A stretch of 64,000 nucleotides of DNA from an uncultured Alphaproteobacteria bacterium. Its GTDB lineage: Bacteria > Pseudomonadota > Alphaproteobacteria > Rs-D84. Positions 1-64,000 of this stretch are shown in pieces (positions within the stretch are counted from its first letter, which is position 1; every line of letters begins with the position of its first letter). The DNA is taken from positions 1,532-65,531 of the forward strand of contig CALXLG010000005.1 of NCBI GenBank assembly GCA_944389135.1, read 5' to 3'. Both the position numbers and the translations under genes were made by a program. Under the pieces are notes generated by a model. It was given only the letters and a program-made list of their open reading frames with translations. It made no database searches and was not told where the DNA came from.

Positions 1-203
1 TTAGTATTTATTCTACATATAAAAAGCAGGCAACGGTTGTAAAATCTGTTACAAATGCATCAAGTAGCACAGGTAAAGTTGTTGAAAATTTAACTGCAGC
101 GCCAACTAATACAAGTGTTTCTACTACACGCCCGATAACACAGGCACTTATTACAGGTGAAGAAAAAGATAAAACAGTTACATCAAGAAATAATTTAATA
201 TAG
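1..203 (+). CDS. 3' end of a hypothetical Ser/Thr-rich protein (partial)
   Basis: Open frame from nt 3 (SIYSTYKKQATVVKSVTNASSSTG...RNNLI) to TAG at 201-203, followed by a terminator. Confidence 0.6.
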   Translation, partial: SIYSTYKKQATVVKSVTNASSSTGKVVENLTAAPTNTSVSTTRPITQALITGEEKDKTVTSRNNLI

Positions 204-232
204 AAAATTATTCATTTAAAAGTTTTTATTAA

Positions 233-260
233 TAAGAAACGCCCATCTGGGCGTTTCTTA
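233..260. terminator. Bidirectional intrinsic terminator
   Basis: taagaaacgccc-atct-gggcgtttctta hairpin between convergent genes. Confidence 0.8.
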
Positions 261-578
261 TCTAAGTCCTTTGGAACGACAACAGGCGGATGCAGCGCTG
301 CGCCAATCAGAATATTGCTTGCTTGGGTTGCGTAAGTCCTGCCAGGCTTGCCACCCATTGCATTTTTTATTATCACCTGTTCCTGTACATTTTACATATC
401 TGCGCAATGAACAAGTTTGGTCTGATATCTTGCCTGTATCTGTTGTACACTTGACAACAACATTTTGATTTCTTGCATCATTTTTTCCCAATTCTTTTGA
501 AGACAGTAATTGATATGCGTTGGCACTGCCAATCGTTGCTAAAGTAGCTAAGACGATAAATGATAATATTTTTTTCAT
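258..578 (-). CDS. Small secreted Cys-rich protein
   Basis: Signal peptide MKKILSFIVLATLATIGSANA; 6 Cys in the mature part; SD aaggag upstream. Confidence 0.75.
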   Translation of the reverse strand: MKKILSFIVLATLATIGSANAYQLLSSKELGKNDARNQNVVVKCTTDTGKISDQTCSLRRYVKCTGTGDNKKCNGWQAWQDLRNPSKQYSDWRSAASACCRSKGLR

Positions 579-652
579 ATTTGCGTCTCCTTTCTTTATT
601 TATATTATAAGAATTTATAAATAAAAAAACAATGGGTAATTGTTCAGATAAT

Positions 653-2350
653 TTAATTTTCACTGCTGGTTGACCAAGGTTGGTCATTCATAATTAAGTA
701 ATATAATTCCGCGTTTTCCGTGCCAGGATTCCTTATGACAGGACGGACGATATATATGTCAACGTTACATGCATATAAGTCTTGTTCTTCTTGTGTCTTT
801 TCAAGATTATAATGAAATTTATCTGCAAAATCCATTGCTTGTAAATAGGCCGCGTCATCATCTGCTGGGTTTATATAGTCTCCTGCCCACATTAACCACA
901 TACCATAGTTTATTACGTTTTCTTGCCCTGTCAGGTCATCTGCGGAAAGTAAACACAATGGTTTGAATTCAATATTATTAGTGAAATCACCGGTACTAGT
1001 TTCTGTTATGTCATAGAACATACCGCCAGCTAGTTTTATCGCACCATAAATTGCCCCTGCCCCCGCTTCTAGCTTTGCCAGTGCCCCCAGATTACTCAGC
1101 GTTGATTGAAATAGCCAATCGCGTACTTTACCAGATTGCATACTGCTGCGTGCAATTTTGGCACCACTTTTTAATTCTTTGCCACCTGTTGTTGCAGATT
1201 TAACGTATTTCCACAATCGTGCAATTACGTTTCCACGCTGAGCTGGACGTAGCAAACGTAAATTTCTGCGGTATTGATTTAATGAGGTAAATGTATCCAT
1301 TGCCTGTTTATATTGCTTTACATTATCATCGCTTTGTTCCATACGTTTCATTGTGTCAGCTAATGATTTTACTTCATCGCTTTTTCTGGCGTATGCTGCC
1401 GCATCTTTCGCTTTATCAATATTCTTTAATTCTTCCGCGGCATCTGTATATTTTTTTGTAGCTTTTACGTATTCAACAACAGAATCTGTTTTGCTTAATT
1501 TGCGTAATGTACCGGTTAGGTTTTTAAGCGTCTTGGATGCACGGGCCGATTTTGTTAGTCCCAACGCAACAGTACCGCCCCCCATCGTAAGAACTGTGAT
1601 TGCAACGTCTAGACCAATTTCTAAATACGTTATCCATTGTAAACTGACATCGCCGGCCACATAATAATCGTTTGAGTCGTCTTCTATATTTACGGTTTCA
1701 TGCATTGCAATATTTATTATGTCTTTATCCTCTGCTAGTGCGCTTTTACTGGTGCATCTGTTCCCTTTTGGATATATGGCGTCAATATTATCATTTATCC
1801 ATTGCATAGAAATGGTATTGCTTTTCCCTTTACCGACAAAATTATCTAAACTGCCAGATTCAACGACCATTATCGCATACCAAGCAGGGTCTGTATTAGT
1901 CCATGTGGAATTGTCATTTGGTGCACCAATCCATGGAGATGGGTTAAGGTCTGTAATGTCTCTTTTTTGACTTAAACTGATTCTTTGCTTAAGAACTTTT
2001 GGTTGTGTTTCATAATTTACGACGATTTCACGTCCGCCTGGGAAAGTGTATTGTATTGGCATAAACTTGATAGTTTCATCATCTGCAAGCGTTGCAAATT
2101 CAGGACAAGCCAAAACTTTTTCTAAAACATCTTTGTCTTGAAAAGTTTCATAAATCCATTGTTGAATTCTTGTTTCTGTATCTGTTTCTGAAACCTCACT
2201 TCTTCGTTGCGCTAACGCATCTGCAAAAGCAGTAGTTGAACATGTTGTATCTTGTTGTAAAATTTGACTTTGTTCAAGAATTAATTCTTCTGCACAAAAA
2301 GCAGGTAGACTAAAAAGACCGACAAAACAAAGTGCAATGATTTTTCGCAT
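653..2350 (-). CDS. Exported hypothetical protein with central hydrophobic helix and coiled coil
   Basis: 565-aa ORF, signal peptide, LEIGLDVAITVLTMGGGTVALG segment, abuts the upstream gene. Confidence 0.85.
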   Translation of the reverse strand: MRKIIALCFVGLFSLPAFCAEELILEQSQILQQDTTCSTTAFADALAQRRSEVSETDTETRIQQWIYETFQDKDVLEKVLACPEFATLADDETIKFMPIQYTFPGGREIVVNYETQPKVLKQRISLSQKRDITDLNPSPWIGAPNDNSTWTNTDPAWYAIMVVESGSLDNFVGKGKSNTISMQWINDNIDAIYPKGNRCTSKSALAEDKDIINIAMHETVNIEDDSNDYYVAGDVSLQWITYLEIGLDVAITVLTMGGGTVALGLTKSARASKTLKNLTGTLRKLSKTDSVVEYVKATKKYTDAAEELKNIDKAKDAAAYARKSDEVKSLADTMKRMEQSDDNVKQYKQAMDTFTSLNQYRRNLRLLRPAQRGNVIARLWKYVKSATTGGKELKSGAKIARSSMQSGKVRDWLFQSTLSNLGALAKLEAGAGAIYGAIKLAGGMFYDITETSTGDFTNNIEFKPLCLLSADDLTGQENVINYGMWLMWAGDYINPADDDAAYLQAMDFADKFHYNLEKTQEEQDLYACNVDIYIVRPVIRNPGTENAELYYLIMNDQPWSTSSEN

Positions 2351-3457
2351 TTATTTGGTGGTACTATTTGTTTGAGAATTTTGATATTTACCGCATTCTT
2401 GTAATATACGACTTCTTTCTGCTTGTATTTTCTGAACCAAAGAATCGTAATCATCAGCTTTGGGGGTTACACGTGTTCCATCTGATTTTACACATGTATT
2501 ACCAGAGCGGGTATATCCGTTTATACAACCCCAATTCCAACAGAAATGTTCTGTATCTGGCGTATAATCAATGTATTCGTCAATTCCAGATTGTGGTAAG
2601 ACATTATCACATATACGAATTTCGCATTCTGGCGCCCAAAAGTCGTCTTTCCATAAACCACTCCACCAACCGGATTTTTCCCCAGTCCAAGTATCACTTT
2701 TATTCATATTGCCTTGGACGCATTGGCGTACTGCTGGTTTGAATATTGCCTCGGTCCCATCTTGTTGGGTTTTGCTGCAGAACATATATTCACCAATATC
2801 TGCATATCGTTCACCCTGGTTAAATTGTGTATGACAACAAGTAAATTTGCCCGTAACAGGGTCATATAAACAATCTGTTTCTGAAAACAACTGAGAGCCT
2901 GCAACAAGCCCCCCCACCAGTGCACCTGATGCAACTGTTATCGCATATGCTAATTGACCAACCCCCACAAAAGCGTTTACCCCCGCTGCACCACTAGCTG
3001 CGGCTATTCCTCCACCAATAGCTCCTTGAACTACATCGCCCCAAGAATGTTCTTCTTGACCAGCTGTCGCATTTACAACCATGGCAGTTCCACTTGCTAC
3101 GCCTAATGCAGCACCCGCAACTTTGCCGGCCTTGGATAATTTACTAGCAGTACTAGTTGTGTTTTTTGGCCCAGAGGTATTCCCAGGGGGATTCCCGGGG
3201 GTGTTTCCAGGGGTGTTGCTGGGGGCGTTCCCAGGAGTTGTGTTTGGTGTATTAGAAGTGACTTCGTTCCAGGGCTGTGGCATACCTTGTATGTTTATTC
3301 TTCTGCCTGTTACACCATCGCGCCAAGCTTGGTCAGAAATGCTCTGAACTGGTATAACACCAGGGTCGTTCCAATTTAATGCAGTGGCACAATTGGCATA
3401 AAACATAACTGCAATAATACTAACAGCAAAACGTCCAAGCTTTTCGTAGCGTTTCAT
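2351..3457 (-). CDS. Exported protein with PGN repeats, glycine-zipper-like helices and Cys-rich C-terminus
   Basis: 368-aa ORF; signal peptide; GAALGVASG/GAIGGGIAAASG/GALVGGLVAG; multiple Cys. Confidence 0.85.
   Translation of the reverse strand: MKRYEKLGRFAVSIIAVMFYANCATALNWNDPGVIPVQSISDQAWRDGVTGRRINIQGMPQPWNEVTSNTPNTTPGNAPSNTPGNTPGNPPGNTSGPKNTTSTASKLSKAGKVAGAALGVASGTAMVVNATAGQEEHSWGDVVQGAIGGGIAAASGAAGVNAFVGVGQLAYAITVASGALVGGLVAGSQLFSETDCLYDPVTGKFTCCHTQFNQGERYADIGEYMFCSKTQQDGTEAIFKPAVRQCVQGNMNKSDTWTGEKSGWWSGLWKDDFWAPECEIRICDNVLPQSGIDEYIDYTPDTEHFCWNWGCINGYTRSGNTCVKSDGTRVTPKADDYDSLVQKIQAERSRILQECGKYQNSQTNSTTK
3171..3255 (-). repeat. Degenerate 12-bp tandem repeat encoding (T/A/P)PGN units
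   Basis: TPNTTPGNAPSNTPGNTPGNPPGNTSG; locally GC-rich. Confidence 0.6.
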
Positions 3458-3458
3458 T

Positions 3459-4361
3459 TTAATATTGCCCTTGTAATCTGTCTATGCAATCAACGACTGG
3501 CAGTTGGTTCGCACGACAGTTTTGTATTGTCTGTAAATCTTTGTCCAAAATCGCAATCTTATTCAGTGCTTCTTTACAATATGCTTCTTCGCGATTTACA
3601 TACACCGTTGGGTCTGTTTCCATAAGCTTCTCAAAATTAAAATTTGGTATGACATATGCCGATTTGCCTGCATATGGCATATAGCCTTCTTTTAAAACTT
3701 GCTGTCTTTCTGTAAAGGACAAGTCCGCAAATGTTGTTGGAAAGTCCGTCTTTACAATTTTATTAGTACCTGCTGAATTCTGAGATTGCAGTTGTTCTAA
3801 TTCTTGCTCTCGTTCTTTCATCTCAACCGCCCAATCAGGTGCCTGTTGTGGTTGTAAGATATTAAAGTTTACTTCTTGTTGATTAACGGAAGGATTCGCA
3901 ACTGTTGCTTCTGGAAAAGCAACAACTTTCCCTTTTGGAGCTGCATTTGTATTATTCTTTTTATATGTTTCAAATTCTGTATCAATATATCCACTGCAAG
4001 GAGTTACATAATTATGCCCCGGAATACTTGCAAGTTGTACGGTTATAGTTGGTTTTGCGTCTTCTAAGCTGACCTCTAAACAATTGTTTCTGGTCGAGCA
4101 ATAAGATGCAATCAGTGCACTGACAACACGTTGGCAATCGCCAGTATCAACATCTGTGCCTTGAATATAAACTGGTACAGGCATACGCTGATTATATGGT
4201 GCATCTGGATTCCAAAATGGGTTAGATGAATAGTTCTGTACGTTTTGTATTTGACCGTATTGTGAAAACGGCTGATTCGTTGTCGGAAATGTCGTTGCAG
4301 ATGCAGCACCAGACAACATACTAACAATGAGTGCAAAAACAGGTATTATTTGCTTTGACAT
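3459..4361 (-). CDS. Exported hypothetical protein
   Basis: 300-aa ORF, signal peptide ending ASA, paired Cys; 1-nt gap to the next gene. Confidence 0.85.
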   Translation of the reverse strand: MSKQIIPVFALIVSMLSGAASATTFPTTNQPFSQYGQIQNVQNYSSNPFWNPDAPYNQRMPVPVYIQGTDVDTGDCQRVVSALIASYCSTRNNCLEVSLEDAKPTITVQLASIPGHNYVTPCSGYIDTEFETYKKNNTNAAPKGKVVAFPEATVANPSVNQQEVNFNILQPQQAPDWAVEMKEREQELEQLQSQNSAGTNKIVKTDFPTTFADLSFTERQQVLKEGYMPYAGKSAYVIPNFNFEKLMETDPTVYVNREEAYCKEALNKIAILDKDLQTIQNCRANQLPVVDCIDRLQGQY

Positions 4362-4392
4362 TCTCTATCCATTATCTCCTATTACTAGCAAA

Positions 4393-4863
4393 TTATACCA
4401 AAAAGCTAACTATAATTAAAGCTAAAAATCCGCCAATTAAGAAAAACGGTGCAAACGGTATAAAGCGTTGTTTTTTATATATTCCCCATATTGTTCCAGT
4501 TAAACAAGCTATTATTAAAGCTATGGATAGACCCGTCGCACCCAGCCATATACCACCAGTGCCAATTAATTTTATGTCGCCCATACCAATAGGTGTTGTT
4601 GTGTCAGTGCTTTTTCGTCTGCGTATTATGTCAAAAACAAACCCTATTAAAGCTGCAATTATATATCCAAAAGCACCTGCAACGGCGCTTTCTGCAGATG
4701 AAATTGGCCAAGGAAAGAAGTTAACAATAAGTAAACCTATAAGCAAAAGTGGAAATAAATATGCGTCAGGAATAATTCTTCTGCGAAAGTCCGCAACAGA
4801 AATTAACCATGCGCATAGTAAAGCGCAAATTAATAAAAGTATAAAAAATATATAAAAAATCAT
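4393..4863 (-). CDS. Prepilin peptidase, A24 family (short CpaA/TadV-like)
   Basis: Polytopic membrane protein with SVADFRRRIIPD and IGMGDIKL catalytic Asp motifs; IPFAPF. Confidence 0.85.
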   Translation of the reverse strand: MIFYIFFILLLICALLCAWLISVADFRRRIIPDAYLFPLLLIGLLIVNFFPWPISSAESAVAGAFGYIIAALIGFVFDIIRRRKSTDTTTPIGMGDIKLIGTGGIWLGATGLSIALIIACLTGTIWGIYKKQRFIPFAPFFLIGGFLALIIVSFLV

Positions 4864-4936
4864 ATTTTTACCCCTTGCCTTTCGATTCGAAACTATGCTA
4901 CAATTATATCAGTATATTTAACAAGGGTTTTTTAAT

Positions 4937-5503
4937 ATGAGCAAGGGTTGGGATAACGCAACATTAAAAAAATTAAAGGCTTTGACTGGGAAAGGACTGT
5001 CTACGTCAGAAATTGGCAAACGTTTAGGCATGTCTAAAAATGCTGTTGTAGGTAAGCTAAATCGTATGGGGTGGAATTCTAAGGCAGGTGGCGTTGCAGC
5101 AACAGAAACTAAAAAAACATCTAAAAAAACAGAAGACAAGAAAAGTTTGGTAAAAAAAGTTGCCGAAAAACTGCAGAAAAAGAAAGCTGCACCAAAAGTG
5201 GATGCAAAAAAAGTTTTACCAAAGAAAAAAGTAGAAAACAAAAAAACTGTCGCAAAAGCAGAAAGCAAAAAAAGCCCAGCAAAAGATACAAAAACGTTGA
5301 ATAAATCTTTGGCAATGCACCAACGTATAATTCAACATTCGTTGGAAATGGCAAATTTGAAACCGAATCAGTGTCGCTGGCCAATTGGTGATCCTGATTC
5401 TGAAAATTTTCATTTTTGTGGTGAACAGGTTTTTGTTGGGAAACCTTATTGTTATGAGCATTGTAAACAAGCGTATCAGTTTACACCACCTAAAAAGAAG
5501 TAA
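4937..5503 (+). CDS. gcrA: GcrA cell-cycle regulator
   Basis: N-terminal GLSTSEIGKRLGMSKNAVVGKLNR; C-terminal CRWPIGDP..FHFCG...PYCYEH. Confidence 0.9.
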   Translation: MSKGWDNATLKKLKALTGKGLSTSEIGKRLGMSKNAVVGKLNRMGWNSKAGGVAATETKKTSKKTEDKKSLVKKVAEKLQKKKAAPKVDAKKVLPKKKVENKKTVAKAESKKSPAKDTKTLNKSLAMHQRIIQHSLEMANLKPNQCRWPIGDPDSENFHFCGEQVFVGKPYCYEHCKQAYQFTPPKKK

Positions 5504-5541
5504 AGTGCGGAATTAACTGAGAAAGTGAGAGGGATAAATAT

Positions 5542-7635
5542 ATGTCTTACTTGACACAAAAAGAATATAAAATATCAGGAAACGACTTTAAGGCGTTTTA
5601 TGATGCAGCTGGTAAGTTGGTCTTTGTTATAGATGCAACGATTGATGACAGAAAAAATAATGTTCTTTTGGTTATTAACCCTGTTGGTGATAGAAAGTGG
5701 GATGATATTTTATCTAATGATTATGGCGTTGCATTGGAAACAATTCGCCCAAAGAAAGACAATAAATATCAAAAGCTGGATATAGAATATAGCGGTTTGG
5801 CTGTTTATGATGATTTAATACATGCTTTTGAAGATGGTGAAGATATTAATGGTTTGTTAAACGATTTGGTTGTGTTTCGTGATGCGTCCATTCGTCGTTC
5901 TGCCCAAGAACGTTTGGAAATTGCAGAGCAAAAGGCCGAAAAAACACGCGAAACGATTGAGAAAACTAATGCAACAATTGCTGATTTGCAGTCCAAACTA
6001 AAGATATTACGCACCACATTATCGCAGCAAAGAAAGCAAATTGGAAAAGAACCTACAAAAAAATCAGCTGCTAAAATTCTTAGAACAGAGGCGCAGATAG
6101 ATGCAACAAACGAAAAATTGCGTCGTGCGAAAAAAAGGCTAAATAATGCACAACGTAGATTGGTTGTTGCAGAAGAAGATGCTGAATTGGCTCGTGAAAT
6201 TTTGGCTCGTAAACCTATTACAGGGGGAAATGTAAAAAGTCAGAGTAAACCCAAGAATTTGCCAGCTGTTAAATCTGAAAGTGATGCTTTGGTGGTTAAG
6301 CAGTTGGTTGAGGTTCCTGAAAAAGAAGAACCACAACCAGAAGAAGAATTTAAACCTGTAGAAGTGGTCAAAAAAGAAGATTATCAGGAAGAATATACTG
6401 GTACAGAAGAAGCAGAGACAAAAACAATGGCAGAAGAAGAAATTCAACCTTTATTTGATAAAGATCCAGGAATTATAGACGAAGAAATTGCTTTTAAGCC
6501 AATTTCTTTTGGTGATGATATAAATGTATCAGATGAAGAAGACAAAAAAGCAGAAAATTATGAAAAATCTGTTCCAGAAGAAAGTTTTGCAGAAGAACTT
6601 TCTTTTACGCCTCCTGTTGCAAAGAAGGAAGAAATAAAAGAAGAAACAGATTTTATTGCACCGATAGATATAAAACCAATTGCAGATGTTCAAGATACAT
6701 CGGAGAAGACACCTGTTTTAGATTCTATCAAGGCGGTAGATTCTATTCAGAATAATTATTTTGATATCAAAGAGGATTCTGATAAGAATTTAAGTGCAGA
6801 AGATTTTATGCGCCCTGCCCCAATTGTGAGCGAACAAGATGCGGCGCAGAAAGATGATATTGCGGTTGCGCCTGTATCATCTGATGCAAGACCTGTGTCG
6901 CCTATAACTGGAAATGCTGCACCTGTAACCCCAACACAACGTAAACCGACAACTTTATATTATGTTATGTTGATATTGCTGATAATTTTGTCTGTGTTCA
7001 CTTTATGGCTATATCAGAAAAATGCTGGGGATAAAACACCTGATTTAATTGCGCCTGTTGTAACCCAGACAGAAGTAATTGATAATACACAATCTGTTAG
7101 TGAAGACGGTTTAACAGAATCTCCTTTTATTCCTGCTGTTCCAACACCAGTTGAAGAACAAGAACCTGTTCAGGAAACTGTGGAAGAAGTGTCTGCTGTG
7201 TCTGAAACATTGACGCCTGCACAACCAGAAGTTGTGGAACCAGAACCAGTTGTCATAGAACCTGTTCAGGAAGATGTAGTCGTTGAAGAAGAACCTGTTG
7301 TGGAAGAGACAATTGAAGAAACAACTGTTGTACAGCCTATGGTAGAACCTGTTGCGCCACCATATGAAGAGCCTGCCCCTGTTATAGAATCTGAAGAAGA
7401 AATTATTGCAAGTAAACCTGCGTATAATGTCTCTCAGAACGAGAAAATGTTTGTATCGGGTTCGGAATATGATGATAGTACTACTTACGTAAATGAAGAA
7501 GTTCCGTTATGCCCAGATGGCACAGAACCTGACTTTAACGGTTGTTGCACTGGCGAGGTTTATACAGATTTAGGTGCGGCAGGATTTAATTGTTGCCCTG
7601 TTTCTGGAGGAGACTGTTTCCCACCGTTGTTTTAG
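5542..7635 (+). CDS. Bitopic membrane protein: coiled coil, acidic linker, TM helix, Cys-rich C-terminal knot
   Basis: 697-aa ORF; TM LYYVMLILLIILSVFTLWLY; C-terminal CPDG..GCC...NCC....DC. Confidence 0.85.
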   Translation: MSYLTQKEYKISGNDFKAFYDAAGKLVFVIDATIDDRKNNVLLVINPVGDRKWDDILSNDYGVALETIRPKKDNKYQKLDIEYSGLAVYDDLIHAFEDGEDINGLLNDLVVFRDASIRRSAQERLEIAEQKAEKTRETIEKTNATIADLQSKLKILRTTLSQQRKQIGKEPTKKSAAKILRTEAQIDATNEKLRRAKKRLNNAQRRLVVAEEDAELAREILARKPITGGNVKSQSKPKNLPAVKSESDALVVKQLVEVPEKEEPQPEEEFKPVEVVKKEDYQEEYTGTEEAETKTMAEEEIQPLFDKDPGIIDEEIAFKPISFGDDINVSDEEDKKAENYEKSVPEESFAEELSFTPPVAKKEEIKEETDFIAPIDIKPIADVQDTSEKTPVLDSIKAVDSIQNNYFDIKEDSDKNLSAEDFMRPAPIVSEQDAAQKDDIAVAPVSSDARPVSPITGNAAPVTPTQRKPTTLYYVMLILLIILSVFTLWLYQKNAGDKTPDLIAPVVTQTEVIDNTQSVSEDGLTESPFIPAVPTPVEEQEPVQETVEEVSAVSETLTPAQPEVVEPEPVVIEPVQEDVVVEEEPVVEETIEETTVVQPMVEPVAPPYEEPAPVIESEEEIIASKPAYNVSQNEKMFVSGSEYDDSTTYVNEEVPLCPDGTEPDFNGCCTGEVYTDLGAAGFNCCPVSGGDCFPPLF

Positions 7636-7646
7636 GAACATTACGT

Positions 7647-7686
7647 AATAAAAAAACAACCGCCTAAAAAGGCGGTTTTTTTTATT
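7647..7686. terminator. Bidirectional intrinsic terminator
   Basis: aaccgcct-aaaa-aggcggtt with A/T tails. Confidence 0.8.
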
Positions 7687-7692
7687 GTTTCT

Positions 7693-8070
7693 TTACATTT
7701 TTTCTATAATTACAATAGCGGCTGAGTAATCATCTTGGTCTGTTATAGATAGATGAACTTTTGCATCTGCGCCTGCTAATTCTTTTAGAGCCGCTTTTGC
7801 ACCACCTGCAAGTAGTAGTTCTGGACGCCCTGCATCATCATGAATAACAGATACATCAGAAAAAGCTATATCATCACCAAAGCCTGTTCCCAAAGCTTTC
7901 AGGCATGCTTCACGTGCAGCCCAGAAATTAGCAAGATGCTTTTCGGCGTTTGCGTTATCTGTATCTGCATATTCAAGTTCTTTTTTTGTAAATATGCGTT
8001 GTTTTTTAAATGCAGACCAATCAAGAAACCGGCCACACTCTACCAAATCAATTCCAATACCAACTATCAC
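7693..8070 (-). CDS. acpS: Holo-ACP synthase
   Basis: GIGIDLVE, FWAAREACLKALGTG, HLSITD motifs. Confidence 0.92.
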   Translation of the reverse strand: MIVGIGIDLVECGRFLDWSAFKKQRIFTKKELEYADTDNANAEKHLANFWAAREACLKALGTGFGDDIAFSDVSVIHDDAGRPELLLAGGAKAALKELAGADAKVHLSITDQDDYSAAIVIIEKM

Positions 8071-8194
8071 GGATATTTCCTCCCATAAGACTGGTTAAAC
8101 TGATATGCGAATACTAGTCATTTTTTTCCGATTCGTGCAAGCAGAAAATATATTCTTGCAATTATTAATTTAGAATTGTATAAATTGCGTACGT

Positions 8195-8271
8195 CGGGGT
8201 GTAGCTCAGCCTGGTAGAGTACTTGCATGGGGTGCAAGGGGTCGCAGGTTCGATTCCTGTCACCCCGACCA
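8195..8271 (+). tRNA. tRNA-Pro(GGG)
   Basis: CGGGGTG acceptor stem, anticodon arm CTTGC-ATGGGGT-GCAAG, GGTTCGATTCC T-loop, 3' CCA. Confidence 0.95.
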
Positions 8272-8462
8272 AAAATAAAGAAACGCCCGCAGTGGCGTTT
8301 GTTTATTTTTGTATGGGTATTACGGAAATCAACATCGCATACGCAGTATGCCCAGGTTCGACAATGAGTAGATTTGACAAGCGTTGCGCAGTCAAATCGT
8401 TAGGAATGCCCCACAGCCGGCACCATTTTGTGCCGTGCGAGGGAATCCTGTCACCCCGACCA
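8272..8462 (+). repeat. 191-bp tRNA-linked unit ending in a duplicate of the tRNA-Pro 3' end (RtT-like)
   Basis: Terminator-like hairpin, internal hairpins, then tcctgtcaccccgacca identical to the tRNA 3' end. Confidence 0.8.
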
Positions 8463-8583
8463 TTTTTTATAATTAATTTTATCACGTGACAAACATATAA
8501 ATAATTGGTTTTTATTCCTTAAAAAAATTGATTTTTTTCATGTTGTGAATTAATATATTTCTATAAATTTTAGAGGCGGAAAT

Positions 8584-9468
8584 ATGTTTGTAACAGAAAA
8601 ATTAAAAACATTCTCTTGGGTAAATGTTGGAAATCCAGACCACGAAGACTTTGAAAAATTACAAACAGAATACAAAATAGATGAAGATACTATATCTGAC
8701 ATTCTTGACCCTGATGAACAACCCCGCTTTGAAGTTGAAGATGATTATAAGGTTATTATCGTTCGTTTCCCTATTATTAATCGCGAAATGGATACTTTGT
8801 GGCATACAGAACCATTATCAATAATTTATTCCTCTAACCGTGTTATTACAGTTTGTCGTAAACGCTGTGATTTGTTAGATAAATTGAAAAAAGCAGATAA
8901 AACATCCCGAGAAGAGTTTATTCTAAATATAATATACTATATTGCTGAATCCTATCTGCGTTCGTTAAAAGAGCTTAATAAGCGTGTTATTGATTCCAAA
9001 AAGATTTTGCTTGAACGTGTTCGTAAAAAAGAGTTGTTGGATTTGTTAGACGTAGAAAATAGTTATACCTTGTATATGGCGGGTTTAAAAGGAAATGTGG
9101 CCGTGTTGGATAAACTTGAAAAAGTTCGTGGTTTTGTTAAGACCGAAGAAACAAAAGAGCTTTCCGAAGATGCCAGAATAGAATTATCTCAGGGGATAGA
9201 AGTCGTGACGTCATACAGTAAAATGTTGAAATCTATAAAAGAAACTTTTGAAAGTGTTATTAATATGGATTCAAATACTTACATTAATCGTCTGACTATG
9301 TGGAATATTATATTAGTGGTACCGACTGTTATTGTTGGGTATTATGGTATGAATGTCCGGTTGCCTTTTGCTGACAATGCCCAGATTGCCACTGCTATAT
9401 TTGTTTTGATAATGGTTTTATTATTGGGATTTGCAATGTTTAGTCTTATACGAAGAAGAGTTTTTTAA
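8584..9468 (+). CDS. corA: CorA-family Mg2+/Co2+ transporter
   Basis: DPDEQPRFE; two C-terminal TM helices with YGMN signature. Confidence 0.85.
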   Translation: MFVTEKLKTFSWVNVGNPDHEDFEKLQTEYKIDEDTISDILDPDEQPRFEVEDDYKVIIVRFPIINREMDTLWHTEPLSIIYSSNRVITVCRKRCDLLDKLKKADKTSREEFILNIIYYIAESYLRSLKELNKRVIDSKKILLERVRKKELLDLLDVENSYTLYMAGLKGNVAVLDKLEKVRGFVKTEETKELSEDARIELSQGIEVVTSYSKMLKSIKETFESVINMDSNTYINRLTMWNIILVVPTVIVGYYGMNVRLPFADNAQIATAIFVLIMVLLLGFAMFSLIRRRVF

Positions 9469-9500
9469 AAATAAAGCGCCATTAATTTGGCGCTTTATTT
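9469..9500. terminator. Bidirectional intrinsic terminator
   Basis: aaataaagcgcca-ttaatt-tggcgctttattt. Confidence 0.8.
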
Positions 9501-10053
9501 ATTCTTTTAGTGCCGATAGTATTTTTGAAAAATTTTCGTTTAATTCTCCTTGAACATTTACAGCAGAATATTTTATATTTGGCACTGTTGATAGCCATTC
9601 TATAACTGGTAAAGTCGTGTTCCAAAATATATCTAATCTATGATTAATTGCTGTTATGCTGGCATCGTCCGCACGACCACCACCTTCGCGAATACGCTTT
9701 TGTATTCTTTGAATCATTATTTCTTTTGGTACTTCCAAATAAATTACATGTATGTTGAATTTATCAGCAAAAGAGTTTACTAACCATTTTGCTTGTTCAA
9801 GTGTACGTGGAAAACCGTCTAAGATTATATCTTTATCTGTATTAATTGCAGCTGCAACTATCTTAAGCAGGTTTTCGTTTGGAACCAAATCCCCGCGAGT
9901 TATTATTGCAGCGATATCTGCATCAGTTTTTGCCGCACTGCGCAACAATGCACCTGTTTCAATATGTTTGAAATCGTGCTTTTCGCATAACATACGGGCA
10001 AATGTACCTTTGCCTACACCCTGCCCGCCCATAAGAACAATCATTTCTTTCAT
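9499..10053 (-). CDS. adk: Adenylate kinase (short LID type)
   Basis: GGQGVGKGT P-loop, ILDGFPRTLEQA, GRADD. Confidence 0.9.
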   Translation of the reverse strand: MKEMIVLMGGQGVGKGTFARMLCEKHDFKHIETGALLRSAAKTDADIAAIITRGDLVPNENLLKIVAAAINTDKDIILDGFPRTLEQAKWLVNSFADKFNIHVIYLEVPKEIMIQRIQKRIREGGGRADDASITAINHRLDIFWNTTLPVIEWLSTVPNIKYSAVNVQGELNENFSKILSALKE

Positions 10054-10070
10054 GCAATTAATTATAACAT

Positions 10071-10102
10071 AAAAAAATCCCCAGACAACTATATCTGGGG
10101 AT
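10071..10102 (-). terminator. rpsA terminator
   Basis: atccccaga...tctggggat stem with U-tract on the minus strand. Confidence 0.7.
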
Positions 10103-10121
10103 AAAATAAGAATTTTTATTC

Positions 10122-11810
10122 TTATTTTTTGCTGTTTTCAATCGCAGCACCAAGAATATCACCTAATACAGAGCCACTGTCTGCCTGATTAGAATATTCT
10201 TTTACAGCCTGCTTTTCCAACGTTACTTGTAACGCACGGATAGACAATTTAACAGTGTTGTTATCTACTGATACAACAGATGCTTCAACTGTGTCACCAA
10301 CGTTGTATTTGCTGGTGTCTTGTTCCGCTTTTTCACGTGACAAGTCTGTACGGCGGATAACGCCTTTGATATTGTTTGGTAAATCCAAAATCAATTCGTC
10401 AGGTGTTATTTCGGATACTGTACCAGAAACAACCGCACCCTTCTTTATAGATGCTGCGTTATTATCCGCACCTTCGGTCAATTGCTTGATACCCAATGTG
10501 ATGCGTTCTTTTTCTGGATTGATATCCAATATTTTTGCTGTAACTTCTTGGCCACGAACGAACTTTTTCAGTTCTTCTTCGTCTAATTTGTTCCAAGACA
10601 AGTCAGATATGTGAACCATACCATCTAAGTCTGGTGTCAATGCAACGAATAAACCAAATTCAGTTGTATTTTTGATTGGTCCTGTAATAACATCACCAAC
10701 TTTGTGTGTTTCAGCAAATTCTTTCCATGGATTTGGTTGTAGTTGTTTATAACCCAAAGAAATACGACGTTTATCTTGGTCTATGCCCAATACAACAACG
10801 TTGATTTCTTGACCATTTTGCAGAACTTTGCTTGGGTGAATGTTTTTATTTGTCCAAGACAATTCAGACATGTGTACCAAGCCTTCAATGTTATTACCCA
10901 AATCAATGAAAGCACCGTAATCTGTCAAAGAAGATACTTTACCTGTTACGGTATCACCTACGTTAAATGCACGAGATGCATTTTCCCATGGGTCTTCTTC
11001 CAACTGTTTTGCGCCCAATGAAATACGATGAGATTCTGGGTCAAATTGGATAACTTTGACTTTGATTTTTTGACCAACGTGTACTAATTCACGTGGGTGA
11101 TTTACGCGTTTCCAAGACAAGTCTGTTACATGTAACAAACCATCAATTCCACCTAAATCAACAAATACACCGTAATCTGTGATGTTCTTTACTGTTCCTT
11201 CAATTACCGCACCCAGTTCAATGTTCTTCATTGCTTCTTTCTGTGCAGCAGCGATTGTATCAGCCTGAATAGCACGACGAGAAACAATTGCGTTTGTACG
11301 CAAAGCATCCATTTTTAATACACGGAACTTGTCTTTTAAACCAATCAAAGATTTTGCATCACGAACTGGTTTGTGGTCAACTTGTGAAGATGGCATAAAT
11401 GCAAATACGCCATTGATATCAACTGTATAACCACCGCGAACAACGTCGATAATTGTACCTTCTGGGTCAATACCTTCGGCAACTGTCTTTTCCAATTCTT
11501 TCCAAGCTTTTTCAGCACGGGCTTTTGTATAAGACAGAACTGCTGTCCCTTCGCGAGATTCATAGCGTTCTACAAATACATCAATGATGTCGCCAACTGA
11601 TGGTACGGACGCACCGAATTCTTTTAATGGAACGCGACCTTCTGATTTAAGACCAACGTCAACCATAGCGAAATCACCACGGATGTCTTTGACAGTACCT
11701 TTTGTTGCGTATCCTTGCAAAGTTTCTTGTTTGCCATAGTTTTGATCAAACATCTGGACAAAGTCTTCACCAGATACAGGATTAAATAAATCTTTGGATA
11801 AATCTTTCAT
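10122..11810 (-). CDS. rpsA: 30S ribosomal protein S1
   Basis: Six S1 domains (YGVFVDLGGIDGLLHVTDLSW etc.); ATG at 11810 preferred over TTG at 11828. Confidence 0.95.
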   Translation of the reverse strand: MKDLSKDLFNPVSGEDFVQMFDQNYGKQETLQGYATKGTVKDIRGDFAMVDVGLKSEGRVPLKEFGASVPSVGDIIDVFVERYESREGTAVLSYTKARAEKAWKELEKTVAEGIDPEGTIIDVVRGGYTVDINGVFAFMPSSQVDHKPVRDAKSLIGLKDKFRVLKMDALRTNAIVSRRAIQADTIAAAQKEAMKNIELGAVIEGTVKNITDYGVFVDLGGIDGLLHVTDLSWKRVNHPRELVHVGQKIKVKVIQFDPESHRISLGAKQLEEDPWENASRAFNVGDTVTGKVSSLTDYGAFIDLGNNIEGLVHMSELSWTNKNIHPSKVLQNGQEINVVVLGIDQDKRRISLGYKQLQPNPWKEFAETHKVGDVITGPIKNTTEFGLFVALTPDLDGMVHISDLSWNKLDEEELKKFVRGQEVTAKILDINPEKERITLGIKQLTEGADNNAASIKKGAVVSGTVSEITPDELILDLPNNIKGVIRRTDLSREKAEQDTSKYNVGDTVEASVVSVDNNTVKLSIRALQVTLEKQAVKEYSNQADSGSVLGDILGAAIENSKK

Positions 11811-11975
11811 AATAGAAATTTCATACAAAGCTTGCCATCGCCAATTATTTTATTTAGAAACAGCGAGGTCTTGTGGGGTTAATCGGATTGATAATGCGCC
11901 CACCCGCAAAATCGCAGTGATTATAAAGCATTATTTAGAAAAAAGCAAGATTTGTTTTGTACTTTATTAATGTTA

Positions 11976-12003
11976 AAATAAAACCGCTTTCGCGGTTTTA
12001 TTT
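11976..12003. terminator. Intrinsic terminator
   Basis: aaataaaaccgc-tttc-gcggttttattt. Confidence 0.8.
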
Positions 12004-12487
12004 ATCTTACTTTTTGTGCAGATTTTATTATTTGCATAACTATATTTTTCGGCACTGTTTGAATTGCATCTGCTGGAATACCAGAAGCGCTAGAATTATG
12101 ATATACTTTCAGAACTTCTGAATAATATATTTTCTCTGGATTTATTATATTACCTGCAGAATCTATTATTGAGTGCAGTTTGTCTTGTTCAAAAGACCAA
12201 GATAAATCCATAACCAACCCCGGGTTAACCCCGTTAATAGGTAATACAATTCTATCAGGTGTGAATGGCAGTGAATATTTTTTATGGATTTTAATATATT
12301 CTGGCAGTTCTTTGAAATTACGTTCCATAGATGGTTTATATTCATGTATTTTGCCTGATAAAACATAATCTTGTGCCGCCAAAGAAGTTCGCTTGATAAG
12401 TTCTTCGTGGCTTTTGTAATAATTTGGGCTTATTTTTTGCAAGCATATTGTGCGTAGTTTAAATATTGGTGCTAATTTTGTTTCCAT
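12002..12487 (-). CDS. Hypothetical protein (orphan, basic C-terminus AQKVR)
   Basis: 161-aa ORF with SD aggag and its own terminator. Confidence 0.7.
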   Translation of the reverse strand: METKLAPIFKLRTICLQKISPNYYKSHEELIKRTSLAAQDYVLSGKIHEYKPSMERNFKELPEYIKIHKKYSLPFTPDRIVLPINGVNPGLVMDLSWSFEQDKLHSIIDSAGNIINPEKIYYSEVLKVYHNSSASGIPADAIQTVPKNIVMQIIKSAQKVR

Positions 12488-12516
12488 TTTGATACTCCTG
12501 TGGAATTTTTTACAAG

Positions 12517-12544
12517 ATAAAAACGCCCTGTTGGGCGTTTTTAT
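12517..12544 (-). terminator. tig terminator
   Basis: ataaaaacgccc-tgtt-gggcgtttttat. Confidence 0.8.
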
Positions 12545-13854
12545 TAACGTACATCGGCTTGTTTGAATAATTCTTCTGGCTTTACCGATTTTTCTTTTGT
12601 TTTTACATGGCTTAACATTGCGTCTAATGCCTTGCGTTCGAATATCATACCACGCAACATCGCCAAAGCATTTTGGTTCTTGTTATAGAATTCAAATACT
12701 TGCTTTGGGTCTGGATAACGGGATGCTTCTGCCCAAACAGCTTGTTGTAAGTCATCACGAGATACTTCAACCTTGTTTTGTGTTCCCCATTCTGCAAGTA
12801 TTAAACCAAGTTTAACACGACGTTCCGCTTCTTTGCGTTCTTTCTTTTCATCCCATTTATGACCTTCGTCACAATCTTTGTCGCAATTTGCATGTTGACG
12901 GTCGTGTTCTTGCTTTGCCATATTGTATTCTTGTTCAACCAATGTTTCTGGTAAATCCAATTTTACCTTGTCAGCAAGAATGTCTAACAATTCATTGCGC
13001 ATTTCACGTTTTGCAGCTTCTTCATATTGTTCATTTATAATTTTACGAATATGTTCACGTAAAGCTTCAACGCTTTCTTGCCCGACTGTCTTTGCTAGTT
13101 CATCGTTTAATTCAGGTAATACATGCTTGCGAACTTCATGAACTTTTACCGCAAAACGAGCGTCTTTCCCAGCCAAGTTTTCTGCATGATAATCTTTTGG
13201 GAACTTTACGTTTACATCAAATTCATCGCCAGATTTATGACCGATAATTTGATCTTCAAAGCCAGGTATAAAAGCGCCAGAACCCAAAATTAAGTGATGC
13301 TTTTCTGCAGCGCCACCTTCAAAAGCTTCATCCCCTAGGAAACCTTTGAAATCAATAACTGCTGTATCACCATTTTGTGCAACATAGTCTTCGCCCTGCT
13401 TTTCCGCAACGCTACGACCTTTACGTATGTTTTCTAAAGCTTTTTCAACTTCTGCTTCATCTAACTTAGTTGTCTTTTTCACAACTGTAAACTTTTCAAG
13501 GTCTATTTCAGGTAAAGTCGGTAAAATATCAAATTCTAAGGAATATTCTGCGTCTTTACCAATTTCCCAACCCGCTAAATCTGCTTTGGGCGCCCCAGCT
13601 AGACGAATTTTCTTTTCGGTAATAAAGTCATTTAAGTCTTTGTTCATAATTTTATCGATTGCTTCGCCGTATGCTGACGCATTATATTTTTGACGCAAAA
13701 CAGATAGTGGAATATGCCCCGGGCGAAAACCTGGCATTTTTACCTTTTTCCCATATTCTGTTAAAATTTCGTCGGCAACGGATTGTAATTCTGCTGCTGG
13801 TATTACGCCGTTTACAGAGTAATGTAAATCTTTGATTTTTTCTTTTTTAAACAT
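12544..13854 (-). CDS. tig: Trigger factor
   Basis: PGFRPG ribosome-binding motif; FKBP domain FEGG...FIPGFEDQ. Confidence 0.95.
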   Translation of the reverse strand: MFKKEKIKDLHYSVNGVIPAAELQSVADEILTEYGKKVKMPGFRPGHIPLSVLRQKYNASAYGEAIDKIMNKDLNDFITEKKIRLAGAPKADLAGWEIGKDAEYSLEFDILPTLPEIDLEKFTVVKKTTKLDEAEVEKALENIRKGRSVAEKQGEDYVAQNGDTAVIDFKGFLGDEAFEGGAAEKHHLILGSGAFIPGFEDQIIGHKSGDEFDVNVKFPKDYHAENLAGKDARFAVKVHEVRKHVLPELNDELAKTVGQESVEALREHIRKIINEQYEEAAKREMRNELLDILADKVKLDLPETLVEQEYNMAKQEHDRQHANCDKDCDEGHKWDEKKERKEAERRVKLGLILAEWGTQNKVEVSRDDLQQAVWAEASRYPDPKQVFEFYNKNQNALAMLRGMIFERKALDAMLSHVKTKEKSVKPEELFKQADVR

Positions 13855-13947
13855 TTGTTTTCCCCTAAAAAAGTATGAATTGCTGTATGATTATACACAG
13901 ATTTTTTATAAACGCAATACAAACTTGAATAAGTTTTTATGCATAAG

Positions 13948-13975
13948 AAAAAATCCGCACAAAGGCGGATTTTTT
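13948..13975 (-). terminator. rplM-rpsI terminator
   Basis: aaaaaatccgc-acaaag-gcggatttttt. Confidence 0.8.
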
Positions 13976-13990
13976 AAGCTTTGTAAACAA

Positions 13991-14482
13991 TTAACGTTTA
14001 CTAAACTGTGTTGAACGACGTGCTTTGTGATGACCAAAGTGCTTACGTTCTACAACACGACTATCACGAGTTAAGAACCCTGCGGCCTTCAAAGCTTTAC
14101 GTAGTTCTGGTTCTGCCTTTTCAAGTGCTTTTGAAATACCGTGTTTAACAGCACCTGCTTGACCAGACAAACCACCACCCATAACAATTGCGTGTACATC
14201 ATATGCACCTTCGCGTTTTGTAACACCAAAAGGTTGCGCAATTATCATTTGTAATACTGGACGACGGAAATATTCATTTACAGGAATACCGTTTATAACA
14301 ACTTCACCCTTACCCGCGATTAAATATACGCGTGCAACAGAATCTTTACGTTTACCAGTTGCGTAAGTCGCGTTAGATAATTTTACTTCTTTTGCAACAG
14401 TCTTTTTTGCAGCGGCTTTTGCAGGGGCTGCTTTTTTAGTTGTTTTTACTGCTTTTGTTGCAGTCTTTTTTGCTTCTGTCAT
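13991..14482 (-). CDS. rpsI: 30S ribosomal protein S9
   Basis: [17 protein letters not shown]-terminal QFSKR. Confidence 0.97.
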
Positions 14483-14955
14483 TATTCGCCCCTTTTGTTT
14501 TTACGATTTAAACCAGCAAAATCAATAACAATTGGTTTTTGTGCTTCGTGCTTGTGTTCTGCACCCGCATATACGTGAAGTTTTGTCAAACGTTGATTTG
14601 CCAAAGCAACTGCTGTACGACGCCCCATCATACGTTTAACCGCGTTGAAAACCAATTTTTCTGGTTTTTCTTCACGCATTTGGCCCAATGTACGTTCTTT
14701 TGTGCTGCCTGTCCATAAAGAATGCCAAAAGAATTTTGTTTTATCTGCTTTTTTACCAGACAAAGCAACTTTATCAGCATTGATGATAATTACATGGTCG
14801 CCACAATCCATATTTGGTGTCCATGTAGGTTTGTTTTTACCACGCAAGATGTTTGCAGTAAATGCTGCCAAACGACCCAACGTGCAATCTGTTGCGTCAA
14901 TCAGATACCATTTGGCTTCTAATTCGCATTTTTTTAACGATTTTGTCGCTGCCAT
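14482..14955 (-). CDS. rplM: 50S ribosomal protein L13
   Basis: [26 protein letters not shown]. Confidence 0.97.
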
Positions 14956-15045
14956 TTTTATTCCTTTTTAATTTTTTAGCGGGACTATTATGCCCCGCCG
15001 TACCAGAAAAGTCAAGAAAAATCAGTACGGTATTATAATACCTTA

Positions 15046-16326
15046 TTAGATAGGTAGTACAATTCTTACTTTTAAACCACCCAAGTCGCTGTTTTCTAAG
15101 AACATTTGACCACCATGATTTTCTATAGCCGTCCGGGCAATTGATAAGCCCAGCCCAGTGCCACCTGTTTGCTCGCCACGGGATTCATCAAGTCTAACGA
15201 ATGGGCGTAATGCGTCGTTCTTTTTATCATCTGGAATGCCTGGTCCGTCATCTTCTATTATGATTTCTACCTGTTCGTTCAAGTCTTTTTCTGTTATTTT
15301 TATTGTGCTTTTTGCGTATCTGGCAGCATTTTCAATTATGTTACCAAACGCACGTGCCAGTGCCATTGGACGCGCATAAAATTGAACAGGTTCTTCGGGG
15401 AAATCTGTTTCAATATTTTTTGTTGGTGCTGCATCACGTGCAATACGCAATAACATTGCTGGTAGTTCGGTTGTTTGCTCTATTTCTGGCATTTCACCAC
15501 GTGCAAACGCTAGATAACCATTTACCATCTCGGTCATTCTATCAATATCATGCAACAGGTCGTCTTTTGAAGCAGAACCGGTTTCCACAGCTAAACGCAT
15601 ACGTGTAAGTGGTGATTTTAAATCGTGGCTGACCGCATTTAACATATCTGTTCTTGTTCTATTATAGCGATTTAGCCGTTCTTTCATTGTAATCATAGCT
15701 GTTGCCGCTTCTCGGATTTCTTTGGAACCTGTTGGTTGGAACCCTGGGGCATCTAAGCCGCGACCAAATCGTCCAGCAGCCTTCGCTATTCTGCGAATAC
15801 TGCGCGTGTGTATTATTATAAATGGCGTTATTAATATTGATACAATTAATATTGAACCTATTAACCAGATTATAAACACTTCTGTGCTTGTTGAATAAAT
15901 TCTGTATAAAGATGTCCCAAAAGTCGCAATTTTTCCGTCGTTTGTTGGCACGTCAATAAATACAAGTCTTTTGCCTTTGTCTATGTATATTTGTGCAGGT
16001 CTTTTTAAGCGGTTTGATAATTCGGATGCTAGCAATCCTGCTTCACGAGACTCGTTATCATTATTTTTCGGTCTGTTTAGTTTTTGGTTTATGGACACAT
16101 TTATACCGATGTCGCGAGCCATTGATTGCACAGCACTTTTTTCGCCATTGTCCATCAAGTTCATCATAGTGACGATTTCACCAGAAAGACTGCGGGCAAG
16201 TGTTGCATGAACGCGCGCCCAGTGATTGCCAAAGAAAACGTTCGCAATTATAACCTGCGCGATGATTAGCGGAATAAGAATCATTAATATTGTGCGCCAT
16301 AAAAAGCTGCGTGGTACAAGTCTCAT
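15046..16326 (-). CDS. EnvZ-like sensor histidine kinase
   Basis: Two TM helices, HAMP, H-box SHDLKSPLTR, N/G1/F/G2 boxes. Confidence 0.92.
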   Translation of the reverse strand: MRLVPRSFLWRTILMILIPLIIAQVIIANVFFGNHWARVHATLARSLSGEIVTMMNLMDNGEKSAVQSMARDIGINVSINQKLNRPKNNDNESREAGLLASELSNRLKRPAQIYIDKGKRLVFIDVPTNDGKIATFGTSLYRIYSTSTEVFIIWLIGSILIVSILITPFIIIHTRSIRRIAKAAGRFGRGLDAPGFQPTGSKEIREAATAMITMKERLNRYNRTRTDMLNAVSHDLKSPLTRMRLAVETGSASKDDLLHDIDRMTEMVNGYLAFARGEMPEIEQTTELPAMLLRIARDAAPTKNIETDFPEEPVQFYARPMALARAFGNIIENAARYAKSTIKITEKDLNEQVEIIIEDDGPGIPDDKKNDALRPFVRLDESRGEQTGGTGLGLSIARTAIENHGGQMFLENSDLGGLKVRIVLPI

Positions 16327-16985
16327 TTTTGACCCTCGTCTATGTTTGTATCAGCGGGTTGTGTTTCTATCAATTTATAACCGCGCCCCCTGACTGTGAT
16401 TATATCTATGTTTGATAATACAATATTTATTTTATTGCGCAAGCGTTTTGCAACCATTGGTGCCGCACTGGAAATGTTCCCTACAGGACTTATTAGCGCA
16501 AGCAATAATTTCTTTTCTTCACCAGACAGCGCTAAAACCTTGGCATCGTTGTTTTTATCTGTTAAGAAAAACTCATCATCAATAAAAGTCAACCCTTTTG
16601 GCAGTTGGCTGTTAGTAATTGGTTGCTTTTTTATAATGTTGTTCAGACGTAATACAAGTTCCTTTAATTGAAAAGGTTTGGCAAGATAGTCATCTGCACC
16701 GTTTGATAGACCATCTATCGTGTTTTCCGGCCCTGTCATAGCTGTTAACATTATTACAGGGGTGTTATTTCCGTTCTGGCGCATCTTTTTCAAAAAACTT
16801 AGTCCATCTTGTCCTGTCATCATTCTATCTAGGACTATGGCATCAACTTTTATCTTGTCTAATATTTCTTGGCCTGTTTCTGCCGAATTTGCAGTTAATA
16901 CATAAAAATTTTCGTTTCTAAGCCCGTGCGCTAGCGTCTTGCGCAAAATGTCATCATCGTCAATAATTAAAATTGTTTTGTTCAT
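16323..16985 (-). CDS. OmpR-family response regulator
   Basis: Receiver domain (DDDD, VLDRMM, GADDYLAKPF); C-terminal ITVRGRGY. Confidence 0.9.
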   Translation of the reverse strand: MNKTILIIDDDDILRKTLAHGLRNENFYVLTANSAETGQEILDKIKVDAIVLDRMMTGQDGLSFLKKMRQNGNNTPVIMLTAMTGPENTIDGLSNGADDYLAKPFQLKELVLRLNNIIKKQPITNSQLPKGLTFIDDEFFLTDKNNDAKVLALSGEEKKLLLALISPVGNISSAAPMVAKRLRNKINIVLSNIDIITVRGRGYKLIETQPADTNIDEGQK

Positions 16986-17026
16986 ATCAAATTAAAAACT
17001 TTATGCAATATGAACCACGTATAAAT

Positions 17027-17953
17027 TTATTTTGTTAGTGGTCCAACTGCATATTCACCTGGTTGAATAGTACGCATTGCATTGTTTGGGCCCTGCATAT
17101 CTTCTTCTATATCAATTGCCGCACGGAATTGCATACCACCAGTTGTAAATTCTGTTTTAAATAAAGCATATCCTGTACCACCACCAGTCGTTGGACCTTG
17201 CATACCCAGTGAATAATAACCACCCAAAATTCCATAATCTAAATCAATGTAATCAATGCTTACTAATAATGAAACATTACTCATTCCATCACTGGTCATA
17301 TTGCATGTGAATTCGCGGTTAGAAAGTGTCGCTTGGGAATTAATGGGAACCATTATATCCATAACTGTTGGTTCACATTGTCTGTCAATGCCGTTAACTA
17401 AAAATTCATAAGTCATTCCAACGGTTGCTTTGGAAAGTCCTGTTGAAACATTTACTTGTGATATTGTTGCCTTTGGTATCTTTACCAACGCATTTGCAAT
17501 TCCACTGCGTACAGGAAAAGATATCCCTGATTGTAAACAATCACGAGAAAATGGGTCCGCTTCACAAATATATAAACGAGAATGCGCATTCATCATAAAC
17601 ATGTTTGCCAGACTGTTAAATAAGAACGTTCTGGTAATTCTGTCGTTTAGACGTGTGCAACCAAAATTTCTGCATATTATCATTGGTCTGTCTGCAAACA
17701 TTACGCCAGGATGCAAAGCGACCTCTTGTTCACGAGCTGCGATTATATTTTGATCATAATCAATACTGTCTGCCCGTTCCATAAATTCTGTTTCCGGAAT
17801 GAAATTAGGGTCGTCTGGATATGCATAATAAGATTGAACAGGTGTTTCTGTGTATATAGTCTGAAAGTTATCATATACGATGTTTTCTGTTGCAGCAATG
17901 GCGCTTGTTGCCAAAAAAATTGAAAAAATTGCCATAAAAATTGGTCTTGCCAT
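17027..17953 (-). CDS. Exported hypothetical protein
   Basis: 308-aa ORF; signal peptide; three apparent Cys pairs. Confidence 0.8.
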   Translation of the reverse strand: MARPIFMAIFSIFLATSAIAATENIVYDNFQTIYTETPVQSYYAYPDDPNFIPETEFMERADSIDYDQNIIAAREQEVALHPGVMFADRPMIICRNFGCTRLNDRITRTFLFNSLANMFMMNAHSRLYICEADPFSRDCLQSGISFPVRSGIANALVKIPKATISQVNVSTGLSKATVGMTYEFLVNGIDRQCEPTVMDIMVPINSQATLSNREFTCNMTSDGMSNVSLLVSIDYIDLDYGILGGYYSLGMQGPTTGGGTGYALFKTEFTTGGMQFRAAIDIEEDMQGPNNAMRTIQPGEYAVGPLTK

Positions 17954-18090
17954 ATCGAACCTTTTTTTCTCTCTGTTAAATCTTAGAACATTCTGCGCCC
18001 CCCTGTCAAAGCAAAAATATTTTTATTGAAAAATGTATTCAGTTTGTTCTATAAAGTAAAAGACGATAAAAATACAAGGATGGTGAATAA

Positions 18091-18750
18091 ATGGTTGATA
18101 TAGTAATTGCTGGTGAAGCTGGTAAACTGCATGCGGTTTATCATAAGTCTGCAATGCCTGCAGCGCCCTTGGCGGTTGTGTTGTCTGGGAACCCAAGACA
18201 AAAATATCATATGAATGATAGAGTTTCTTATGCTATGTTTCGGGCATTTATGGATATTGGTTTTTCTGTTTTACGCTTTAACTATCGTGGTGTTGATGAT
18301 TCAGAAGGTGCAATTGGAACCACGTCTGAAAATATGCTGGATATTGCAACTGTTATAGATTGGATTCAAAATAAAAACGAAGATAGTGATAAAATATGGT
18401 TGGCGGGCAATCAGCTGGGGGCATGGTACGTATTGCAGGTTATGATGCGCAGACCAGAGGTGTCTGGATTCGCTCTGGTATCCCCTGACCCGTCTATTTC
18501 GGACTTTTCTTTCTTATCACCACGTCCAAATCGTGGCTTGTTGTTGCAAGGTGCAGCAGAATCTGATGATGCAAAAGCTTTTGCAACACATTTAACGCAG
18601 ATACTTAAAAAGCAAGCACAGATAGATTTAGAAACTATACGCGTAAAAAATGCAGACCAAAGTTATGCACAACCTGCTGATTTGCGTCAAATGTATAACG
18701 ATTTAAAAGCGTATGTTGGGCGCGAGAATGCGGAAAACAAGCTATTATAA
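18091..18750 (+). CDS. Alpha/beta hydrolase fold protein, probably inactive
   Basis: GFSVLRFNYRGV, MMRRPEV; nucleophile elbow reads GNQLG. Confidence 0.8.
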   Translation: MVDIVIAGEAGKLHAVYHKSAMPAAPLAVVLSGNPRQKYHMNDRVSYAMFRAFMDIGFSVLRFNYRGVDDSEGAIGTTSENMLDIATVIDWIQNKNEDSDKIWLAGNQLGAWYVLQVMMRRPEVSGFALVSPDPSISDFSFLSPRPNRGLLLQGAAESDDAKAFATHLTQILKKQAQIDLETIRVKNADQSYAQPADLRQMYNDLKAYVGRENAENKLL

Positions 18751-18759
18751 GGTATAAAA

Positions 18760-19749
18760 TTGCAAACAAACGATAGATTTTTAAATCCAAATATACCAGA
18801 TGAAATGGCGGCTTCTATCAGACCGCATGTATTGTCTGATTTTATAGGACATGACAGTTTGAAACAGAATTTATCTGTGTTTATATCTGGTGCGAAAGCT
18901 CGTGGCGAGGCAATGGACCATGTGCTTTTATATGGTCCCCCAGGGCTTGGCAAAACAACCTTGGCGCATATTGTGGCCAATGAATTGGGAACGAATTTTA
19001 GGGCAACTTCTGCCCCTATGCTTACGAAACAAGGCGATTTGGCTGCTATTTTAACTTCTCTAGAGCCAATGGATGTCTTGTTCATTGATGAAATACACAG
19101 ATTGCCAACTGCAATAGAAGAAGTTCTTTATTCAGCAATGGAAGACTTTAAGCTTGATATTATGCTTGGTGAAGGCCCCAGTGCAAAAAGCGTAAGAATT
19201 GACCTGCCCCCGTTTACACTGGTTGGTGCAACAACACGTACTGGTTTGTTGTCTAATCCGTTGCGTGATAGGTTTGGAATAGACTTAAGGTTGTCTTTTT
19301 ATTCACCAAAAGATTTGGCAAAAATAATAATGCGTAGCGCAAATATTTTAGGTACGCCGATTGATGAAGTTGGCGCAGAAATGTTAGCGCAAAGTGCACG
19401 CGGAACGCCACGTATAGCAAATAGATTATTAAAGCGTGCGCGTGATTTTGCAGCGGCATTAGGCAAAGAAACTATTTCATCGGATACAATAAAGACTACC
19501 CTGTATCAATTACATATAGACGGCTGTGGGTTGGATGAAATAGATCGTGAATATATGAATACAATTGTACGGCATTATGCTGGTGGACCTGTCGGAATAG
19601 AAAACTTAGCAGCGGCTTTGTCGGAACCGGCGGATACCATAGAAGATGTGATAGAACCCTATCTTATGCAACTTGGGTTTATTCAGCGTACACCACGTGG
19701 AAGAATAATAACTGATGCAGGTTATGCTCATTTAGGTTTACAAAAATGA
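18760..19749 (+). CDS. ruvB: Holliday junction helicase RuvB
   Basis: [30 protein letters not shown]. Confidence 0.97.
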
Positions 19750-20120
19750 AAATTCATAAATTTCCTTTTTCTGTCGCGTATGCAGATACAGATGCTGGTG
19801 GTATTGTGTATCATGGACGTTATATCGAGTTTGCAGAGCGTGCGCGTATGCAATGGTTGCATGGCATAAAGTTGCTTGACGGCGATATTGGTTTTGTTGT
19901 GCGTGAATTAAACATTAAATATCTTCGTCCTTTAAGATTGGGCGATGATTTTATTGTAGAAAGCAGAATAACTAAAGTCGGAGCCGCTTCTTTGTCTGTA
20001 GAACAAAAAATTGTGAAAGATGAAGAAATTTGTGCTATACTTTATGCGACTGCAGCGTATATTGGGGCAAATTTACGCCCTAAGCGCATACCAGATTTTA
20101 TAGTTTCAAAAATAAGTTAA
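19746..20120 (+). CDS. ybgC: Tol-Pal-associated acyl-CoA thioesterase
   Basis: [10 protein letters not shown] motif; position between ruvB and tolQ. Confidence 0.88.
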
Positions 20121-20138
20121 AAATAAAAGGTGTAAAAA

Positions 20139-20630
20139 ATGGGAAATACGTTTTCTTTGGCAACGTTATTTACTGGGGACGTTATGACTTTGTTCATATC
20201 CTTGGTTTTGGTGTTTGGCAGTGTTATGTCTTGGGCGATAATAATTGAGAAAATTCGTCTGTGGCGTTTTCAAAAAAGAAACCCTGTAAAAATAAAAAAT
20301 GGGGATAATTTGTCTGTCATAGCAGACAAGTTAATAAAGCCTTTTGATAGAAATTTGTGGTTCTTGTCAATGGTTTCTTATGTTGCGCCTTTTATTGGGT
20401 TGTTTGGAACAATATGGGGGGTTATGGATTCTTTTGCGTCTATTGGTGTAAATCAATCGGTTAGCATTGGTGTTATTGCGCCAGGCTTGGCAACTGCTTT
20501 GGGTACGACTGCTTTGGGCTTGATTGCTGCAGTACCTGCTGCAATTGCATATCAGTATTTTATTAAAAAAGCCGATGATTTATATGATAGTCTGACGGAA
20601 ACATGTAAAGAACTGAAGTGTAAAAAATAA
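20139..20630 (+). CDS. tolQ: TolQ/ExbB proton channel (short form)
   Basis: APFIGLFGTIWG, IAPGLATALGTTALGL. Confidence 0.88.
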   Translation: MGNTFSLATLFTGDVMTLFISLVLVFGSVMSWAIIIEKIRLWRFQKRNPVKIKNGDNLSVIADKLIKPFDRNLWFLSMVSYVAPFIGLFGTIWGVMDSFASIGVNQSVSIGVIAPGLATALGTTALGLIAAVPAAIAYQYFIKKADDLYDSLTETCKELKCKK

Positions 20631-20646
20631 TTAAAGGAACGATATT

Positions 20647-21048
20647 ATGTCGCGTAGAAGACAACGTGGGGCGGATGCAAGCATTTCTTTGACGCCAATG
20701 ATAGATATCATGACTGTACTATTGGCTGTTTTTATGGTCACAACGCCTATGTTGACAACTGGAATTGATTTAGATTTACCACGTGCGGGAAATTCCGCAC
20801 TGTCTGGTAATGACCATGCTATTCAGATAAGTGTTGACGCAAATGGTCGCTATTATGTCGGTAAATCAGAATTGGGCTTAGAAGATGTTGTTAAGCGTGT
20901 AATTGCGATGCGCGGTGAAAATGCACAATTAACCATAATGATAAACGGTGATAGACATGCCGACTACGGTGCTGTTATGGCAGTTATGGGGAAGCTTAAA
21001 GATGTTGGCTTTCAACGTGTAGGTTTGCGAACACAGGTAGAAAAATAA
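20647..21048 (+). CDS. tolR: TolR/ExbD
   Basis: LTPMIDIMTVLLAVFMVT, GD...YG.VM. Confidence 0.88.
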   Translation: MSRRRQRGADASISLTPMIDIMTVLLAVFMVTTPMLTTGIDLDLPRAGNSALSGNDHAIQISVDANGRYYVGKSELGLEDVVKRVIAMRGENAQLTIMINGDRHADYGAVMAVMGKLKDVGFQRVGLRTQVEK

Positions 21049-21049
21049 T

Positions 21050-21808
21050 ATGAACTTTTCAGATAGATTTTCTTCAGAAAATTTATTGATGTCTGTTTGT
21101 GGGCATTTGTTTTTGGTTGCCATAATGATAACGTCTTTTGTCGTGGTGGTAGATAGAGCTAAATTGGTCGCACCAGATAGAATTGAAATAATGGAAATAG
21201 ACTTAAATTCTGTAAAAGTCAGTGGCGATGAAAGTATTTTGTATAATGTAAATGCAGATAAAGAGCCAGTTCCAGAAACAAAAGAAGAAATACAAAAAGA
21301 AGAAAAAGTTGCGGAACCAGAAAAAGAAATTGAACCAGAACCAATAGAAACACCAAGCTTGGTTGAAGAAAAAAAAGAAGAAATCAAAGATTCCGACTCA
21401 AGCAAAAAGGAAAAAGTGGAAGAAATAAAGCAAGAACCCAAGAAGAAAAGAACGGTTGTTCGTGTTAATCGAGAAGTTGTGTCATTAGATAGAACATTAA
21501 CTATTTCTGTGGTTGATGCGTTGCGTGTGGCAATGACGCGTTGTTGGGTAATAGATAAGAACCGTCCAGACATAGATAATATTCGTGCGGTTGCACATTT
21601 AACAATGCGCAGAAATGGAACAGTTAGAGATGTTTGGTTTGAATCTGCAGCACGCGAACAGACTGACCCTGCTTTTGCATATGTATTACAAACGGTTCGT
21701 CGCGCAATAGATGTTTGCCAACCGTTTAGGATGTTGCCTGTAAATGAATTTGATAAATGGGAAAAAATTCAATTAACTTTTTATCCAAGTCAAGGTAAGG
21801 TAATGTAA
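21050..21808 (+). CDS. tolA: TolA-like energy transducer
   Basis: TM with SxxxH (SVCGH), Glu/Lys/Pro linker, C-terminal CW...CQPF domain. Confidence 0.75.
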   Translation: MNFSDRFSSENLLMSVCGHLFLVAIMITSFVVVVDRAKLVAPDRIEIMEIDLNSVKVSGDESILYNVNADKEPVPETKEEIQKEEKVAEPEKEIEPEPIETPSLVEEKKEEIKDSDSSKKEKVEEIKQEPKKKRTVVRVNREVVSLDRTLTISVVDALRVAMTRCWVIDKNRPDIDNIRAVAHLTMRRNGTVRDVWFESAAREQTDPAFAYVLQTVRRAIDVCQPFRMLPVNEFDKWEKIQLTFYPSQGKVM

Positions 21809-21833
21809 AAAAACGCCAATTTGGCGTTTTTTT
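21807..21833. terminator. Bidirectional terminator (tolA/rnpB)
   Basis: aaaaaaacgccaa-t-ttggcgttttttt. Confidence 0.8.
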
Positions 21834-22157
21834 AACAGAAGCACTATAAGCCGGATTCTGTTCTGCCAAGGTCCAGTTTGTTCAACCAAACCAAGGTAGC
21901 GAGCATAATTAATCTGCATAATGTGTTACCACAAGATGTCAAGCCTTCTACCCGTTCCCAACGAGGGACTGCGTATAGGGAACCTATTTGAAGTTGCTGC
22001 GCATAGAGATTGCCCGTTTCACTCGAATTAAATCGTTTACGTCACTGTTGCTCTAATCGTCGGATTACTCCGCTCGGTAAATTAGCCGATATGCTGTCCC
22101 AAGCAGTCCGGACTTTCCTCCGCCTAATATAAGACGGCTATGCTCTGTGCTTCTGTT
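21834..22157 (-). ncRNA. rnpB: RNase P RNA
   Basis: Minus strand has GAGGAAAGTCCGG and AACAGAATCCGGCTTAT conserved regions; P1 aacagaagcac/gtgcttctgtt. Confidence 0.93.
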
Positions 22158-22274
22158 GTGCGAAATTTTATCAGTAAAAAAATATTTTTCAAATAAATTT
22201 AATTTTTTTCACTTGAGGCATATATGCAATATTTTCTAAGATAAAGGGTAAAAGAGAAGGAGTATTAAGGGGAA

Positions 22275-25200
22275 ATGCGCAAAATCCTTGGTTTTCTAGC
22301 GTGTTTGTTAATGTTAATTACAGCAGGTAATGTACTTGCTGCTGGTTATACATGCCCTACTTATAAGAAATACACCAGCTGTAAATCTGGGTATTATATA
22401 TCAAACTGCCCTACTTCATCATCTAGTTGGACAGGGCAAACTATATCAAGTAGCAGTTTAACAACAGGTAATTCATGTAAAGCCTGCCCTACGGGATATA
22501 CTTGTTCTGGCGGTTTGGTGTGTCCAAAAGCAAAGACAGTAACTTGTTCTGCGGGTTATTATTTACCTGCTAATGCTACTTCTTGTTCTGCATGTGGTGG
22601 AAATAGGTATTGGTGTCCTGGTGGAACATTTACACCGTCTAGTAGTGCACAGGGACGAAATTCTGTTACTTCTGGTTATTATACTACTGGTGGAACGCCG
22701 ACAACCCGTACAGGACAATCAGCCTGTGGAAGTAACGCATATTATTGTACAGGTGGTGTAAGAAACCGTGTAAGTAGTGGTTATTACTCTACTGGTGGAA
22801 CATCGACAACCCGTACAGGTCAGTCACAATGTACAGGTGCAACGTATTGCAGTAGTGGTGTAAAAAATAATTGTCCTGGTAGCTATACTGCGAACACAAC
22901 CGCAGGAAAGACTTCGGCAAGTCAGTGTCAAATAAGCTGTGCTGCAGGAACACGAGTTGCAACAAAGAATGGTTCTTGTACAACGTCTTCTGGGGCTTGG
23001 TTTAGTTCGGCAACAACAACGAATTATGGACAAGTTTCATTATATAATTTCTGTCCTAAAGGTTTTAACTCCTCAAGTACAAGTGCTTCTGGACATGATG
23101 CGTCAACAGATTGCAAAATAAGTATTTCTGGTGGAAAATATATATCTGCTAATAATATGCAGGCAAGATATGTGAAATTATGGTCTTCTGGAAATACAAC
23201 GAATACTTTGACTCATGTTGTTGAAATACAGGCATTTGCATCTAGCAATGGAACTGGTACCAATTTATTATCAGGTAAAGGTGGAACACGAGGAAGTAAT
23301 TTAACCAATGCAACAAATGGTAGTTGGTCACGTAGTGCGTATGCTTCTGGTACAACAGGGGATTTAGATTTGATTTGGGATATGGGTAGCGTTCAAACTG
23401 TCGGGTCAATAAAGTTTGCTATGTATACGGATGGTAGAACTTATAACGATGTTCAAATCGCTTTGTCTACCAATGGTACCACTTGGACAACTGTTTTGGG
23501 GCCAGTAGACATAATTACTCAGAATTTAATGACTGCATCTCCTCATCTGTTGGTTGTTGCCCCCTCGCAGCAGAATTCGTGTCCAGCAGGAACGGCTATT
23601 TCGTCCAGAACAAAAGCTTTGTTAAGTGCTGCAGGCAGTTGTAGTGCTTGTACTGGACGCACAAAGTATAGTGCTGCCGGCGCCAGTTCTTGTAGTACAG
23701 TAAGCAGTGGATATTATACAACAGGATGTAATACAAGTGGTAATAATTGTACGGGTCAAACTCAATGTACCGGTGCAACATATTGTGCCAGTGGTGTAAA
23801 AAATAATTGCCCATCTGGATATACCGCGAATACAACAGCTGGTAAAACTGCGGCGAGCCAATGCCAAATAAGTTGCGCAGCTGGTGCAAGAGTAGCAACT
23901 AAAAATGCTGCCTGTACGTCACCTGCCGGTAATTGGATAAGCACTGCTGCCACAACCACTAATTATGGGCAAGTTTCTTTGGTAACTTATTGCCCCGCTG
24001 GATTTTATGCCGCCGGTACTACAGCAGCAGGACATAATGCCGCATCTGATTGTACCGTTTCTGTATCAGGGGGGTATTACATACCGTCTAATACGATGAA
24101 GACAAGATATATAAGAATGCAGTCAGGTGATTATCCTATGTATGTTACAGAAATACAGGCTTTTGCTGCAAATAACGCTACGGGAACAAATTTGTTGCTT
24201 GGTAAGGGCGGTATAGCTGGTTCTAATTTAACTAATGCGACCAATAATAATTGGAACCCTACAGTATATGCCTCTGGTACAGACTTGATTTGGGATATTG
24301 GTAGTATTCAAACTGTAGCTTCTATTAAATTTGCTTTGTCGAGTAATGTATCAACAAATTCTCCTGAAGTTGTAATAGCTTTTTCAGAAAATGGTAGTGA
24401 ATGGACTATGGTAATGGAACCAACAACAATAACGCCACGTTCTGGTGTTTCGCAGTTGCCAGGAGAAATACTTATTGTTGCACCTAGTGAAGAATTAAAG
24501 TGCTCTGCTGGTACTTTCGGTGCATCAAGAACAAAGCCTTTATTAAATGCGGCAGATACTTGTACTAAGTGTACAGGTGCAACCTACTCTGGTGCTGGGG
24601 CGTCGGCTTGTACTAGTTGCCCTGCACAAACAAGTGGTTGGACAAGAGCAACTGGCACTGGTTGGACTTCGTACACATCTTGCTATCAAACGAAATCGGG
24701 TACGGCAATAAGTTCATATTGTAGTTCTGGCACACTTAAGCAAACCGCAACAAGTTCAACTACTTGGGGTGCTACAACAATATCATCTGCATTAAGTGCA
24801 AAAGCTGGTGCATATGTAAATGGTCAAACATGTAGCCAATGTACGTCAGGATACTATTGTACAGGTGGAACAACCGCAAGGAAAGCCTGCTCAACTCTGG
24901 CAAATGGATTTTATCCGAACAGTGCTGCAGGTTCTGATGCAGCAACAGATTGTTATACAGACGACTTAAGTGGGCAATATATTGCAAGTGCAAAGGCAAC
25001 AAGCGCTACTAACTGTGCAGCTGGCACATATAAAGGTAAAAATAATGTAAACTATGGCTCTACATCCAGCTGTAGTGCATGTACAGGTGCAACTTATTCT
25101 GGCGCTGGCGCATCTTCTTGTACAAGTTGTCCTAAAGCTACTAAGTATTTGGATAGAGTAACCAGCTATTCGTATTGGACAAGTGATGGTGTTCATGATG

Positions 25201-27281
25201 ACAGGTATGGATGCAGAGCTTTTATAAAAGAAGATGATCCAAAAGGCAATTATACTATGTCATGTTCTTTATCTAGTACAAACGAAGACTATGGGGTGTT
25301 GGGTAGTAGTCTACATTGTATGGCATCAAGTATTAGCAGTTGTATAGGTGGGTATTATGCACCAAGTGGTACAAGTAATACTTGGGCAGAAAGCGTTGAA
25401 GCTTTAAAAGACGTTGTTTGTGTTGATGCAGGAAAAGGTTATTATTCACCAGAAGGAAATATAAACAGAACTCAGTGCCCAACTGGTTATACTGATGGTA
25501 ATGCCGCAACTGCAGAAAGTGGTTGTAAAATGAGTGTTGACGCAGGAAAATATGTGGCAAGCGCAAAGGCAACAAGCGCGACGCCATGTGCTAATTGGAC
25601 ATACAAGGGGGCTCATACAGTAAACTATGGTTCTACATCCAGTTGTACATCTTGTCCTACATTAACTAGCGGGTGGACAAAAGCAACAGGTACTGGATGG
25701 ACTTCGTACACATCTTGCTATCAAACGAAATCGGGTACGGCAATAAGTTCATATTGTAGTTCTGGAACACTTAAACAGACTGCAACAAGTTCAACTACTT
25801 GGGGAGCGACAACAATATCATCTGCATTAAGTGCAAAAGCTGGTGCATATGTAAATGGTCAAACATGTAGCCAATGTACGTCAGGATACTATTGTACAGG
25901 TGGAACAACCGCAAGGAAAGCCTGTGTTATAGGTTCTTATAGCGCGGCAGGTGCATCTAGTTGTATTGCCTGCGCAGATGGAAAAACAACAAGTGCCGCA
26001 GGTAGTAAGTCTTGTAATGCAACCTGCTCTAATGCAAATGACAGTGATGGAGATTCTGCTGTTAAAGGTTGGGTTGATACAACGTGGAATACGAATAATA
26101 CTGTATCAAATTTATGTAAGGCCGCGTCTTGTTTGGGTGGCGAAAATGGGCACTACCTAGATAACGGTAATTGCCCGCGCTGTGATAGTTTTGCGAACGG
26201 CTTATATCCACGCAGTTCTAATAGTGGTACAACAAAGGGACAAGAAGCATGTTTCTTATATACTGCGGATATACCTGGAAAGTATATTGCATCTCAAAGA
26301 GCAACCAGTGCGACTTTGTGCCAAAAAGGAACTTATTCTGCAGGTTCAACGTCAAGAGTTGTTCATTATGGTGAAACGTCAAGTTGTGATGGGTGCCCTG
26401 ATAATACATATGCAGATGAACAAGGTTTAACAGCATGCAAATCGTGTTTGGAAAACTATACAACTTATGGTGCAAAGACATCGCCGTCTGCATGCAGAAT
26501 ATTATGTCAGGGTGGTTCGTATCTTGCGTCCGCTAATGCTACGCAGTGTTCCAATGTAGGTTCAGGATATTGGGCGCCACAGGCATATGTTACACAAGGT
26601 AATGTTGGTACAAGAAACAGATGTGCAACAGGTTTAACAACAATCGGTTTTGGCTCTGGTGCAGATGAAGAAGACGATTGTGGTAGAATACTTCATATTG
26701 GAGACGGAAAATTATACTTAAGAAGTACGAAAAAAACAGATTTAGCATTGAATGTAAATATAGGGGGGACCACTTATTATGGCAATATGTCCACAGAAGA
26801 TAAATTTATGAGTGACGGAATAGAAAAAAGCTTAAAACTTAATGTAAACGGAACAATATACTCTGTCTACGATGATAGTGCAGATGCCTTCTTTGGTGGT
26901 GGTGAAACAGGCATATCTATAAGCCCGAATTTAGCTGCAACAACGATAGTTCCTGCATCGTATAATAACGCGTCAGGTTTAAGCTGGTCCGCAACTTTAT
27001 CTGATGGTACAACGGTGTCTGGTGTTGGTGCTTGTGATGCAACAACCGCAGAAAATGGAGATGTTTCAGCAGATGGATTTTCGCCAAGTGGAACAGGAAG
27101 TGGTTGTTGGTGTAAAATTAATTCGCCGGCACAAGGTGCCAGATATGTATACGGAACAACTAATTCGTCTTGTTCTACTAAATGCGGATATTTCTGTGCT
27201 AATAATATGAAAGGCACCAGTGCCAAGAACATTACATATCGTACGAATTTGTATACAACCGCAGGAATATCAGTTCAATAA
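22275..27281 (+). CDS. Giant secreted Cys/Thr/Ser/Gly-rich repeat protein with two discoidin-like domains
   Basis: 1668 aa; signal peptide; repeated C..C..G.Y (GCC2/GCC3-like) units; ARYVKL..EIQAF and STNGTTW motifs. Confidence 0.9.
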   Translation: MRKILGFLACLLMLITAGNVLAAGYTCPTYKKYTSCKSGYYISNCPTSSSSWTGQTISSSSLTTGNSCKACPTGYTCSGGLVCPKAKTVTCSAGYYLPANATSCSACGGNRYWCPGGTFTPSSSAQGRNSVTSGYYTTGGTPTTRTGQSACGSNAYYCTGGVRNRVSSGYYSTGGTSTTRTGQSQCTGATYCSSGVKNNCPGSYTANTTAGKTSASQCQISCAAGTRVATKNGSCTTSSGAWFSSATTTNYGQVSLYNFCPKGFNSSSTSASGHDASTDCKISISGGKYISANNMQARYVKLWSSGNTTNTLTHVVEIQAFASSNGTGTNLLSGKGGTRGSNLTNATNGSWSRSAYASGTTGDLDLIWDMGSVQTVGSIKFAMYTDGRTYNDVQIALSTNGTTWTTVLGPVDIITQNLMTASPHLLVVAPSQQNSCPAGTAISSRTKALLSAAGSCSACTGRTKYSAAGASSCSTVSSGYYTTGCNTSGNNCTGQTQCTGATYCASGVKNNCPSGYTANTTAGKTAASQCQISCAAGARVATKNAACTSPAGNWISTAATTTNYGQVSLVTYCPAGFYAAGTTAAGHNAASDCTVSVSGGYYIPSNTMKTRYIRMQSGDYPMYVTEIQAFAANNATGTNLLLGKGGIAGSNLTNATNNNWNPTVYASGTDLIWDIGSIQTVASIKFALSSNVSTNSPEVVIAFSENGSEWTMVMEPTTITPRSGVSQLPGEILIVAPSEELKCSAGTFGASRTKPLLNAADTCTKCTGATYSGAGASACTSCPAQTSGWTRATGTGWTSYTSCYQTKSGTAISSYCSSGTLKQTATSSTTWGATTISSALSAKAGAYVNGQTCSQCTSGYYCTGGTTARKACSTLANGFYPNSAAGSDAATDCYTDDLSGQYIASAKATSATNCAAGTYKGKNNVNYGSTSSCSACTGATYSGAGASSCTSCPKATKYLDRVTSYSYWTSDGVHDDRYGCRAFIKEDDPKGNYTMSCSLSSTNEDYGVLGSSLHCMASSISSCIGGYYAPSGTSNTWAESVEALKDVVCVDAGKGYYSPEGNINRTQCPTGYTDGNAATAESGCKMSVDAGKYVASAKATSATPCANWTYKGAHTVNYGSTSSCTSCPTLTSGWTKATGTGWTSYTSCYQTKSGTAISSYCSSGTLKQTATSSTTWGATTISSALSAKAGAYVNGQTCSQCTSGYYCTGGTTARKACVIGSYSAAGASSCIACADGKTTSAAGSKSCNATCSNANDSDGDSAVKGWVDTTWNTNNTVSNLCKAASCLGGENGHYLDNGNCPRCDSFANGLYPRSSNSGTTKGQEACFLYTADIPGKYIASQRATSATLCQKGTYSAGSTSRVVHYGETSSCDGCPDNTYADEQGLTACKSCLENYTTYGAKTSPSACRILCQGGSYLASANATQCSNVGSGYWAPQAYVTQGNVGTRNRCATGLTTIGFGSGADEEDDCGRILHIGDGKLYLRSTKKTDLALNVNIGGTTYYGNMSTEDKFMSDGIEKSLKLNVNGTIYSVYDDSADAFFGGGETGISISPNLAATTIVPASYNNASGLSWSATLSDGTTVSGVGACDATTAENGDVSADGFSPSGTGSGCWCKINSPAQGARYVYGTTNSSCSTKCGYFCANNMKGTSAKNITYRTNLYTTAGISVQ
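24663..25924 (+). repeat. 227-bp intragenic direct repeat (24663-24889 and 25698-25924)
   Basis: Direct comparison shows 6 differences, all synonymous. Confidence 0.9.
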
Positions 27282-27300
27282 AAAAGCGCTAATTATATAA

Positions 27301-27516
27301 TTAGCGCTTTTCCCCTTGATGTTTTGCAGCAATAAGTGCTGTCTTTAAAGATTGTTCGGCAATTTGTCGTAATTTTTGGGCAAATGTTCGCATATTCATG
27401 GCGTCTGCCACGCTGTCGCCAAAAATCTGTGCAATATACTCTATTTGTGTGGGTGCAATTACAAAAACATCACTGGTTATATTAGAAGGACTTAGACGAT
27501 AAACATTTTCTCTCAT
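27301..27516 (-). CDS. Small hypothetical protein (C-terminus QGEKR)
   Basis: 71 aa; strong SD gggagg upstream. Confidence 0.65.
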   Translation of the reverse strand: MRENVYRLSPSNITSDVFVIAPTQIEYIAQIFGDSVADAMNMRTFAQKLRQIAEQSLKTALIAAKHQGEKR

Positions 27517-27651
27517 TATGCAAAACCTCCCTAAAAATATAAAAAATCAATTTTGATACTTGTTTGTTCGTTTGTTTGCATTATATCATAAAGTATCTTG
27601 ACCGCAAGCCGCAAAATTGCTATACCAATCAAGAAAAGATAAGGAAAAAGT

Positions 27652-30261
27652 ATGTTAAAAAATATAATTGGAAAAATTCTGGGGTCTGCAAATGACAGAC
27701 TTGTAAAGTCTTATGACAAAACTGTGTCTTTAATCAACGACTTAGAACCTAAATATCATGCAATGTCTGATGAAGAGTTGCGTGCACAGACTGATGTATT
27801 GCGTAAGCGTATTGCAGACGGTGAAAAAGAAAAAAATATTTTGCCAGATGCTTTTGCTCTTGTTCGTGAAGCGTCAATTCGTTCTATTGGCTTGCGTCAT
27901 TTCAATGTCCAGATGATTGGTGGTATGGTTTTGACAAACGGTCAAATTGCAGAAATGAAGACCGGTGAAGGTAAAACTTTGGTTGCGACTTTGGCGCTTT
28001 ATTTGAAGGCTTTGTATGGTAAAGGCGCACATCTTATTACTGTTAATGATTATTTAGCTTCCCGAGACGCAGAATGGATGGGGCAAGTTTATCGCTTTTT
28101 AGGTATGTCTGTCGGTATAATACAGCATGATATGACCGATGACGAACGTCGTAATGCATATGCTTGTGATATTACATATGTAACGAATTCAGAACTAGGT
28201 TTTGATTATTTGCGTGATAATATGAAATTCTCAAAATCTCAGCAGGTATTACGCCCGTTATTCTTTGCCATCGTTGACGAAGTTGATAGTATTTTGATTG
28301 ACGAAGCTCGTACCCCTTTAATTATTTCTGGACCGGCAGAAGACACCAGTGAGCTTTATGAAAAAGTTGACGCGGTTGTTGCAAAACTAGGACCAGATGA
28401 CTATAAGAAAGACGAAAAAGATAGACATGTTACTTTGACCGAGGCTGGTGTTGATACCGCTACACGTCTATTAAAAGAAGCGGGTTTGCTGGTTGGTGAT
28501 AACTTATATGCGTCAGAAAATGCGGCACTTGTTATGCATATTCAACAGTCTTTGTTGGCACACCACTTGTATCAAAAGAACGTTAATTATGTTGTAAGAA
28601 ACGGTGAAATTCTGATAGTTGATGAATTCACTGGGCGTGTTATGACAGGACGTCGCTTTGGTAAAGGCTTGCATCAGGCAATTGAAGCAAAAGAACATGT
28701 AAAAGTTCAGCCTGAAAATCAGACAGTTTCTAGCATTTCTTATCAGAACTTGTTCCGTTTGTACCCTACTCTTTCTGGTATGACGGGTACTGCAATGACA
28801 GAAGCGGCAGAATTTGAAGAAATTTATAAGTTGCGTGTTGTTTCAATTCCTACAAATCGCCCGGTTGCACGTATTGACCATCATGACGAAATATATCGTA
28901 ATAAAGAAGAAAAGTATGATGCGATTATAAAGCAAATTAGCGATTGTATGGCAAGAAAGCAACCTGTTCTGGTTGGTACCGTTTCAATTGAAAAATCTGA
29001 AGAGCTGGCGGCAATTGTTCGTAAAAAACTTGGTATAGAGCCAGCAGTTCTTAACGCGAAACATCATGAATCTGAAGCAAAAATTGTTGCACAGGCAGGT
29101 GCACCAGGTGCTGTAACAATCGCAACTAATATGGCTGGTCGTGGTACTGATATTAAATTGGGTGGTAATGCAGAAGATTTAATTGCTGCGTTAAGCCCAG
29201 AAGACCCAGATTTTGAAGCTAAGAAAAAAGAAATCTATGAAAAAATAGAAAATAATAAAAAGCAGGTGTTAGAAGCTGGTGGTTTGTACGTAATTGGTAC
29301 AGAACGTCATGAATCACGTCGTATTGATAATCAGTTGCGTGGTCGTAGCGGTCGTCAGGGTGACCCAGGTGATTCTAAATTCTTCTTGGCGTTGGATGAC
29401 GATTTAATGCGTATATTTGGTGCAGCGCGTCTTAACGGTATGTTAACCACGTTGGGCCTAAAAACGGGTGAAGCTATTACTCATCCGTGGATAACGAAAG
29501 CTCTTGAAAAAGCCCAGAAACGCGTAGAATCAAGATACTTTGAATCTCGTAAAGAATTATTAAAGTATGATGACGTTATGAATGAACAGCGTGGTGTAGT
29601 CTATAAGCAACGTGATGATTTAATGACGTCTGAAGATTTAGCGCCGTTGGCGAAAGAAATGATTGGCGACGTTGTTGAAATGATTTGCGAAAATAATATA
29701 CCTGAAAAATCTCATCCAATGGATTGGAACACAGAAGGTATTCATAATGCAATGATACGCGTCTTTGCCTTGGATATAACAGATATAGAAAAATGGAAAA
29801 CAGACGAAACTATTACAGAACGTAAAGCGTATGAGTCTTTGTTGGCTTTGGCAATGCGCAGATATAACAATCAGGCAGAAAAGTATGGTCCTGAATTAAT
29901 GCAGATGGCGTCACGTCAAATGATGCTGGGTGCCTTAGATTCTGTGTGGAAACGTCATTTGCAGCAAATGGATTATTTGCAGACAGCAATAGGTTTGCGT
30001 GGTTATGCACAGAAAAATCCTTTATATGAATACAAACGTGAAGCATTAGATTTATTTAAGAACACAATAAATAATTTCAAGATAATGTCTGTATCTTATA
30101 TTTCAAGAATGGAGCTGACACGCGAAGATGTTGCAGCAACAGAAAAAGAACGTGCACAACATGATGCGGCGTTAAATCAGGCCGGTGAAGCACGCAGAAA
30201 TGCGCCCTGTCCGTGTGGGTCTGGCTTAAAATACAAGCATTGTTGTGGAAAACTTCATTAA
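27652..30261 (+). CDS. secA: Preprotein translocase ATPase SecA
   Basis: MKTGEGKT, DEVDSILIDEARTPLIISG, C-terminal SEC-C CPCGSG.KYKHCC. Confidence 0.98.
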   Translation: MLKNIIGKILGSANDRLVKSYDKTVSLINDLEPKYHAMSDEELRAQTDVLRKRIADGEKEKNILPDAFALVREASIRSIGLRHFNVQMIGGMVLTNGQIAEMKTGEGKTLVATLALYLKALYGKGAHLITVNDYLASRDAEWMGQVYRFLGMSVGIIQHDMTDDERRNAYACDITYVTNSELGFDYLRDNMKFSKSQQVLRPLFFAIVDEVDSILIDEARTPLIISGPAEDTSELYEKVDAVVAKLGPDDYKKDEKDRHVTLTEAGVDTATRLLKEAGLLVGDNLYASENAALVMHIQQSLLAHHLYQKNVNYVVRNGEILIVDEFTGRVMTGRRFGKGLHQAIEAKEHVKVQPENQTVSSISYQNLFRLYPTLSGMTGTAMTEAAEFEEIYKLRVVSIPTNRPVARIDHHDEIYRNKEEKYDAIIKQISDCMARKQPVLVGTVSIEKSEELAAIVRKKLGIEPAVLNAKHHESEAKIVAQAGAPGAVTIATNMAGRGTDIKLGGNAEDLIAALSPEDPDFEAKKKEIYEKIENNKKQVLEAGGLYVIGTERHESRRIDNQLRGRSGRQGDPGDSKFFLALDDDLMRIFGAARLNGMLTTLGLKTGEAITHPWITKALEKAQKRVESRYFESRKELLKYDDVMNEQRGVVYKQRDDLMTSEDLAPLAKEMIGDVVEMICENNIPEKSHPMDWNTEGIHNAMIRVFALDITDIEKWKTDETITERKAYESLLALAMRRYNNQAEKYGPELMQMASRQMMLGALDSVWKRHLQQMDYLQTAIGLRGYAQKNPLYEYKREALDLFKNTINNFKIMSVSYISRMELTREDVAATEKERAQHDAALNQAGEARRNAPCPCGSGLKYKHCCGKLH

Positions 30262-30264
30262 TGT

Positions 30265-30291
30265 GCGGGGGTAAAAATCCCCGCTTTTTTT
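30265..30291 (+). terminator. secA terminator
   Basis: gcgggg...ccccgc followed by T7. Confidence 0.75.
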
Positions 30292-30372
30292 ATAAAAGCT
30301 GTCAATAAAAAAATCCTAAAAATTTTAAATATAGGGTTGCGTTAGTTATGGCTTTTTTGCTATCGTGCCGGC

Positions 30373-33300
30373 ATGGGAAATAACTTTGTTCATCTTCGTA
30401 CGCATTCTAGGTTTTCTATCGGGGCAAGTACCCTAAAAGTAAAAGATATACCAGATTTATGTAAGGCCTTGAATATGAGTGCGTGCGCACTGACTGACAC
30501 AAACTTGATGTCGGGATGTGCAGAGTTTTCTGATGTTATGCCTAAAAATAAAGTTCAGCCAATAATAGGTATAGAAATTACGTTGAATCAACATAATGTA
30601 GACCCAAAAATACTAAGAATGTCTGCCCTTTCAAAAATTGTTTTGCTGGCGCAAAATCATGAGGGGTATTTAAATCTTTGCGAGTTGAATCGTATAATGT
30701 ATATGCGTGAAGAAAATCATCACTTGGGACCATATATTACATTTGACGAACTAGAATTTCATAACAAAGGTCTGATTTGCTTATCTGGGGCACATACAGG
30801 ACCTGTTGGGGTTGCTATATTAAATGGTCAACAAAATTTGGCGGTTTCTTATGCAAAGCAGTTATTAGAAATCTTTGGTAATCGTTTTTATATTGAAATT
30901 CAGCGCCACGGGTTAGAAGAAGAAATCAAGACAGAACCAGAATTCTTGAAAATTGCCCAAGATTTAAATATACCTATTGTCGCAACAAATGATGTCTCTT
31001 TTGCAGCGGATAGTGATTATGAGGCAGAAGATGCACTTAGCTGTGTTTTAGGTCAAACAAAAGTTATTGACCCAGAAAGACCAAGAAAGTCATCAGAGCA
31101 GTATTTTAAGTCCGCAGAACAAATGACAGAATTATTTTCTGACTTGCCAGAAGCAATAGAAAATACGGGTATAATTGCACAAAGATGTGCGTTTTTTGTA
31201 AACGTTCATGAAAAACCGTTGTTGCCTAGATTTGGTGATGACTTAGAGCAAGAGTGTCAAATGTTGCGCGACCATACAATGACAGGTCTTGCTAAAAACT
31301 TGAAAGAGCACGGCATAACAGATACTGCCCCTTATTATGAACAGGCCGAATTTGAGCTGGGGGTAATTATAAATATGGGCTTTCCAGGGTATTTCCTGAT
31401 TGTTGCGGACTATATAGACTGGTGCAGAAAAAACGATATTTTAACGGGCCCCGGGCGTGGGTCTGGTGCGGGTTCTATCGTTGCATGGGCGTTGGGAATT
31501 ACACACGTAAACCCGTTGCAGTATGGTTTGCTGTTCGAAAGATTTTTGAATCCTGACCGTATATCGATGCCCGATTTTGATGTTGACTTTGAACCAACTG
31601 GTATTGAACGTGTTTTGGCATATATATGCGATAAGTACGGGCATGATTCGGTATGTCGTATTATTACTTTTGGCAGTTTACAGGCGCGTGGTGCAATACG
31701 TGATATTGGGCGTGTTTATGGAATACCTTATTCTAAATCAGATAGGCTTTCTAAATTAATTCCTCAAGATGCAAAAACTCTTAAAATAGCTGTAGATTCT
31801 TCACCAGAAATTCAGACTATTTTGCAAAATGACGAAGATATGAATAAGGTTGTTCATATTGCTGAAGAGCTAGAGGGGTCTTTGCGTAATTTGGGGCAAC
31901 ATGCATGTGGCGTTGTTATCGGTGATCGCCCTACTACAAAAATTGCACCAGTTTATCGTGACCCCGCGAACCAATTGCCGTCGTGTCAGTTTGACGGGCA
32001 TTATCTTGAGTCAGCCGGATTAATCAAATTTGACTTTTTGGGCCTAGAAACATTGGCGGTATTAAAGTACGCGATTAAGCTTATTCAGCAAACACGTGGT
32101 ATTAATATTGATTTAGACCAAATACCAACGGATGATGAAAAAACTATGAAATTGTGGCAAGCTGGGTTAACAGAAGGCATATTCCAGTTTGATGCGCCGT
32201 TTGTTCAACAGACTTTGCGTAAGATGCATCCGACAAGTTTCTTAGAAATTTCAGCTTTGAATGCGTTGAACCGCCCTGGCCCAATTGCTTTTATTCCGCA
32301 GTTTATTGCGCGTATGCATGGTGATGAAAAGGTTGAATATGTTCATCCACGTGCAGAACCAATATTAAAAGAAACATACGGTATTATTGTTTATCAAGAA
32401 CAGGTTATGCAATTAACACGTGTCTTAGCAGGTTTTACGCGTGGGCAGTCTGATAACGTGCGTAAAGCTATGGGTAAGAAAATTATTAAAATGTTGGATG
32501 AGCTAGAAGGTAAGTTCTATGAGGGGTGTGAAAAAGAACAAACCTTAAACCGTGAACAGGCAAAAGAATTATGGGAAAAGTTCAAAGAATTTGCAAAATA
32601 TGCATTTAATAAATCTCACGCAATTGCATATTCTATTGTGGCAAATCAATGTGCTTATCTGAAAGCTAATTATACACCAGAGTTTTTGGCCGCGTCTATG
32701 TCCAGTAATTTAAATGACACTGACCAATTGGCACTGTTTGTTGATGACGCAAAAGCTAATTTTGGTATTCAAATAATTGCCCCAGATATAAATCAAAGCG
32801 AATCTTTGTTTACTGTTCGTAACGGGAAAATAATATATGGATTGGCGGCAATAAAAGGTGTTGGAACTGCGGCTACAGATGCAATTGTCGCAGAACGTAA
32901 TGCAAATGGCAGGTTTAAGAATTTAACTGATTTTGCAAAACGTTGCGCACCAATAATGAATAAACGAATTTTAGAAGCTTTTGCTAAGGTTGGGGTTTTA
33001 GATTCTTTGGAATCAAATCGTGCGGCAATATTTATGAATGCTGATGCTATATTGTCTTATGCGTCTAAATCAAAAGAAGGTGCGAATTCATTATCTTTGT
33101 TTGCTAATACTGTTGAAGATGACGTAGAAGAAGATAGATTGAAGAAAAATTTACCTAATACGACACCATGGACGTTTGGTCAAAGATTAGAAAACGAATT
33201 ATCAGCGCTGGGGTTCTATATATCGGCACATCCACTTGACCAATATAAACATTTAATAGCACGTGCTAAGCTTACAACCAGCGCAACACTAGAAAGCGTT

Positions 33301-33783
33301 GGTGATAGAAAGCCTGTGCATATTGCTGCGAATGTAAATTCTTTCTCAAGACGCAGAACAAAGACCGGTAAGGATATGATTACAATTAGCGCGTCCGATA
33401 GTTTTGGTAATATTGATGCGGTTGCTTTTGGCGATTCTGCGGCTGAGTTTGCGCAAATACTATCAAAAGAAACTGTTGTTTTGATTTCTGGCAAGTCTTC
33501 TAATCGTGATGATCGTGTTTCTGTTTTTGTTGATTCAATAACGCCTTTGACACAATGGGTCGCAAAGATAGCAAATAAAATTATATTGGATATTTATGAC
33601 CAGTCAGTATTACAAAATGTAAAAAAAGCTTTGGTTGCATTAAAACCTGGTATGACAAAAGTGGTTTTGAATTTACATACAGGTGATAAAGTCGCTGCAA
33701 TGGCTTTAAAAGGTGGCGTGGAATTGGGGGCAACAACTGCAAACGATTTTGTTAATTTAGGAATACGTGTTGGAATAGAGTAA
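30373..33783 (+). CDS. dnaE: DNA polymerase III alpha subunit
   Basis: PHP HLRTHS, GPGRGSGAGS, MPDFDVDF, KFDFLGL, FNKSHA, OB fold. Confidence 0.97.
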   Translation: MGNNFVHLRTHSRFSIGASTLKVKDIPDLCKALNMSACALTDTNLMSGCAEFSDVMPKNKVQPIIGIEITLNQHNVDPKILRMSALSKIVLLAQNHEGYLNLCELNRIMYMREENHHLGPYITFDELEFHNKGLICLSGAHTGPVGVAILNGQQNLAVSYAKQLLEIFGNRFYIEIQRHGLEEEIKTEPEFLKIAQDLNIPIVATNDVSFAADSDYEAEDALSCVLGQTKVIDPERPRKSSEQYFKSAEQMTELFSDLPEAIENTGIIAQRCAFFVNVHEKPLLPRFGDDLEQECQMLRDHTMTGLAKNLKEHGITDTAPYYEQAEFELGVIINMGFPGYFLIVADYIDWCRKNDILTGPGRGSGAGSIVAWALGITHVNPLQYGLLFERFLNPDRISMPDFDVDFEPTGIERVLAYICDKYGHDSVCRIITFGSLQARGAIRDIGRVYGIPYSKSDRLSKLIPQDAKTLKIAVDSSPEIQTILQNDEDMNKVVHIAEELEGSLRNLGQHACGVVIGDRPTTKIAPVYRDPANQLPSCQFDGHYLESAGLIKFDFLGLETLAVLKYAIKLIQQTRGINIDLDQIPTDDEKTMKLWQAGLTEGIFQFDAPFVQQTLRKMHPTSFLEISALNALNRPGPIAFIPQFIARMHGDEKVEYVHPRAEPILKETYGIIVYQEQVMQLTRVLAGFTRGQSDNVRKAMGKKIIKMLDELEGKFYEGCEKEQTLNREQAKELWEKFKEFAKYAFNKSHAIAYSIVANQCAYLKANYTPEFLAASMSSNLNDTDQLALFVDDAKANFGIQIIAPDINQSESLFTVRNGKIIYGLAAIKGVGTAATDAIVAERNANGRFKNLTDFAKRCAPIMNKRILEAFAKVGVLDSLESNRAAIFMNADAILSYASKSKEGANSLSLFANTVEDDVEEDRLKKNLPNTTPWTFGQRLENELSALGFYISAHPLDQYKHLIARAKLTTSATLESVGDRKPVHIAANVNSFSRRRTKTGKDMITISASDSFGNIDAVAFGDSAAEFAQILSKETVVLISGKSSNRDDRVSVFVDSITPLTQWVAKIANKIILDIYDQSVLQNVKKALVALKPGMTKVVLNLHTGDKVAAMALKGGVELGATTANDFVNLGIRVGIE

Positions 33784-33784
33784 A

Positions 33785-34630
33785 ATGAAGCATATACCAG
33801 TATTATTAAACGCAGTTATGAAGGCTTTGGGCGATGTTCAAGGCAAAAAAATTATAGATGCAACGTTTGGTGCTGGTGGTTATACAAAGGCTTTCTTGGC
33901 AGCTGGGGCGGAAGTAGTTGCATTTGATAGAGACCCTAATGTTATAGCAGATGCGGAAAAAATAAAAAAAGATTTTGGCGGTCGTTTTTCTTTTGTAGCT
34001 AAACCGTTCTCGGCTATTGCGGAACTGAAAGATAAATATGATGCGATTGTTTTTGATTTAGGAATATCTTCTATGCAAATAGACATACCTAATCGTGGTT
34101 TTTCTTTTCGTGAAGATGGCCCATTAGATATGAGAATGTCCCAAACTGGGAAAACAGCAGCGGAACTAATAGAACAAATTTCTGTTGATGACTTGGCACA
34201 ATTATTAAAAATGTACGGAGATATAAAAAAAGCATCTTTGTTGGCAAAGATAATAAAAAATGCCGCACCCAAAACAACCATGGACTTAAAAGCACTTATA
34301 AAGAACCCAAAAGATGTTGCACCTATATTCCAAGCTTTGCGTATTACTGTTAATGATGAAATGGGGGAATTAACCCGGGCTTTACAAGCTGTACCTGATT
34401 TATTGAACAAAGACGGTAAATGTATATGTGTTACTTTTCACTCGTTAGAAGACAGAATTGTTAAAAATACTTTTCGTGACTGGACTAGCGTTCCAGGTGA
34501 CCCAAGATTGCCGACAATTGAAAGCGCAAAGTTTAAATTGATAAAACCTGCGGTGCCTGATAATGAAGAATTAGACAATAATTCGCGTGCTCGCAGTGCT
34601 CATATGAGGGGTGTGATAAAATCATATTGA
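33785..34630 (+). CDS. rsmH: 16S rRNA m4C1402 methyltransferase
   Basis: HIPVLL, DATFGAGG, DLGISSMQ, TFHSLEDRIVK. Confidence 0.95.
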   Translation: MKHIPVLLNAVMKALGDVQGKKIIDATFGAGGYTKAFLAAGAEVVAFDRDPNVIADAEKIKKDFGGRFSFVAKPFSAIAELKDKYDAIVFDLGISSMQIDIPNRGFSFREDGPLDMRMSQTGKTAAELIEQISVDDLAQLLKMYGDIKKASLLAKIIKNAAPKTTMDLKALIKNPKDVAPIFQALRITVNDEMGELTRALQAVPDLLNKDGKCICVTFHSLEDRIVKNTFRDWTSVPGDPRLPTIESAKFKLIKPAVPDNEELDNNSRARSAHMRGVIKSY

Positions 34631-34687
34631 CCAAAGCGATATGATTTTTGTACGATTATAAAAAATGAAGATAAAGGAAGGACGAAT

Positions 34688-35197
34688 ATGAAAAAAGTTT
34701 TTTCATCGGCTATGTTTGCTTTGTTGTTTGTAATTATTACATTGCCTGTCGCAATGGCGGTTTGCCCTGTTTGTACAGTTGCTGTGGGTGCGGGGTTAGA
34801 AGGCGCAAGATTGCTGGGGGTTGATGATGTAATAACAGGAATTTGGGCAGGTGGTTTGACCTTGTCTTTGTTCTTTTGGACGGCGGGTTGGTTAAAAAAA
34901 CGTGGTGTTAAAAGTGCTTTTTGGCAAATTGTTGTACCGTTCGTCTTTTATTATGGGTTGTTAGGGTTGGTTTATGCCCTGCCCGGTGTTACGTTTGGTG
35001 TTAATACACTGTGGGGAATAGATAAATTCTTGTTGGGTACAATTGTTGGTACTGTTGCCTTTTATTTGGGGGCGCGTTGGTATATTAAAATTAAAAGAAG
35101 CAATGGTGGACATGCAAAGTTCGCTTTTCAAAAAGTTGTTGTTCCATTATTCTTTTTGTTTATTGCTACGGCTATATTCTGGTTAATTACAAAATAA
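34688..35197 (+). CDS. Membrane protein with N-terminal CPVC motif
   Basis: Signal-like segment, then VCPVCTVAVGAG and about four TM helices. Confidence 0.85.
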   Translation: MKKVFSSAMFALLFVIITLPVAMAVCPVCTVAVGAGLEGARLLGVDDVITGIWAGGLTLSLFFWTAGWLKKRGVKSAFWQIVVPFVFYYGLLGLVYALPGVTFGVNTLWGIDKFLLGTIVGTVAFYLGARWYIKIKRSNGGHAKFAFQKVVVPLFFLFIATAIFWLITK

Positions 35198-35210
35198 TTT
35201 ATAAAAAAGG

Positions 35211-35816
35211 ATGTTGGTCATGAAAAATACAAAAAATAAAAAAATGACTATGGAAGAAATGATAGAAAAAGTTGATGCATCTAAAAAAGTAAATCCGTTG
35301 GATTTGTCTTCTGACCAAGATTTGTCTATTGCGTTGATGAACTTAATTTCATTGGAAGAACATTTCTTTTTTAGTGGTGCAAAAACTCAGAAAACAGGTT
35401 TTTATGATTTGATAAACACTGTTCGTGATATGCGTAAAGAATTGATGGCAAGAATAGTAAAAAAATCAACTGCTGAAAATGGCGAAGTATGGTGCATTTC
35501 TAAGCATTTGTTGGCTGCTTCTATGCGTGTTATGGAAGTTGGGACAAAGGCTTTGGGGGCTGGTAATAAAAAAGAAGCGTATGATTTATTTAATAAATCT
35601 TACGAGTTATATTCTTTGTTTTGGGGCATAAATATGGATTTAATTGACCTGACTGGTGTAAAAAAAGTTGCCCCGGATGTTTATGATAAATGTGTAATTG
35701 ATAAAAAGGCGAAAAAATCCGCAAAAACGGATACCGAAGAATTAAGTCAATCAAAGTCTGCGGTTCGTCGTTTGGGTGATTGGGTAAAAAATGCAGTGAA
35801 TTGTTGCATAGAATAA
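35211..35816 (+). CDS. Helical cytoplasmic protein with LEEH and WCISKH motifs and C-terminal CC
   Basis: 201-aa ORF 13 nt after the CPVC gene; start may be 35220 or later. Confidence 0.85.
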   Translation: MLVMKNTKNKKMTMEEMIEKVDASKKVNPLDLSSDQDLSIALMNLISLEEHFFFSGAKTQKTGFYDLINTVRDMRKELMARIVKKSTAENGEVWCISKHLLAASMRVMEVGTKALGAGNKKEAYDLFNKSYELYSLFWGINMDLIDLTGVKKVAPDVYDKCVIDKKAKKSAKTDTEELSQSKSAVRRLGDWVKNAVNCCIE

Positions 35817-35876
35817 ATTTCACTATTGATTAAACATTATAAAAAGTGGTAAAATACGAAACAAGAGAGAAATAAT

Positions 35877-38351
35877 TTGGGCGTATATATTACTAATTTT
35901 TGTAAATTGTCGTTTGTAAGTGCCGCATTATGTCTTGTCGCTGGGCAGGTTTTTGCTGCGCAGGCGCCTAATCCGCGTTCTGGTGTTGTGGTTAATACAG
36001 AAACGGCAGTTAGTAGTGTTTCACCTCAACGTGCATCGGGACGTGATGTTGTTCAAGTAAATAACGTTGCAACAAATGCTACCAGTGCCAGAACAGCCAC
36101 AACAGAACGTTCTAGTGCAACCGTATCTAGAAGTGCGACGTCACGTCCAAGCGTAACTGTTTCTAGAAGTGCTGCGGTTCCAACTTCTCAGAATGTTGTA
36201 AACAGCAGTCGTAGTGCAACAGTTGCACGTCAAGGTGTTGTTACTTCTAATTCTGGTGCTACGGCATCAAGGGCTGCGACATCGCGTGCGGCGTCTTCTA
36301 ATGTTGTGCGTAGTGCGACTTCACATAGTGCGACAAGTACTGCTAGGGCGGCGTCAAATCTTTCTGTTGTTGGCGCGTCTCGTTCTAGTATGGCGCGTGC
36401 AACGGCTGTTTTTGACGATATTTCAAAAATTGGTGGTGGGTATGCAACTTGCCGTGAAGCGTATGCAACATGTATGGATCAATTGTGTGCAAATGCAAAT
36501 GATACATATCGTCGTTGTTTCTGTAGTTCAAAATTTACAGAATTTCGTGATATAGAAGAAGGTTTAGACCAGGCTTTACAATTGTTGGCGCAATTTGAAG
36601 ATAATAATTTGAATGCTGTTGATAAAACTGCAGAAGAAGTCAATGCTATGTACTCTGCAACAGAAGGTGAAATGGCAATTAAAAATGATACCAGTGGTGC
36701 TGCAGCAATGTTGTCTGAAATTGGTGATATATTATCTGGGAAGAAAAAAAATGAAACAACAATTACTGGGTTGATAGACGTTGATTTTACATCTGACTTA
36801 GACGATATTTGGGGGAATTCTGGGTCTTCTATTTTTGGTGGGGGATCTGGTGTTGATTTAGCGTCATTAGAAGGTCAAGAACTTTATACCGAGGCGCAAA
36901 AACAATGCTTACAGTTAATTACAGATTCTTGCGAAAATGATGCAGTGTTAAACATGGCAAAAAGTGCCTATAGCATATTAATTACCCAAGATTGTAATGC
37001 GTATGAAAAAAAGATAAATGCGCAAAAAGAAAGCGTTGAACAAACAGTTCGTACTGCGGAAAAATATTTGCGTGAAGCACGATTGGAAGAATATCGCTCT
37101 CATAATTCTGCGGATGTTAACGAGTGTATAGAAAAAGTAAAAACAGCGATAACAGCTGATGTTGCATGTGGACCAAATTATAATAAGTGTTTGGACTATA
37201 CGGGGGCATATGTAAATCAAAGTACAGGCGAACCTATATATTCCCCAAGGTTGTTTGAATTACAGAATTTAATTACTTTGGATGGCGCTGGTGGAAATGG
37301 TGATGTTCTAGGGCAAAATGCTGATTTTAACTCATTTTTAGATTCCAGACGTATGTTTGCAGAGACTGCATTGGATACATGCCGTGATAATGCAGAAATT
37401 GTTTGGGAAGAATTTAAGCGTCAAGCAATAATAGAAATTTCACAAGCACAAGATGAAAAGATAGAAGAAGTAAAGATGTCTTGTGTAAACACAATGGCAG
37501 AGTGTTATGATACGCAAACAGGGGCACTGCAAAGTTTTGATAATACAACGTCCCAATATTCTGGGGCACTAAGTGCAACGGCTGCCAGAGATATGTGCGC
37601 AGATAAGGTTATTGCGTGTGCTTCTTTATATGGTGATACCCAGAGGTGTGAATTTGATGGAAACGGTAAGTTAATAAGTGGAAATACTACTATTGGTGCA
37701 GGTGATTCTTGTGGTTTGACAGCACTATTAGCGTTTGTTGAAACAGTTGATAATGTCCGTATTGCAGAGGGTTGTTCAACTGCGATTGAAAGCTATGTTA
37801 CAAATTTATGTACGCCTTCAACAGGTGACGAAGATTATCCTTGGTTGTGCAGAACAAAAGATTTGGGAGATAGCGTTGAAGACGCAAATGAAAGTTCGAC
37901 ACTTGAAGCTTCTTTGGCAGCAAATATTAAACAATTTGCTATTAGTAATTGTACAACATCTGATTCTTGGGATGATGTGCCGGAGGAAGCGCAAATCGGT
38001 GCAGAAAGAATATTGCAAAATATCGCGGAAGCTTTAGATGCCGTAATGGGTGAAAAATGTGAAGAATATGAAGGTGTATGGTTAGATGCGGGTACGGTAA
38101 CAGGGGCTTCGCGTGTTAGTGCTTTTTATCAAGATGTTTATGGTGGTGAGACAATAGAAACGTATGGAATTTGTGTTGAAGATTCTGTAAGAATAAGTTG
38201 TGAGAATTATAATTCTTCTGTTGGAGAAGCGGTCGCTACTTATGATATTACAAATGACGAGTGCACGTTTACGGATGATTGGTTTAAAAACAAGTGTGAA
38301 GAAGTATTAGGCGGGTATTATGAAAATTCTGTATGTTATTTTGCAGAATAA
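35877..38351 (+). CDS. Large exported Cys-rich protein with S/T/A/R low-complexity N-terminus
   Basis: 824 aa; signal peptide; CREAYATCMDQLC...RCFCS and many further Cys. Confidence 0.88.
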   Translation: MGVYITNFCKLSFVSAALCLVAGQVFAAQAPNPRSGVVVNTETAVSSVSPQRASGRDVVQVNNVATNATSARTATTERSSATVSRSATSRPSVTVSRSAAVPTSQNVVNSSRSATVARQGVVTSNSGATASRAATSRAASSNVVRSATSHSATSTARAASNLSVVGASRSSMARATAVFDDISKIGGGYATCREAYATCMDQLCANANDTYRRCFCSSKFTEFRDIEEGLDQALQLLAQFEDNNLNAVDKTAEEVNAMYSATEGEMAIKNDTSGAAAMLSEIGDILSGKKKNETTITGLIDVDFTSDLDDIWGNSGSSIFGGGSGVDLASLEGQELYTEAQKQCLQLITDSCENDAVLNMAKSAYSILITQDCNAYEKKINAQKESVEQTVRTAEKYLREARLEEYRSHNSADVNECIEKVKTAITADVACGPNYNKCLDYTGAYVNQSTGEPIYSPRLFELQNLITLDGAGGNGDVLGQNADFNSFLDSRRMFAETALDTCRDNAEIVWEEFKRQAIIEISQAQDEKIEEVKMSCVNTMAECYDTQTGALQSFDNTTSQYSGALSATAARDMCADKVIACASLYGDTQRCEFDGNGKLISGNTTIGAGDSCGLTALLAFVETVDNVRIAEGCSTAIESYVTNLCTPSTGDEDYPWLCRTKDLGDSVEDANESSTLEASLAANIKQFAISNCTTSDSWDDVPEEAQIGAERILQNIAEALDAVMGEKCEEYEGVWLDAGTVTGASRVSAFYQDVYGGETIETYGICVEDSVRISCENYNSSVGEAVATYDITNDECTFTDDWFKNKCEEVLGGYYENSVCYFAE

Positions 38352-38373
38352 AAAATGTTAAATAAGGTAAAAA

Positions 38374-39825
38374 ATGAAAATGTTGTTAATACGAAATATT
38401 TCTTTATTGTTTGTTTTAACAGTATTCACATTTGACGTGTTTGCTGGTGGTATAAATAATAATGATATGAAAAAAAATTGGGGTAATGCCCAAATGTCTT
38501 ATTGTCAAGCATCAAACCCTGGTAATGCCGTAATAGGAAACAAAAAAGATGTTTGCACCGGAAATAATAATTCTGCGTGTTTATTAGGCGATGATTACGG
38601 AATGTTGATGTTAATTGCGCGTGATGTTAACGCAAATGGCGCTAAATTTTGTGTAACAACTGTTTATGGGGACCGCGAAAAAAGGAAAACTGCTTGGACA
38701 ATATATGCAGAACCGGCACAAGGGACAAAATGTTTTTGGTTGTGTAAGTCTGGATATAGTGGTGACGGCTGTAGCAGTACAACGCCCAGTGGTTGTGATA
38801 CAACACCCTTGCAAAGAAGTGATTTTGATAAATATTCTATATCTCGTGATATAGGTGTTGAAGGTGGTATTTATATGTTCCATTGGGACGAAAATGATGA
38901 CTGTGACCTTAATTCAAATCATGAACACGATATGGTTTTAGCTATATCCAATTGGTTGCCCAGTGGTCATGGCGCTAAGGCTCGTTCTTTCGTTATCAGT
39001 AGCAGACGTGGTGAATGGAAAGAGCCAATTGCATGGCCACAAGTTTGGGGCGTAGGAGAAGAAACTTTATTATGTAAGAACGGTTATCGTGCAAACGCGG
39101 CCGGAACAGATTGTGAAGAAATTGATGCAAATGAATGCGCAAGAACGCAAATGTGTTCGGGTTGGTCTGGAAGTGCATTTGATGCTGGAACAATGTTAAT
39201 GGAATATAATAGTAGTTGTACAAACGATGCGGGTACAAAAGGTGGGTATATATATAAATGTAAAGGTGTTGGGCAAGCTTTTGCTTCAGCAACTGACAGA
39301 ACTTGTGTAGCATGTAACGCGAATTTACGTGGTGGCCCTTCGCCTGACGATGGAACTTGTATCAAATGCGATTTAGGTAAGATATATGATGAGAATGCAA
39401 GTTCTTCTGGTTATTGTAAGGCCACAGTAGCGCTGTCAAAAACAGATTTGCAATATGGATTAGGAAAAACAAAAGATTCCGTAAAAGACATAAAAAAGCA
39501 ATGTTGGACAATCATAAATCCAGATGAATATAAAGAGTGCGTTACAGGAAGTAGTTTAGATAGTAATACCAGAAGTATATTGAACTCTATTATGGAAAAA
39601 TCTGGATTTGGTACCCCAAAACAAATTATTACGGATGTACCGCCTGTTTCTGAAATGTTAAAAACAGTTAATAGTTCAGGTGGTGCAGGTCAATTTCAGA
39701 CGGTAAATTTGGGTACAAGTACGACTGGTTCAACACCACAAATTACAACCGGTGCGAATACAGGGAATTTAAATCAAACAACAACTTCTACTTTGATTAC
39801 GGCGCCGCATATGTTCCAAATGTAG
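38374..39825 (+). CDS. Exported Cys-rich protein
   Basis: 483 aa; signal peptide; many Cys; Thr-rich tail. Confidence 0.85.
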   Translation: MKMLLIRNISLLFVLTVFTFDVFAGGINNNDMKKNWGNAQMSYCQASNPGNAVIGNKKDVCTGNNNSACLLGDDYGMLMLIARDVNANGAKFCVTTVYGDREKRKTAWTIYAEPAQGTKCFWLCKSGYSGDGCSSTTPSGCDTTPLQRSDFDKYSISRDIGVEGGIYMFHWDENDDCDLNSNHEHDMVLAISNWLPSGHGAKARSFVISSRRGEWKEPIAWPQVWGVGEETLLCKNGYRANAAGTDCEEIDANECARTQMCSGWSGSAFDAGTMLMEYNSSCTNDAGTKGGYIYKCKGVGQAFASATDRTCVACNANLRGGPSPDDGTCIKCDLGKIYDENASSSGYCKATVALSKTDLQYGLGKTKDSVKDIKKQCWTIINPDEYKECVTGSSLDSNTRSILNSIMEKSGFGTPKQIITDVPPVSEMLKTVNSSGGAGQFQTVNLGTSTTGSTPQITTGANTGNLNQTTTSTLITAPHMFQM

Positions 39826-39843
39826 CCGATTTTATAGTAAACT

Positions 39844-39872
39844 AAACCGCCTTTTTTAGGCGGTTTTTTTTT
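39844..39872. terminator. Intrinsic terminator
   Basis: aaaccgcct-ttttt-aggcggttt plus T tract. Confidence 0.8.
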
Positions 39873-39886
39873 GATTGTTGATATTT

Positions 39887-40297
39887 TTATACACCATTTA
39901 GACTTTTTAACATCTTCATTACCATTTTTCGCTGGTCGTCATTAGGTAAACGCCAATATAAATTTATTAATTGTAATGATTCATTTTTAGCCAAAGGATC
40001 GTCTGATTTCTGTTCTGATGCACGAGTAATCTTACCAGATTTCGTCGGTTCAGGCATATTCCCAGGCAATCCCAAAAAGAAAAATGATACGGGCGTTTCC
40101 AAGGCCGTGCTTAATTCAAATAGACGTGACGCAGAAATGCGGTTCCCTGCACTTTCGTATTTTTGAATTTGCTGAAATGTTACACCGCAAATTTTTGCCA
40201 AATCTTTTTGTGATAACCCCATCATTAAACGACGTAATTGAACACGTTGCCCAATATGTTCGTCTATTGCTGTTGGAGTAAATGATTTTCCTCTCAT
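39887..40297 (-). CDS. XRE-family HTH regulator
   Basis: GVTFQQIQKYESAGNRISASRL. Confidence 0.9.
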   Translation of the reverse strand: MRGKSFTPTAIDEHIGQRVQLRRLMMGLSQKDLAKICGVTFQQIQKYESAGNRISASRLFELSTALETPVSFFFLGLPGNMPEPTKSGKITRASEQKSDDPLAKNESLQLINLYWRLPNDDQRKMVMKMLKSLNGV

Positions 40298-40440
40298 TTT
40301 GTCTTATCTCTCTATTTATGGATATTTTACGAAATACTTCCTATATACATAAATAATTTATACAATTTTTCTTTTTGTTTTGCAATCAAAAAAGCCTTAT
40401 GATAACCTTTTGCTGATTGATAAGATTTTTAGGGGGAAAT

Positions 40441-41913
40441 ATGAAGAAACCTTTGCTTTTATGTATTATGGATGGGGTCGGTATTAATAATAATGTCAAA
40501 CATAACGCTGTTGCAGAGGCAAAAATGCCTTTCTTTAACGGCTTGTTGGAAAAATATCCACACTCAATACTGGACGCAAGCGGTAATGCTGTGGGGTTGC
40601 CTGATGGTATAATGGGAAATTCAGAGGTAGGTCATATCACAATCGGTTCTGGTCGTGTCGTTAACCAGTTCCTACGTCGTTTTCAGCTGGAAAATTGGCA
40701 TAAAAATCAACCTTTACAAGATTTTATTGCGTCTGTAAAGCAAGATAATGGTATCGTTCATATTGCCGGCTTAATGTCAGATGGGCGTGTTCATGCCGAT
40801 GTTAACGATATGATGCTGATTGCAAAACATATTTTACAGTCAGGGTTAAAGTTATGCATACACTTCATCGCAGACGGTCGTGATACTTTGCCTAAATCTG
40901 CTCAAAAATATATCGATGTAATCAAAGATACCCTAAAAGAATATATGGCATCAGGTCAGGCGTTTTTTGGTACTTTGTCAGGTCGTTATTATGCAATGGA
41001 TAGAAATCAGAATATGGACCGCACAGAGCTTGCTTTTAACGCAATTGCAAACGCAACGGCAGAATTTACTGCACCAACAATAGAAGAGGCTTTGCAAGAA
41101 GCTTATGAACGCGGTGAAACGGACGAATTTATTAAACCGACTGTAATAAGCGGTGATGTGTCAATTTCTGAAAAAGATGGATTCTTGTTCGGTAATTATC
41201 GCAGTGACAGAGCACGTCAAATAGTTAGAGAAATCTTAAAAACAAACGCGCATATCTTATGCTTTTCGCAATATGGAGAAGGGTTAAACGAATTATGCCC
41301 TGCTCTTTTACCTGATGTAGCAGTCCGAAATACTTTAGGCGATGTCCTAGAAAAAAATGGTTTATCACAATTGCGTATTGCAGAAACTGAAAAGTACAAT
41401 CATGTGACGTATTTCTTTGATGCGGAAAGAAATATAGACTTCCGTGGGGAAAAGAAAATTTTAATAGATTCTCCGTCTGTGGCAACGTTTGACTTGAAAC
41501 CAGAAATGTCAGCCAAGGAAATAACTGATGCGCTTTTACCAGAATTGTCAAAGTTTGACGTGGTTATATTGAATTATGCTAATGGTGATATGGTTGGTCA
41601 TACAGGAAATGAAACAGCTGCAATTAAGGCAATGGAATTTTTAGACAATCAATTATCAAGATTGGTTCCTGCTGTATTAGAAATGGGTGGTTGTGTCCTT
41701 ATCACTGCAGACCATGGTAATGCGGAAAAAATGTGGGACGATAAAAATGATGTCCCATGGACTGCTCATACCACAAATCCGGTTAATTTTATAGTTGTAT
41801 CTGATGAGTTTAATTCAGTAAAAAATGGCGGTTTGGCAGATATAGCACCAACTATGCTTAAAATTCTGGGAATAGATAAACCAGAAGATATGACGGGCGA
41901 AAGCTTGGTTTAG
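40441..41913 (+). CDS. gpmI: 2,3-bisphosphoglycerate-independent phosphoglycerate mutase
   Basis: MGNSEVGH, GRYYAMDR, DMVGHTG, TADHGNAE; ATG at 40441 with SD agggg. Confidence 0.95.
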   Translation: MKKPLLLCIMDGVGINNNVKHNAVAEAKMPFFNGLLEKYPHSILDASGNAVGLPDGIMGNSEVGHITIGSGRVVNQFLRRFQLENWHKNQPLQDFIASVKQDNGIVHIAGLMSDGRVHADVNDMMLIAKHILQSGLKLCIHFIADGRDTLPKSAQKYIDVIKDTLKEYMASGQAFFGTLSGRYYAMDRNQNMDRTELAFNAIANATAEFTAPTIEEALQEAYERGETDEFIKPTVISGDVSISEKDGFLFGNYRSDRARQIVREILKTNAHILCFSQYGEGLNELCPALLPDVAVRNTLGDVLEKNGLSQLRIAETEKYNHVTYFFDAERNIDFRGEKKILIDSPSVATFDLKPEMSAKEITDALLPELSKFDVVILNYANGDMVGHTGNETAAIKAMEFLDNQLSRLVPAVLEMGGCVLITADHGNAEKMWDDKNDVPWTAHTTNPVNFIVVSDEFNSVKNGGLADIAPTMLKILGIDKPEDMTGESLV

Positions 41914-41929
41914 TAATAGAAACGGCGTC

Positions 41930-42397
41930 TTATTCGCCGTTTTTATTTTTGCGAAGTTCTTGAAAGAAAGCTTTTAGTAATTTTGCAGATTCTTTTTCAT
42001 ATTCTTGTAAATAGTGTATTGCAGGTTTCCACAGATGTTTATCGTTGTCGTATATATTTGCATTATTAAGTATAGCCCCGCCCTTGATATCTTGGGCAGC
42101 AAAATAAACGTTTTTTATGCGGGCAAAACTTATCGCCGTTGCACACATTGCGCAGGGTTCCAAAGATACATAAATATCACAACCATCTAGAAACTTTGTT
42201 CCAAGTTTTTTACATGCTTTATTAATCGCTATAATTTCTGCGTGTAGAGTTGGGTTTTTCTTTTGTTGAACTTGGTTTTCACCACGTGCTATTATCTTTC
42301 CGTCTTTAACAATTACTGCGCCAATAGGAACATCTCCGTGAGATTTGGCGCGAATTGCTAAATTTAAGGCTTGCTTCATAAATGACATAGTATACAC
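41930..42397 (-). CDS. tadA: tRNA adenosine deaminase
   Basis: VPIGAVIV, HAE, LEPCAMC; start uncertain. Confidence 0.9.
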   Translation of the reverse strand: MYTMSFMKQALNLAIRAKSHGDVPIGAVIVKDGKIIARGENQVQQKKNPTLHAEIIAINKACKKLGTKFLDGCDIYVSLEPCAMCATAISFARIKNVYFAAQDIKGGAILNNANIYDNDKHLWKPAIHYLQEYEKESAKLLKAFFQELRKNKNGE

Positions 42398-42405
42398 TTT
42401 ATAAT

Positions 42406-42969
42406 ATGAATTCTAAATTGCAAATCATTTCAGGAAAATTTCGTGGGCGTAAATTAAGGCTTTCTGATGATGCGCGTCCTACTCAGAATCGTGCAAGAGA
42501 GGCGTTGTTTAATATGCTAAGTTCGGGTATTTTAGAACCAGATAAAAAGTATTGCGCTTGGGATGCTTTTGCCGGCAGTGGTGCATTAGGTATAGAATTT
42601 TTATCTAGATATGTTAATTCGGAAGTTGTATTTACTGATATTTCTGATATATCTATTAACGCTATAAAGAAAAACTTGGCTGATTTGGGCGTTGAAAACG
42701 TCGCAACCGTTAAAAAAGGCGATGCATTAGAGCTGGTTTCAAAATACTTACAAGAAATAGATGTTGTTTTTCTGGACCCACCTTATGACAATTCTTACTT
42801 GGGGAAAGTTTTTTTAGAAAAAACAGAAAAAATCGGAAAAGTTGGAATATTGGTTGTCTGGGAACAAGAAGCAAGTAATTTTGTTTTGCCGTCTGAAAAA
42901 TGGGTGATTCTGCGAGATAAAACCTATGGACGTGCCAGATTTTTAATAATTCAATTAAAAGACAAATAA
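42406..42969 (+). CDS. rsmD: 16S rRNA m2G966 methyltransferase
   Basis: IISGKFRGRKL, DAFAGSGALG, FLDPPY. Confidence 0.92.
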   Translation: MNSKLQIISGKFRGRKLRLSDDARPTQNRAREALFNMLSSGILEPDKKYCAWDAFAGSGALGIEFLSRYVNSEVVFTDISDISINAIKKNLADLGVENVATVKKGDALELVSKYLQEIDVVFLDPPYDNSYLGKVFLEKTEKIGKVGILVVWEQEASNFVLPSEKWVILRDKTYGRARFLIIQLKDK

Positions 42970-43066
42970 AAACCTTGATTTTTCAATCTTTTTGATAAAT
43001 AATATGCCCCGCACGGCACCCTTGGAGGTCGTGTAAAATAACTATAGTTTATAAAAAGGACAAAAA

Positions 43067-43684
43067 ATGGCTATCAATTTAAAAGCAGAAATCCGCAATG
43101 TTGCTGGCAAGGGGGCCGCACGTAGCGTTCGTAATAATAAAAACATCCCAGCTGTTATTTACGGTGAAAAGAAAGCCCCAGTTGCAATTGAATTAAATGG
43201 GCGTGATTTTGAAATGTTAATAAAAACACCTGGTTTGCGTACAAAATTGTTCCAGATTGAAACACCAAATGGTACAGAAGATGCAATGTTAATGGATATT
43301 CAATATCATCCTGTGTCTGATGCTGCTATTCACGCTGATTTTAAGCGTATTGATGTAAAAAGCCCAGTTAACGTTAGTGTTCCTGTAGAAGTTATAAATA
43401 TGGAAACATCAAAAGGCTTGAAACTTGGCGGTGTGTTAAACTTTGCTGTTCGTAAGGTTGCTTTGCGCGGTTTGATTCACAATATTCCAGAAAAAATCAC
43501 TATTGATTTATCAAATTTAACAATTGGTGATTCCGTCCATGGAACAGATTTGGTATTGCCAGAAGGTGTTGAATTAGGTTTGCACCAAGCAGAATTAGCT
43601 TTTGCTACAATTGGTGGTAAAATGCCTGATGAAGAAGCTGCAAAAGCTGCCGCGGCACCTGCTGCAGAAACTGCTAAAAAATAA
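43067..43684 (+). CDS. rplY: 50S ribosomal protein L25/Ctc
   Basis: GKGAAR, IPAVIYG, QYHPV...HADF. Confidence 0.95.
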   Translation: MAINLKAEIRNVAGKGAARSVRNNKNIPAVIYGEKKAPVAIELNGRDFEMLIKTPGLRTKLFQIETPNGTEDAMLMDIQYHPVSDAAIHADFKRIDVKSPVNVSVPVEVINMETSKGLKLGGVLNFAVRKVALRGLIHNIPEKITIDLSNLTIGDSVHGTDLVLPEGVELGLHQAELAFATIGGKMPDEEAAKAAAAPAAETAKK

Positions 43685-43698
43685 TTTTTTAATAAAAG

Positions 43699-43728
43699 AA
43701 AAAAGTGCCGAAATGTCGGCACTTTTTT
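43699..43728 (+). terminator. rplY terminator
   Basis: aaaaaagtgccga-aatg-tcggcactttttt. Confidence 0.82.
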
Positions 43729-43750
43729 TATGTTATTTTTTTCCTGTGGT

Positions 43751-43779
43751 CTTGAAATAAGTTTTATTGTTCACTATAT
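43751..43779 (+). promoter_or_regulatory. RpoH (sigma32)-type promoter of dnaK
   Basis: CTTGAA-N16-ACTATAT, close to the alphaproteobacterial RpoH consensus CTTGAA-N16-CCTATAT. Confidence 0.65.
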
Positions 43780-43814
43780 GGTATCTTAGTAAAAGATTTT
43801 GAAGGAGTGAACAA

Positions 43815-45707
43815 ATGGGAAAAGTATTAGGTATTGACTTAGGTACAACAAATTCTGCCATGGCTTTTATGGATGGCAGTGATCCTAAAATTATTGAAAA
43901 TTCAGAAGGTCAACGCACCACACCTTCTGTGGTCGCATTAACCTCTGGTGGAGAACAGTTGGTTGGTATTACTGCAAAGAACCAAGCAGTTACAAATCCA
44001 GAAAATACTATTTATGAAATAAAGCGTTTGATGGGTTTGCGTTATGATAGCCCTGCTGTTAAAGAAATTGCAGCACGTGTACCATATAAAATTGTCGCAG
44101 GTGACAATGGTGATGCGTGGGTAGAAATGGAAGGTAAAAAATATGCACCTTCACAGATTTCTGCAATGATTTTGGCAAAATTAAAAAAAGATGCAGAAGC
44201 ATATCTTGGTGAAACTGTAACGGATGCAGTTATTACTGTTCCTGCTTATTTTAACGATTCTCAGCGTCAGGCAACAAAAGATGCAGGACGTATTGCAGGT
44301 TTGAACGTTTTGCGTATTGTTAATGAACCAACTGCTGCTGCGTTGGCATATGGTTTGGATAAAGATAAAAATGGAACTATCGCAGTATATGACTTAGGTG
44401 GTGGTACATTTGATATTTCTATCTTGGAAATCGTTGATGGTGTATTTGAAGTAAAATCAACAAATGGTGATACAGCGCTGGGTGGTTCTGATTTTGATGC
44501 ACGTATATTAAAATACTTAATTGACGAATTCAAAGCGCAAACTGGTATAGATTTGTCTAATGATAAATTAGCATTGCAACGTCTGAAAGAAGCTGCAGAA
44601 AAAGCGAAGATAGAGCTTTCTTCAAAGACGTCTGCGGATATTAATTTGCCGTTCTTGACTGCTGACGCAACAGGACCAAAGCACTTTAATACAACGCTTA
44701 CACGTGCAAAATTAGAATCTTTGGTAGATGATTTGATTCAAAAAACGATTGAACCATGCCGTAAAGCTTTAAAAGATGCTGACTTGGACAAATCACAGAT
44801 TAATGAAGTAATCTTGGTTGGTGGTCAAACACGTATGCCAAAAGTTGTTGAAACAGTTAAAGAATTCTTTGGTCGTGAACCACACAAGGGTGTAAATCCT
44901 GATGAAGTTGTTGCACTTGGTGCCGCAATTCAAGGTGGAGTTTTGAAAGGTGATGTAAAAGACGTTCTGCTGTTGGATGTTACACCTCTGTCCTTAGGTA
45001 TTGAAACTTTAGGTGGTGTATTTACACGCTTGATTGACCGTAATACGACAATACCTACGAAAAAATCTCAGGTATTTAGTACGGCAGAAGATAATCAATC
45101 CGCTGTTACAATTCGTGTGTTCCAAGGTGAACGTGATATGGCAGCAGACAATAAGTTGCTGGGTCAATTTAATCTAGAAGGTATTGCCCCTGCTCCACGT
45201 GGTATGCCACAGATTGAAGTATCTTTTGATATTGATGCAAACGGTATTGTCCACGTTTCTGCAAAAGATAAAGGTACCGGTAAAGAACAGGCTATATCAA
45301 TTAAATCAGACGGCGGCTTGTCCGAAGAAGAAATCAAACGTATGGTTGATGAAGCTGCGGCAAATGCTGACGCTGATAAGAAAAAACGTGAATTGGCAGA
45401 AGCTAAGAATAACGCTGAAACCGCAATCTTTAGTATTGAAAAATCGCTAAAAGAACACGGTGATAAAATTAGCGAAGATGAAAAGAAAGCTATTGAAGAA
45501 GCGAAAAAAGACTTAGCTGATGAGTTAGCAAAATCTGACGTAACAGCCGAAGCGTTAAAGACAAAGACTGAAGCTTTGGCGGAAAAAGCGATGAAATTGG
45601 GCGAAGCGGTTTATAAAGCTGCCCAAGAAGCATCAGCAAACGCGGGGCAAGAAAACAAACCTAATGAAGACGGTACCCGTGACGCAGATTTTTCTGAAAA
45701 GAAATAA
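43815..45707 (+). CDS. dnaK: Chaperone DnaK
   Basis: [33 protein letters not shown]. Confidence 0.98.
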
Positions 45708-45720
45708 ATCTGATTATTAA

Positions 45721-45754
45721 ATAAAAAATCCGCATTAATGCGGATTTTTTTATT
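45721..45754. terminator. Bidirectional terminator (dnaK/pfk)
   Basis: aaaaaatccgcat-ta-atgcggatttttt. Confidence 0.82.
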
Positions 45755-46829
45755 TTGTTTCACCAATATAAATTCCCATATTTGTTGCAATTTCTAGTAG
45801 TGGGTCATCTGGGGAAACATATGCATCAGATGTTTTTACGTCTGGTATATTTGGGTCTGCAGAAATTTCACCTGCAGCAAAGAAGTCCCCAAGACTTACT
45901 GTCTTGCATTCGCAGTTGTTTATAGTTGTCATAACATACGTTTCATTATTCGCAATCGCATTTAACGCGCAATCTGCCATACGTGTTGCAAGAATTCTGT
46001 CTGATGCAACAGTGTCACCCGCACGTTGGGTGTGTTCTGGGAATGCAGTTCTGTTCACAATTCCAGCAGCTGTTAATTTGCGAGAAATCATATCCGCAGG
46101 TCGCCCAGAATGCCCACGCAAAGAAATACCTTCTGATACAAGAATTATCCCATGGTCTTCTGGTAAAAACTTTATGTGGTTTATTAAAGAATTTACATCA
46201 AATTTTATTTCTGGAATTAATATGGCCCTTGCACCGATTGCAATTCCTGCATTTAATGCAAGTTGTCCGCAATCACGCCCCATAGTTTGAACAACAAACC
46301 ATCTGTGATGACTGCGTGCTGTCATCATCAGCTGGTCACAAAAACTTGTTAATTGTTGTACTGCTGTATCAAAACCAATGGTTCTTTCTGTTAATGGTAT
46401 GTCCATGTCTATCGTTTTCGGAATACAAACAAGCTGTACTTTGTCATAAATATCTTTGTTGCACCAAGCTAAAGATAAACTACCGTTTCCCCCAACTAAT
46501 ACTAACGCAGCTAGCTTAAGAGCTTTGATAGATTCTTTAAGCTTTTTATTAAATTGCTCCAATTGATTATATTCTACGGCGGTTTCAAAATTTAATGCCG
46601 TTGCACGTCCATTGTGTAAAAAACTTCCTGCCAGTCTGGCGTTCTCTATGGGTAATGTATCTTCTGTAAATTTTATTGTGGTTGGCGGTGTTGTGCATAA
46701 ACCATCTGTGCCGTCTTGAATGCCGATAAGTTGCCACCCACGCAAGGTCGCACCACGATAAATTCTTTGTATCACTGTGTTCAAACCAGAACAATCACCG
46801 CCAGTTGTCATTATCCCTATTCTTTTCAT
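45750..46829 (-). CDS. pfkA: 6-phosphofructokinase
   Basis: TGGDCSGLN, GGNGS, IPKTID, MGRDCG; ATG at 46829 with SD gagggg. Confidence 0.88.
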   Translation of the reverse strand: MKRIGIMTTGGDCSGLNTVIQRIYRGATLRGWQLIGIQDGTDGLCTTPPTTIKFTEDTLPIENARLAGSFLHNGRATALNFETAVEYNQLEQFNKKLKESIKALKLAALVLVGGNGSLSLAWCNKDIYDKVQLVCIPKTIDMDIPLTERTIGFDTAVQQLTSFCDQLMMTARSHHRWFVVQTMGRDCGQLALNAGIAIGARAILIPEIKFDVNSLINHIKFLPEDHGIILVSEGISLRGHSGRPADMISRKLTAAGIVNRTAFPEHTQRAGDTVASDRILATRMADCALNAIANNETYVMTTINNCECKTVSLGDFFAAGEISADPNIPDVKTSDAYVSPDDPLLEIATNMGIYIGETK

Positions 46830-46939
46830 TTTCCCCTCTATTATGTCCGTGTAATTATAGCACAAATAAGTTGACAAAGAAAATATATTTGCAATAATTT
46901 GTCTAATAATTAATGTTTGTACCAGCAGGAGAACCCATT

Positions 46940-48076
46940 ATGGTGAAAAAAAATAATACCAACAAAAAGAACAAACCTTCTACAGATGAATTAATTAACA
47001 GTGCAATTGCACAGCAGAATAAATGGATGGAAAATCGCAGAACTTTTGCGCGCCGTTTTCTGAAAACATTGAATATATTTGCGCGCCCTGCACCAAAGAA
47101 AGAAGAAGAAAATGTTGGTGTTATAGAAACTCCAAAGCGCAGAACAGGTTTGGCCGCATATTGGTTTCCTATCTTTTGTGCGTTGTTGGTAATATTTATT
47201 GCTGTTTGGGTTGCTTTTGTTCGCACCAGTGCAACACCGACAGTTGTTATAAATCATAATAATGTACCAGAACCTGTTGTTCGTCCTGTTCAAGAAGTTT
47301 CTAGTCCCATGTTTGATATCGTTAGAATCGATCCAGAAGGAAAAATTCTTGTTGCGGGTCGTTGGATGCCAGATGCAAATATTTCAATCTTAATTGACAA
47401 CAAAGTTGTTGCAACAGAAAGAACGAATGCAGATGGTGAATTTGTTTATTTACCTACCCGTGTTTTTGAACCAGGTAATTATACAATTTCTTTAATGGGT
47501 GTTAGCCCAGAGATGAAATCCGAAGAAAAGGTTTTTATTTATGTTTCTGACCGCGGCTATAAAAATTCTGTTTCTTTATTAATGACACAAGACGGCAGTA
47601 CTTTATTGCAGGCGCCAACCTTGTTGTTTGACGGTGATTTAAAGGTTTCAAAAATAGATTATCTTGACACTGGTCGTATAGTCGTCACAGGTGATGCTTT
47701 GCCACGTTTAAGAGTGTCTTTATCATTAAATGATAAATATCTTGGATTTGCAAAAGTTTCTGATCATAAGCATTTCGGTTTAGGTGCAGATGTTGGTCAA
47801 TTAGAAAGCGGTAAAAAATATACTTTAACAGTACGTTTGCATGATGGCGATGGACGTACAATTTCTCAAGTAGGTCATACTTTTGTAATGCCAGAAATGA
47901 CGGGTGATGATGATACTTATTACACTGTTAGACAAGGCGATTGCTTGTGGATTATAGCGCGCAACTTTTTGCGTCGTGGTGTATTATTTAGTATAATAGC
48001 AGAACGTAATAATATTGCTAATCCAGATTTAATTTTTCCTAAACAGTTATTACAAATACCAGTTGGAGAAAAATAA
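46940..48076 (+). CDS. Membrane-anchored LysM protein with Ig-like domains
   Basis: TM helix; FDIVRIDPEG; C-terminal YTVRQGDCLWIIA...NPDLIFP.Q.L.IP. Confidence 0.88.
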   Translation: MVKKNNTNKKNKPSTDELINSAIAQQNKWMENRRTFARRFLKTLNIFARPAPKKEEENVGVIETPKRRTGLAAYWFPIFCALLVIFIAVWVAFVRTSATPTVVINHNNVPEPVVRPVQEVSSPMFDIVRIDPEGKILVAGRWMPDANISILIDNKVVATERTNADGEFVYLPTRVFEPGNYTISLMGVSPEMKSEEKVFIYVSDRGYKNSVSLLMTQDGSTLLQAPTLLFDGDLKVSKIDYLDTGRIVVTGDALPRLRVSLSLNDKYLGFAKVSDHKHFGLGADVGQLESGKKYTLTVRLHDGDGRTISQVGHTFVMPEMTGDDDTYYTVRQGDCLWIIARNFLRRGVLFSIIAERNNIANPDLIFPKQLLQIPVGEK

Positions 48077-48078
48077 AT

Positions 48079-48354
48079 ATGAATGAAAAGCGTCAAAGTT
48101 TTAATAAATATAAAGAAGGCAAAACAGATTTAGAATCAAGCATGGAAAATTTGATTGCATTACTGTCTTCTTTAGAATCTAGTGCAAAATTATGTGGCAG
48201 TTTTATAATTGCGCGACAGGTAGAACAGCTAAAACGGGCTGCAATAAAAAACAATGGTAATAAAAAAATATTAAAATCCATTCGTGCTAAATACGAAACG
48301 TATAAGCAACAAGTACAAGAACTAGAATACGCTAAGAAGCAAAGAATAAAATAA
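48079..48354 (+). CDS. Small hypothetical protein (basic C-terminus KKQRIK)
   Basis: 91 aa, 2 nt after the LysM gene, followed by a terminator. Confidence 0.65.
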   Translation: MNEKRQSFNKYKEGKTDLESSMENLIALLSSLESSAKLCGSFIIARQVEQLKRAAIKNNGNKKILKSIRAKYETYKQQVQELEYAKKQRIK

Positions 48355-48379
48355 AAAGGGGCCCCGCCCTTTTTTATTT
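48350..48379. terminator. Bidirectional terminator
   Basis: aataaaaagggg-ccccg-ccctttttta. Confidence 0.65.
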
Positions 48380-48762
48380 TGGTGCGGGCGAAGGGAATGT
48401 ATAATTCCCTGCCGAAATCAATCCAATCGTATGATATACTCTTGGTGATTTCGGCGGGTCCCTTTCACTGCGCGCAAATGCGCTACGTTCCGAACCCTCT
48501 GTGTCGGGTTCTATTCCGTCGCCGACAAAGCCAAAAAACAAAAGCCAACACAAGGTTGGCTTTATTTTTTTGGTGCGGGCGAAGGGAATGTATAATTCCC
48601 TGCCGAAATCAATCCAATCGTATGATATACTCTTGGTGATTTCGGCGGGTCCCTTTCACTGCGCGCAAATGCGCTACGTTCCGAACCCTCTGTGTCGGGT
48701 TCTATTCCGTCGCCGACAAAGCCAAAAAAACAAAAGCCAACACAAGGTTGGCTTTATTTTTT
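48380..48762 (-). repeat. Two tandem 191/192-bp tRNA-linked units, each ending in the 19-nt tRNA-Gly 3' end
   Basis: tggtgcgggcgaagggaat at 48380, 48571 and 48763; the two units differ only by A6 vs A7. Confidence 0.92.
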
Positions 48763-48836
48763 TGGTGCGGGCGAAGGGAATCGAACCCTCGTCTTCAGCT
48801 TGGGAAGCTGACGTGCTACCATTATACCACGCCCGC
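48763..48836 (-). tRNA. tRNA-Gly(CCC)
   Basis: Reverse complement GCGGGCG...TCAGC-TTCCCAA-GCTGA...GGTTCGATTCC...CGCCCGCACCA. Confidence 0.95.
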
Positions 48837-48965
48837 AAATATGTCGCGATTTTATAACTTTGTTATCTAAAAGTCCAGCAGAAAAAGCAGACGCTTTTTC
48901 TTGTTGCTTTTTGTTTTTTTCGGTCCTACCGTTAATGTTGCCTATCAAAATAAGGGAGATTTATT

Positions 48966-50219
48966 ATGGCAAATGAAAATATGAATCCGTTATTAGCAGC
49001 TCAGCAACGCGTAAAGGTAGCATGCGATAAGTTGGGGTTAAATGCGGATGTTTACGAAATTCTTAAAAATCCACAACGCACTTTAGAAGTTTCTATACCT
49101 GTAAAGATGGATGACGGTACTATAAAAGTCTTTACTGGATATCGTGCACAGCATAATACTGCAATAGGGCCTTCGAAAGGTGGGGTTCGTTTTCACCCTG
49201 CGGTTAGCAAAGACGAAGTGTCTGCGTTGTCTATTTGGATGACATTCAAATGCGCAGTTACAGGAATTCCATATGGTGGTGGCAAAGGCGGAATAATTGT
49301 TGATCCAAAAACTTTGTCTCAAGGTGAATTGGAACGTTTGTGTCGTGGTTATGTGGATGCAATTTATCCGATTTTGGGAGAAAAGAAAGATGTCCCTGCC
49401 CCAGATGTTAACACAAATGGTCAGATTATGGCTTGGATGATTGATGAATATATTAAATTATCAGGCGAAGCTTCATTCGGTACATTTACAGGTAAACCAG
49501 TAGAACTTGCGGGTTCTTTAGGACGCACAAAAGCAACTGGGTTGGGTATTTCTATAGTCATTTCTGAATCTTTGAAAAAGCAAGGTAAAGATATGCGTAA
49601 TGCTAAAATTGCCATCCAGGGCTTTGGAAATGTAGGAAGCTTTACAGCAAAATGCAGCAGCGAAATGGGAGCAAAAATAGTGGCTATTGCAGAATGGAAT
49701 ACTATCTTGTTTAACGAAGCTGGTTTAGATATAGAGGCTTTGTTAAAATATAAAGCCGACAATAAGGGAAGCATAAAAGATTTTCCAGGTGCAAAAGAAA
49801 TATCTGCCGAAGAATTCTGGGGCTTGGATGTAGATGTGTTGTCTCCTTGCGCAATGGAAAATACTATAAACAAAGATACTGCGCCTCTGATAAAGACAAA
49901 ATTGGTGGTAGAAGGTGCAAATGGCCCAACAACACTGGAAGGTGAAGAAATATTGCTTAAAAACGGTGTTACAGTTGTTCCGGATATATTGGCAAATGCT
50001 GGTGGTGTAACAGTGTCTTACTTTGAATGGGTTCAAAATCGTTATGGGTATTATTGGACGGAAAGCGAAGTTGAACAAAAAGAAGAACTGGCGATGAAAA
50101 ATGCATTTGATGCGATATATAAAATCAAAGAAGAATATGATGTATCAATGCGTGAAGCTGCATATATGCATTCTATTAAGCGTGTTGCAGCGGCAATGCA
50201 ATTGCGTGGCTGGTGCTAA
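48966..50219 (+). CDS. gdhA: Glu/Leu/Phe/Val dehydrogenase (glutamate dehydrogenase)
   Basis: GPSKGGVRF, GGGKGG, DVPAPD, QGFGNVG, EGANGP, NAGGV. Confidence 0.93.
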   Translation: MANENMNPLLAAQQRVKVACDKLGLNADVYEILKNPQRTLEVSIPVKMDDGTIKVFTGYRAQHNTAIGPSKGGVRFHPAVSKDEVSALSIWMTFKCAVTGIPYGGGKGGIIVDPKTLSQGELERLCRGYVDAIYPILGEKKDVPAPDVNTNGQIMAWMIDEYIKLSGEASFGTFTGKPVELAGSLGRTKATGLGISIVISESLKKQGKDMRNAKIAIQGFGNVGSFTAKCSSEMGAKIVAIAEWNTILFNEAGLDIEALLKYKADNKGSIKDFPGAKEISAEEFWGLDVDVLSPCAMENTINKDTAPLIKTKLVVEGANGPTTLEGEEILLKNGVTVVPDILANAGGVTVSYFEWVQNRYGYYWTESEVEQKEELAMKNAFDAIYKIKEEYDVSMREAAYMHSIKRVAAAMQLRGWC

Positions 50220-50223
50220 AAAA

Positions 50224-50257
50224 AAATAAAAATCCCCAATTTTGGGGATTTTTATTT
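50224..50257 (+). terminator. gdh terminator
   Basis: aaataaaaatccccaa-tt-ttggggatttttattt. Confidence 0.82.
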
Positions 50258-50450
50258 AATGTTTTAGATAAAATATTTGACTTTTCGTATTTTTTTGATA
50301 ATAATTAACAAGCAAATCCCAAAGATTGCCATTATTATAACACCAGTACGCGGTATGCGTGTGGAACATCAACCGGCGAGTGTTCGCTCTTGATGCGGTT
50401 GTTTATTTGGTATATCTGTTGGAAAATAAAAAAGTTAAGGAGCAAAAATT

Positions 50451-50897
50451 ATGGCAACAGTTATTAGATTAGCACGCTTTGGTGCAAAGAAACGTCCTTA
50501 TTACCATGTGGTTGTTACAGATTCTCGTAACGCACGTAATTCTGGTAATGTTTTAGACACAGTTGGTAAATACGACCCAATGCAACCAAAGGGTAGCGAA
50601 AAGCGCGTCGTTTTAAAAATAGATGCAGTTAAAGAATGGATGGCAAAAGGTGCAAAACCATCTGACCGTGTTTATAAATTCTTAGCTAATGCGGGCTTGG
50701 TTGAAAAGAAACCTGTTCCTGTTCAAACAAAGAAACATTTACAGTCTGAAAAAACTTTGATGAAAATCAAAGACAAACAAGAAAAATTGGCTAAAATAGC
50801 TGAAGAAAAAGCCGCCGCAGAAGCTGCTGCAAAGGCTGCTGCAGAAGCACCAGCTGAAGAACCAGCTGCGGAAACAACAGAAGCTGTCGCTGAATAA
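50451..50897 (+). CDS. rpsP: 30S ribosomal protein S16
   Basis: IRLARFGAKKRPYY, GAKPSDRV. Confidence 0.96.
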   Translation: MATVIRLARFGAKKRPYYHVVVTDSRNARNSGNVLDTVGKYDPMQPKGSEKRVVLKIDAVKEWMAKGAKPSDRVYKFLANAGLVEKKPVPVQTKKHLQSEKTLMKIKDKQEKLAKIAEEKAAAEAAAKAAAEAPAEEPAAETTEAVAE

Positions 50898-50961
50898 TTT
50901 TTTGCTAACATGTGCCCATAAAATATTATGGGTACATGTATAAAAAATAAGGCAACGTCAT

Positions 50962-51228
50962 ATGGACAAGATAATTACTGAATATGAGATAGAATATTTT
51001 GAAAATTTATATCCTGACAGAACAAATACTTGCCCTTATGATAAGAGTTTGTGCCTTAGAAAAGAATTACGCAAACAAAAATGGAAAAAACACATATCTG
51101 ATATAGCAATAAAACAGCAAAATATAATGTTTTTTACTTCTGAAGATATGTTTGATATATGTCCATATCAAAAACCTGAAATGTGCAACAGGTACGTTTA
51201 TTGGAAAAACAATGGTAAAATCAGATAA
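50962..51228 (+). CDS. Small Cys-containing hypothetical protein
   Basis: 88 aa, CPY...C twice; overlaps the rimM start. Confidence 0.65.
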   Translation: MDKIITEYEIEYFENLYPDRTNTCPYDKSLCLRKELRKQKWKKHISDIAIKQQNIMFFTSEDMFDICPYQKPEMCNRYVYWKNNGKIR

Positions 51229-51676
51229 GATTTTAGTTGGTAAAATTGTTGCGCCACAAGGAATTCGTGGTGAGGTACGTGTTCAAACATATACGCAAAC
51301 CCCAACAGATTTAAAAGCTTTAAAGCTATATAGTGATAAATTGGCTGACGGTGCTTTTCATTTTGTACGACAGCTAAACCCGCAATCTACAGTGATAATT
51401 GCAAAAATAGACGGTGTTAATGACCGTAATGCTGCAGAATTATTACGTGGTGTAGAGTTGTTTATTAATCGTAGTGATTTACCTGAATTAAAAGATGGCG
51501 AATATTATCAAGCAGACCTAATAGGTATGCGTGTCATTCGTGGCGGCATAGAGTTGGGTGTGGTTGATAATATACAAAACTATGGTGGGGGAGATATTTT
51601 AGAACTTGATAACGGTGATTTGGTTTCTTTTACCGGTGCAACGGTCGATTTAGACAATAAAGTTATAAACGTATAA
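51212..51676 (+). CDS. rimM: Ribosome maturation factor RimM
   Basis: VGKIVAPQGIRGEV, EYYQADLIG, NYGGGDILE; ATG at 51212. Confidence 0.92.
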   Translation: MVKSDKILVGKIVAPQGIRGEVRVQTYTQTPTDLKALKLYSDKLADGAFHFVRQLNPQSTVIIAKIDGVNDRNAAELLRGVELFINRSDLPELKDGEYYQADLIGMRVIRGGIELGVVDNIQNYGGGDILELDNGDLVSFTGATVDLDNKVINV

Positions 51677-51688
51677 AGAGCTAATAAA

Positions 51689-52045
51689 ATGTCAAAAAAG
51701 TTAAAGCTTACACATGTTACCCCTAAAACATTTGTTTTAGAAACAAAAGACCTCGTTTTTATTCCAAATCAACCAACTATAAAAAAAGCAACAAATGAAA
51801 GATATTGCTGTTGTGTTCATGTTTGTAGTCAATTTTTGGAATATCCAGTAGATAAATGGGGGCGTAGAATAATTCCTAGCAGTGCGATATGTCCACATGT
51901 AAAAACTTTGCAAGGATATCCAATGCACTGTACAGGGGATTTTGTGTATAAAGAATCTAAAGACGGCAAGAAGTTTGTTGATTCAATAAACAATAGAATT
52001 AGGGCTTTATATAAGATTGTTATGTATTCTAAGGAACGTGATTAA
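51689..52045 (+). CDS. Small Cys/His-containing hypothetical protein
   Basis: 118 aa filling the rimM-trmD gap; YCCCVHVC, CPH, HC. Confidence 0.65.
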   Translation: MSKKLKLTHVTPKTFVLETKDLVFIPNQPTIKKATNERYCCCVHVCSQFLEYPVDKWGRRIIPSSAICPHVKTLQGYPMHCTGDFVYKESKDGKKFVDSINNRIRALYKIVMYSKERD

Positions 52046-52047
52046 TC

Positions 52048-52728
52048 ATGCATTTTAATATACTGACCATTTTTCCTGAAATGTTTCCTGGAACCTTATC
52101 TGGTGGGGTCGTTGGGCGCGCTTTGGAAAAAGGAATATGGTCTTTGGATACCATAAATATTCGTGATTTTGCAATAAATAATTATGGCAGTGTTGATGAC
52201 GAACAATTCGGTGGTGGCGTTGGTATGGTTATGCGCCCAGATGTTTTGGGAAATGCTATAGATTCTATTAAAGAACGTGGAAAAATCATATATTTTTCCC
52301 CACGTGGTCCAACACTTAATCAGCATATGGTTCGTGAATTTGCAAGTGATAAAGATGCAACTTATACCCTGCTCTGTGGTCGTTATGAGGGTATAGACCA
52401 AAGAATTATAGATGAATATAATATAATGGAGTTATCTATTGGTGATTACATACTGTCTGGTGGCGAAGTGGCAGCACAGGTTTTTGTTGACAGTGTGGTT
52501 CGTGTGATGGATAATGTACTGGGTGGTGGCAACGAGGCCACTGCTAATGAAAGTTTCGAAATCGGGGGGCTTGAATGGCCGTTATATACCCGCCCGTCGG
52601 CATGGCGTGGACGAAATGTCCCAGAAGTCCTGCTGTCCGGTCATCACGGCAATATAGAAAGATGGCGGAAACAACAATCGGACGAAATAACAAAACAACG
52701 TCGTCCGGACTTAATAAAGGAAAAGTAA
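52048..52728 (+). CDS. trmD: tRNA m1G37 methyltransferase
   Basis: [28 protein letters not shown]. Confidence 0.96.
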
Positions 52729-52729
52729 A

Positions 52730-53122
52730 ATGAGCATTATTAAAAAAATTGAAGCAGCGCAAGTTGCTAAACTGAAAGGCGACAAAAAAATCCCTAACTT
52801 TAAATCTGGTGATACTTTGAAAGTACACGTAAAGATTAAAGATGGTGATAAATTCCGTATTCAGGTTTTTGAAGGCGTCGTAATCGCACGCGATGGCGGC
52901 GAAGGAAATAATGCATCCTTTACAGTACGTCGTGAATCTTATGGGGTTGGCGTTGAACGTAAATTCCCATTGTACAGCCCAGCAATTGAAAAAATTGAAA
53001 AGGTTCGTACAGGTAAAGTTCGTCGTGCTAAATTGTTCTTCTTGCGTGGTTTGTCAGGCAAAAAAGCACGTATTGTTGAAGATTTGTCTGCAAACACAGC
53101 AGAAAAGAAAGCTGATAAATAA
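52730..53122 (+). CDS. rplS: 50S ribosomal protein L19
   Basis: [31 protein letters not shown]. Confidence 0.97.
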
Positions 53123-53139
53123 TGAGCTTTATTTATTAA

Positions 53140-53165
53140 TAAAAACCCGCTTGTGCGGGTTTTTT
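53140..53165. terminator. Bidirectional terminator
   Basis: aaaaacccgc-ttgt-gcgggttttt. Confidence 0.82.
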
Positions 53166-53166
53166 G

Positions 53167-53712
53167 TTAAAAATTTATGGTGTACCCCATGCCTATAAAA
53201 TTCTGCCCAGAATTTGATTCTGTTAACGTGCCGTTTGAAAAATGTCTTATGAATATTTCAATCGCGTTTTTTTGTGAAATGTGCAACCCGACGAAAATCT
53301 TTTGACCGAATGTAAATTTAGAACTGATTCTGTCCGTCGTTGCTGATTTTATGTATGCGCCAAGGGACGCGCCTGTATAGAATTTGTCGTTGGCGTATAA
53401 TACGACGTCTTCTGATATACCAAGAATAATATGTTGGTTATATTTACTAAATGCACCTATGCCTTGGGCGGTTAGTACTTCAATGTTTTGCCTGCCGTCC
53501 AAACCGAAAAAAGTGTTCCCTTGGCTATATTGAATTTCAAAAACATATAAGTTTTCCAGTTTGTCGCGCAGGGATACGCCTGGATACAAAGATACTTGGT
53601 GCTTTTTGTCATTAAACAGTGTATTAGTTGTTGCTTTTGATTGAAAGGTTGTAAAAATTAAGACAAATATTGATAAAATTATAATGAGCATTATGTTCCA
53701 TATTTTGTTCAT
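53167..53712 (-). CDS. PagL-like outer-membrane acyloxyacyl hydrolase (lipid A deacylase family)
   Basis: Signal peptide, beta-strand pattern, RHFSNG..N.G.NF motif, terminal Phe. Confidence 0.75.
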   Translation of the reverse strand: MNKIWNIMLIIILSIFVLIFTTFQSKATTNTLFNDKKHQVSLYPGVSLRDKLENLYVFEIQYSQGNTFFGLDGRQNIEVLTAQGIGAFSKYNQHIILGISEDVVLYANDKFYTGASLGAYIKSATTDRISSKFTFGQKIFVGLHISQKNAIEIFIRHFSNGTLTESNSGQNFIGMGYTINF

Positions 53713-53732
53713 ACCGAAACTCCTTACTTGAT

Positions 53733-54263
53733 TTAAAATGTTGTATTAAAATGTACGTTTATTGATTGTGCGTCGGCACTGATGTTTACGTTTGTTCGTT
53801 TGCTTACAAATATCCATGTCATAGCGCTGCTGATTGCGGCGCCGGCAAGTACGTCGTGCAGGTGGTGTTTGTTTGCGTAAATTCTTGAAAAGCCCGTAAA
53901 TGACGCTAATAAGTAAGGTACGATGGCTTGCTTTAATCCGTATCTTTTATGTATAAACGTTGCACCTGAAAACGCGGCGGCGGTATGTCCGCTGGGGAAA
54001 GAGTTATCATCGCTTTTATCGGGGCGTTCTTCTTTTATTAACGTTTTTAATCCCAATACAGTAGTTTCCATTGCCAGAAAAGATACGGAAAATTCCATCG
54101 CGCCACACCAGTCTGTTTCGTTCATTGCCATGCCGAAAGCGTATGCGGGAACTATGACCTGCATATAGTCGCCGATTTCTTCTATGCCGGGGCCGGCATA
54201 GGTCGGAATACAATGCTGTGAAACGACAAACAAGACGGCTGTCGCTTTATAAAAGTTTTTCAT
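53733..54263 (-). CDS. PAP2 phosphatase, LpxE-like
   Basis: K...RP, SFPSGH, SRIYANKHHLHD; true ATG at 54263 with SD aagga. Confidence 0.85.
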   Translation of the reverse strand: MKNFYKATAVLFVVSQHCIPTYAGPGIEEIGDYMQVIVPAYAFGMAMNETDWCGAMEFSVSFLAMETTVLGLKTLIKEERPDKSDDNSFPSGHTAAAFSGATFIHKRYGLKQAIVPYLLASFTGFSRIYANKHHLHDVLAGAAISSAMTWIFVSKRTNVNISADAQSINVHFNTTF

Positions 54264-54462
54264 TGTAATATCCTTTTGATTAAAAAAACACCCACTGAAA
54301 GTAGGTGTCGGGAAGTTAATCAGTCTGATATTACAAAGACCTCGTCGCTTTCCCTGTTCGGTATTGTATGGCAAACGACTTCCCGACTTTTATATATCGG
54401 GACCGAAAGTGTCAATAATGCATTTCTGCATCAGTAATATCAGGGTGATTAAGCCCCTTTAT
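54264..54462 (-). promoter_or_regulatory. Riboswitch-like leader with terminator and RBS-sequestering hairpin (possibly chrB-a/b-like orphan motif)
   Basis: GGGGCTTAATCACCCT...TTCGGTCCCG..CGGGAAGTCGTTT followed by mutually exclusive pairings and a 9-bp terminator with U-tract. Confidence 0.7.
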
Positions 54463-54616
54463 CTACTAACAGTATGCTGACCCTATTTTTATATAGGGAT
54501 AATATTAATATAAACTTTTTATCGGTTTAGTCAATTTTATTGTGTAATCTTTTTTTTTACATTGTGTGACATTTAACAATTTGACATTGCTTGGTGGCGA
54601 GGATAATATATGTTGT

Positions 54617-54976
54617 ATGAATAAAGTACTTGCATTATTTATGACGATTTTATCAGGTGCATTAATTTGGCAGGCAAATGCCTTGGCTTACATTGATAAA
54701 AACGTTGCGGTTGTTCGTATCCTTAATAAAGCCGCAGGTAAAACGCAAATGGTTAATTTGCCTGTCGGACAAAAAACTGCATTTGAAAAATTAGATATCA
54801 TTGTTCGTTCTTGTAAACAAAATGATCCGTTTGATGCAGAAAATTTTTTCGCGTTTGTTGAAATAGAAAAAAATACAGAAGGTAAAATTTTTAGCGGTTG
54901 GATGAACGCTAACGAGCCCGGTAATAACCCACTGCAGAATGCAGATTATGACGTTTGGTTGGTTAAATGTGAATGA
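54617..54976 (+). CDS. DUF2155-family exported protein
   Basis: RILNKAAG, VRSC, IFSGWM, YDVWLVKC. Confidence 0.8.
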   Translation: MNKVLALFMTILSGALIWQANALAYIDKNVAVVRILNKAAGKTQMVNLPVGQKTAFEKLDIIVRSCKQNDPFDAENFFAFVEIEKNTEGKIFSGWMNANEPGNNPLQNADYDVWLVKCE

Positions 54977-54995
54977 TTTTATGTAGGAGAAAATT

Positions 54996-55301
54996 ATGAA
55001 TTTTATAAAAAAATATTTAAAGATTTTTATCGGCGCAGCGGTTTTGGTTCTTGCAGTAGGGGTTTTCTTTTTTGCACAACAATCTGGTGATTTAGAAGGG
55101 GCATCATTAAAAAAATGGCGCAATGCTGATTTAGCTAGACGCTCTGCCGCAGTTCAAATATTAGTGGCTTCAGATGAGTATACCGAATTGTTAGTACAAT
55201 GTGTTGATAAAATTGCTTCATTGCCAGATTCTGGTGAAATGGCTGTTAAAGACGCTGTTTCTTTGTGCTATACTGGTATTCAACTGAAAGAAAATAATTA
55301 A
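54996..55301 (+). CDS. Small membrane-anchored hypothetical protein
   Basis: N-terminal TM helix, two Cys, SD aggag. Confidence 0.75.
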   Translation: MNFIKKYLKIFIGAAVLVLAVGVFFFAQQSGDLEGASLKKWRNADLARRSAAVQILVASDEYTELLVQCVDKIASLPDSGEMAVKDAVSLCYTGIQLKENN

Positions 55302-55978
55302 TGAAGTATATTTTCTTTTTAATGTTTTTAACCGCTTGTTCAACAAATTATATTGGTGGTGAATATGTGGGGCAAAAGTATGTCCCTGACCCGTTAGGTG
55401 AAGAAAAAGCACCCGATGTTGACCCGTTGATACGTTTTGATGCTTTTGATTGTATGACTTTTGTAGAAACTTCGCTGGCAAATGGTGATTTAGATAATCT
55501 GATAAGTATTAGATATAAAAATGGGCAAGTTAATTTCTTAAATAGAAACCACTTTGTTGAAACAGATTGGTTAAAAAACAATGCGAATCTGCTAGAAAAT
55601 GTAAGTCATCAATACGGAAAAACTTCATTTCGTACAGTTGTCATTGATAAAAAGAATTGGTTCAAGAAAGTACATAATACAGAAACTGGCTTTTTGCCCG
55701 AAAAAGTAGCTTTAGAATATATACCATACGAAAATTTAACAGATATAAAAAATGAAGAGCCTTTGATAGTTTTATTTATTACTGGAAATTCTGGAAAAAG
55801 TGATAAAATAGGTACAGATTTAGCGGTCGTTCATATGGGCTTTTTGCTGCCTAATGGAATATTAAGACACGCTTCGTCTGAAAAAGGAAAAGTAATAGAT
55901 GTAGATTTTAAGAAATATGCATCAAGACGCGCGAAGAATAAGAATAATTTAGGTATAGCTTTGGTGAAGATAAAATGA
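55301..55978 (+). CDS. DUF1460 (NlpC/P60-like amidase) lipoprotein
   Basis: LTAC lipobox; FDCMTFVE, RNHF, HMGF, HASS. Confidence 0.8.
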   Translation: MKYIFFLMFLTACSTNYIGGEYVGQKYVPDPLGEEKAPDVDPLIRFDAFDCMTFVETSLANGDLDNLISIRYKNGQVNFLNRNHFVETDWLKNNANLLENVSHQYGKTSFRTVVIDKKNWFKKVHNTETGFLPEKVALEYIPYENLTDIKNEEPLIVLFITGNSGKSDKIGTDLAVVHMGFLLPNGILRHASSEKGKVIDVDFKKYASRRAKNKNNLGIALVKIK

Positions 55979-57102
55979 GTGAAGAAAAATTAATTCGTTT
56001 AGATATGGGTAAGCTTGATGGCGATACGCATAAAACGTCAGACAAACCGATTTTATGCTTAGGCATAGAGTCTTCTTGTGATGAAACAAGTGCAGCTATT
56101 GTAGATTCTGATAGAAATATTTTATCGCATATAATTTATTCTCAAATTCCAGAACATCAGAAATATGGCGGTGTTGTGCCAGAGTTAGCGGCTCGTGCGC
56201 ATATTCTTGCAATAGATGAAGTAATCAAACAAACGCTAGAAAAAGCTGGTAAAACAATTAATGACATAGATGTTATTGCAGCAACTGCGGGACCTGGTTT
56301 AATAGGGGGCGTGTTGGTTGGTTGGTTGGCAGCAACGGGGCTTGCACAGTCTACAAATAAACCGTTAGTTGCAGTTAATCACTTAGAAGGTCATGCGTTG
56401 GTTCCAAGATTACACGCATCGATTGCAAACGGTGAAGACGGCGTAAATTCTGTAGAATTTCCGTACTTACTAATGTTGGCGTCCGGCGGGCATTGTCAAA
56501 TATTATTAGTTCGTGGTGTTGGACAATATGAATTAATTGGCCAGACACTGGATGATAGTGCTGGTGAAGCTTTTGATAAAATAGCTAAAATGTTAGGTCT
56601 GGGTTATCCTGGTGGACCAGTTGTAGACAAGCGTGCTAGCTTGGGCAACCCAAAAGCTTTTAATTTCCCACGACCATTGTGCGACAAACCGGGGTGTGAT
56701 TTCTCATTTAGTGGTATAAAAACGGCGGCGCGTACGTTCTTAGAAAAAGCGTCCGCACCCTATTCTGATGAATTTATAAACGATTTTTGTGCGTCTTTCC
56801 AAGCCGCTGTCGTAGATTGTATAGTGAACAGATTAAACAATGCAATGCATGATGAACGGGTTATAAGCGCAGCACCAAAAACTTTAGTCGTTGCGGGCGG
56901 TGTTGCGAAAAACAGCGCTATACGCGCATCAATGGAAAAATTGGCTGCAGAAAAAAATATGCAATTTGCAGCACCACCAATGAATTTGTGTACAGACAAT
57001 GGCGCAATGATTGCATGGGCAGGTCTAGAAAATTATAGGCTGGGCAAAATTGTAAAAGAACCTGTTGCCCCACGCCCACGTTGGCCTTTGACAGAATTAT
57101 AA
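55975..57102 (+). CDS. tsaD: t6A synthesis protein TsaD
   Basis: GIESSCDET, GGVVPELAAR, NHLEGH, TDNGAMIA. Confidence 0.96.
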   Translation: MSEEKLIRLDMGKLDGDTHKTSDKPILCLGIESSCDETSAAIVDSDRNILSHIIYSQIPEHQKYGGVVPELAARAHILAIDEVIKQTLEKAGKTINDIDVIAATAGPGLIGGVLVGWLAATGLAQSTNKPLVAVNHLEGHALVPRLHASIANGEDGVNSVEFPYLLMLASGGHCQILLVRGVGQYELIGQTLDDSAGEAFDKIAKMLGLGYPGGPVVDKRASLGNPKAFNFPRPLCDKPGCDFSFSGIKTAARTFLEKASAPYSDEFINDFCASFQAAVVDCIVNRLNNAMHDERVISAAPKTLVVAGGVAKNSAIRASMEKLAAEKNMQFAAPPMNLCTDNGAMIAWAGLENYRLGKIVKEPVAPRPRWPLTEL

Positions 57103-57105
57103 TTG

Positions 57106-58107
57106 CTATTTAACTTTGGACATGGCGTTGTTTTTCAGCGCCGTGTTTGCTTTTAAATTACCTTCTAAAATTACTTTTTGTTTGGCTTTTTCAAATTTTT
57201 TTGACCCTTCAATTTTTTCAAGATAATTTTTTATTTTTGTTATGTCGTTTCTTATTAATGTTATACGAATTTGCGGAACCAATTTCGGATTTTTCAAAAA
57301 TTCTATCGCAGACGATTTAAAGTTATATAATGCTGTTCGCATATCTTTTACATTTTGTGAAGATTTTATATTAACATTTTGCTTTTTGGGCAGTTTTTCG
57401 TATTCTTTTATTAGTCTGTCTATGTCCAGCCAACCAAGTCTGGCTAAATCTACATTAAACATATAATCTGCATTTTGATATTTTGAATCTGCAAAATCTA
57501 TTACAGATAAAGTTTTTGTTTCTTTATTAAAGAAAATATTATTTTCATTCATATCGCCATGAGAAAACACAACGCTTGCATCATTGTCTGACGTAACATC
57601 AAACCAGTCTTTCGCTTGGCGAACAATCGTTAGTTCTTCTGAAGGGATGTGTTCTTGTAGCTTTAATAAAACTTCACCAAGAGTCATATCTTTTTCGCCC
57701 GATACCGCATCAAAAAAATCTTTTTGTTTAAGTACGGGTCTTGATTGGTTTATATCATTTAAGAAATTTGCAAAACTCTTATAAATAATATCAAGCTCTT
57801 TCGGTTCCAAGGATTCTACGAATGAAGTTTTTAGCGGTGTGCCGACAACACGTTCTTCTTCAACAATAAAATCTTCGTCATATATTTTTAAAGTGCGTGG
57901 TATTTTATATGTTGAATTATTGAATTTTAATACCCCGTCAGAAACGGATTTAGCAATCTTTTGTTTACCTAACCATGTTTGTAATCTTTGTTTGTTATTG
58001 TTTGAAACAGGGGCTTTTATCACTTTTTTGCCATCTTTGGATAAATAGACTAATGTTTCTCTGGGTGCATTAGTATTTATTAGTTGCAAATTTGTAAGGT
58101 TTTGCAT
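57106..58107 (-). CDS. APH/choline-kinase-like phosphotransferase
   Basis: VIK, SHGDMNENNIF (Brenner motif), VIDFAD. Confidence 0.8.
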   Translation of the reverse strand: MQNLTNLQLINTNAPRETLVYLSKDGKKVIKAPVSNNNKQRLQTWLGKQKIAKSVSDGVLKFNNSTYKIPRTLKIYDEDFIVEEERVVGTPLKTSFVESLEPKELDIIYKSFANFLNDINQSRPVLKQKDFFDAVSGEKDMTLGEVLLKLQEHIPSEELTIVRQAKDWFDVTSDNDASVVFSHGDMNENNIFFNKETKTLSVIDFADSKYQNADYMFNVDLARLGWLDIDRLIKEYEKLPKKQNVNIKSSQNVKDMRTALYNFKSSAIEFLKNPKLVPQIRITLIRNDITKIKNYLEKIEGSKKFEKAKQKVILEGNLKANTALKNNAMSKVK

Positions 58108-58154
58108 AATATAAACTCCATAATAAAATATCAGAATAATTATATCATAAAACC

Positions 58155-59390
58155 ATGCAAAAACCAGAGCCTTTTGTCCAGCCAGATATGATTTTTAGCG
58201 TTTCTGACGCATCTGCATTATTAAAAAATGTTGTAGAAACTGCATTTCCACGAATAAAAATTCGTGGCGAACTATCGCAAATTACACGTGCCACGTCTGG
58301 GCATATGTATATGACAATAAAAGATTCTGGTGCAGCAATTTCTGTAATTATATGGCGTGGAACACCTGTACCCTTTAAGCTAGAAGATGGTTTAGAAGTT
58401 ATTATTACAGGTCGATTTACAACGTACCCTGCCCGCAGCAACTACCAGATTATCGTCAGTGAAATAGAAATGGCGGGTGTTGGCGCAATATTAAAAATGC
58501 TGGAAGAAAGAAAGCAAAAGCTTGCAGCAGAGGGTTTGTTTGAAGCGTCAAGAAAAAAACCTTTACCCAGATTTCCACAAAGAATAGGTATTGTAACCAG
58601 TCCAACAGGTGCAGCTTTTCAAGATATACAAAACAGATTACGTGAAAGATTCCCTGTTCAAATTGTTCTATACCCTGCAACGGTACAAGGCGCGACTGCC
58701 GCGGCAGAAGTTGCAGCAGGCATTGAATATTTTAATCGCGCAGGTAATGTCGATGTAATTATTGTTGCGCGTGGTGGCGGTGCATTAGAAGATTTATTGC
58801 CTTTTTCTGAAGAAATTGTGGTTCGTGCTGCCGCAGCCAGTAAGATACCTTTGATATCTGGTGTCGGTCATGAACCAGATTGGATGTTGATTGATTTTGC
58901 CGCCGATGTACGCGCACCAACCCCAACAGGTGCGGCAGAAATGGTTGTGCCGACAAAGCTGTCGTTATTTCAAGAATTAGATAATTTGTGGCATAGATTG
59001 TCAAACAGCTTTACAACAAGATTAACTAATGCAAAAAGCCGAGTAGAAGCAATATCTATTAAAAGTCCAAAACAAATGGTAATGGAACAAGGTCAACGAA
59101 TTGATGACGTGTCACGAACATTATCTGTAATAATGTCCAATAAAATATTATCAGTAAAGCAAAAGATGACCGCAGTTGGCAACATTGAAAATATATTACA
59201 AACAAAATTAGATTCATTAACGCAATCTGTAAATCATTCTGAACAAATGTTAAACTCTTTAAGCTATAAAAACGTTCTACAACGTGGGTATGCAATTGTC
59301 CGGGATGCCGAAGGCGATATTATTAGTCGTGCTTCGGACAATAAAAAGCCCGCTAGTATAGAATTTGCAGACGGGGTGCGTGAAATATAA
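58155..59390 (+). CDS. xseA: Exodeoxyribonuclease VII large subunit
   Basis: SGHMY, VTSPTGAA, ARGGG, GVGHE, RAPTPTGAAE. Confidence 0.95.
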   Translation: MQKPEPFVQPDMIFSVSDASALLKNVVETAFPRIKIRGELSQITRATSGHMYMTIKDSGAAISVIIWRGTPVPFKLEDGLEVIITGRFTTYPARSNYQIIVSEIEMAGVGAILKMLEERKQKLAAEGLFEASRKKPLPRFPQRIGIVTSPTGAAFQDIQNRLRERFPVQIVLYPATVQGATAAAEVAAGIEYFNRAGNVDVIIVARGGGALEDLLPFSEEIVVRAAAASKIPLISGVGHEPDWMLIDFAADVRAPTPTGAAEMVVPTKLSLFQELDNLWHRLSNSFTTRLTNAKSRVEAISIKSPKQMVMEQGQRIDDVSRTLSVIMSNKILSVKQKMTAVGNIENILQTKLDSLTQSVNHSEQMLNSLSYKNVLQRGYAIVRDAEGDIISRASDNKKPASIEFADGVREI

Positions 59391-59445
59391 TAGTCTTGTA
59401 AAAAAAGTTTGTATAGATTATAGTAATACCTAAAGGAAAGGCGAA

Positions 59446-60234
59446 ATGAAGTCGGTATTAGTATTTGTATTATTATGTTTTTTTACAATTAATTATGCAG
59501 AAGGTGCTTGTGTAGATGGATTGTGTCAAACAGGAAAAGTTGAATGTAAAGCCTTTGACGAAGCGGGTTCATACGCTAAGGTCATTAATAATTGTAACAT
59601 TTCTGGCGTAAATATAAAGCCCAATGATATAATTTGTGGCTGTGGCGAAGTTAAGACAGGTGAAGCACTAAGACTCTGGGGGGGGACGGTTTGTTCCTCC
59701 TTCCTCCCTTGTACATATGCTCGTGTTTGTGCAAAGGGCTATTATGGTTATCCGTATAATAGTGGTTGTTATCGGTGCTCTGACGGCGGAACGACAAATG
59801 GCGCTGGCGCAACAGAAGTATATAATTGTTATAAGATAATAGAAAAAGATACACCCGATGGACATGGAAGACGACAAGAAAAGTGTTATTTTCAAATAGG
59901 CTACCAAGCTGGTTATACAAATTGTGTAGAGGAAGATGAATACCCCAAAGTAATTAGTTGCAAGGCCGGATATTATTCTACAAACGGTCAATGTCAAGAA
60001 GTCGGATATAAATATTATAGTCCAGAGGGAGATTTAACAGCGACCCTATGTCCATCTTATAAAAAGGGAAGTTTAACAGTAAGTGGAACGACAGCCACAA
60101 CCACTTCTGCATCTATAACAGATTGTATGGTTCCTGCGTATATTGATAATGACCCTGCTAAAGGAAAGGAAACATTTACAGATTACAAAGGTACGTATTA
60201 TTTCCCAAATAACTGCTGGCATCCAGACAACTAA
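59446..60234 (+). CDS. Secreted Cys-rich protein
   Basis: Signal peptide; CAKGYYG, CKAGYY, YYSP...C, SITDC. Confidence 0.85.
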   Translation: MKSVLVFVLLCFFTINYAEGACVDGLCQTGKVECKAFDEAGSYAKVINNCNISGVNIKPNDIICGCGEVKTGEALRLWGGTVCSSFLPCTYARVCAKGYYGYPYNSGCYRCSDGGTTNGAGATEVYNCYKIIEKDTPDGHGRRQEKCYFQIGYQAGYTNCVEEDEYPKVISCKAGYYSTNGQCQEVGYKYYSPEGDLTATLCPSYKKGSLTVSGTTATTTSASITDCMVPAYIDNDPAKGKETFTDYKGTYYFPNNCWHPDN

Positions 60235-60458
60235 AAAGTGTCTTTTGAATTATTAAAAACTCGTATTTTATTTATGGGTATTCTATTTGTTTTTTGTCTG
60301 GGGCTTTGATAACATAAATTTTGCATCCAGACCTAAAAACATATAACGATTGTGTTTATTAAAGATATAAATTATACTTATAAATGAATCCAAAGGGATA
60401 TTGGGTTCGGGGTCGTTATGTCTGATTAGTGGTTTATTTTTAACAAAACGGGGAAAAT

Positions 60459-61308
60459 ATGAAAAAGGGTCTTTTCGGGTGTTTGTTTTTATGTTCGCTT
60501 GTTGTTCAAAAAAGTTATGCCGCTTGTCAGTTATCGTATAATCCTAACTATTCTGGCTGTAATGGCCCTGCGGTTGTTACATCTGGTACAGGAACCTGCT
60601 CTTTTGGTAATAAAAGCGTTCCGGCAGGTTCTTATATTTGCGGAGAAACATGGTGCACAAATTCAGCTAATACAATATTTGTTGCGCAATCTATTAGTAT
60701 GACAAACAAAAAGTTCTATTGTGTGTGCAAGTCTGGATATTATGGTGATGTTTCTACTGGTAACGATTCTAGTTGTACAGCATGCCCAAGTGGTGGTACT
60801 TCTAGTGCAACTAATGGGGCCTTGTTAAATCCAGTTATTACAAATACAGAAGAAAGCGACTGTTATTCAAGTACTGAAAAAGACGTTAGTTATGGAACTT
60901 CTACAAAAAAATGTTATTGGAGTAACGCGTTTGTAAGCACAAGAATATGTGAAGGCAATATATGCAAGAACTATGCCAGTTCTTCATATAAACCAGCTTG
61001 TTGCTATGGAGATTATAATGTCAGTTGTACAGAAACATTAAAAACTTGTGATGCTGGATATTACCGTGCTTCGTCTTCTGACTTATATTGTAGTGCGGTT
61101 GGTAGTGAATATTACAGTTCAAATGGTTCGTTATCAAGAACCAGGTGCCCCAACATATACAAACCCATCTGGTGGTACCAGTTATGGTAAAACCACCGGC
61201 AGTGGAACGGGCGCCGATGCAATAACAGATTGCAAACTGCCAAATACAGAGGTTTTTTCTGAGACATCAGGCAGTTTTGTATTTGAAAATTGTTATTACG
61301 TACAGTGA
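60459..61308 (+). pseudogene. Secreted Cys-rich paralog interrupted by a +1 frameshift near 61148-61151
   Basis: Removing one C from TGCCCCAAC joins ...RTRC to PTYTNPSGG...AITDC...ENCYYVQ, matching the C-terminus of 59446-60234. Confidence 0.75.
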
Positions 61309-62958
61309 TTATTTTAACAGTGTTTTTGCTGTTTCTAATGCTTGCGGGGTGATTTCTGCCCCGCTTATTATTCGGGCCAGTTCTTGTAATCTTTCTTCAT
61401 TAGGTAGTTTCTTTACATCTGTTATAGTTTTACCGTCTATAACACTTTTTGAAATTTTAAAGTGCGCATCTGCAAACCCCGCAACCTGTGCAGAGTGTGT
61501 TATTACAATTGCCTGTCCGTTTTGGGCCAATCTATTTAGTCTTTGACCGACTGCGCTTGCAGTTGCGCCACTAATACCAGTGTCTATTTCGTCAAAAATA
61601 AATGTATGCGCACTTTTATTGTCCCCTAGAACAACACGCATTGCCAACATTAATCGCGCCAATTCACCGCCAGAGGCTGCCTTGTTTAATGGCGCAAAAG
61701 GCATTCCAGGATTTGTTTTTATTGTAAATAAAATATCATCTGTGCCGCTTTGGCTTGGTGTACTTTCATATTGTTGAACCATAAAATCAGCCTGCCCTAG
61801 CTTTAAGTCAGGCAATTCTGTTAATATGCTTTTCCTTAAATCTTCTGCTGCAACTTTGCGTGCAACAGATAAATCTTGTGCTGCTTTATCAAATGCGGCT
61901 TTCTTTGTTGCCAGTTCTGATGTTAGTTTTTTTAACTCTGCATCAGAATTATCTAACTGATTTAATTGCGCTGTCATTTGTGCAAGCTTTTGTGGTAATT
62001 CATCTGCACCTACCCTATGTTTTCTGGCAGCAGCACGAATTGCAAATAGTCTTTCTTCTATTGAATCTAAGCTCTCAACATCTATATCAACTGGATTTAA
62101 TGATTGTGAAATTTCAGATATTCTTTGTGCAATATCATATAGTTCATCTATTTGTTCTTGATATGGATTGGGCTCAGTCTTTATGCGTTGTAAAATGTGG
62201 GCAACTGAAAATATTTGCGAATCTAATGACTCGCCACGTGGGTTTAGTGCCGCGGTTGCGTCAGACAAAATAGCTGCGTCTTTTTCAGCGTTCATCATGA
62301 TTGCACGACGATTGGCCAATTCTTCTTCTTCGCCGACTTTTACATTTAGTGTATTTAATTCCGCAACATTATGCTGTAAAAAATCGCGTTCCATTGAAGA
62401 TTTTTCTAACGTTTCTTTTAATTCTTTCAGACGGCTTTCAGCATTGTGATATTCGGTATATGCCTGTTTAGTAGTTGTTAAAAGATTTAAATAATTTTTG
62501 TCGCGTGAACACGCAAATGTATCCAAAGCGCTTTTATGTGTTTGCGGGTCTAATAATGCGTGATTTGCAAATTGCCCGTGTATTTCAACAAGCTCGTCCC
62601 CGACTTGCTTTAATAGTTTAACAGAAACAGGAATATCATTTATCCAAGCACGACTTTTCCCATCATTTGATAAAGTCCTGCGTAAAATTAAAACGTCTTC
62701 ATAATCTATACCGTTTTCAGACAAAGTGCTTTTCAGACTTTCGTTGATTTCATCAAACTCTGCAATTACGGACGCCATATCACAGCCCGAACGTACAAGT
62801 CCCGCATCAGAACGTGCGCCCAATGCTAATGCCAAAGAATCTAGTAAAATACTTTTTCCTGCACCTGTTTCACCAGTTAGTACACTTAACCCTGCACCGA
62901 ATTCTAAATTCAGCTTTTCTATTAAAACAATATTTGAAATGTATAATCTTGTTAACAT
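61309..62958 (-). CDS. recN: DNA repair protein RecN
   Basis: TGETGAGKS, EIHGQ, ASGGELAR, FDEIDTGISG, ITH. Confidence 0.96.
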   Translation of the reverse strand: MLTRLYISNIVLIEKLNLEFGAGLSVLTGETGAGKSILLDSLALALGARSDAGLVRSGCDMASVIAEFDEINESLKSTLSENGIDYEDVLILRRTLSNDGKSRAWINDIPVSVKLLKQVGDELVEIHGQFANHALLDPQTHKSALDTFACSRDKNYLNLLTTTKQAYTEYHNAESRLKELKETLEKSSMERDFLQHNVAELNTLNVKVGEEEELANRRAIMMNAEKDAAILSDATAALNPRGESLDSQIFSVAHILQRIKTEPNPYQEQIDELYDIAQRISEISQSLNPVDIDVESLDSIEERLFAIRAAARKHRVGADELPQKLAQMTAQLNQLDNSDAELKKLTSELATKKAAFDKAAQDLSVARKVAAEDLRKSILTELPDLKLGQADFMVQQYESTPSQSGTDDILFTIKTNPGMPFAPLNKAASGGELARLMLAMRVVLGDNKSAHTFIFDEIDTGISGATASAVGQRLNRLAQNGQAIVITHSAQVAGFADAHFKISKSVIDGKTITDVKKLPNEERLQELARIISGAEITPQALETAKTLLK

Positions 62959-62999
62959 GACCGAATTATAGGAAATTTCTTATATTTTATTCAAGTTTT

Positions 63000-63443
63000 T
63001 TATACTGCTTCTAGTTCTAAATTATGCAACCATAAAATATATCCGTTTATTTTGTAATTTGGATATATGTCTTGTAAAAGTTTCTTATATTCGTCTATCT
63101 GTCTGTAATATTTTTCTGTATTTGCAGATTTATCAACGTCTGTTTTGTAATCTAATATATCAATGGTTTTTGTTTTGTGATTAATTAGCAATCTATCAAT
63201 TCTGCGACTAATAAACTTTCCGTTTATTGTTCCCGCTATAGGCACTTCTGTTTTTGAACCTTTTTCAAAAAAACGGGCTATATTCTGATTACTAATTATA
63301 CATTTTAATAAAGCACTGTCGGTTTTTTTTAGGTCTTCTATAGATGAAATTTTTTGCAAAAATTTGTGCGTCTGGGCGCCAGATTTTGTAGCAAAATCTG
63401 CTTGTGTTTGTTTTGTTATAATGGCACGCAAGCTATTTGTCAT
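63000..63443 (-). CDS. Stand-alone AddA-type PD-(D/E)XK nuclease domain
   Basis: G..TH..LQ, EVPIAG, RIDRL, DYKTD, Q...Y..LL..IYP; ATG at 63443 with AGGA SD. Confidence 0.75.
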   Translation of the reverse strand: MTNSLRAIITKQTQADFATKSGAQTHKFLQKISSIEDLKKTDSALLKCIISNQNIARFFEKGSKTEVPIAGTINGKFISRRIDRLLINHKTKTIDILDYKTDVDKSANTEKYYRQIDEYKKLLQDIYPNYKINGYILWLHNLELEAV

Positions 63444-64000
63444 CTGTAATCCTGATTGTTTCAACATTTTCATCTTTTGCGAATACGTTCCATAACTGTT
63501 GATGCCACGAGTTTTCTGGGGCGTTTTTATATGGCGTATATCCGTATATGTATAACCTATCACGAGCGCGCGTCATTGCGACATACAGCAAACGATAATA
63601 TTCTGCTATTTTTGTTTTCATAACGGCATTTACAGCCACATCGCATTGACTGCAAGTATTAGATTGTGGCGTCCATAACCATATAGGTGGATAAAGCTTC
63701 CCTGTGTTTTGTACATTTGTTGGCAAAATTTCTGGGTACACCGTTAAAATCTGTTCGTCTTTTGGAATTTTTACAGTGTCTATCAGAAATACAACTGGTG
63801 CCTCAAGTCCCTTGCTGCCATGTACTGTAACAACACGTATGCCAGACGAAGCGTCCATATCACGCTTTATTTCACTGCCACCCGTTATGAACCATTTCAG
63901 AAAGTGTTTCAATGTTCCTGTTTGTGTTCTTTCATAAGACAAACATATTGTCATGAATTCTTCTAGTGGATCTATAATCTGATTTCCAAGCGCCGATATC
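63433..64000 (-). CDS. addA: AddA/UvrD-type helicase C-terminus (partial; lacks nuclease domain)
   Basis: TVHGSKGLEAPVV, RLLYVAMTRARDRL; frame is open to the window edge. Confidence 0.85.
   Translation of the reverse strand, partial: ISALGNQIIDPLEEFMTICLSYERTQTGTLKHFLKWFITGGSEIKRDMDASSGIRVVTVHGSKGLEAPVVFLIDTVKIPKDEQILTVYPEILPTNVQNTGKLYPPIWLWTPQSNTCSQCDVAVNAVMKTKIAEYYRLLYVAMTRARDRLYIYGYTPYKNAPENSWHQQLWNVFAKDENVETIRITDDK

Follow-up and report, generated by a model that had tools for sequence, protein, structure and literature searches.

Tandem repeat units behind tRNA-Gly of an uncultured alphaproteobacterium resemble the TLRs of E. coli and may be gene-less mobile DNA cassettes

A 64,000-nucleotide stretch of an uncultured Alphaproteobacteria bacterium (GenBank assembly GCA_944389135.1, contig CALXLG010000005.1, positions 1,532 to 65,531; hereafter the window) carries two nearly identical units in tandem directly behind a tRNA-Gly(CCC) gene. 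We consider that these units, with their many relatives across the genus, are tRNA-linked repeats (TLRs) of the kind found in E. coli (TLR/RtT) and act mainly as non-autonomous, gene-less DNA cassettes, mobilized in trans and multiplied by recombination, a reading to which we give a probability of roughly 55%. The TLR family itself is already known, and the units are a variant of it with core swapping, a split between G57 and A58, turnover and DNA-type loops. TLRs have been known since 1978 and, according to excerpts of PMC8144298, a function was still lacking in 2021. The genus offers what E. coli lacks, i.e., many core types, swaps between tRNAs, population copy-number differences and a candidate nuclease, and the question of RNA or mobile DNA thereby becomes directly testable. 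If the DNA reading is true, bacteria would carry a class of gene-less elements aimed at tRNA loops, and short tRNA-end duplications of this kind should not be taken for phage att scars. The features of the Gly locus, all on the minus strand, are the following (positions in the window).

48763..48836, minus strand: intact host gene, tRNA-Gly(CCC) (ARAGORN; Rfam tRNA, 67.6 bits)
48571..48762, minus strand: unit 1, 192 bp, TLR/RtT-like, with a W-type core (tandem-repeat call and sequence)
48724..48762, minus strand: intrinsic-terminator hairpin of unit 1, stem 48755-48733, directly 3' of CCA (terminator search and folds)
48697..48714, minus strand: antisense arm of unit 1, an imperfect copy of the tRNA T-arm and acceptor 3' strand (folds and sequence)
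48682..48690, minus strand: sense copy of the T-stem 5' strand in unit 1, GAGGGTTCG, to G57, the left junction of the core (sequence)
48590..48681, minus strand: exchangeable W-type core of unit 1 (sequence and family alignments)
48571..48589, minus strand: tail copy of unit 1, 19 nt, A58 to CCA76 (sequence)
48380..48570, minus strand: unit 2, 191 bp, equal to unit 1 minus one T (TRF and sequence)
48506-48523, minus strand: antisense arm of unit 2 (sequence)
48399-48490, minus strand: core of unit 2 (sequence)
48380-48398, minus strand: tail copy of unit 2 (sequence)
48348..48379, minus strand: final bidirectional terminator hairpin, common to the convergent ORF 48079-48354 (terminator search)

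The original prediction of a 191/192-bp tandem at tRNA-Gly with a one-A difference is borne out by ARAGORN, TRF (period 191, 2.2 copies, 98% matches) and the sequence, the sole difference being one base in a T run (an A on the plus strand). The 19-nt end of the tRNA gene is found in three places (48763-48781, 48571-48589 and 48380-48398), and the 9-mer GAGGGTTCG of unit 1 recurs inside the gene at 48782-48790. All predicted sub-parts were located, i.e., the terminator hairpins, the antisense arm and the paired motifs gaaccc/gggttc, gcgc/gcgc, gccgaaatca/tgatttcggc and agggaat/attccct; the last of these, proposed as a pseudo T-arm, is present but represents only one of two folds, as its GGG pairs with an upstream CCC across 40 aligned cores of the W type. 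The core of unit 1 consists of a weak GCA triloop, GAAAGGGACCC, a long variable hairpin (48602-48646) and GGGAATTATAC. The antisense arm, mismatched at the T-loop G, has alternative partners in the predicted folds, pairing either with the tail of its own unit or, when unit and gene are folded together, with the T-arm and acceptor strand in the tRNA 3' half, whereby the terminator grows to one long imperfect hairpin. Folded alone, the unit reaches a z-score of -6.0 against shuffles as DNA and of -5.9 as RNA, the latter with the arm paired to the tail, and none of 200 shuffles was as good in either case. The surroundings are unremarkable: ORFs for a LysM protein and for a 91-aa product flank the units on one side and one for a Glu/Leu/Phe/Val dehydrogenase on the other, with no cognate integrase in or beside the units. 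The hairpin at 48348..48379 probably represents the terminator native to the empty site, given that a contig of another metagenome (run X9, see below) joins the flank to the tRNA-tail end. Elsewhere in the window, a bacterial class A RNase P RNA (Rfam, 182 bits) lies at 21831-22156 on the minus strand, and TRF reports short tandem repeats of period 12-27 at 3170-3235, 5227-5285 and 50798-50848, the last within the Ala/Glu/Lys-rich tail of ORF 50451-50897.

That such units form a family, as had been proposed together with a scan of tRNA genes for 3'-end duplications, is evident from the source genome (G000; 987 kb, 98.5% complete) and from the genus as a whole. In the source genome, the end of the gene is repeated exactly, over 14-20 nt and 117-208 nt downstream, at 11 of 45 ARAGORN tRNA genes; tRNA-Gln and tRNA-His carry mixed arrays (A-B-A and A-B-A-B, respectively) and tRNA-Val(TAC) a degenerate unit. 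A pattern for the W-type core of the Gly units, with a gap shorter than the long hairpin of the source genome itself, matched in 60 of 101 genus genomes (control, 0), and a 17-nt motif of a second core type, Y, in 87 of 101 (reversed control, 6 hits). Among 31 Y-core matches inspected, 21 are situated at most 900 nt behind an intact tRNA and most others behind orphan tRNA tails. For the W-type, 80 of the 125 matches in the genome collection were considered, 60 of which have an intact tRNA upstream, representing 17 isoacceptors. Records with the W-type core are mostly Candidatus Enterousia or Alphaproteobacteria MAGs, and most runs containing the stretch derive from metagenomes of the chicken gut or of other guts. 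An Enterousia-like W unit with a Tyr-type tail also occurs on L197, a contig labelled as Bacteroides fragilis that is possibly from a misassigned bin.

The window holds a further unit behind tRNA-Pro(GGG), on the opposite strand.

8195..8271, plus strand: tRNA-Pro(GGG) (ARAGORN, Rfam)
8272..8462, plus strand: single 191-bp unit behind tRNA-Pro(GGG), with a Y-type core (sequence)
8446-8462, plus strand: exact 17-nt tail copy of the Pro unit (sequence)

This unit does measure 191 bp and carries the five predicted short motifs in the same order. Selection on length, which had been concluded from this agreement, does not follow, as 74 distinct units span 69-229 bp and the similarity between the Gly and Pro units (54% identity) is within the range of 200 shuffles (48+-3%, maximum 56.5%). 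Given the different core types and a likeness no greater than shuffles allow, we regard the equal length as a coincidence.

All units follow the order terminator, antisense arm, GGTTCG, core and A58-CCA76 tail. Among the 74 distinct units, the exact duplication is 19 nt long in 32 and 19-21 nt in 44, and the last 19 nt match the host tRNA within two changes in 58. The T-loop TTCG precedes the tail copy in only one of the 74, and thus a pseudo T-loop is divided by the core at G57^A58. Cores are swapped among tRNAs, with left part and tail remaining specific to the host: in the 12 closest pairs of cores at different amino-acid tRNAs, the cores are 86-91% identical and the left parts 50-70%. The predicted match of each unit to its host is upheld by the tails, cognate at the end of 48 of the 60 W loci with an intact upstream tRNA, and by the antisense arm, which favors the cognate tRNA. 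By duplex energy, its own tRNA is the best partner of the arm in 15 of 51 cases and one of the three best in 24 of 51; the median share of non-cognate tRNAs that do as well is 7%, against 53% in a 5'-half control. Counting Watson-Crick pairs only makes for a weak test, in which the cognate tRNA is strictly best in 12 of 74, the acceptor-only part is non-discriminating (7 of 74), the Pro unit of the window ranks 17th and the Gly units tie with five others.

Selection on structure, the other part of that prediction, finds support in covariation. In the W hairpin, 112 of 136 cells are paired (79 in shuffles), in the Y stem 124 of 126 (98 in shuffles), and RNAalifold of 40 W cores gives six pairs, three of them changed on both sides; one of the three anchored tests, that of the last Y hairpin, failed (19 of 48 paired, 17.4 in shuffles), with its anchor out of register.

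Splits at G^A are also seen on the 5' side of tRNA genes, i.e., at the D-loop (Leu) and the anticodon loop (Ser) in 5' copies. Upstream of tRNA-Leu(TAG), at about 99842-100120 (minus strand) of contig C3 of the source genome, two 140-bp units are present in which the tRNA 5' part is split at the D-loop G^A by a core of ~80 nt, a core that also occurs in His and Trp units. The anticodon loop of tRNA-Ser(TGA) is split similarly in partial 5' copies upstream of intact genes (L205 and L225).

The original prediction presented these units as a candidate family, the novelty of which is not supported, given that their layout is that of the E. coli TLR/RtT. According to excerpts of PMC8144298, E. coli has 22 TLRs at ten tRNA/rRNA loci, with 1-5 per locus, an 18-19-bp end equal to that of the upstream gene and no known function; they include the 178-bp tyrT repeats, or rttR (Egan & Landy 1978 and Rudd 1999, as cited in Stenum et al. 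2021, PMC8144298). As in TLRs defined in this way, the two units here lie directly behind tRNA-Gly, and both have an exact tail of 19 nt, the modal length among the units. By our own comparison, for which there is no published criterion, the internal layout is shared too. The tyrT repeats and the lysQ TLR both run in the order of the units, with an antisense arm whose mismatch lies at the T-loop, GGTTCG/GGTTTG, C-GNA-G triloop hairpins and a tail that resumes at the 3' side of the T-loop; in tyrT, GGTTCGAC follows the arm, the C-GNA-G hairpins number three and the tail measures 19 nt. The lysT/W/Y/Z TLRs are shorter and devoid of the antisense arm motif. What sets the present units apart from those of E. 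coli are several core types that can be exchanged, turnover at the level of populations, and forms that are inverted or lie on the 5' side. The units are not members of the Rfam family RtT (RF00391), as their core sequences differ: its one match in the source genome falls on the Arg(CCT) unit (17.4 bits, E 0.43; cut-off 45 bits), and the Gly units had only chance hits, with no Rfam family at gathering score or E-value.

The nature of the folded molecule can be approached through the loops, for which 46 cores, from units clustered at 85%, were compared with 60 dinucleotide shuffles. C-GNA-G triloop hairpins occur 48 times in the tRNA sense and never in antisense (shuffle mean 9.6, maximum 16), in 41 different contexts and with all four middle bases; the 178-bp tyrT repeats of E. 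coli have three each. According to excerpts of PMC13037366, such mini-hairpins have a much higher stability in DNA than in RNA and are present at ssDNA origins and promoters. C-GNRA-G tetraloops are not enriched (6 vs 6.7 in shuffles), nor is UUCG (0), and GNRA loops with any closing pair show a moderate enrichment (43 vs 25). Tandem-GA motifs were found 23 times in sense and three times in true antisense, the latter as stems in three 114-bp Gly units; a fourth antisense match (L114) was a mirror tRNA call and was dropped. An inverted module is present behind tRNA-Pro(TGG). Taken together, the GNA triloops, the tandem GA pairs and the occurrence in both orientations point to units that form folded single-stranded DNA. 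The limits of this reading are that the kin are not independent, that most units lie in the tRNA sense and that the units fold equally well as RNA; moreover, the Gly core of the window has one weak triloop only, the triloop signal coming from the family.

The same data bear on whether the units are instead functional RNA trailers, the main rival reading, which we hold to be possible though rather unlikely. The RNA fold of the Gly unit with its arm paired to the tail, the mostly sense orientation and the covariation, which suits RNA as well as DNA, would all agree with it. So would precedent in E. coli, where excerpts of PMC8144298 place the rrB repeat between the terminators T1 and T2, as a proposed RNase E signal, an arrangement matched by the terminator-unit-terminator layout here, and report that three TLRs behind 5S rRNA are transcribed with their operon and yield processed RNAs (RrA/B/F) that bind Hfq and CsrA. 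That these three follow 5S rRNA, which has no T-loop, also counts against the DNA reading. Against RNA trailers stand DNA-type triloops in fivefold excess with no excess of C-GNRA-G or UUCG, inverted modules, modules upstream of tRNAs, a terminator ahead of every unit and an erratic presence among relatives and populations.

Turnover of the units is considerable. By eye, 15 of 28 relatives with data have a unit at tRNA-Gly(CCC) (W, Y, 69-, 99- or 114-bp types), two have a small GIY-YIG gene, two other hairpins and nine nothing or a stump; at tRNA-Pro(GGG), a unit is present in 13 of 29. Contigs of four runs from four studies were compared over tRNA-Gly, one unit and the upstream flank. Depth over the Gly unit was 81.5 in run X3 (16.7-16.9 on the flank), 6.5 in run X10 (5.3 on the flank) and zero in runs X2 and X9. 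The hole in X2 proves nothing by itself, but in X9 the downstream flank (48339-48368, matched in 29 of 30 letters) is linked on one contig to the tRNA-tail end, and therefore the X9 population is without this Gly unit, the site being perhaps empty or occupied by another unit type; no go-back joint was seen in the contigs. Other populations would thus appear to have about 0, 1 and 5 copies at the Gly site, figures that are a suggestion and no count because depths sum over organisms, and the fivefold depth in X3 may derive from several of them. Variation in occupancy and copy number, among relatives and among metagenome contigs (one unit compared), is in this sense supported.

It could be argued that misassembly, or a local duplication that is neutral and without selected structure, accounts for the tandem, considering that its copies are nearly identical and that no contig was seen to bridge the pair in the comparison over one unit. 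We find this hardly credible in view of other tandem and mixed arrays in the source genome and its relatives, a unit at five times the flank depth in an independent study, and module patterns that match in 87 (Y) and 60 (W) of 101 genomes, the respective controls giving 6 hits and none. For the family, the neutral option is removed because the stems covary.

We postulate that, as TLR-type DNA cassettes, the units would propagate as follows. Their structures would form on single-stranded DNA, and a hairpin-recognizing nuclease or recombinase, supplied in trans, would cut tRNA loops at G^A. Copying of the core into the cut loop would duplicate part of the tRNA gene, such that one intact gene remains, and the terminator would protect tRNA expression. 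With a unit in place, the array would range from zero to several copies through ordinary recombination or slippage, acting on the 19-bp tails as well as on whole units, which suffices for the Gly tandem to arise without a special enzyme.

Integrative islands that target tRNA genes leave a direct repeat of the tRNA 3' end and a terminator behind the restored gene, and 14-21-nt duplications of this end are typical of their integrases. The units have such a repeat in common with integrase islands but are gene-less, measure about 190 bp, and have an antisense arm and no full T-loop repeat. The idea of non-autonomous integrative elements in the original prediction thus survives in that a DNA cassette is the best reading, without the suggested link to a tyrosine integrase. 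The source genome encodes two XerC/D-like proteins (by sequence) and a single P4-like integrase of 397 aa with an arm-binding domain, 13 kb from tRNA-Lys. Conceivably, a P4-type integrase could act in trans, integrating 190-bp circles at tRNA 3' ends, and the units would then be attP-only satellites or scars. Apart from the duplication length and the arm-binding domain, a slight surplus of modules in genomes with the integrase (4.8 vs 3.6, p=0.05) would favor this. We nevertheless consider it improbable, given that the P4-like integrase is found in 36 of 101 genus genomes and the Y module in 87, that none of 30 integrase loci has a tRNA or module within 1.5 kb, that TTCG before the tail is so rare, and that one integrase is ill-suited to at least 17 tRNA tails. 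Besides, some units stand behind short orphan tails, as if stranded when larger islands inserted, and no module was seen in phage or viral collections: blastn of the Pro unit against a phage collection gave no match, and in viral contigs the W pattern had no hits and the Y pattern 12, not one of which came with a tRNA or with the other parts of the module.

No RT, IS110 or Y1 transposase was found in the 98.5% complete source genome. Four resolvase-family matches are present, none of them at units. Serine-recombinase genes (about 490, 510 and 200 aa) adjoin tRNA ends at tRNA-Gln(CTG) on contig C11, tRNA-Gly(TCC)/Tyr on C1 and tRNA-Lys(TTT) on C3, which suggests that islands in this genome use serine rather than tyrosine recombinases.

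For the DNA cassettes, the best lead to the trans-acting enzyme is a group of small tRNA-linked GIY-YIG nucleases. A gene of this kind, of ~80 aa, is present in 60 of 151 genomes. From the best 30 loci, biased toward a Gln-linked query, 28 ORFs of ~80 aa were obtained; 25 open with a hairpin right behind a tRNA-type CCA, 20 are within 400 nt of an intact tRNA and six are then followed by a TLR-type end motif. At one locus (L078, G006:C15:105641-106156), the cassette is inserted at the GGTTCG^ T-loop junction of a partial tRNA-Pro(GGG) copy, the junction at which the cores of the units also begin; behind the cassette, the upstream bases recur, together with the complete tRNA-Pro(GGG) gene. The GIY-YIG cassettes bear a hairpin of their own, different from that of the units. 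The tRNA-linked query had no match in the source genome, whose two GIY-YIG genes are both away from the Gly units. Numbers of extra GIY-YIG genes correlate weakly with module counts (rho 0.29, n=81, the kin not being independent), and of the 81 genomes, the 23 that lack both an extra GIY-YIG gene and the P4-like integrase still have 0-7 modules. Cassettes of ~80 aa with their own double hairpin right behind a tRNA CCA are seen at L046, L049, L062, L064 and L314-L343, and the cassette hairpin alone follows tRNAs or units at L032, L071, L090, L097, L101 and L184.

Precedent for such an enzyme exists in the Ssn GIY-YIG nucleases, which cut NTS/SRM hairpin repeats as ssDNA, the Ssn-SRM pair being likened to IS200/IS605 and REP systems (Chenal et al. 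2025, excerpts of PMC11893778). The units are likewise short structured repeats, as are SRM/NTS and, by analogy, the repeats of REP/RAYT, but unlike SRM they lack a GTC-tagged palindrome (by inspection), and the Gly locus has no GIY-YIG gene. The main text of PMC11893778 has no mention of tRNA, a survey of REP (PMC3733652) none of GIY-YIG, and in the literature searched we found no description of TLRs as mobile DNA. A mobilome paper (10.1101/2024.07.17.603846), in the parts available, records raised coverage of tyrT/rttR and ascribes its RNA-gene signal to RNA/DNA hybrids. As a speculation, and one more doubtful than the cassette reading itself, TLRs including the E. coli RtT might be non-autonomous partners of a hitherto undescribed class of ssDNA-based mobile elements that insert at the G^A of tRNA loops, moved in trans by the ~80-aa tRNA-linked GIY-YIG protein; the antisense arm would fold the 3' half of the tRNA into the substrate and thereby serve each cassette as a targeting guide. 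At L034:1417-1737 (minus strand; about 75.2-75.6 kb on contig C4 of the source genome), a GIY-YIG gene of 106 aa has inverted GTCATTCCCGCG-type palindromes behind it, an arrangement that resembles an Ssn/SRM pair and recurs frequently in the genus.

The units might also be kept by the host as decoys, i.e., spare folded copies of the T-arm and CCA that absorb elements or nucleases aimed at tRNA genes. A core-less 30-bp duplicate of the T-arm (L073), a stereotyped tail change (L006, L076, L085 and L090) and the way in which recombinase islands and GIY-YIG cassettes concentrate at tRNA ends here speak for it, but the islands often sit between the intact gene and the unit, outside the spare tail (the orphan-tail cases), and conserved exchangeable cores would be unnecessary. 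We regard this as quite improbable and, like the RNA-mimic option, as less favored than DNA cassettes. In distal tail copies, the acceptor part shows a stereotyped change rather than random decay (also at L181, L046 and L048), which may block re-use of the site.

Two further loci of the source genome concern larger segments at tRNA genes. Behind tRNA-Met(CAT), a 4.7-kb segment (contig C1, 24607-29294, minus strand) comprises a decayed module and ORFs of 317 and 1073 aa; it has no integrase, is closed by a copy of the tRNA tail and is possibly a cargo-carrying unit. The 3' half of tRNA-Asn occurs on two contigs (C6, 1266-1341, and C22, about 31349) with similar downstream sequence, a pair that resembles both ends of a larger integrated element.

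Follow-up and report, generated by a model that had tools for sequence, protein, structure and literature searches.

The window, the 64-kb stretch of DNA analyzed here, comes from the 0.99-Mb genome of a gut bacterium and contains the gene for RNase P RNA. On its minus strand, a leader of about 240 nt lies 5′ of a gene for a PAP2 phosphatase, which is followed by a PagL-family gene (Table 1). All three PAP2 motifs are intact in the phosphatase, and LpxE was the best of four PAP2 models in NCBIfam, at 39.5 bits against an equivalog cut-off of 177. The PagL-family protein has a His-x-Ser-Asn motif; the third position of its triad is presumably Asn, not Glu, and a PDB sequence search with this protein gave a chance match alone (E of 0.22). 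Because lpxC and lpxK are encoded in the genome, lipid A is a plausible substrate of the PAP2 protein. The two gene products are probable lipid A-editing enzymes.

The two genes are adjacent in this genome and in two sister species (G286 and G287), all of them close, in a search that ran one exact a1b1 pattern over 328 genomes and is blind to pairs with other codes. A conserved PAP2-PagL pair was rejected: no PagL match lay within ~1.5 kb of any of 17 other close PAP2 loci (L036-L052), and none of 20 PagL loci contained a PAP2 match. At none of the 20 PagL loci was the RNA cassette described below the direct leader of PagL, two weak matches being on the opposite strand or downstream. Of 121 genomes of the genus, 119 carry PagL-family genes, frequently more than one (four in this genome), and close homologues of the window PAP2 are patchy across it. 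Elsewhere in the window, small Cys-containing ORFs (50962-51228 and 51689-52045) are inserted in the rpsP-rimM-trmD-rplS operon, and a 333-aa ORF (57106-58107) with kinase-like HGD..N and DF motifs looks, by eye, phosphotransferase-like.

Table 1. Features of the leader and its genes, in window coordinates
Feature	Position	Strand	Remarks
Probable bidirectional terminator	53141..53165		GC-rich hairpin with A/T-run flanks, between converging pagL and rplS; absent from the terminator scan list
PagL-family lipid A deacylase-like protein, 181 aa	53167..53712	-	PF09411, 44.4 bits against a cut-off of 23
PAP2 phosphatase, 176 aa	53733..54263	-	PF01569, 63.7 bits, above the Pfam cut-off
b2 site	54272-54263	-	GAUAUUACAA; ends on the A of AUG; a2/b2 overlap the end of the SD
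a2 site	54283-54277	-	Second UUAAUCA copy
Intrinsic terminator and 7-U tract	54282..54309	-	9-10 bp stem (54309-54287); its base shares 54309-54307 with the P1 3′ strand
C4-like three-stem RNA, sRNA-Xcc1 type	54299..54387	-	Rfam RF02221 match and own covariance model
Switch strand	54336-54307	-	Sequence exactly as in the first-pass annotation
a′ antisense segment	54316..54322	-	Junction ahead of the P1 3′ strand
b′ antisense segment	54325..54336	-	Within the switch strand
P1 helix	54387-54379 with 54315-54307	-	Stem of the C4-like RNA
GUCGGGAAGU	54387-54378	-	Located as first annotated; overlaps the P1 5′ strand
Anti-P1 strand	54396..54402	-	UCCCGAU; pairs with 54387-54381 and sequesters the P1 5′ strand
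a1b1 domain (c4-a1b1/IsrK-like position)	54411..54470	-	Closed by a helix of 54470-54463 with 54418-54411; contains the a1 hairpin and another one
b1 site	54434..54443	-	CUGAUAUUAC, 10-nt complement of b′
a1 hairpin	54457-54442	-	8-nt loop, closed by G-run/C-run
a1 site	54446..54452	-	UUAAUCA, inside the a1 hairpin loop; complement of a′
5′ hairpin	54481..54498	-	By eye, comparable hairpins before the leader in several PAP2 relatives
Sigma70-like promoter candidate	54507..54534	-	Consensus match only, 10/12, 16-nt spacer; implies a start at ~54500

The 5′ end of the leader is predicted at ~54500, further upstream than 54462; sites like the promoter candidate in Table 1 occur at chance level (6 found, 6.5 expected). 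Folded as a 241-nt version, the leader is more stable than its shuffles (z = -4.87; none of 200 as good). Its segments are ordered as target (a1/b1), antisense (b′/a′), and again target (a2/b2, over the start codon). When at most one mismatch was allowed, a genome-wide search found sites for this code only at the three places within this leader, and when the 41 nt on the downstream side were shuffled 200,000 times, the split a2/b2 match arose once. The a1b1 domain folds in isolation at -15.6 kcal/mol. In the C4-like RNA, the P2 arm bears a conserved internal loop and the P3 loop contains b′; these arms were taken from alignments, and single-sequence MFE folds draw the interior differently. The leader is almost unchanged in contigs of two runs from one study, perhaps the source sample, which has no bearing on transcription. 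In one contig (run X1, depth of ~2) the terminator U-tract (54282-54288) has an extra base, reflecting either an error or tract-length variation.

A first-pass annotation had described this leader as riboswitch-like, with an OFF and an ON fold. Each of the pairings and segments it listed could be located on the minus strand, and its general picture, a two-state leader with competing helices and a terminator ahead of the PAP2 and PagL-family genes, is supported. Its OFF fold was said to bury the AAGGA Shine-Dalgarno sequence (SD) and the A of AUG; the A does lie in the b2 helix, but only the last two bases of AAGGA (54272-54271) do, and the SD is ~60% unpaired in that fold. The accompanying ON/OFF scheme holds in that upstream a1b1 pairing leaves the start codon free in read-through RNA. 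However, its ON fold needs a1/b1 pairing and P1 together, a conceivable pseudoknot that the folding program cannot score, and in nested folds the two are mutually exclusive (P1 at 0.0 when a1:a′ is at 0.98).

The sole credible Rfam match at the leader is sRNA-Xcc1 (RF02221), which covers 54299-54387 at 40.9 bits, below its gathering cut-off of 53; the match is full-length (model positions 1-87, E of 4e-6 to 1.5e-5) and includes P1 and the P2 loop motif. This model has five matches in this genome and is present in 25 of 61 related genomes (this one counted), exceeding the cut-off in one of the 61, at locus L006. Our own covariance model, built from 27 cassette copies, gave 91.6 bits at the window copy, whose sequence is part of the seed. 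With it, this genome gave 14 matches; of 101 genomes of the genus, 100 gave one or more, with numbers from 1 to at least 35 per genome and a total of at least ~1,300. A cassette accompanies 10 of the 17 close PAP2 homologues from other genomes and each of the three encoded here; these cassettes fall into two families and two subtypes. In this genome, the remaining two close PAP2 paralogues (G000:C1:195509-196194 and C1:207954-208632; L004 and L065) each have one with a different code and no a2/b2. Most cassette copies examined lie within ~45 nt of an SD and start codon. The cassette of L006 precedes a gene for a Rha phage regulator (PF09669, 112.7 bits), and others precede genes for an HTH protein and for many proteins with signal-peptide-like starts. 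One leader, L107, is identical to that of the window in 169 of 202 aligned columns (84%), with the same a/b code bar one G-U; it is without a2/b2 and precedes an unrelated Cys-rich protein with a signal-peptide-like start.

The surroundings of individual copies vary. At L007:1501-2651, a cassette lies 5′ of a gene for an EcoRI-type adenine methyltransferase (PF13651, 402 bits), and two cassettes fall inside a 2.6-kb span, on opposite strands, at L107:1041-1155 and 2199-2314. Three tandem units of the second subtype (G000:C4:75811-76394; L076-L078) have their own leaders, different a/b codes and no intervening ORF; in a tandem pair of the same subtype (G000:C3:48265-48542; L074-L075), the second unit is without its own a1b1 and matches the first unit's leader. 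At L005:1501-2215 (G000:C11), a cassette and an unannotated 194-aa gene sit beside an ORF that by eye is serine-recombinase-like, an arrangement that suggests an integrated element. Within the window, neighboring Cys-rich proteins with signal-peptide-like starts are encoded at 59446-61308; similar ones follow many cassettes in relatives. Exact patterns, of limited reach, gave no match in viral contigs to the window code or the PAP2-clade pattern; a generic cassette pattern was found in two viral contigs, before genes that are not antirepressor-like. Of two metagenome scans, the first gave no matches and the second, a looser one, two PAP2 loci.

How does this RNA relate to known systems? The comparisons that follow draw on the accessible parts of the papers cited. 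The Rfam model for C4 antisense RNA (RF01695) had no matches at E ≤ 1 in the genome and none in 16 + 7 related loci, and that for c4-a1b1 (RF03163) had none at the leader and two weak fragments elsewhere in the genome. Formal membership in either family was rejected, there being no credible match at the locus or in the genome; homology therefore rests on layout, and we speak of a C4-like RNA, not of a member. The c4 RNA of phages P1 and P7 has three stems, is cut by RNase P at P1, and pairs with its targets through a′/b′ (PMC5320573). The window, similarly, has a three-stem RNA, a′/b′, an a1 in a hairpin loop followed by b1, and a2/b2 over the ribosome site, and the relative at L006 precedes a Rha gene. 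To the eye, the window a1 hairpin has the shape of the final hairpin in the c4-a1b1 alignment of PMC2864571. Unlike c4, in which P2 is a plain tetraloop hairpin, the window RNA has an extra internal loop in P2, and it has a strong overlapping terminator and a conserved anti-P1 strand. Also, c4 controls a phage antirepressor operon, whereas the window genes, PAP2 and PagL, are envelope genes, and most copies of the family are without a2/b2.

With sRNA-Xcc1, the window RNA shares the P1/P2/P3 layout and the P2 loop motif. That RNA, mapped as an 88-nt species (PMC2996969) and matched in the window below its cut-off, is described as a trans-acting sRNA of Xanthomonas integrons; it is listed as trans-acting and lying 5′ of symE or a phage ORF6N gene (PMC12189769, 10.1101/2020.03.17.996009, 10.1101/2025.06.18.660453), and Xylella is reported to have seven copies, five in a cluster. 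The accessible sections of the literature on sRNA-Xcc1 contained no a1b1/a2b2 sites, anti-P1 strand or cis role. The P4 CI RNA (seqA/seqC) and the Gifsy-1 IsrK-orf45-anrP system resemble the window in having complementary sites on both sides of a processed RNA and exclusive folds, and they act in trans on their own transcript. However, processed CI promotes termination and IsrK, the a1b1 half, is a trans-activator of translation (PMC4825925), whereas the predicted gate in the window is a terminator 3′ of the C4-like RNA, and the leader has no isrK match. Group 1 C4-like sRNAs of Acinetobacter baumannii are likewise multicopy and chromosomal, with variable a′ loops and apparent processing at P1, but they are read as trans-acting, and self-matching leaders or control of downstream genes are not described in the accessible text of that study (PMC5320573).

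The specificity of the cassettes was examined in 45 copies, 34 among the RF02221-matched loci and 11 PAP2 leaders, by scoring each a′/b′ against all 45 upstream and all 45 downstream regions. L050, flagged by the stem finder and not by the covariance model, was left out of the counts, and L104 and L106, which repeat sequences already counted, were not counted again. Upstream, the own region ranked first in 21 copies and among the top three in 36 (misses include L032, L016 and L028). Pairing averaged -18.2 kcal/mol with the own region versus -11.6 kcal/mol with others, a difference seen in 0 of 10,000 permutations; downstream, the own region ranked first in 4 of 45 (the window, L006, L013 and L047; 6 of 10,000 permutations), and since the copies are related and several are near-duplicates, both permutation counts overstate significance. 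Of the 14 copies in this genome, 12 show a preference for their own leader. The Rha copy, L006, ranked first for both its upstream and downstream sites. The window a2/b2 form a perfect 7 + 10-nt site (-17.8 kcal/mol, rank 1 of 45); they are retained in G286 and G287, which are so close that retention says little, and in 12 other PAP2 leaders tested, a2/b2 ranked first only in L047, weakly, and not first in 11.

Across 11 aligned PAP2 leaders and 20 named pairs, 90.9% of cells were paired, with 17 two-sided changes, a level that none of 500 shuffles attained; slid controls were 25 to 45% paired. Three rows of this alignment are misregistered by one base, the additional pair types did not exceed shuffles (39 of 500), and near-duplicate copies make these counts, too, look more independent than they are. 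The segments first annotated as an aptamer are thus not conserved but are variable address sequences that covary with their partner strand.

Elements that would link pairing to termination also recur across the 45 copies. The anti-P1 strand pairs with the P1 5′ arm at a mean of -12.3 kcal/mol, versus -6.1 kcal/mol for a control window, and the upstream duplex runs on into the P1 3′ strand in 41 copies. With P1 formed, the terminator is weaker by at least 1.5 kcal/mol in 42 copies (means of -11.2 versus -4.3 kcal/mol); in the window copy, a 7-bp upper terminator hairpin persists. For the window copy, folding of the free transcript gives a1:a′, b1:b′ and anti-P1 pairing at 0.98 to 1.0 and P1 at 0.0. 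A block of a1b1 lifts P1 from 0.0 to 0.96 while the terminator is still untranscribed, and P1 stands at 0.81 at the U-tract; in an RNA starting at 54387, P1 folds at 0.97. Over the family, on the pre-terminator transcript, the same block raises the number of copies with P1 above 0.5 from 3 to 20 of 45, with no flip in 25. At equilibrium with the terminator included, even under an a1b1 block P1 passes 0.5 in no more than 4 of 45 copies. The base of the terminator remains paired in 34 to 36 of 45 (36 with the block). Since P1 rarely wins at equilibrium on terminator-containing transcripts, the switch needs kinetics. In the free fold of 54500-54280 the terminator forms at only ~0.24, owing to competition from a long-range helix with the 5′ region; the local hairpin would probably win kinetically over that helix.

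We propose that the leader is a domesticated phage-type antisense cassette (C4/CI-like, of the sRNA-Xcc1 subtype) that acts as an attenuator gated by RNA-RNA pairing and not by a small ligand, a reading to which we assign a probability of about 0.68. That it is a C4-like cassette is very likely, and pairing-gated cis control of the downstream genes is likely. The specific direction, trans-activation with positive feedback, is a tentative outcome of the modeling that falls somewhat short of an even chance. By sequence comparison, a1/b1 match their own a′/b′, the anti-P1 strand competes with P1, and the terminator base overlaps the P1 3′ strand. RNA-RNA pairing is the most likely gate because in the predicted folds a1/b1 pairing sits in the terminated state and an a1/b1 block favors the antiterminator-like P1.

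We imagine that in the nascent RNA alone, as the folding suggests, a1b1 would pair with a′b′ and the anti-P1 strand with the P1 5′ strand. This would free the terminator base, so that transcription would mostly stop at ~54282 and the genes would be OFF by default. If a1b1 were occupied in trans by an RNA of the same a′/b′ code, the simplest candidate being the cassette's own processed product of 85 to 105 nt, P1 could fold before the terminator is made; its formation would shorten the terminator and favor read-through. P1 may also make a tRNA-like substrate that RNase P would cut, releasing more small RNA. In the window copy, the retained a2/b2 would in addition restrain PAP2 translation from read-through transcripts, in the manner of the phage system. 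Several observations weigh against this proposal: the known relatives point other ways, as CI promotes termination and IsrK trans-activates (PMC4825925, accessible part); P1 seldom wins at equilibrium once the terminator is present; more than half of the copies (25 of 45) did not flip; the 7-bp hairpin remains with P1; a2/b2 are weak family-wide; and the Rfam C4 and c4-a1b1 models do not match.

Under classic c4 logic, the processed RNA would bind a2/b2 in trans and silence PAP2-PagL, with a1b1 as a decoy that relieves repression. The perfect a2/b2 site retained in two sister species fits this, as does the window read-through RNA, in which a1b1 and a2b2 compete almost evenly for a′b′ (0.51 versus 0.46 to 0.48). 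But the poor ranking of a2/b2 in nearly all other PAP2 leaders tested and their absence from L107 argue against it, and retention between close species is weakly informative. We consider this account doubtful, and it is in any case compatible with the pairing-gated attenuator. It is distinctly unlikely that the cassette serves chiefly as a gene for a small RNA, expressed from a promoter of its own, in which a1b1 controls only processing of its own RNA and the terminator is constitutive; its fixed leak-through would make it a portable expression damper, or it would belong to an anti-phage RNA bank repressing matching phage antirepressors. The tandem units at C4:75811-76394, whose codes differ and which have no intervening ORF, the clustered copies reported for Xylella, and the terminator base that stays paired at equilibrium in 34 to 36 of 45 copies would suit such a gene, and anti-phage or trans-acting roles have been discussed for host C4-like RNAs (PMC5320573, in the text accessible). 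However, the anti-P1 strand and the terminator overlap, kept family-wide, would be needless for a constitutive terminator, most copies examined sit close to an SD and start codon, and the exact-pattern searches, limited in reach, found no viral contig with the window code or PAP2-clade pattern.

One can also envision that the conserved P2 internal loop binds an ion, a metabolite or a protein that stabilizes P1. In alignment A1 its bases hardly vary, the leader resembles a riboswitch in its terminator/antiterminator architecture, and one common signal could suit many surface genes. Yet three PAP2 orthologue leaders (L036, L043 and L049) have a short capping loop in its place, the second subtype has a shortened version, the genes that follow are unrelated (they encode Rha, HTH and secreted proteins and an EcoRI-type methylase), and copy-specific codes would have no role; we regard such gating as very improbable. 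The first-pass annotation had favored a cation as ligand, which is not supported, and kinship with chrB-a and chrB-b, which are likewise structured alphaproteobacterial 5′ leaders without a known ligand. The chrB RNAs, however, are reported to lie upstream of chromate-resistance genes, with no binding shown in the accessible part of the report (PMC5737381), and an Rfam scan of the leader gave no chrB-a/b match at E up to 10. The ykoK and yybP-ykoY families, which it had also named for checking, gave none either; no riboswitch family reached its gathering cut-off over the window or matched the leader at E up to 10. A ligand-binding riboswitch was rejected on the loss of the P2 core loop, the unrelated downstream genes and the missing family match. 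The leader is a real folded RNA but probably not a ligand-sensing riboswitch; it is more likely one copy among many of a self-pairing cassette that stands ahead of surface and accessory genes in this bacterium.

The further idea of a switch dedicated to lipid A, in a role like that of PhoPQ, is not supported, given the near-identical L107 leader in front of an unrelated Cys-rich protein. The link to lipid A is probably genuine but local, this being a single application of a general module and not a dedicated sensor in place of PhoPQ. The locus contributes a tie to a clade of PAP2 genes whose paralogues have codes of their own, together with an intact a2/b2 site, which is rare. In the open literature accessible to us, with subscription papers mostly outside it, we found no link between sRNA-Xcc1 and c4-type pairing and no leader RNA switch on lipid A enzymes.

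The leader is a real, conserved regulatory RNA, very likely of the C4/CI kind, and the riboswitch reading is rejected. If its pairing works as proposed, the orphan family sRNA-Xcc1 would gain a concrete mechanism, and a gut bacterium with a 1-Mb genome would have put a phage antisense immunity RNA to new use in the cis regulation of its envelope genes. The mechanism is testable by simple code swaps because a natural set of orthogonal a/b codes exists. More speculatively, and on balance unlikely, a phage immunity RNA may have given rise, across the genus, to a set of switches that are orthogonal, need no protein and address themselves, in each of which the cassette's own processed RNA sustains the ON state. 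In that case, loss of a2/b2 and gain of a strong terminator would have inverted the phage logic. Surface genes could vary heritably between ON and OFF without DNA change, or be switched on by a matching phage RNA, and with three PAP2 paralogues of different codes, individual cells could differ in their combination of lipid A edits.
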